Shown here piece by piece: positions 1 to 32,000 of a DNA stretch of 32,000 bases. The notes beneath the pieces were generated by a model that saw only the letters and a program-made list of their open reading frames with translations, searched no databases and was not told the DNA's origin. The translations under genes and the position numbers were made by a program. Source of the DNA: Candidatus Omnitrophota bacterium (GTDB taxonomy: Bacteria; Omnitrophota; Gorgyraeia; Zapsychrales; JANLHA01); NCBI GenBank assembly GCA_963662715.1, contig OY759724.1, forward strand, positions 900,001-932,000, in the 5' to 3' direction. Within the stretch, counting starts at the first letter, position 1. Each line of letters begins with the position of its first letter.

Positions 1-7051: not shown

Positions 7052-7336
7052 TTACTCCCGGCTCTCTTCCTGGTTCGCGGGCAGGATCTTATAGATCACT
7101 TCACCTTCTTTAATCAATCCCATTTTCTCCCGCGCCACTTTTTCCAGGTATATCGGATCTTCTTCCAAACGGCGTTTTTCTTCCAGCAGCTCCTTCTTCT
7201 CTACCTTCAGCTGCCGGATCTGCAGAGAATAATCACGATTCGTCTGCTTGAGGTCCTGAAGTTCCGTATAGGACGGCAGGAAAACCGCAAAAACAAAAAT
7301 CGTTCCGACAAAAAGAAAAAAAGCATTCTTAAGCAT
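7052..7336 (-). CDS. ftsB: Septum formation initiator (FtsB/DivIC family)
   Basis: 94 aa with an N-terminal TM helix, a coiled coil (LQIRQLKVEKKELLEEKRRLE) and the DPIYLEKVAREKMGL motif. It sits in the conserved position immediately downstream of eno. Confidence 0.8.
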   Translation of the reverse strand: MLKNAFFLFVGTIFVFAVFLPSYTELQDLKQTNRDYSLQIRQLKVEKKELLEEKRRLEEDPIYLEKVAREKMGLIKEGEVIYKILPANQEESRE

Positions 7337-7419
7337 GGCTGCTGCCCCTGCTGCTGACCGCGGCGCCCAAAACGCAGGAGATCACAAACAAACGTTTGGC
7401 TCCGGGAACCACCCTGTCA

Positions 7420-8706
<1,287 letters not shown>

Positions 8707-9234
8707 TTAAACAATGAAGCTGTCCGGCCTCTCCATGACAAAGCCACGGAGTATCCAGATCGGGCTTCATTCCTTCGTGGTTACGAGTTAAATATGTTCG
8801 ACCCAAGGATTATATGCGGCAACCCCGCTGAAAGCAGCGGGGTATCTTAGAAGAATGACGTGCTGCAAATCCGGAGCCGCCGGACGCCAAAATTCTTAAA
8901 ACTCTGACAGCCGGCAGTAGCAGCAAATTTTCATATATCAAAAGTTACGGGATGAAATAAGATTTAACTGCGTGAGAAAAAGTTATCACAGTTTCTATTT
9001 AAAGTCAAGATCAAACAACTCGCCTAAGAAGATATGACTATCACCTTAAAGGGCCGCGGGGACACTTCTATCAGAACCCCATATGTTCCAAAAAGTAATA
9101 AGGACCCGGTCCCTAGCAGCCTAGCAGAAAACGTCATTTTGTAGTATACTAAAAAAGATAATTATGCTAATTTTATTGAGTTACGATTAAATTCAGCCAC
9201 TTCAAAAAATTCATTTTAACATTCCGGAACGATT

Positions 9235-10917
9235 ATGAAAAAATTCAAACTCTGGCTAAAGCTTAACTGGGTTAAGACAGCAATCATCTCATTTTTTATT
9301 ACCGTCCTGATTATGGGCGGCGTTTTCCTTTATTTCGGGATCACGAATTTTATCCAGCTCGAGTCATTCAGCCGCCGGCAAATGGCGGCCCAGCTGGGCT
9401 TAACCATGGTCATGTTCCTTTTTGTGCACCTTTTCACCATCCCGTTTTATTTCGGCATGCATATGTACCTCATGCAGGGCGGCGGGCTGGGCAATCTGGG
9501 AAAAGAAAAAATCTCAACGGCTCTGGCCAATGTGAAATGGGATGACGTTATCGGGATGGAATCGGCCAAAAAAGAGGCCTGGGAACTCGTTAAACTCCTC
9601 AAAGACCGGGCCATGGTCAAAGCCATCGGAGGGAAAATCATCAAGGGAACCATCATGATCGGCCCTCCGGGCTGCGGGAAGACTTATCTGGCCAAAGCCA
9701 TCGCCACCGAATGCGGGCTGCCGATGCTGTCCGCGGTCGGAAGTGAATTTGTCGGGATTATCATCGGCCAGGGCGCCGCCCAGATGAAAAGCCTGTTTAA
9801 ACAGGCCCGGGCCATGGCGGAAATGCACGGCGGGTGTATTATTTTTATCGATGAAATCGATTCTTTTGCCCGGCCGAGGCAGCAGCTGACCGGGTTTGGG
9901 GGAAGCATTTCCCACAATGCCACCATCAACCAGTTCTTAACCGAACTCGACGGGTTGCGGCAGGCGGAAAACAATATCGTCGTCATAGCCGCGACCAACG
10001 TTCCGGCGGAAGACCTGGACTCGGCTATTATGCGGGCCGGCCGTTTCGATAGAAAAATTCAAGTCAATAAACCTAATCTGGACGAACGCAAACTGCTTTT
10101 TGATTTCTATCTTAAACGGGTCGACGCCTCTCCGGACATCAAGTCCGAACTACTGGCGAGCAAAGCGCTGGGTTTCTCGCCCTCGGACATTGACGCGATG
10201 GTCCGGGAATCCGGCCTGATCGCTTTGCGTGATTCCCGCACAAAGATCACGATGAAAGACCTCTCGGAAGCCTACGACCGTGTCACCTTCGGGCTTAAAG
10301 CGAATATCACCTTAACAGCCAACGAAAAGAAATGGACGGCTTATCATGAAGCCGGGCATGCGGTTATTGCCTACCTGATACACCCCACCAATGACGTCAT
10401 TAAAGCCAGCATTATTCCACATAAAGGGAATCTCGGGTTTATTTTCCAGCGGCCCATGGAAGAATTGCATTCATCCAATAAAGAACATCTCCTGGCCAAT
10501 ATAAAAGTCAGTTTAGCAAGCTATGTGGCCGAACGCATGAAATTCGGGTCTACGTCAAGCGGTGTCGGCGGCGGACGGGGCAGCGACTTTGACAACGCCA
10601 TGCGTATAGCCCATGTGATGGTCTGGCAGTACGGCATGGGCAAGTCCGGCCTTATCGGAGACTTTCACGCTTTGACGGGTTTTCAGACCGCTCTGATATC
10701 CGAAAAAACCAAAGAGATCCTCGATCAGGATGTTCAGGATATTCTGCAGACATGCATGAAAGAAATTGAAGCTCTGCTGACGAAAAATAAAGATCTGTTT
10801 GAATACTTTGCTGAACAGCTGCTTAATAAAGAAGAGCTTGAGTACGATGAAATTGAAACGATTTTCAGCAAATTTGGCGTCCAACCTGCCTGGAAAAGAG
10901 CTGAAACCATCTCATAA
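9235..10917 (+). CDS. FtsH-family AAA+ zinc metalloprotease (short-loop variant)
   Basis: 560 aa with two N-terminal TM helices, Walker A GPPGCGKTYLAKA, Walker B IIFIDEIDS and the M41 zinc motif YHEAGHAV. Confidence 0.88.
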   Translation: MKKFKLWLKLNWVKTAIISFFITVLIMGGVFLYFGITNFIQLESFSRRQMAAQLGLTMVMFLFVHLFTIPFYFGMHMYLMQGGGLGNLGKEKISTALANVKWDDVIGMESAKKEAWELVKLLKDRAMVKAIGGKIIKGTIMIGPPGCGKTYLAKAIATECGLPMLSAVGSEFVGIIIGQGAAQMKSLFKQARAMAEMHGGCIIFIDEIDSFARPRQQLTGFGGSISHNATINQFLTELDGLRQAENNIVVIAATNVPAEDLDSAIMRAGRFDRKIQVNKPNLDERKLLFDFYLKRVDASPDIKSELLASKALGFSPSDIDAMVRESGLIALRDSRTKITMKDLSEAYDRVTFGLKANITLTANEKKWTAYHEAGHAVIAYLIHPTNDVIKASIIPHKGNLGFIFQRPMEELHSSNKEHLLANIKVSLASYVAERMKFGSTSSGVGGGRGSDFDNAMRIAHVMVWQYGMGKSGLIGDFHALTGFQTALISEKTKEILDQDVQDILQTCMKEIEALLTKNKDLFEYFAEQLLNKEELEYDEIETIFSKFGVQPAWKRAETIS

Positions 10918-10923
10918 AACCGC

Positions 10924-11922
10924 ATGCGTTTAAATAAAATTCTTTTTCTTATCAGTTTCACCTGCTTTGTCCTGGGCTGTTCCCGGCCTGCGGCTGACCC
11001 CATCCCGCAGCCGCTCAGCGACCCGGAGAAAAAGCTCCAGACACTTCTCAGGACGGAATACGGCATGCATGCCGTGCTCCGGCGCATGGCCAACACCCTC
11101 TGGGTCTATGTCCCGACAAAAGAGAATTTTTTCTCCCTGAAAACCAGCGATCACGAACCCGCGCCGCCCCAGCCGCCGGACGCGGTGATGACGATCCATT
11201 TCCTGGACGCGCAGTACCAGGACAAAACTTTTAAAGTCCGTTATGATATCAGCAAGGCCAAAAAATCGGCCGCCGACTACGGCTACTCTTTCCAGTACGA
11301 ACAGTCTTTTTCCGAGCACCGCCGCCAGGTTTTAACGGCTGTCGGCAGGGCTTTTTCCGATGTGGAGTATAACGAGACCACCGGAAAAATGCAGGAGCGT
11401 ATCGACGGCGATGTCGATTACGGCGACACCCAGAAACAGACCACCCACAAGAAACTCGTACAGGCTTACGTGAAAACCGATGTTGTCCCGGACTTCTTCG
11501 TCATTGTTATCGCCGATATAAAGAACGGGCTGGAATCAAAAATGATCTTTTATTTTAAAGATCTTAACCGCGGCTTAACCGACCCGACCTTCGGGGAGGA
11601 ATATACCCGCAGGATCGTCTCGGAAGAGACCATCGGATACACGGCCATCAAAGGAGACGTGGCCGGCCGCCATGTCCGGTTTGACAACATCACCTGGCCG
11701 AAATTCTTAAGCAAACTCATCGCCCACCGGGTCCGCTTTAAGTTTGTCCAAAGCTCCATCCCTCCTTCTGAAAAGATCAATGAAGAGGTGTTGAAGATCG
11801 TCGCGACAACCCTGAATATCTATCCCTATGAGGGATTCCGCAGCGTGGAACTGCACAATCTTGACACAGAAGAGAATTTCTCTTTCCTGAAAGAAGAATT
11901 AAAAACATATGCCGAAAAATAA
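10924..11922 (+). CDS. Hypothetical lipoprotein
   Basis: 332 aa with lipobox FTCFVLGCS. It starts 6 nt after the ftsH-like stop. No family recognised. Confidence 0.6.
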   Translation: MRLNKILFLISFTCFVLGCSRPAADPIPQPLSDPEKKLQTLLRTEYGMHAVLRRMANTLWVYVPTKENFFSLKTSDHEPAPPQPPDAVMTIHFLDAQYQDKTFKVRYDISKAKKSAADYGYSFQYEQSFSEHRRQVLTAVGRAFSDVEYNETTGKMQERIDGDVDYGDTQKQTTHKKLVQAYVKTDVVPDFFVIVIADIKNGLESKMIFYFKDLNRGLTDPTFGEEYTRRIVSEETIGYTAIKGDVAGRHVRFDNITWPKFLSKLIAHRVRFKFVQSSIPPSEKINEEVLKIVATTLNIYPYEGFRSVELHNLDTEENFSFLKEELKTYAEK

Positions 11923-11945
11923 ACGGCCCTTTTAAGAGAAAAAAA

Positions 11946-11974
11946 GAACCCGTTTCCGAAAAAGAAACGGGTTT
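11946..11974. terminator. Bidirectional rho-independent terminator between convergent genes
   Basis: The hairpin gaacccgtttc-cgaaaaa-gaaacgggttc is flanked by an A-run upstream and TTTT downstream, so it reads as stem plus T-run on both strands. Confidence 0.75.
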
Positions 11975-12010
11975 TCCTCGCAATACGCCGGGTACGGACG
12001 TGAGGTAAAT

Positions 12011-12658
12011 CTATTTCTGCGCTGCTGATGACTTCTGTGAAGCCTCGCCTTTGCCGTCAAGGATGAAAACCTTGCGGCCTTTCACCTTTAAGCGGCCTTC
12101 TTCATAGAGGATAATGGCTTTGGGGTACAGCCTATGCTCCACGCGGTGGATCTTCTCCTCCAGGCTTTCCAGGGTCTCATCCTCTTTTATCGCTAAACTC
12201 TGCTGGAGAATAATCGGGCCGTTATCAATCTTTTCGTTGACAAAATGCACAGTAACTCCGGTGGCTTTAACACCGTAGGTAAAGGCATCTTTAATAGCTG
12301 TCGAACCTTTAAAAGAAGGCAGCAATGAAGGATGGATGTTCATAACTTTCATGGGATACTGTTTAATAAAAAAAGGCGTGAGCAGCCGCATGTACCCGGC
12401 CAAAACGACAAAATCGATTTTTTCCTGCTTAAGGTGGATCACAATATCCCGGTCCACGCTCTGCTTATTGGTATAATTCCTGGGGTTGAAAACAAGGCTG
12501 TTAATTCCGGCATTCTCCGCCCGTTCCAGGGCATAGGCTTTATCCGTGCTGGAAACAACTAATTTGAGTTCTGAACGAATTTGGCCTTTTTGGCAGGCGT
12601 CAATGATTGCTTGCAGGTTCGAACCATTTCCCGATACAAAGACAGCAAATCTTTTCAT
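12011..12658 (-). CDS. purN: Phosphoribosylglycinamide formyltransferase
   Basis: 215 aa. FAVFVSGNGSNLQAIID...VVLAGYMRLL...NIHPSLLPSFKG matches PurN signatures. Confidence 0.92.
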   Translation of the reverse strand: MKRFAVFVSGNGSNLQAIIDACQKGQIRSELKLVVSSTDKAYALERAENAGINSLVFNPRNYTNKQSVDRDIVIHLKQEKIDFVVLAGYMRLLTPFFIKQYPMKVMNIHPSLLPSFKGSTAIKDAFTYGVKATGVTVHFVNEKIDNGPIILQQSLAIKEDETLESLEEKIHRVEHRLYPKAIILYEEGRLKVKGRKVFILDGKGEASQKSSAAQK

Positions 12659-12819
12659 AAAGCGATGTGTTGGCCTTTCTCTTAGGCAAATAAGAACGTT
12701 GGGCGGTTATGAGCCAATCGTGTTATTACATAATCTTTCCGGCAATCCATTTCCAGAGCTAATATTTTACTATAAAAGTGCAATAAATACAATTATCACA
12801 TAAATTATGCCATTTTTCC

Positions 12820-14085
12820 CTAGGAGATTGCAAGATCCAGGCCTTTCCTGTATTTTATCATGCCTAAAAGGCCCAGTCCGGCAAAGAACCCTCCCGCGCC
12901 GGTTAAAATCCATAAGCGGTCCACGTATTCGGAAAGCAAAGAACTGCCCAACATCGCCACCAGAAAAGCAAAATGAATAATGATCTCTAAAACGCTGAAC
13001 ACCTTGCCTCTCATATTCTCATCGGAGACAAGCAAGGCGATCGTGTTTGCGGCAATAAAGACAGGACCCAGAACAAGGCCGAGAAGAAACGATAAAACAG
13101 CGGCGACCCCCAAATGGGGGCACGTCCGGACGATCAAGGCAAACACGATCATCATCAGCCCCCCGGCAAACAGGCAGTAAAAGATTGTCTTGTGCCAGGG
13201 GATCTTTTTCCCCACCCGCCCGTATCCGACGGCTCCGCCGAAAAGCCCTGCGCCCAGGAACACGGCCAGGATCCCCAGATCTTTGGTAACACTCTGAAAA
13301 GATTCCTGGATGAAAACGATAATGACAACATACACGGCTCCGGCAGCGGCCAGCAGGGCAAACAGCAGGTAAATCACAAAACGGATCGCCCGGTTGCCGG
13401 CTAAATACCGGAATCCCTCCTTGAGTTCGCGGATGATGGATTTTTCTATAGCAAGGACCTCCTGCCCGGCTTGGACAATCCTCTGTCCCGTGAAATGGAA
13501 CCGGAAGTCCTTCGGAATAGAAATGACAAGTAAAGCCGAAAGCATAAAAGTAACCGCGTCAACGACGAATCCGCCGCGCGCTCCGAACCAGTCGACAAGG
13601 AATCCGCCGAAGGCACAGCCAAAAACAAAAGCCAGCATACCTGTCGTTGTCATGAGAGAATTGGCGATAATCAGGTGTTCTTTGTCAACGAGATCGGGGA
13701 TGATGGACATTTTCGCCGGGATATAAAAACGGCTGAAACAGAAAACCAGAAAGACAATAATATAAATCGGGACAATGTTCTTCCAAAAAATGAAAATCAG
13801 CGGGATAAGGATGACCAGGAGGCCCCGGGCAATGTCACAACAAAACAACGTTTTGCGGTTGTCCCAGCGGTCTACGAAAACGCCGGCGATGGGGCCGACG
13901 ATAAAGACAGGAATGATCGTGAAAGAAAGCAGTTTGGCCAGGCCCAAAGTCGAGCCCGGCGACCGTTCGGCGATCAGTCCGATTAAGGCCATCTGATTAA
14001 TGCGGTCGCCGAAATGAGAGATCAACTGCGCCCACCACAGCCGCATAAAAGGCCGGTTTTTTCTATCAAACATGAACTTCAGCAT
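12820..14085 (-). CDS. MFS transporter
   Basis: 421 aa, about 12 predicted hydrophobic helices, with the N-terminal pattern WWAQLISHFGDRINQMAL...FVDRWDNRK typical of MFS_3-like permeases. Confidence 0.8.
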   Translation of the reverse strand: MLKFMFDRKNRPFMRLWWAQLISHFGDRINQMALIGLIAERSPGSTLGLAKLLSFTIIPVFIVGPIAGVFVDRWDNRKTLFCCDIARGLLVILIPLIFIFWKNIVPIYIIVFLVFCFSRFYIPAKMSIIPDLVDKEHLIIANSLMTTTGMLAFVFGCAFGGFLVDWFGARGGFVVDAVTFMLSALLVISIPKDFRFHFTGQRIVQAGQEVLAIEKSIIRELKEGFRYLAGNRAIRFVIYLLFALLAAAGAVYVVIIVFIQESFQSVTKDLGILAVFLGAGLFGGAVGYGRVGKKIPWHKTIFYCLFAGGLMMIVFALIVRTCPHLGVAAVLSFLLGLVLGPVFIAANTIALLVSDENMRGKVFSVLEIIIHFAFLVAMLGSSLLSEYVDRLWILTGAGGFFAGLGLLGMIKYRKGLDLAIS

Positions 14086-14194
14086 AATGAATCAGGATGC
14101 AAATATATTGTTTTCTGAAAAGGGATGTGAAAAAAAGTCTCTTCACGTAAAATGATATATGGATTATTATAGTCTTATTCTTTCGAACATCGTT

Positions 14195-15988
14195 TTATTT
14201 CTGAGAAATGTTTTCCTGCAATGTCAGGGCATGGCTGTAAAGAACGTCGTCCTCCGTCAAAAGCGGGAACAGTTTTTCCAGCACCTCCCTCGCCTGCTGG
14301 AAGTCTCCCTGGGCCGCCAAACTCGATGCGAGATTAAACAGCACGTTAGGGTCGTCCGGCCTGAGCAGGGCGGCTTTCTGGAAATGCGCCACGGCTAAGT
14401 CCAGCTTCCCGGTCTTGGAATAAACGATACCCAGAGCATAATGGGCTTCGCCGTTATTGAAATCTTCTTTGAGCATCTCCTCATACTGATGCCGCAGAAC
14501 CAAAAACGTCATCTGAATATTTTTCTCCAGCACATGCTTCAACTTTCCGGCATCATGAATGCGTTCATATTCCCGCAGTCCCTCCCAGTAACGGCGCTGG
14601 TCGCACAGGGCTTTCCCTAAAGCAATCCGGGCGTTAACCACTGCGGGAGTGACCTCCACAATCTTCCGGAACTCGCGTTCGGCATCCGCATATTGCCGCC
14701 GCCGGGCGTACACGTAAGCGAGGTTATAGCGGACACGCAAATTGCTGGGGTTGAGCTCCAGGGTGCGCTTAAACATGGAAATTTCATTTCCCGAATAAAT
14801 ATTCTGCTGAACGGTAAGAATCATCAGATAACCAAAGACCCCTATGACAAGGATACGAAATCCGCTCTCGGTCAGGAGTTTTCTTTTGAGCATCCATTCA
14901 TAAAGACGTTCGGTCAGCAAGGCCCACACCGTAAAAAATCCGATACACGCAGAATAAAGAAAATGTTCGGCCAAAGAAATATATCCGGGCTGGACGCCGA
15001 TAGAAACGATAAACTGCGAGACCGGGATCAGTTCAATCACAAACCAGGCTATGAAAAATAACGCTTCCGGCAGGATCCTCTGCCGGAAAACAAACAGAAG
15101 CAACGCAAGGGTCAGGAAGAAACTGATTGTTATCCGGACCTCCGGGTGATCAAAGCTCAGGAAAAGGAGCTGCGCCCGGTCAAACTGCAGGTCAACTGGA
15201 TGAAAAAACAGCCGGAAGTACGTTATCACGCCCCGCAAAAAACTTATTAAGCCCAGCAAAGCCTCCTGCCAGTTCGGCCAGTAAAAAAGATGTGTGACTC
15301 CAAAATGTCTGCGCACCAGAAGATAAACGGCGTTGATAAGGAAAAACGGCAAGACAGGCTTGAAAACGCTTCTTTTACCCTTGACCGGCATACGCAGCAG
15401 CCACCGGTAACAAAGCATGATAACCGGCATGACCCCCGCCGATTCCTTGCACATCAATCCCAGAATAAGACAAAGCCCGGAAAGGAGGTATGCGCTTTTC
15501 CGGAATTCGGCGACACAAAAAAACCGGAAAGCATGTATGGCAAAAAAAGCGCTTAACAAAATGGCCCGCCCCGGCACATTGGAAACCGCTTCCCATTGAA
15601 TCGGGTGAACCGCGAACAAGAGCGCGATCGAAAACGCCAGCATGCGTTTCCGGGAAATAAAGAACATGAGGCTAAACACCGAAAGCGCGCTGAGAATATG
15701 GATGATAATATTATCGAGATAATAATAATAGGCGTTAAGACCGTAGAAATAATACTCCGTCATGAAACTGACCGTAACCAGGGGGCGGTAATAAGAATTC
15801 CCGCCGAAAAAAGAGGACGTGAGCACGTCCTTGAGATAACGGAAACTGCGGATCTGGGGATTATTGATGATGCAGTACTCGTCATCCATGGTTTTGAATT
15901 CCCCCTGCAAGGCAAAGGAATAAACGGCAAACGTTAAGGCCGCGATGATCAGTTGTAAAACGACCGGATTTTTTAAATATACCCTCAT
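14195..15988 (-). CDS. Polytopic GT-C-like membrane protein with C-terminal TPR repeats (TMTC-like), paralog 1
   Basis: 597 aa. It has a multi-TM N-terminal half with an early DDEY..INNP motif and a TPR-like C-terminal half (YNLAYVYARRRQYADAEREFRKIVE..., EAHYALGIVYSKTGKLDLAVAHFQKA). Confidence 0.75.
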   Translation of the reverse strand: MRVYLKNPVVLQLIIAALTFAVYSFALQGEFKTMDDEYCIINNPQIRSFRYLKDVLTSSFFGGNSYYRPLVTVSFMTEYYFYGLNAYYYYLDNIIIHILSALSVFSLMFFISRKRMLAFSIALLFAVHPIQWEAVSNVPGRAILLSAFFAIHAFRFFCVAEFRKSAYLLSGLCLILGLMCKESAGVMPVIMLCYRWLLRMPVKGKRSVFKPVLPFFLINAVYLLVRRHFGVTHLFYWPNWQEALLGLISFLRGVITYFRLFFHPVDLQFDRAQLLFLSFDHPEVRITISFFLTLALLLFVFRQRILPEALFFIAWFVIELIPVSQFIVSIGVQPGYISLAEHFLYSACIGFFTVWALLTERLYEWMLKRKLLTESGFRILVIGVFGYLMILTVQQNIYSGNEISMFKRTLELNPSNLRVRYNLAYVYARRRQYADAEREFRKIVEVTPAVVNARIALGKALCDQRRYWEGLREYERIHDAGKLKHVLEKNIQMTFLVLRHQYEEMLKEDFNNGEAHYALGIVYSKTGKLDLAVAHFQKAALLRPDDPNVLFNLASSLAAQGDFQQAREVLEKLFPLLTEDDVLYSHALTLQENISQK

Positions 15989-17760
15989 GGATTCTCTCTC
16001 CTCTGTTTCAGCAGCTGTGCCACATAACGGACATTCACATTTTCCCCGGCGAAAGATTCGGCTTTCTGCAACAGCTTCTCGGCAGACGTCCAGTCTCCCA
16101 GCTCGACATAACTATGAATAGCATAGACATAAGGCAAGGCCGCCCGCCTGTTCAGCCGGATAGCCGCAAGCGAAACAGGGACAGCGCGGGCGTAATCTTC
16201 CTGCAGCAGATAAGCTTTGGCCAGGTCGAGATACCCGAGGAAAAAATCCGGCTTTAAACTCAGGGCCTTTTTGAACAGCTCAATAGCTTTTTCAGGATCG
16301 TCGACATAACAGCGTCCCAGGCTGTGCCAGAAGACATAGCTCGTTTTCACATCCGGGACAAAAGGGTTCCGCGGATCTTTATGATAATACTGCATAAAAT
16401 AATTTTTGGCTTCTGCAAAGCGGGCCTGTTCATAGCAATTCAGACCCAAAATCCAATACGGCCGGGAACTATCCGGATAATTGCGGACCATCTCCAGGCA
16501 GGCGGAAAAATCGTTTTTAAAAAAGCTGTTATTCGCGAAGCTGGCGCTCATACATATCCCTACGACAGCGGCTTTTACAAGACCGGAAACCTGGCAAGAG
16601 GGGAAGCGTTTCTGCAAGGCCGCTGCCATCTTCTCGATCCCCGTCGCCAAGATCAGCACCATCCCGACGGCAGGAAGATACATGAAACGGAAAGCGATAG
16701 GGTTGGGCAGCCAGACAATATTCGAGGCCGGCAGATAAGATATAAAAAACCAGAAAACAGAAAAAGCGATAACGGGGTTGCGGGCTCTCCGGATATAGGC
16801 GGAAACAAGGCTGACGAGAATAACCGCGAAGGACAACAGCACCGTCGGGGTCTGGCCCGCTCCGGCCTCCGGCGCAAACAACGGCGGCAGAACGGTGACG
16901 GTCCAGGGGAAGAAGAAGACTTTCAGATATTCAAAAAGGATCACCAACACGACCCTGCCGTGCTGGACCGGGGTCGTCTGCAGGAAAAAATATTTGGGAT
17001 AATGCTCGCCGGCGCAGACGGAAAAATAAATAAAAAGATAAAAAAGCAGGATCAGGATGTAGCCGGAATACAACCCGGACCGCGATTTAAAATGCTCTGC
17101 CCATCCCTTCCCGTCCGCCTTGATAAAAAACATGTCGGTAAGAATCAAAAGGGGGAAAAAGGCCAGGGCTGTCTCTTTAGAGAAAAGAGCCAGGAAAAAA
17201 GCGGTCAGGGAAAAAACGTAGCCCGTTTTTTTCTTCCGCTTTGTCTGGGACACGGAGGCGATATATGTTAATAATGCTATTAAAATGAAAAACGTCGCCA
17301 GCAGGTCTGACCGGTATCCGATACAACTGACGAGTTCCGACTGAACCGGATGCACGCCGAACAACAAAGCGGCCATAAAGGCCGTGGGATTATTACCGAG
17401 AATATACCGGGCCAGGGCAAAAACGAGGCAGACCGTCATAACATGTAAAAGGATATTCGTGAAATGAAAGCCCGCCGGACGCTCCCGGTAAAGGGAATAG
17501 TCGGTGAAAAAGGTCAAGGCGGTGACCGGCCGGTAGGAGATGAGCCCCGAATAGAAATGCTCCTTCTCCTCCGGAGGCCTGTTCTGTTCCGGGGCCATAA
17601 TAAGATCTTTGCTGAACAAGTATTTCAGATGTTCCGGGTGTTTATAAAAAGAATTGTGAAGGAAAAGGGATTTTGAATCGCCGATAAAATCATGGCCCAA
17701 AGAATTCGCAAAGGTAAGAAACGTTAAGGATATAAGAAGAATGATATTTTTTATTTTCAT
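15985..17760 (-). CDS. Polytopic GT-C-like membrane protein with C-terminal TPR repeats (TMTC-like), paralog 2
   Basis: 591 aa with the same architecture. Its stop overlaps the start of paralog 1 by 4 nt. Confidence 0.75.
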   Translation of the reverse strand: MKIKNIILLISLTFLTFANSLGHDFIGDSKSLFLHNSFYKHPEHLKYLFSKDLIMAPEQNRPPEEKEHFYSGLISYRPVTALTFFTDYSLYRERPAGFHFTNILLHVMTVCLVFALARYILGNNPTAFMAALLFGVHPVQSELVSCIGYRSDLLATFFILIALLTYIASVSQTKRKKKTGYVFSLTAFFLALFSKETALAFFPLLILTDMFFIKADGKGWAEHFKSRSGLYSGYILILLFYLFIYFSVCAGEHYPKYFFLQTTPVQHGRVVLVILFEYLKVFFFPWTVTVLPPLFAPEAGAGQTPTVLLSFAVILVSLVSAYIRRARNPVIAFSVFWFFISYLPASNIVWLPNPIAFRFMYLPAVGMVLILATGIEKMAAALQKRFPSCQVSGLVKAAVVGICMSASFANNSFFKNDFSACLEMVRNYPDSSRPYWILGLNCYEQARFAEAKNYFMQYYHKDPRNPFVPDVKTSYVFWHSLGRCYVDDPEKAIELFKKALSLKPDFFLGYLDLAKAYLLQEDYARAVPVSLAAIRLNRRAALPYVYAIHSYVELGDWTSAEKLLQKAESFAGENVNVRYVAQLLKQRRENP

Positions 17761-17843
17761 AGCCCTGAGGGACTACTGCATTGTTTGGTTACGATACAAT
17801 GCGTTTTATGATATCTCGCCAGGAAGGTCATTCACAAAAAAAC

Positions 17844-18077
17844 TTACAGGGAATTTCTGTAGGTATCAATCAACTGCTTCTTTTTATAGGCATCCGAAAC
17901 GCCTTGAATACAGCCGAAGACGACCCCCAACAAAACCCAGACAAGCGTTATCCCTATGCAAATCTTTCCCCAACGGATCAACTTCTTGCCTAAGGGGGTC
18001 AAATCTCCTAAATTGTCTTTATTGTTTTTTCCGGCAAAAATAAAAATAATGCCCAATATGAATAAGACAACTTCCAT
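17844..18077 (-). CDS. Small two-TM membrane protein (hypothetical)
   Basis: The track ORF starts at a GTG (18089). The ATG at 18077 has a GAGGA SD ~6 nt upstream (gtGAGGAtatttATG). It has two hydrophobic helices. Confidence 0.5.
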   Translation of the reverse strand: MEVVLFILGIIFIFAGKNNKDNLGDLTPLGKKLIRWGKICIGITLVWVLLGVVFGCIQGVSDAYKKKQLIDTYRNSL

Positions 18078-18107
18078 AAATATCCTCACTATGATCGAAA
18101 ACTGTCA

Positions 18108-18209
18108 CCTTCCCTCACACTCCCTTGCGGGTCGGTTGTCTTTCCGGTATCCGACGCTTTCTCAAATAACAAAAAAATAAGCCGACGAGAGGAGTTGAAC
18201 CTCCGACCC
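18108..18209 (-). repeat. Copy A of a ~101-bp direct repeat (tRNA-Thr 3' 29 nt plus 72 nt of downstream flank)
   Basis: 18108-18209 matches 18289-18389 apart from one extra T (gtcggttgtc versus gtcggtgtc). Confidence 0.9.
18181..18209 (-). pseudogene. Orphan 3' fragment (T-arm plus acceptor 3' strand) of tRNA-Thr
   Basis: gccgacgagaggagttgaacctccgaccc is identical to 18361-18389 of the intact gene. No matching 5' acceptor strand (GCCGACG) lies upstream of it. Confidence 0.8.
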
Positions 18210-18270
18210 CTCGCTTGCGCTCCCCATAGGGCTGCGCCCTCTGGCGCTCCGGCTCCGCCTCGCTGTCACC

Positions 18271-18299
18271 CTAAAAGCGTGAGGGAATCCTTCCCTCAC
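18271..18299 (-). terminator. Hairpin plus T-run downstream of tRNA-Thr
   Basis: The minus strand reads gtgagggaa-gga-ttccctcac (9-bp stem) followed by gcTTTTag. One arm lies in repeat copy B and the other in the unique spacer. Confidence 0.45.
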
Positions 18300-18359
18300 A
18301 CTCCCTTGCGGGTCGGTGTCTTTCCGGTATCCGACGCTTTCTCAAATAACAAAAAAATA

Positions 18360-18433
18360 AGCCGACGAGAGGAGTTGAACCTCCGACCCGCTCATTACGA
18401 ATGAGCTGCTCTACCGGGCTGAGCTACGTCGGC
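18360..18433 (-). tRNA. tRNA-Thr (CGU)
   Basis: The reverse complement GCCGACGTAGCTCAGCCCGGTAGAGCAGCTCATTCGTAATGAGCGGGTCGGAGGTTCAACTCCTCTCGTCGGCT folds as a cloverleaf. The anticodon loop is TTCGTAA and no CCA is encoded. Confidence 0.9.
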
Positions 18434-18481
18434 AAAAAATGCTTTTATAAAACAGTACTAGTAATATTATAAATTTTTGAT

Positions 18482-18542
18482 ATTTTAGCGGAAAAATCCC
18501 TTATTGGCAATCATTTTACCAGAAAGCTGAAATTCCGGTCAA
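18482..18542 (-). promoter_or_regulatory. Two tandem sigma70-like promoters upstream of tRNA-Thr
   Basis: On the minus strand: TTGCCA-17 nt-TAAAAT (18510-18482) and TTGACC-18 nt-TAAAAT (18542-18513). Both share the repeat taaaatgatt. Confidence 0.4.
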
Positions 18543-18644
18543 AATCATTTTACAGGGAAAATCTCCCCAAACTCAGGAAACATATAATATATAAATTAAG
18601 ACAGCCTTCTAAATAAATTAAAAGGCTGCCTTAAAAATTCTTCT

Positions 18645-19241
18645 CTATTCTTCCGGTCCTTGCTCTTCCGGCATTGATTCTTCCGGTTCCGCCATCATCG
18701 CCCCTTTAATCGACCCTTTTAAACCGGACATCTTTCCATGCTTCATCGCTTTCCAAGCCTTCGGCGCCTTAGGCTCTCCCATCATAGACTTTTTGCACAT
18801 GTCCCGCTGTTCCGGAGTAAGCATAGCTTTCAAATCCGCCATGGCTTTAACTAAAGCCTTGGCCTTCTTTTCTTTCAATTGATACTTCTTCTCGAGCAAA
18901 ATGTTCACTTTCTCCGTATCGATGGAATCTTCCCACAACAAGGCTTTAATATCAACTCCGATAATTTCAATTTCTGCTTTCCTCATGATCAGGTCTTTTT
19001 TCAAACCGATTTTCAAAGACTTGATTTTTGAAACCTGCTCATCCGACAACCCCATCTCCTCCTGGTGCATCAAAAGCATATGGGCCTTATGGAAAACCAT
19101 TTCATCCATCTTCTCCTGTCTGGGCTTGTCTCCCTTCTTACAGGAACAGCCCCCCTTCTCCCCTGCCACAGAAGGGCCGGCCACAGACAAAACCAGGCTG
19201 ACCACGACCAAAGTGATGATCCAAACATGTTTTCTTTTCAT
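18645..19241 (-). CDS. Periplasmic Spy/CpxP-family (LTXXQ motif) protein
   Basis: The likely start is the ATG at 19241 (aaGGAGGttgttATG), which gives MKRKHVWIITLVVVSLVLSVAGPSVAG as signal peptide. The protein is helical and K/E/M-rich with an LTPEQ motif. The track start at 19271 lacks an SD. Confidence 0.6.
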   Translation of the reverse strand: MKRKHVWIITLVVVSLVLSVAGPSVAGEKGGCSCKKGDKPRQEKMDEMVFHKAHMLLMHQEEMGLSDEQVSKIKSLKIGLKKDLIMRKAEIEIIGVDIKALLWEDSIDTEKVNILLEKKYQLKEKKAKALVKAMADLKAMLTPEQRDMCKKSMMGEPKAPKAWKAMKHGKMSGLKGSIKGAMMAEPEESMPEEQGPEE

Positions 19242-19409
19242 AACAACCTCCTTTTTGTTCCCGGTCTTCATTTAAACAGTTTCTGACGAAAGCATTTAAA
19301 CAAAACCTTTTTCCCTTGTCTTAGGGGCTTGTCCAGCACAATTATTCTAACCTAAAAACAATAAGGACGCAAAGATTTCCGGGGTCCCCCCTTAATTCCC
19401 CCGGCAAAC

Positions 19410-21569
19410 TTACATTCGCTTACGCTCTGTAAGTTTGGGGGTCATTAAAAGTATAGGCAGAAAAGTGGAATAATCGTCCGTCCATAAACGCACCGGTCTG
19501 ACATCGTTCCGGTCCAGAGCTTTCCACCCCAGCCCCTCCGTCAACTTGCGAAAAGGGACTTCATCCCACGTGACCGCAACCCATTTAGAAGCATACGTGC
19601 TGACGCCGTTTCCCTGCCCGTTCAAATAAGCGACCCTAGCTCCGAGAGACAGCGCCTCCGCACATAACATTCTCCGCACATCAGCAAACCGGTTGGAAAG
19701 ATGAAATAAAATCAGCCCCTTATCCTGAAGATGTCCCTTATATTCCTGCAAGGCTTCAAGTGTTATCAAATGAACAGGGACCGAATCCCCGCTGAAAGTA
19801 TCAACGATAATCAAATCATAGCTCTTCGAGCCGTGATTCCTCAGAGCCATACGGGCGTCGCCCACCCAATGATGTATGTCCGCCGGAGAATGCGTTAAAA
19901 AGGTAAAATACTGCTCGGCAAGCCGTATGATTTCCGGGTCCAGCTCATAGGAATCCACTTTTTGGCCTTCCCGGAAATAACTCATAATGGACCCGACGCC
20001 CAGCCCCAGGCTGGCGATGTCGTGAAAATGAAATAAAGAGGACTGCAGCACACCGCCGATCGGGGAATCAGGCGCATAATACGCCAGAGGGGTCTGTGAT
20101 CTTTCGTCCAAATAACGAACGCCGTGGATCGTGGACCCGTGCAGAAAATATCTTAACCCTTCCGGTTTGTCATATATGCGGCTGAGGCCGTAATAATTTC
20201 TGCCTCTGAAAACAAAACGCTCTCCGGCCAGGGGGCCGATAAACACAAAAACACACACAAGGCTAAGAGTAAAAATTTTAGCCCCCTGCCGCGGCTGCAC
20301 GCTGTCAACGAACAGCGTCTGCAGCAACAACACGATGACAAGCCATTCGAGCCATCCGCCCTGCGGAAAAACAACCATCAGGAGAAGGACAGCGACGGCG
20401 GCGACACTGCCCCGCCGGATATTCATGACCGGCCTCGCATCGGTAATCTGCCAGGCCAGAACGCAGACATAAAGCCCTGTCAAATATTCAACGAATGATA
20501 TCGAAAGCAGCGGGACAAACCAGGTTATGAACATACCGCCGCAGAAACCGCCTAAAGAAAAAATAAAATAATAATAAGAAAGCTGGCGGGAAGATTCGGG
20601 CTTGCTCGCATACAATTTCATTTGAATAAACATACATAAATAAAACAACAAAAGTGAAAATGCCGCCAATTCAAATAAAACAGGCAAAACATTCAGGGTG
20701 TGGGCAAAGTACAGCAAGATATTAATGATGATCAGAAAAAACGGCTTGCGGACCACCCAGCCCGGGCCCCAGGGGTTCTTTTTAAACGTCAAATAAAATG
20801 AAAGCAGGTAGATCGCTAAAGGGAAAGTCCACAAAAGAGGTATCGGCAATATTTCCGACGTTAAAATATTGGTCACAGACAGCAGCATCATGACCCCGGC
20901 GGCCCCCAACAAAAACCAGCCCCGGACGTCCCGGGAAGCGGCGGGATTCGGCAGCGGCTCCCCCTTGTCTTTGGCGGAAAGCCTGATCAGCCGGGCAGCG
21001 GCAAACATGAGCCCCAGCAGCACCAAATACAGACTGCGCCAGATAAACTGCTGCTCTGGCAGGGTGAAGAAATATTCAAAAAATACCGGGTAAGTGAGCA
21101 GTCCCGCAAATGAACCGAGGTTGGAGGCGGCAAATAACTGGTAAGGGTCCCGGCGCTCGGGAAGATCGGCCTCCGACAGCCAGGACTGAAAGAATATACT
21201 GGTCGTGGACAAAAGAAAAAATACCAGGCCGATCGAACAAAACAGCTGCCAAGATATCCCCAAAACAAGCGGCCAGTCCTGATGAAGGGTTTCCATACGG
21301 ATGTTCCGCCCGGGGAAAAAGAAAAGCGGGATAAAAAAGAGGGCCAAATGATAATACTGATAATCCTGAAAACGGAACTTATTAAGAATCAGATGAATAT
21401 ACGTATACCCGGCTAAAAGAACGACCTGAAAAAAAACGACGCAGGCCCCCCAGACAAGATATCCGCCTCCATAATGAGGGAGGATCATTTTCCCGACAAC
21501 AAGTTCGATTTGAAAAAGCAAAAAAGAAGCAAGAAAGGATAATATTTTCAGCAGCCAGATTTTTTTCAT
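19410..21569 (-). CDS. Fused polytopic membrane / spermidine-synthase-like (class I methyltransferase-fold) protein
   Basis: 719 aa. About 450 aa form a multi-TM N-terminus. The C-terminus LGLGVGSIMSYF...VDSYELDPEIIRLAEQYF...YDLIIVDTFSGDSVPVHL resembles spermidine synthase/aminopropyltransferase motifs. Confidence 0.7.
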   Translation of the reverse strand: MKKIWLLKILSFLASFLLFQIELVVGKMILPHYGGGYLVWGACVVFFQVVLLAGYTYIHLILNKFRFQDYQYYHLALFFIPLFFFPGRNIRMETLHQDWPLVLGISWQLFCSIGLVFFLLSTTSIFFQSWLSEADLPERRDPYQLFAASNLGSFAGLLTYPVFFEYFFTLPEQQFIWRSLYLVLLGLMFAAARLIRLSAKDKGEPLPNPAASRDVRGWFLLGAAGVMMLLSVTNILTSEILPIPLLWTFPLAIYLLSFYLTFKKNPWGPGWVVRKPFFLIIINILLYFAHTLNVLPVLFELAAFSLLLFYLCMFIQMKLYASKPESSRQLSYYYFIFSLGGFCGGMFITWFVPLLSISFVEYLTGLYVCVLAWQITDARPVMNIRRGSVAAVAVLLLMVVFPQGGWLEWLVIVLLLQTLFVDSVQPRQGAKIFTLSLVCVFVFIGPLAGERFVFRGRNYYGLSRIYDKPEGLRYFLHGSTIHGVRYLDERSQTPLAYYAPDSPIGGVLQSSLFHFHDIASLGLGVGSIMSYFREGQKVDSYELDPEIIRLAEQYFTFLTHSPADIHHWVGDARMALRNHGSKSYDLIIVDTFSGDSVPVHLITLEALQEYKGHLQDKGLILFHLSNRFADVRRMLCAEALSLGARVAYLNGQGNGVSTYASKWVAVTWDEVPFRKLTEGLGWKALDRNDVRPVRLWTDDYSTFLPILLMTPKLTERKRM

Positions 21570-21609
21570 AAAAAAGGACAGACGAGTCCAAAGGCGATAA
21601 TAAAGCCGA

Positions 21610-21987
21610 TTAAGAAGCGTTTTTATTCATCAGCAGATCTTTAATCTTATTTAACAGCACATCCGGAGAGCCGGATTTAGGAAGGTAAACATCCGCGCCG
21701 GAATTATAACCGAGCTGCTCATCCTCTTTCGTCCCCCGGACAGAGCACATCAGGATGGGAATTCTTCTGTATCCCGGATCCGCCTTGAGGATTTGACAGA
21801 CCTGGTACCCGTCCATACCGGGAAGCATGACATCCAGCAGGATCAAATCAGGAGGATTTTCTTTGGTTTTTACCAGAGCATCATGTCCATTGTCGGCTAC
21901 TTCGACTTGATACCCTTCTTTTTCAAGATAGGTATGAAAAACATTACGAAAAAAATTGGAGTCTTCGCATATCAGTATTCTGTTCAC
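21610..21987 (-). CDS. Single-domain response regulator (CheY-like receiver)
   Basis: 125 aa. ILICEDS...DLILLDVMLPGMDG...PILMCS...K are receiver acidic pocket, Ser/Thr and Lys positions. Confidence 0.88.
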   Translation of the reverse strand: MNRILICEDSNFFRNVFHTYLEKEGYQVEVADNGHDALVKTKENPPDLILLDVMLPGMDGYQVCQILKADPGYRRIPILMCSVRGTKEDEQLGYNSGADVYLPKSGSPDVLLNKIKDLLMNKNAS

Positions 21988-22026
21988 AAAATCCCCGTCC
22001 TCCCGGCCGTGATACCCTTCCCGCCG

Positions 22027-22404
22027 TTATCCATCCAGCTTATTATTTACAATATCTTCTATCCGTTTAAGCAGTTTTTCCGGGCCGATCGTTTTCGGGA
22101 TATAAGCATCAGCCCCAACCTGATAACCCAGTTTCTCATCGCTTTCCTCTGCCTTGGCTGTAAATATCGCAATCGGTATCTGTTTATATTTTTCATCGAA
22201 TTTTAACATCCGGCAGATTCTTAAACCGTCAATTTGCGGCAGCATTAAATCCAAAAGGATCAAATCCGGCATTTCTGAACGTGCCTTTGTCAAGGCGTCA
22301 TTCCCGTTATCGGCGATCACCACATGATATCCCCGGGCTTTCAAGGCCTCCTCCAGCAGTTCACTCAAAGCCTGCGAATCCTCACATATCAAAATCTTTT
22401 TCAT
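22027..22404 (-). CDS. Single-domain response regulator (CheY-like receiver)
   Basis: 125 aa. ILICEDS...DLILLDLMLPQIDG...PIAIFTA...K. It is a paralog of the neighbouring receiver. Confidence 0.88.
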   Translation of the reverse strand: MKKILICEDSQALSELLEEALKARGYHVVIADNGNDALTKARSEMPDLILLDLMLPQIDGLRICRMLKFDEKYKQIPIAIFTAKAEESDEKLGYQVGADAYIPKTIGPEKLLKRIEDIVNNKLDG

Positions 22405-22513
22405 AATTCACCTCTAAATCTCCCTGATTCCCGGAAGTCTTTTTCCAAGCTGAACATATTGTAACGGATAGTCTTTCCCTTGACAATGAATAAACACATA
22501 ACATCGTCTTTTA

Positions 22514-24556
22514 TCATTTATCCCGATGAAGCAGGACATCCGCTTTGGTAATGCTTTCGATAAACCTCTGGTCCTCCGGGGCGTGTGTTAACCCTTCCTG
22601 CCATATCGCAATGGCCCGCTGAAAGTCATTGCGATTGCCATAAAATTTTCCCAGCTCTATATAGGTGTCAGGATAATCCGGGTCCACTTCCAAAGATTTC
22701 TGAAAGAAATCCAGGGCCGTCTGCGGAATATTCTTCTCGGCAAAACGGCTCCCTAACCCGGTCAGCCTGCGGACGTTTGTCCCCCGCTCTATCACGCGCT
22801 GAGCGGTTTCAACGGCGGAAACTTTTATACCCGCGTCCAGATAAAGCTCCGTCAAATTATATAAACTTTCCTCCTCGTGAGGGTCGCGAGCGAGAATCTC
22901 CTGATACAATTGAATAGCCTGCGGGAAATCCCCCCGCTGCTGACAAACAACCCCCAAGGTCCGCTTGGTTTCGATCAAATTCGGATTAAGGGTCAAGGCC
23001 CGGGCCAGGTTTTCTGCTGCTTTTTCATATTGGCCGGTTCTCAGGTATAAAACCCCCAAATTAGACCAGCCTTCGGCAAACTCCGGATTAATCTCTACAG
23101 ACTTTTCAAAATGCTCGCTGGCGCGGGGCATATCTTTTTCTTCCAAATATATGAGGCCGAGATTATTAAACGATTTAAAACTTTCCGGATCCAGTCTTAG
23201 GGCATGTATCAACAGCTGTTTTGCGCCCTTAAAATTCCCTTTATCAATATAGGCGGCCGCCAGATTATCATAAGAACGGACTTTCTGCGGAGACTTTCTC
23301 AGGACATCGGTCCAAAGCGTAATGGGGTCTTTCCAGACTTTATTGCGCTGGTACGTCAGCGTGCCGTAGCCAAAAAGCAAAACAGCCATTAAACCATAAT
23401 AAATATAGCGGTTACGCACAAAAACTTTTAACCCTACGGCCAGGAAAAGCGCAAATCCGAAAAGCGCCAGGTACAGCCAGTGCTCGAAGATCATGTCCCG
23501 GCCGACATAAGCACTTGATGCGAATTCCATCATGATGGCTGTAAAAAACCACAAAACAGAAAAACTCAGGATACGCCTGCGGCGGAACTGATACACACCG
23601 AAAAAGAAAACCACTGTGATAAGGGCCAGGGATATTAATGTTGAACCCTCCAGCAGTCCCTGGGCTCTGGGATAATCATAATCCAGGTTTAAATGGACGG
23701 GGAAAAGGCAGAGCCGCATATATGTGCGCAGAACATTCACTGCCGTCAGGAGATTAAGGACGTTAAACTGTGTCGCGGCTAACTGCTCTTTTAAATCAAC
23801 GATGGATTGAGACCGTTCGGCCAAAAGCGACAGGGGAATAATAAGCCAGGTCAACAAAAACGGAAACAGCCTTTTGGTTATCGTGAGCAGGCTTTCATAT
23901 TTGGATTTCAGGAAGAAAACATCAGTGAAGATGACCGCCAAAGGCAAGGTGAACGCCAGTTCCTTGGAGAGCATCGCACAGACGGCGGAGACCAGGGCCG
24001 CGGCATAATACTGCCGGTGATAATATCTGAACCATTTCAGGTAAAACACCAGCGCTAAGAAATAAAAAAGCACCGCTAAAGAAGCCGCTCTCTGGGAAAT
24101 ATAATTGACGGCCTGTGACTGAACAGGATGAGCCAGGAAGACAAGCGCTGTCAGCAGGGCCAGAACCGTAGGGTTCCCGGCCGGCTGCCGTTTATGATGG
24201 ACAAAATAAGGGGTTTGGTAGAGATGCCGCACAAAGAAAAAGATCAGGAAGGCATTCGCGATATGAATAAGCAAATTGACCATGTGGTACCCAAAGACAT
24301 TCAGCCCCCCGATGTCATAATTAAAGGCAAAACTTAATCCTGTTATAAACCGCGAATTAAAATTCTGCCATATAGCCGGCCAGTTCCAGATATTTCTGAT
24401 AGAAATGTTATGAATGATAAAGATATCGTCGTCTAAATGAAAGCTGTTGCGGAGTGAATTGGAATAAATGGAGAAACCAAAAACAAGGATAAGGATAAAA
24501 GCATAAATTCTCGCCCGGTCAGTAAAGAACGACGTCTGTTCTTTTTTCATCCTCAA
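22514..24556 (-). CDS. Polytopic GT-C-like membrane protein with C-terminal TPR repeats (TMTC-like), paralog 3
   Basis: 680 aa with an early FHLDDDIFIIHN motif, a multi-TM half and then at least six TPR-like repeats (YDNLAAAYIDKGNFKGAKQLLIHALRLDP, FNNLGLIYLEEKDMPRASEHFEKSVEINP ...). Confidence 0.75.
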   Translation of the reverse strand: MRMKKEQTSFFTDRARIYAFILILVFGFSIYSNSLRNSFHLDDDIFIIHNISIRNIWNWPAIWQNFNSRFITGLSFAFNYDIGGLNVFGYHMVNLLIHIANAFLIFFFVRHLYQTPYFVHHKRQPAGNPTVLALLTALVFLAHPVQSQAVNYISQRAASLAVLFYFLALVFYLKWFRYYHRQYYAAALVSAVCAMLSKELAFTLPLAVIFTDVFFLKSKYESLLTITKRLFPFLLTWLIIPLSLLAERSQSIVDLKEQLAATQFNVLNLLTAVNVLRTYMRLCLFPVHLNLDYDYPRAQGLLEGSTLISLALITVVFFFGVYQFRRRRILSFSVLWFFTAIMMEFASSAYVGRDMIFEHWLYLALFGFALFLAVGLKVFVRNRYIYYGLMAVLLFGYGTLTYQRNKVWKDPITLWTDVLRKSPQKVRSYDNLAAAYIDKGNFKGAKQLLIHALRLDPESFKSFNNLGLIYLEEKDMPRASEHFEKSVEINPEFAEGWSNLGVLYLRTGQYEKAAENLARALTLNPNLIETKRTLGVVCQQRGDFPQAIQLYQEILARDPHEEESLYNLTELYLDAGIKVSAVETAQRVIERGTNVRRLTGLGSRFAEKNIPQTALDFFQKSLEVDPDYPDTYIELGKFYGNRNDFQRAIAIWQEGLTHAPEDQRFIESITKADVLLHRDK

Positions 24557-24663
24557 ACCCCTTCCTGAAGGGACTGCGGCCTATGGGGAGCAGGGCTGCG
24601 TATCCACTTCATGACTGCCCTTTACTGACAACCCCGCAACGAAGTGCGGGGCATCAAAAAAAA

Positions 24664-24739
24664 TGGTGCCGAGACCCAGAATTGAACTGGGGACGCAAGG
24701 CTTTTCAGGCCTTCGCTCTACCAACTGAGCTATCTCGGC
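24664..24739 (-). tRNA. tRNA-Phe (GAA)
   Basis: The reverse complement GCCGAGATAGCTCAGTTGGTAGAGCGAAGGCCTGAAAAGCCTTGCGTCCCCAGTTCAATTCTGGGTCTCGGCACCA is collinear with E. coli tRNA-Phe, with anticodon loop CTGAAAA and an encoded CCA. Confidence 0.93.
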
Positions 24740-24806
24740 ACACAAGTTTCAACATTTTAAACAAGAGTTGGAGAGTTGTCAACAACTCTTATTATATATC
24801 TATATC

Positions 24807-25208
24807 TTACTGGTAGAGCGCTCTCTCTATCTTGACATACACATCCTGGGCCACCCGGATGCGCGGCAAAAAAGCTTTCCGCGCTTTAACGCTCACTTGC
24901 ACCATAGAAGAAGAGACATTGAAGAGAGTTATGGTCACCTTTGTGCCCTGAATCTTCGCAATAATGATCCCTTCGGCTTCGTTCTGCTCCTCAATAATCC
25001 CCATCACAGCGACAACGTCCAAAACAATATCCCAAACTTCCATAAAATCTCCGCTCAAGACGCCTTCAACCGTATCAGGGCTGACAACATAACCGCCTAA
25101 GGCGCCCACGCCACCCACAACCAGATAAATACAGCCGTTTAATGAAAGAGTTAAAATACACAAGAGTATTCCGGGAATTGTCCTTTTCCTCCAGAATTCA
25201 AAACGCAT
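24807..25208 (-). CDS. Small lipoprotein (DUF3568-like)
   Basis: The track start at 25214 is a GTG. The ATG at 25208 follows GGAGGtgata. It has lipobox LTLSLNGC and a ~130-aa size. The DUF3568 resemblance is from memory. Confidence 0.6.
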   Translation of the reverse strand: MRFEFWRKRTIPGILLCILTLSLNGCIYLVVGGVGALGGYVVSPDTVEGVLSGDFMEVWDIVLDVVAVMGIIEEQNEAEGIIIAKIQGTKVTITLFNVSSSMVQVSVKARKAFLPRIRVAQDVYVKIERALYQ

Positions 25209-25230
25209 TATCACCTCCCTTCCTCAATTC

Positions 25231-26165
25231 CGATACAGCCCAACGGGCCTTCCTTCAAATATCTCTTATTCCTGAAGCCCGGAAATAACGAACGGCAATC
25301 CCGGGCAGCGATGAACCGTATTCCGGAATGTGCCCGTCACCTCTGTTGCGATACAGCCCAACGGGCCTTCCTTCAAATATCTCTTATTCCTGAAGCCCGG
25401 AAATAACGAACGGCAATCCCGGGCAGCGATGAACCGTATTCCGGAATGTGCCCGTTACCTCTGTTGCGATACAGCCCAACGGGCCTTCCTTCAAATATCT
25501 CTATTCCTGAAGCCCGGAAATAACGAACGGCAATCCCGGGCAGCGATGAACCGTATTCCAGAATGTGCCCGTCACCTCTGTTGCGATACAGCCCAACGGG
25601 CCTTCCTTCAAATATCTCTATTCCTGAAGCCCGGAAATGACGAACGGCAATCCCGGGCAGCGATGAACCGTATTCCAGAATGTGCCCGTCACCTCTGTTG
25701 CGATACAGCCCAACGGGCCTTCCTTCAAATATCTCTTATTCCTGAAGCCCGGAAATAACGAACGGCAATCCCGGGCAGCGATGAACCGTATTCCGGAATG
25801 TGCCCGTTACCTCTGTTGCGATACAGCCCAACGGGCCTTCCTTCAAATATCTCTTATTCCTGAAGCCCGGAAATAACGAACGGCAATCCCGGGCAGCGAT
25901 GAACCGTATTCCGGAATGTGCCCGTTACCTCTGTTGCGATACAGCCCAACGGGCCTTCCTTCAAGTATCTCTATTCCTGAAGCCCGGAAATGACGAACGG
26001 TAATCCCGGGCAGCGATGAACCGTATTCCGGAATGTGCCCGTTACCTCTGTTGCGATACAGCCCAACGGGCCTTCCTTCAAATATCTCTATTCCTGAAGC
26101 CCGAAAATAACGAACGGCAATCCCGGGCAGCGATGAACCGTATTCCGGAATGTGCCCGTCACCTC
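25231..26165. repeat. Tandem array: 8 near-identical copies of a 117/118-bp unit
   Basis: Units start at 25231, 25349, 25467, 25584, 25701, 25819, 25937 and 26054; the last ends at 26165. The unit is cgatacagcccaacgggccttccttcaaatatctct(t)attcctgaagcccggaaataacgaacggcaatcccgggcagcgatgaaccgtattccggaatgtgcccgtcacctctgttg. Only scattered single-base or 1-nt indel differences separate the copies. Confidence 0.95.
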
Positions 26166-26206
26166 AATTCCGATGATGTTCCGATCCCGGCGCCAGAGCC
26201 GAAAAA

Positions 26207-28087
26207 TCACGAGGCCCGGGAAATAACAATCAATGCAATCAACAGCGGAATATAACCTAAAATCAAAAAAACAACACCGATAATATTCCAAATTTTTTGT
26301 TTGGCTTTCAATTCTTCTAAGGATTTATAATTCTTTGCCTTATATGCGATACTGTTGCCAAACTCCCCCAAGTAAAGCATAAGAGAAAGGGAAATAAAAG
26401 CAGCGACAATAAATCCTGTTAAACTTGTTGAGGCGACAATATTACAAAAACAAAAAATTAATAAGACAAGCGCAGCAGTCCCAATCCTTTTATGAAATAA
26501 CAGCCAAAACAAAGGGAGAGAAAAAGCTCCGAAATTAAATCCAGGTATTTCAGAGATCGGTTCTTTATCCATGGTTTTCCTTACTATTTCTTTTTTCCAT
26601 GCCAGCATAGAAATCACAACCGAGGCTGCCAAGGCTAATAAGAGATATAAGGGGCCCCAAATTAAAGCTTTCCATGGATACCCTCCATACGAACTTTTTA
26701 TTTCTATCATCAAATCATTAATAAGCATAAGAGATAAAATTAAAGGTAAAAGATATTTTACTGAAATATCCCAAAATCTTATTAAACGGAAATGGGAAGC
26801 GTGGGCGATATGCAATCTCATCTTTCTAGCCCTGAATAACCAGGCAACTAAAACACATTCCATGACCCCTACGATAACCAAACCATAATGTGTAATAAAA
26901 TGGTCTAAAATATCCACCCAGAATAAACCACCTTTAGATGCAAAAAGGATACTTCCGACAAAGCCAGAAAGGCACACGGCAGATACAACTTTCTTACGTG
27001 CAAAGTGAAACTTATCGATTACGGCAGAGCTAAAGGCTTCCACTAAAGATATCCCGCTGGATAACCCGGCAATAACCAAGGACATAAAAAATAATATACC
27101 GAAAAGACTAGAAAAAGCTGGCATCAAACTAATGGCTTTTGGATATGCAATAAAAGCCAGACCGATAGACTCTTGGACCACATCTGCCACCGGTTTATTC
27201 AAGGTTAAAGCCATATACCCCAAAGTACCGAACACAGCGAACCCGGCCATAAAAGAAAACAAACAATTTCCGATACTAATAACCAAGGCATCCTGAACAA
27301 TATCCGCCTTACGCGGCAGATAAGAAGCGTAAGTGATCATAATCCCGAAAGCCAAAGACAGGGTAAAGAATATCTGAGAGAAAGCATCGATCCAAATCTG
27401 TGGGGTGTTCAACAAAGAAAAATCGGGCTTAAGATAAACATCGAGTCCCAAATGTGCCCCCTTCAAATTAATACTCCAAACAATAAGAATAGTAATTAGA
27501 AAAAAAAGGACTGGCATAAAAAACTTATTTGCCCTCTCAATCCCTCTTTGCACACCAAAATACACAACAATCCAACAGATAAACCAAACGGAAAATAAAG
27601 CAAAAAGGATATTCGTACGAATATCTCCTAATTCTAAAGGCCCCGAACTAAGCTGAAGAAAATTATGGTAGAAAAAATGGTTGGGATCGGCCCCCCAGGA
27701 AAGCTTTGCCGAAAAAAACACATAACTTAAACACCAGGCAATAATAACGGAATAGTACAACATAATGCCAAACATGGCACAATTAACAGCCCACCATCCG
27801 CACCATTCCCATTTTTTATTTACCTGGGCAAAACTCATAGGGGCGGCCCCGCGCATCTTGTGCCCGAACCCGAGTTCCAGGATCATTAAAGGAATTCCAA
27901 CTATAAAGAGGGCAATTATATAAGGGATAAGAAAAGCGCCGCCGCCGTTTTTATAGCAGAGGTAGGAAAAACGCCAGATGTTTCCCAACCCGACCGCCGA
28001 ACCTAAAGCTGCGAGGATAAAGCCCATACGCGTACGCCACTGAGCACGGGGGGAATGCGGTTTGCTGAGCTGGTATTTTTCTGACAT
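26207..28087 (-). CDS. Neurotransmitter:sodium symporter (SNF/NSS) family transporter with a C-terminal membrane extension
   Basis: 626 aa. WRTRMGFILAALGSAVGLGNIWRFSYLCYKNGGGAFLIPY is the NSS signature. The C-terminal ~130 aa (FNFGAFSLPLFWLLFHKRIG...) look DUF2628-like. Confidence 0.88.
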   Translation of the reverse strand: MSEKYQLSKPHSPRAQWRTRMGFILAALGSAVGLGNIWRFSYLCYKNGGGAFLIPYIIALFIVGIPLMILELGFGHKMRGAAPMSFAQVNKKWEWCGWWAVNCAMFGIMLYYSVIIAWCLSYVFFSAKLSWGADPNHFFYHNFLQLSSGPLELGDIRTNILFALFSVWFICWIVVYFGVQRGIERANKFFMPVLFFLITILIVWSINLKGAHLGLDVYLKPDFSLLNTPQIWIDAFSQIFFTLSLAFGIMITYASYLPRKADIVQDALVISIGNCLFSFMAGFAVFGTLGYMALTLNKPVADVVQESIGLAFIAYPKAISLMPAFSSLFGILFFMSLVIAGLSSGISLVEAFSSAVIDKFHFARKKVVSAVCLSGFVGSILFASKGGLFWVDILDHFITHYGLVIVGVMECVLVAWLFRARKMRLHIAHASHFRLIRFWDISVKYLLPLILSLMLINDLMIEIKSSYGGYPWKALIWGPLYLLLALAASVVISMLAWKKEIVRKTMDKEPISEIPGFNFGAFSLPLFWLLFHKRIGTAALVLLIFCFCNIVASTSLTGFIVAAFISLSLMLYLGEFGNSIAYKAKNYKSLEELKAKQKIWNIIGVVFLILGYIPLLIALIVISRAS

Positions 28088-28130
28088 GTCTCTTCTTAAA
28101 GATTAAGTGGAGAAACAGAAGATCAAGTTA

Positions 28131-28164
28131 AGGATGTATGTGCGGGTACCCGCACATACATCCT
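28131..28164. terminator. 34-bp perfect palindrome between the hppA stop and the SNF start (hairpin, possible terminator or operator)
   Basis: AGGATGTATGTGCGGGT|ACCCGCACATACATCCT. The T-run (ctttcttttttat) follows it on the plus strand only. On the gene-bearing minus strand it is followed by the moderately T-rich ttaacttgatcttctgtttc. Confidence 0.4.
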
Positions 28165-28204
28165 CTTTCTTTTTTATAGGTGATTTTCAGAAATAGTCAA
28201 ATGT

Positions 28205-30301
28205 TTATTTAAAAATAGCATTCTGAATAATAAAAGCAGCAAAAACGATCGCGACCATGGACATCAATTTGATTAAAATATTGATGCTCGGTCCTGAAGT
28301 GTCTTTAAAAGGATCTCCCACCGTGTCTCCGACAACCGTCGCTTTGTGGCCGGTAGAGCCTTTCCCGCCTAAGTGGCCTTCTTCGATATATTTTTTGGCA
28401 TTGTCCCAGGCCCCTCCGGCGTTGGCCATCATAATGGCCAAAACAAATCCGGAAGCCGTGGCGCCGATGAGAAGCCCGCCAAGGCTGTTAATCCCTAAAA
28501 GAAGCCCCAAGGCAATTGGCGTTAACACCGCCAGCATGGCCGGCAAACGCATTTCTTTCAAGGCTGCGGTCGTGACAATGTCCACGCATCGGGCATAATC
28601 CGGTTTCGCCTTTTTCTCCATTAAGCCGGGAATTTCCTTAAACTGCCTGCGGACTTCAACGACCACCAAGCCGCCGGCGCGGCCGACAGCGCTCATCGTC
28701 AGGGAAGAGAAAATATACGGCATGGTCGTCCCGACAAAAACACCGATCAAAACCGTCGGGTCCATCAGATTAAGGTCCAAAGCCCCGCCTTCCAGGACAA
28801 CTTTCTCTTTAAAAGCGGCAATCAGGGCCAAAGCCGTCAAAGCCGCTGATCCGATGGCAAACCCTTTACCCGTTGCAGCGGTTGTGTTCCCCAAAGAATC
28901 AAGGGCATCGGTTTTCACGCGGACCGACGGGTCAAGCCCGGCCATTTCCGCGTTCCCGCCCGCATTATCCGCCACCGGGCCGTAAGCGTCTGTGGCCAGG
29001 GTAATGCCCAGAGTACTCAACATACCGACAGCGGCGATACCGATACCGTACAGCCCGAGCGTAAAATTATTAAACCCGCCGGAGCAGGCAAAACTGGCCA
29101 TGATCGCAACGCTGATGATAATAATCGGGAACCCGGTCGAAATCATGCCGACAGATAACCCTTCAATAATGACAGTTGCCGGACCGGTTGATGACGCTTC
29201 GGCAATTCTTTTTGTCGGGTTATAATGAGATGAAGTAAAATATTCCGTAGAAAATCCTATCAGCAGACCGGCCCCCAAGCCGATGATAACGGCAAAAGCA
29301 ATCCCCATATACTCGGCCCCTAACTGAAGGTAAATCAGGATAAACGCTAAGACCGCCACAATCACAGAGGCCGCGTAAACGCCTTTATGCAGCGCCTGCA
29401 ACAGCACTTTTTGAGAGGCGTCTTCACCTGTCTTAACAAAAGAAATTCCCAGCATGGACGAAAGAATACCAACGGCGGCCATGACCATCGGAACGGTCAC
29501 GCCGGCCACACCCAGTCCGGCGGCAACACCCAAAGCTCCGGTCGCGACAATAGAGCCGACGTAAGATTCGTATAAATCCGCCCCCATCCCGGCAACGTCA
29601 CCCACGTTGTCCCCGACATTATCAGCAATAACCGCAGGGTTGCGCGGATCATCCTCGGGAATTCCGGCTTCAACTTTCCCGACCAAATCCGCCCCGACAT
29701 CAGCGGCTTTGGTGAATATCCCGCCGCCCACACGGGCAAAAAGGGCCTGAAAACTGGCGCCCATCCCAAAGGTCAGCATTGTGCTGGTGATCGCCGTGAT
29801 TTTGTCCATACCTTCCGGTAAGGTATAATGGGTATAAAACCAGTCCAGACTTAAGTACCAGCAGAAAAGGTCCAGCAACCCCAAACCGACAACCGTAAAC
29901 CCCATAACAGCCCCGGAAGAGAACGCGACCTTTAATCCGCCGTTTAAGCTTGAACGGCAGGCATTGGCCGTACGGGCCGAAGCCGCTGTGGCGATCGTCA
30001 TTCCGCAAAAGCCGGCCAGGGCGGAAAACATCCCCCCCGTTAAAAAAGCGAAAGGCACAAAAATCGCCAGATATCCCCGGAAGGCCAGAAAAAGGAGAAT
30101 AACAAAAATGACGGAGAAAAATTTCCCGACAGCCACAAATTGTCTTCTCAAATATGCCCCTGCCCCTTCCCGGACTGCGGACGCAATCTCTTTCATTTCA
30201 CTCGTACCTTCGTCTTCTTGATAAATTTTTTTGGTCAGGTAAAGACCATAGACCAATGCTCCTATCGATCCGAGCGGGACCAGGAAAAACAAATTGAACA
30301 T
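28205..30301 (-). CDS. hppA: Membrane-integral K+/H+(Na+)-translocating inorganic pyrophosphatase
   Basis: 698 aa, polytopic. Motifs [30 protein letters not shown] and [15 protein letters not shown] are diagnostic of M-PPases. Confidence 0.95.
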
Positions 30302-30416
30302 ATGACCTCCTTTACTTATGAAGAATGGATATCTTCGAACGATTTGAGTTATTTGTCATTAAATGTTTTGGGGGAAATCATGATTCAAAACCACGTCCGG
30401 CAACATTAAAGAATCA

Positions 30417-30497
30417 TTATCCCTTATTAGGCTTGCGGCCGTGATTCGCCTTTTTAGAACGCCAGTTTAATTTGCCTCTTCGTTTCTTCTTGCTCAT
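30417..30497 (-). CDS. 26-aa highly basic small protein (possible bL37-like ribosomal peptide). Not in the ORF track.
   Basis: The minus strand reads gtagaGGAGGtgctttgagATGAGCAAGAAGAAACGAAGAGGCAAATTAAACTGGCGTTCTAAAAAGGCGAATCACGGCCGCAAGCCTAATAAGGGATAA, giving MSKKKRRGKLNWRSKKANHGRKPNKG. A strong SD lies 9 nt upstream of the ATG. Confidence 0.5.
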   Translation of the reverse strand: MSKKKRRGKLNWRSKKANHGRKPNKG

Positions 30498-30571
30498 CTC
30501 AAAGCACCTCCTCTACCCTGCTAAACGTATATTTTCGCTGAATTAGGGAATAATATTAATTTAAAGATATA

Positions 30572-30599
30572 TTTATAACAGTATTATGAAAAATTGCAA
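30572..30599 (-). promoter_or_regulatory. Sigma70-like promoter for the small basic ORF and hppA
   Basis: The minus strand reads TTGCAA (30599-30594), a 16-nt spacer ending in TGt, then TATAAA (30577-30572). Confidence 0.45.
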
Positions 30600-30630
30600 C
30601 AAAAAAATTATCCCGCAGCCCTTAAAGCGG

Positions 30631-31287
30631 TCACCCGACTCCGTTCAAGTCCTGCAGAATATCTATCAGCTCCCGGATATCATCAATAACCGTCAGCGGG
30701 TTTAACTCCTGCAATTCTTTTCTGGTCGATGACCCGGTCGTCACCGCAACGGTCTTGACCGCGGCGCGCTGCCCTGTCTGAACGTCAATCGTCATGTCCC
30801 CGACATACAGGCTTTCCGAAGGATGGGCATCGAATTTCATCAATATTGTCTTTAAAATATCCGGGTACGGCTTCGGGCGGTGGACCCGGTCGCCGCATAA
30901 AACATAATGAAAGTGTTCTTTCAGCCCCAGATGCCGCATAACGATATGCGAAAATTTTGTCGGGCGGTTGCTGGCAACCGCTGTCTTATACTTTTCCTTT
31001 TTAAGATAATTCAAAACTTTTTTGACGCCGGGCAGTGTTTTCGATCCTTTTTTAAGGGAAGTCTGGTGATGGCGGCGGTAGACATTCAGAACCTTATCAA
31101 TGTTTTCTTCCCCGACGAAACGCTGCAGGAGATGCCGGTCCCCCCACCCTACGGTCCGTTTGATCTGCTCGGCGCTTATGGGAGAAAACCCGAATTTCCT
31201 GAGGGTAAAATTGATGCTGCGTTCAACGGGCTTGTAAGCATCGATGAGTGTGCCGTCCAAGTCAAAGATAACAAGTTTGATTTTCAT
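30631..31287 (-). CDS. HAD-superfamily hydrolase (phosphoglycolate phosphatase-like)
   Basis: MKIKLVIFDLDGTLID (motif I), VASN (motif II region) and YVGDMTIDVQTG (motif IV). The track start at 31308 is a GTG; I prefer the ATG at 31287. Confidence 0.85.
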   Translation of the reverse strand: MKIKLVIFDLDGTLIDAYKPVERSINFTLRKFGFSPISAEQIKRTVGWGDRHLLQRFVGEENIDKVLNVYRRHHQTSLKKGSKTLPGVKKVLNYLKKEKYKTAVASNRPTKFSHIVMRHLGLKEHFHYVLCGDRVHRPKPYPDILKTILMKFDAHPSESLYVGDMTIDVQTGQRAAVKTVAVTTGSSTRKELQELNPLTVIDDIRELIDILQDLNGVG

Positions 31288-31323
31288 AAAATGTCCCAGG
31301 TTCTCCACGTTTTTCCGGCTAAG

Positions 31324-31917
31324 TTAAAAATTCACGACGCCTCCGGACACCGTAAACTTTATGGCTTCCTCCACGGATAATTCCGTAAAAATAATATCTT
31401 TTCTCGGGATCATGATCACATACCCTGTTAAAGGCCCGGGCGCGCTCGGGACAAAAACATTGCAGAGGTCTTCGCGCAGCAGGGTGCGGACTCTCTGCCC
31501 GGTTTCATTCGTTAAGAATCCCAGGGAGTAAATGCCCTTCCGGGGATACTGCACGATGACCACCTGTTTAAAAGATAAGCGCTCCCGGGAAAACAAAAAG
31601 ATCGCAATTTCCTTCAAAGGCGGGTAAACCTGCCGGAAGAACGGGAGCTGCAGCAAAAACCTTTCAAAGCCTCCGTATAATTTTTTCCCGAAATAATTGG
31701 TCGCAAAGAACCCGATGAGCACAATAATATAAACGCCGATGATGATGCTCAATCCCTTAAAATAAAAACCAAACTGCTGCAGGAAATACGGCTCAATAAA
31801 CTGCCGCAGAAGGTTGTCAGCAAAATCCAGGCTCCAGACAAACAGATAGATCGTCAGGACCAGCGGCAAAAAAACGACCAGGCCGTAGAGGAAATATCTC
31901 CTGAAGCTGCTTAACAT
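31324..31917 (-). CDS. DUF502-family membrane protein
   Basis: It has two N-terminal TM helices and then PSAPGPLTGYVIMIPRKDIIFTELSVEEAIKFTVSGG, typical of DUF502. The probable start is the ATG at 31917 (GGAG 8 nt upstream) rather than the track start at 31998. Confidence 0.75.
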   Translation of the reverse strand: MLSSFRRYFLYGLVVFLPLVLTIYLFVWSLDFADNLLRQFIEPYFLQQFGFYFKGLSIIIGVYIIVLIGFFATNYFGKKLYGGFERFLLQLPFFRQVYPPLKEIAIFLFSRERLSFKQVVIVQYPRKGIYSLGFLTNETGQRVRTLLREDLCNVFVPSAPGPLTGYVIMIPRKDIIFTELSVEEAIKFTVSGGVVNF

Positions 31918-32000
31918 AGGAAACTCCGCATTTATCTTAATTGATACATAATAACCATGCTCAACAGGAAAAAGAAGCCGATCGTCCAGGAATCCCACCC

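What the first reader, a model, noticed from the sequence alone, without database searches (positions are those of the whole stretch)
25231..26165. Eight-copy, ~118-bp near-perfect tandem array between the SNF transporter and a lipoprotein gene
Seen: there are eight head-to-tail units of 118, 118, 117, 117, 118, 118, 117 and ~112 nt, differing only by scattered substitutions (gtcac/gttac, ccggaat/ccagaat, aataacg/aatgacg, caaatat/caagtat, cggcaat/cggtaat) and one 1-nt indel. The entire unit is repeated, so there are no unique spacers and it is not CRISPR-like. Each unit has a 10-bp palindrome ATTCCGGAAT (broken to ATTCCAGAAT in units 3 and 4) and several short GC stems (gcccgg...ccgggc, agccc-aac-gggcc, cttca...tgaag). 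The 13-mer cctcaattccgat brackets the array (25222-25234 and 26162-26174). By eye, the unit looks like an amplified copy of the ancestral intergenic region. Read on the minus strand it contains a decayed copy of the SNF 3' end: GHIP...RAS then stop, versus the real GYIPLLIALIVISRAS-stop, with matching blocks cggaatRtRMcc, gcaatc and ggaaataac. It also ends in aGAGGTGAc, which resembles the lipoprotein SD GGAGGTGAta. The high identity implies recent or ongoing amplification. It could act as a copy-number-variable spacer or regulator, a multi-site protein-binding array, or repeated structured RNA in a read-through transcript.
Basis: seen in the sequence. Interest (0 to 1): 0.65.

Follow-up and report, generated by a model that had tools for sequence, protein, structure and literature searches.

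The report
Young intergenic 118-bp minisatellite array
Between a transporter gene and a small lipoprotein gene of an uncultured Omnitrophota bacterium, a 118-base non-coding stretch has recently been copied head-to-tail eight times; it is a real but fairly ordinary bacterial minisatellite, with no sign of an RNA gene, a mobile element or a protein-coding role.

Summary
Tandem Repeats Finder gives 25231-26165, period 117/118, 8.0 copies and 97% matches.

The array lies on the sense strand between an SNF transporter gene (26207-28087) and a DUF3568 lipoprotein gene (24807-25208) in an Omnitrophota chromosome. Six syntenic relatives have the same gene pair 34-85 nt apart. None has the array, and none has the 117-residue DUF2628-like tail fused to this SNF gene. 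The array is therefore lineage-specific and young.

The unit matches no Rfam family. It has no promoter-like or terminator-like site, and its folding energy is no better than shuffled sequence. No other copy turned up in the window, the relatives, phages, plasmids or viral contigs, or in scans of 185,579 species genomes and the JGI metagenomes.

Best reading: a passive minisatellite seeded by 13-nt direct repeats and carried in a read-through SNF-lipoprotein transcript. It is a new member of a known kind, of low to moderate interest.

The parts
25222..26174 (-). Whole repeat: eight ~105-nt cores separated by seven inner 13-mers and bracketed by two identical outer 13-mers. The sense strand is the minus strand, the same as both flanking genes.
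   Evidence: TRF (25231-26165, period 117, 8.0 copies, 97%); unit parsing; the repeat finder family D2.
26162..26174 (-). Upstream outer 13-mer (ATCGGAATTGAGG on the minus strand).
   Evidence: Exact match to 25222-25234. Differs from the inner junctions ATCGCAACAGAGG at 3 of 13 positions.
25222..25234 (-). Downstream outer 13-mer (ATCGGAATTGAGG). It lies just upstream of the lipoprotein Shine-Dalgarno sequence and amounts to a partial ninth unit.
   Evidence: sequence.
26055..26161 (-). Unit 8 in plus-strand order (the first unit transcribed). It carries the private variant CCCGAAAAT and the 117-type indel.
25938..26054 (-). Unit 7 (117 nt), the most divergent unit, at 4-5 differences from the others.
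25820..25937 (-). Unit 6 (118 nt), identical to units 2 and 5.
25702..25819 (-). Unit 5 (118 nt), identical to units 2 and 6.
25585..25701 (-). Unit 4 (117 nt); palindrome broken to ATTCCAGAAT.
25468..25584 (-). Unit 3 (117 nt); palindrome broken to ATTCCAGAAT.
25350..25467 (-). Unit 2 (118 nt).
25232..25349 (-). Unit 1 (118 nt), the last unit transcribed and the one adjacent to the lipoprotein gene.
26175..26206 (-). 32-nt unique spacer between the SNF stop codon and the upstream 13-mer. With one 13-mer and the 13-nt SD region, it would make a normal 58-nt spacer if the array were removed.
   Evidence: Sequence; array-less reconstruction; spacers of 34-85 nt in relatives.
26207..28087 (-). 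SNF (sodium:neurotransmitter symporter family) gene, 626 aa. Residues from about 510 to 626 (26207-26557) are a DUF2628-like C-terminal extension that homologues lack.
   Evidence: Pfam; homologues of 505-515 aa covering about 80% of the query; pairwise alignment.
25209..25219 (-). Shine-Dalgarno region GGGAGGTGATA of the lipoprotein gene, conserved in relative L001 (GGAAGGTGATA).
   Evidence: Sequences.
24807..25208 (-). DUF3568 lipoprotein-like gene (133 aa from the ATG), 74% identical to the syntenic gene of L001.
25266..26081 (-). Seven copies of a 36-codon TTG-initiated mini-ORF (MKEGPLGCIATEVTGTFRNTVHRCPGLPFVISGLQE), one per unit junction. Listed for completeness; not supported as a gene.
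   Evidence: No real homologues in 1.84 billion representatives. An SD-led ORF this long arises in 14% of shuffled units.

Best explanation
This is a young, lineage-specific, non-coding minisatellite (a VNTR-type tandem amplification) inside an ancestrally short SNF-lipoprotein intercistronic spacer.

How it arose (inferred from the anatomy):
- A ~105-nt core flanked by 13-nt direct repeats (ATCGGAATTGAGG) was duplicated, by slipped-strand mispairing or by unequal sister-chromatid exchange between those repeats.
- The inner junction acquired a three-base variant (CAACAG in place of GAATTG). That variant was then propagated as inner units were re-amplified, while the two outermost 13-mers kept the original sequence, the usual array-edge effect.
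- The pattern of the shared 1-nt deletion (118, 118, 117, 117, then the same again) suggests that late steps copied blocks of two to four units.

How it acts (inferred):
- It has no promoter or terminator of its own, so it is carried passively on the read-through transcript from the SNF gene into the lipoprotein gene.
- It stretches the untranslated gap from roughly 60-180 nt to 998 nt.
- Any effect is therefore a copy-number-dependent change, most likely a reduction or uncoupling, in expression of the downstream DUF3568 lipoprotein. It is not a sequence-specific function.
For: Shown:
- The array is real in the sequence, and its units are near-identical.
- The variants are six transitions plus one indel site, with no pattern that needs selection to explain it.
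- Identical 13-mers lie at both ends, and a 10-of-13 variant sits at all seven inner junctions. This means the 13-mer belongs to the unit and is not a target-site duplication.
- Removing the array leaves a 58-nt spacer, within the 34-85 nt range seen in six syntenic relatives that have SNF followed directly by the lipoprotein gene, with no array.
- The Shine-Dalgarno region and start codon of the lipoprotein gene are intact and conserved with L001.
- No sigma-70-like promoter or intrinsic-terminator-like site falls within the array on either strand.
- No Rfam family matches. The best hit is CsrB at 9 bits against a gathering score of 71, E 6.3.
- RNA folding is no better than shuffles: z -1.2 and -1.7 for one unit, and -0.7 for three units plus the lipoprotein start.
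- The unit has no other copy in the 32-kb window or in 35 fetched loci. Nothing matches in phage or plasmid collections or viral contigs.
- Scans of GTDB species genomes and JGI metagenomes gave only chance 19-mer hits.
- The lineage shows other near-perfect long-period tandem duplications, at tRNA-Thr.
Against: - No reads or transcript data are available, so copy number, co-transcription and any effect on the lipoprotein gene are all inferred.
- The sigma-70 and terminator scans are simple consensus matches, and Omnitrophota promoters are uncharacterised.
- The unit's origin is unresolved. It is richer in G+C (0.53) than everything around it (0.35-0.47), and it resembles its flanks only weakly.
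- Three clustered changes in the inner 13-mer need an extra step: a complex mutation followed by homogenisation.
- Only one 19-mer was scanned against the large genome and metagenome collections, and the source genome itself is not searchable. Dispersed copies elsewhere in this genome therefore cannot be excluded.
- Near-identity of the units means a real function would leave no covariation or selection signal to detect.
Confidence: 0.6

Rival explanations
1. Repeated functional RNA. Each unit folds into a module within the SNF-lipoprotein transcript, or is processed out of it. The array acts as a multi-site sponge or scaffold for an RNA-binding protein (for example a CsrA-like protein binding GGA motifs), or as a cis-regulator of lipoprotein translation.
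For: - The array lies on the sense strand of a probable operon and has no terminator, so it is probably transcribed.
- Each unit has about four GGA motifs and several short GC stems (AACGGGC/GCCCGTT, GCCCGG/CCGGGC).
- The only Rfam hits, although far below threshold, were to CsrB.
- Four of the five substitutions that fall in predicted pairs keep a pair or a wobble (my reading of the structure).
Against: - Folding energies are not distinguishable from shuffles (z -0.7 to -1.7).
- The CsrB hits score 9 bits against a 71-bit threshold, E 6.3.
- Four GGA motifs per 118 nt is close to the ~2 expected from composition.
- About half of random transitions at paired sites keep pairing, so 4 of 5 is not significant.
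- No homologous sequence exists in which to test covariation.
Confidence: 0.12
2. DNA-level protein-binding array. The 10-bp palindrome ATTCCGGAAT, repeated every 117-118 bp, recruits a dimeric DNA-binding protein, giving a cooperative nucleoprotein structure that regulates the flanking genes or local chromosome organisation.
For: A perfect 10-bp palindrome is present in six of the eight units.
Against: - A 10-bp perfect palindrome somewhere in a 118-nt unit is expected by chance about one time in ten (my calculation).
- Two units already carry a broken site.
- The same TTCCGGAAT string occurs inside the lipoprotein coding region of this window and of L001, where it encodes the signal-peptide residues.
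- No regulator gene is associated with the array, and the neighbourhood is conserved housekeeping synteny.
- A spacing of 117-118 bp is not a whole number of helical turns.
Confidence: 0.07
3. Array of translated mini-ORFs. Each unit junction encodes a 36-residue (or 31-residue) peptide led by the SD-like GAAGGAAGG, giving either a multi-copy micropeptide locus or a MIRU-like translated relay. The last, truncated copy stops at a TGA two bases before the lipoprotein ATG, which could couple translation of the lipoprotein gene.
For: - Seven intact copies lie on the sense strand.
- Three of the five substitutions inside the ORF are synonymous third-position changes.
- The only indel falls on the stop codon and turns TAA into TAG.
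- The last copy ends in AGGTGAtaATG.
Against: - The copies are not independent evidence, because the units are near-identical.
- An SD-led ORF of at least 31 codons appears in 14% of dinucleotide-shuffled units.
- Three of five changes at third positions has p of about 0.2.
- There is no Pfam hit. The four hits among 1.84 billion representatives are unrelated low-complexity repeat proteins.
- The start codon is TTG.
- The terminal TGA is part of the ancestral SD-start spacing and is also present in L001.
Confidence: 0.07
4. Assembly artefact. The true locus has one copy or a different number of copies, and the eight-copy layout results from mis-assembly or consensus errors.
For: - Tandem repeats of about 1 kb with identical units (2 = 5 = 6) are a classic source of assembly error.
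- The 1-nt indel lies in a TT/T run.
- No reads are available to me.
Against: - The source contig is 3.36 Mb, which implies long reads that would span 1 kb.
- Units carry distinct, non-periodic private variants, unlike a collapsed or artificially expanded consensus.
- Both junctions with unique sequence are clean, and the flanking genes are intact.
Confidence: 0.07
5. Multimerised small mobile element. The ~105-nt core is a MITE-like or other non-autonomous element that inserted into the spacer with a 13-bp target duplication and then multimerised. Other copies would exist elsewhere in the genome.
For: - Identical 13-mers bracket the array.
- The core has a 7-bp inverted repeat near its ends (AACGGGC...GCCCGTT).
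- Its G+C differs from its surroundings.
- An exact 19-mer of the unit recurs in five contigs of one unrelated MAG, inside a ~100-nt palindromic intergenic element.
Against: - The inner junctions match the outer 13-mer at 10 of 13 positions (chance about 1e-4), so the 13-mer is part of the unit and not a target duplication.
- A 7-bp inverted repeat in 118 nt is expected by chance about 40% of the time.
- No second copy exists in the window or in any fetched locus.
- Beyond the 19-mer, the MAG element is no more similar to the unit than shuffles are (z 0.4-1.4).
- No transposase or integrase gene lies nearby.
Confidence: 0.06

Closest known systems
Bacterial intergenic minisatellites / VNTR loci, in particular mycobacterial interspersed repetitive units (MIRUs; Supply et al. 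1997, as summarised in PMC3184786; the senX3-regX3 example in PMC4213456)
   Same: - Head-to-tail non-coding units of tens to about 100 bp, lying between two co-directional genes of a probable operon.
- Transcribed with the flanking genes.
- Absent from the homologous site in relatives.
- Short direct repeats at the borders and internal GC-rich inverted repeats.
- Small ORFs whose ends abut the neighbouring genes.
- Copy number expected to vary.
   Different: - MIRUs are a dispersed family, repeated about 40-50 times in the genome, with 40-100 bp units and usually 1-5 copies per locus. They are restricted to mycobacteria, and the senX3-regX3 copies have reported promoter activity.
- Here a single locus is known, the unit is 118 bp in eight copies, and there is no sequence similarity to MIRUs.
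- The organism is an Omnitrophota bacterium.
- Dispersal and promoter activity are untested or not seen.
NsiR1-type tandem sRNA gene arrays of heterocystous cyanobacteria (PMC4030482; Ionescu et al. 2010, cited therein)
   Same: An intergenic tandem array of direct repeats with about a dozen near-identical units next to a protein-coding gene.
   Different: - Each nsiR1 unit carries its own promoter and yields a 60-nt sRNA, and the array is conserved across all heterocystous cyanobacteria.
- Here no promoter-like or terminator-like site occurs in any unit, and no relative has the array.
CsrB/RsmZ-type protein-sponge RNAs (Rfam RF00018, clan CL00106)
   Same: A repetitive RNA with several GGA motifs per repeat. 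These families gave the only (sub-threshold) Rfam hits.
   Different: - The hits score 9.2 bits against a gathering score of 71.
- The GGA density is near chance.
- The units are 118 nt rather than short hairpins.
- There is no independent promoter or terminator.
CRISPR arrays
   Same: Regularly spaced repeats in an intergenic region.
   Different: The whole 118-nt period is repeated, with no unique spacers. No cas genes lie in the window.

Membership tests
Bacterial minisatellite / VNTR (generic) | Head-to-tail direct repeats with a unit of about 10-150 bp and high inter-unit identity | tested here: met
   TRF: period 117/118, 8.0 copies, 97% matches; 0-5 pairwise differences between units.
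Bacterial minisatellite / VNTR (generic) | Copy number varies between strains or within the population | not testable with these tools
   No reads are available, and no relative closer than 72% amino-acid identity exists in the collections. Six more distant relatives have zero copies.
Bacterial minisatellite / VNTR (generic) | Non-coding (for the intergenic class) | tested here: met
   - Units of 118 nt shift the reading frame, and no long ORF runs through the array on the sense strand.
- The longest ORF is a 142-aa antisense ORF across the two 117-nt units, with no Pfam family above the gathering score.
- The mini-ORF has no homologues.
MIRU (mycobacterial interspersed repetitive units) | Dispersed at about 40-50 loci in the genome | tested here: inconclusive
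   There is no second copy in the 32-kb window, but the rest of the 3.36-Mb genome is not available.
MIRU (mycobacterial interspersed repetitive units) | Sequence similarity to MIRU classes I-III; mycobacterial host | tested here: not met
   - The host is an Omnitrophota bacterium (names of homologues).
- The 19-mer scan hit a Mycobacterium and a Rhodococcus genome, but only over the 19-mer itself.
- No direct alignment to MIRU consensus sequences was run.
MIRU (mycobacterial interspersed repetitive units) | Located between genes of an operon, in the sense orientation, with small ORFs abutting the flanking genes | tested here: met
   - The flanking genes are co-directional and lie 34-85 nt apart in relatives.
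- Sense-strand mini-ORFs are present, and the last one stops 2 nt before the lipoprotein ATG.
- Whether they are translated is unknown.
Tandem sRNA gene array (NsiR1 type) | Each unit has its own promoter and terminator | tested here: not met
   No sigma-70-like promoter or intrinsic-terminator-like site lies within 25222-26174 on either strand. This is a consensus scan only, and other promoter types are not covered.
Tandem sRNA gene array (NsiR1 type) | Array conserved in related genomes | tested here: not met
   It is absent from six syntenic loci and from the genome and metagenome scans.
Any Rfam family (structured RNA) | Covariance-model score at or above the gathering threshold | tested here: not met
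   No hit in the array at the gathering threshold. The best hit at E up to 10 is CsrB at 9.2 bits against 71.
MITE / dispersed small repeat (REP, BIME, Correia-like) | Terminal inverted repeats plus a target-site duplication unrelated to the element | tested here: not met
   The bracketing 13-mer recurs in 10-of-13 form at every inner junction, so it belongs to the unit. The only inverted repeat near the ends is 7 bp, which is within chance.
MITE / dispersed small repeat (REP, BIME, Correia-like) | Multiple dispersed copies | tested here: inconclusive
   None was found in the window, the relatives or the public collections, but the source genome could not be searched.
CRISPR | Short repeats alternating with unique spacers | tested here: not met
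   The entire period is repeated.

The most novel reading that the evidence does not exclude
The array is not passive. It may be a copy-number-variable intercistronic module whose sense-strand units are each translated (an SD-led 31-36-codon mini-ORF, with the last copy terminating 2 nt before the lipoprotein ATG), or whose units each bind a factor. Either way, repeat number would set the expression of the DUF3568 lipoprotein relative to the SNF transporter. That would be a MIRU-like translational relay or contingency locus in an uncultured Omnitrophota lineage, arisen independently of mycobacteria.
Probability: 0.1. Interest if true: 0.55.

Novelty: new member of a known kind. Interest (0 to 1): 0.25.

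Why it matters
As it stands, the array matters only modestly.
- It documents ongoing tandem amplification inside a conserved operon of an uncultured phylum.
- It offers a ready-made VNTR marker for telling strains of this Omnitrophota population apart in long-read metagenomes.
- It is a natural experiment in what happens when a ~60-nt intercistronic gap grows to 1 kb.

If copy number proved to tune expression of the downstream lipoprotein, it would be an independent, non-mycobacterial example of MIRU-like intercistronic repeats. Nothing found here suggests a new class of RNA, mobile element or defence system.

Tried and rejected
1. Known RNA family: Rfam gave nothing in the array at the gathering threshold or at E up to 10.
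2. Stable RNA structure: one unit on either strand, and three units plus the lipoprotein start, fold no better than shuffles.
3. Unit-borne promoters or terminators: none found. A quick sigma-54 consensus check found nothing better than 3-5 mismatches.
4. Dispersed repeat:
   - The invariant 19-mer CCCGGGCAGCGATGAACCG was scanned against GTDB species genomes (18 loci) and JGI metagenomes (11 loci). Every hit stops at the 19-mer.
   - Two other blocks gave no hit in viral contigs.
   - blastn against phages and plasmids gave no match.
   - An nhmmer profile of the eight units found nothing in the masked window or in the relatives.
5. The five-contig hit in MAG SRP141376_co4_309 looked like a related dispersed element. 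Outside the 19-mer, its alignment to the permuted unit is at shuffle level (z 0.4-1.4), and it has no Rfam hit. I treated it as a chance match to that genome's own repeat.
6. Origin from the ancestral spacer: not significant against L001 and borderline against the window's own flanks.
7. Exact-sequence look-ups of the window's own SNF and lipoprotein proteins found no other contig, so no second assembly of this locus was available for a copy-number comparison.
8. Homologues of the SNF C-terminal extension: none at E up to 0.001, and only a sub-threshold DUF2628 match. Its source, and any single-copy progenitor of the unit next to such a gene, could not be traced.
9. Mini-ORF as a gene: no Pfam hit, no credible homologues, and not unusual compared with shuffles.
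10. attC-like, iteron-like and G-quadruplex readings were considered by eye on the sequence and dropped for lack of the defining motifs.
Full report
**Observation**

Tandem Repeats Finder reports one array at 25231-26165 with period 117, 8.0 copies, 97% matches and score 1765. It also reports an alternative 470-nt period at 98%. Splitting on an invariant anchor gives units of 118, 118, 117, 117, 118, 118 and 117 nt plus a last unit.

The variants are six substitution sites, all transitions, and one single-base indel site shared by units 3, 4, 7 and 8. Units 2, 5 and 6 are identical, and no pair differs at more than five positions.

The palindrome ATTCCGGAAT is intact in six units and broken in units 3 and 4. 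The 13-mer CCTCAATTCCGAT occurs at 25222-25234 and 26162-26174. One extra detail: all seven inner junctions carry a 10-of-13 variant of that 13-mer (ATCGCAACAGAGG on the minus strand, against ATCGGAATTGAGG at both outer ends). The 13-mer is therefore part of the repeating unit, and the repeat as a whole spans 25222-26174.

**Setting**

All neighbouring genes are on the minus strand:
- H+-pyrophosphatase, 28205-30301.
- An SNF-family transporter, 26207-28087.
- The array.
- A 133-residue DUF3568 lipoprotein-like gene, 24807-25208, preceded by GGGAGGTGATA.
- tRNA-Phe.
- A TPR membrane protein.

The best homologues of the SNF protein are named Candidatus Omnitrophota/Omnitrophica, and the source contig is 3.36 Mb.

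I fetched six syntenic loci from relatives: L001, at 72% and 74% amino-acid identity for the two genes, and L020-L024. All have a 508-513-residue SNF gene followed by the lipoprotein gene after only 34-85 nt. None has a repeat there (TRF).

The window's SNF protein is also unusual. It is 626 residues long because a 117-residue tail with a sub-threshold DUF2628 match (21 bits against 23) is fused in frame. None of the roughly 120 best homologues has this tail.

Removing the array and keeping one 13-mer leaves a 58-nt spacer, which is within the normal range for this gene pair. The array is therefore a recent, lineage-specific addition to an ancestrally short intercistronic spacer.

**What the unit is not**

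- It matches no Rfam family. The best sub-threshold hit is CsrB at 9 bits against a 71-bit threshold.
- Its predicted RNA folding is indistinguishable from dinucleotide shuffles, on either strand and in multi-unit context (z -1.2, -1.7 and -0.7).
- No sigma-70-like promoter or intrinsic-terminator-like site falls inside it.
- It is not coding in any ordinary sense, because 118-nt units shift the frame.
- The sense strand has seven copies of a 36-codon TTG mini-ORF led by GAAGGAAGG. An SD-led ORF of that length appears in 14% of shuffled units. It has no Pfam match. A full HMMER pass over 1.84 billion representatives returned only four unrelated low-complexity repeat proteins.

**Copies elsewhere**

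I found none.
- The invariant 19-mer occurs only in the eight units within the window.
- An nhmmer profile of the units finds nothing in the masked window or in any fetched locus beyond those selected by the 19-mer itself.
- blastn against phage and plasmid collections gave no match, and two further blocks gave no hit in viral contigs.
- Exact scans of 185,579 species genomes and of the JGI metagenomes returned 18 and 11 loci, and in all of them similarity stops at the 19-mer.

Five of the genome hits fall in one MAG, inside a ~100-nt palindromic intergenic element. Outside the 19-mer, that element aligns to the permuted unit no better than shuffles (z 0.4-1.4), so I treat it as a coincidence. 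The limitation is that the source genome itself is not in any searchable collection, so dispersal within it remains untested.

**Origin**

The tests gave the following.
- Against the nearest relative's stop-spacer-start region, the alignment is at chance (391 of 1000 shuffles as good).
- Against the window's own flanks it is borderline. Local alignments give p of about 0.016-0.05.
- An in-register global alignment of the upstream flank gives z 3.5 at one chosen length and z 2.2-2.5 at three others. The downstream flank in register gives nothing.
- The G+C of the unit (0.53) differs sharply from that of the SNF tail it is supposed to derive from (0.35).

Some local resemblances are suggestive:
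- AGAGGTGAC against the Shine-Dalgarno GGAGGTGAT.
- GGGCACATTCCGGAATAC against GGACAATTCCCGGAATAC in the lipoprotein signal-peptide codons.
- GTTATTTCCGGGCTTC against GTTATTTCCCGGGCCTC at the SNF stop.

A local origin therefore remains possible but not demonstrated.

What the anatomy does show is the mode of growth. An eight-and-a-fraction-copy array ending in the same 13-mer at both ends is the signature of duplication between short direct repeats. The fact that only the inner junctions carry the CAACAG variant fits later re-amplification of inner units, with the edges left behind.

**Most likely mechanism**

I conclude, with confidence of about 0.6, that this is a passive minisatellite. It was generated by slippage or unequal exchange. 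It is carried on a read-through SNF-to-lipoprotein transcript, whose RNA is G-rich (C/G 0.71) and so a poor Rho substrate by composition. It acts, if at all, through its length and copy number on expression of the downstream lipoprotein gene.

The steps that are shown:
- The repeat structure.
- Its youth.
- Its absence in relatives.
- The absence of recognisable RNA, promoter, terminator or coding signals.

The steps that are inferred:
- Co-transcription.
- The slippage mechanism.
- Any effect on expression.

The rivals each have only anecdotal support and are listed with their refuting experiments. They are a functional repeated RNA or sponge, a palindrome-binding protein array, translated mini-ORFs, an assembly artefact and a multimerised mobile element.

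**Comparison with known systems**

The closest analogues are bacterial intergenic minisatellites, especially MIRUs. MIRUs are 40-100-bp units repeated about 40-50 times in mycobacterial genomes. Some sit tandemly between genes of an operon, are transcribed polycistronically, carry small ORFs that abut the flanking genes, and are absent from the homologous site in M. leprae (PMC3184786). The senX3-regX3 copies have promoter activity (PMC4213456).

This array works like one MIRU locus in its position, orientation and small-ORF arrangement. It is not a member of the family: the host and the unit length differ, and there is no evidence of dispersal.

Unlike NsiR1 arrays, in which each of 12 tandem copies has its own promoter and the array is conserved across heterocystous cyanobacteria (PMC4030482), these units have no promoter or terminator signal and no conservation.

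**Verdict**

The feature is real and correctly described, but of a known kind. It is a new, orphan minisatellite in an Omnitrophota operon. Interest is 0.25. The most novel reading still open is a copy-number-dependent translational or regulatory relay for the lipoprotein gene, with a probability of about 0.1.

Noticed in passing
window 18108-18433 (minus strand); L001 16493-16878; L020 8944-9536: A near-perfect long-period tandem repeat starts inside the 3' end of tRNA-Thr(CGU) and runs downstream.
- In the window, 18108-18209 is identical to 18289-18389 (period 180-181, about 1.6 copies). The second copy re-creates the last ~30 nt of the tRNA (GGGTCGGAGGTTCAACTCCTCTCGTCGGCTT).
- The same arrangement recurs in two relatives: L001 has period 185, 1.8 copies and 99% identity; L020 has period 161, at least 3.3 copies and 100% identity, and runs off the locus. 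L021 lacks it.
- The ~150 nt between the tRNA-end copies is partly conserved between the window and L001, and has only a weak sub-threshold Rfam hit (Clostridiales-2, 20 bits against 58.6).
- It could be an integration scar, a slippage hotspot or an unrecognised RNA with a tRNA-like 3' end.
   Followed up: partly
window 26207-26557 (minus strand): The SNF transporter gene is fused in frame to a 117-residue C-terminal extension with predicted membrane segments and a sub-threshold DUF2628 match (E 4.8e-4, 21 bits against a gathering score of 23).
- All of the roughly 120 best homologues end at 505-515 residues.
- The extension alone finds no homologue at E up to 0.001.
- Its G+C is 0.35, against 0.41 for the SNF core.
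- Together with the array, it forms about 1.3 kb of lineage-specific DNA between the SNF core and the lipoprotein gene.
   Followed up: partly
L005, L006, L010, L012, L018 (MAG 'SRP141376_co4_309', CAZYOC01 contigs): An unrelated MAG carries at least five dispersed intergenic copies of an element that starts with CCCGGGCAGCGATGAACCG. Three of them are ~100-nt palindromic units ending in GCTGCCCGGGGCAAAT, so they look MITE-like. The element has no Rfam match, and it shares only the 19-mer with the array unit.
   Followed up: partly
window 844-6868: A low-G+C block (0.36-0.39, against 0.455 for the window) lies next to tRNA-Met (6792-6868). It encodes NUDIX, dCTP-deaminase-like, Schlafen-type helicase fused to an S24 peptidase domain, and MazG-like proteins. 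This gene set is reminiscent of nucleotide-depletion anti-phage defence islands or an integrated element.
   Followed up: no
window 28131-28164: A perfect 34-nt palindrome (AGGATGTATGTGCGGGTACCCGCACATACATCCT; 15-bp stem, 4-nt loop) lies in the 117-nt gap between the H+-pyrophosphatase and SNF genes. The scan flagged it as terminator-like on the plus strand only.
   Followed up: no
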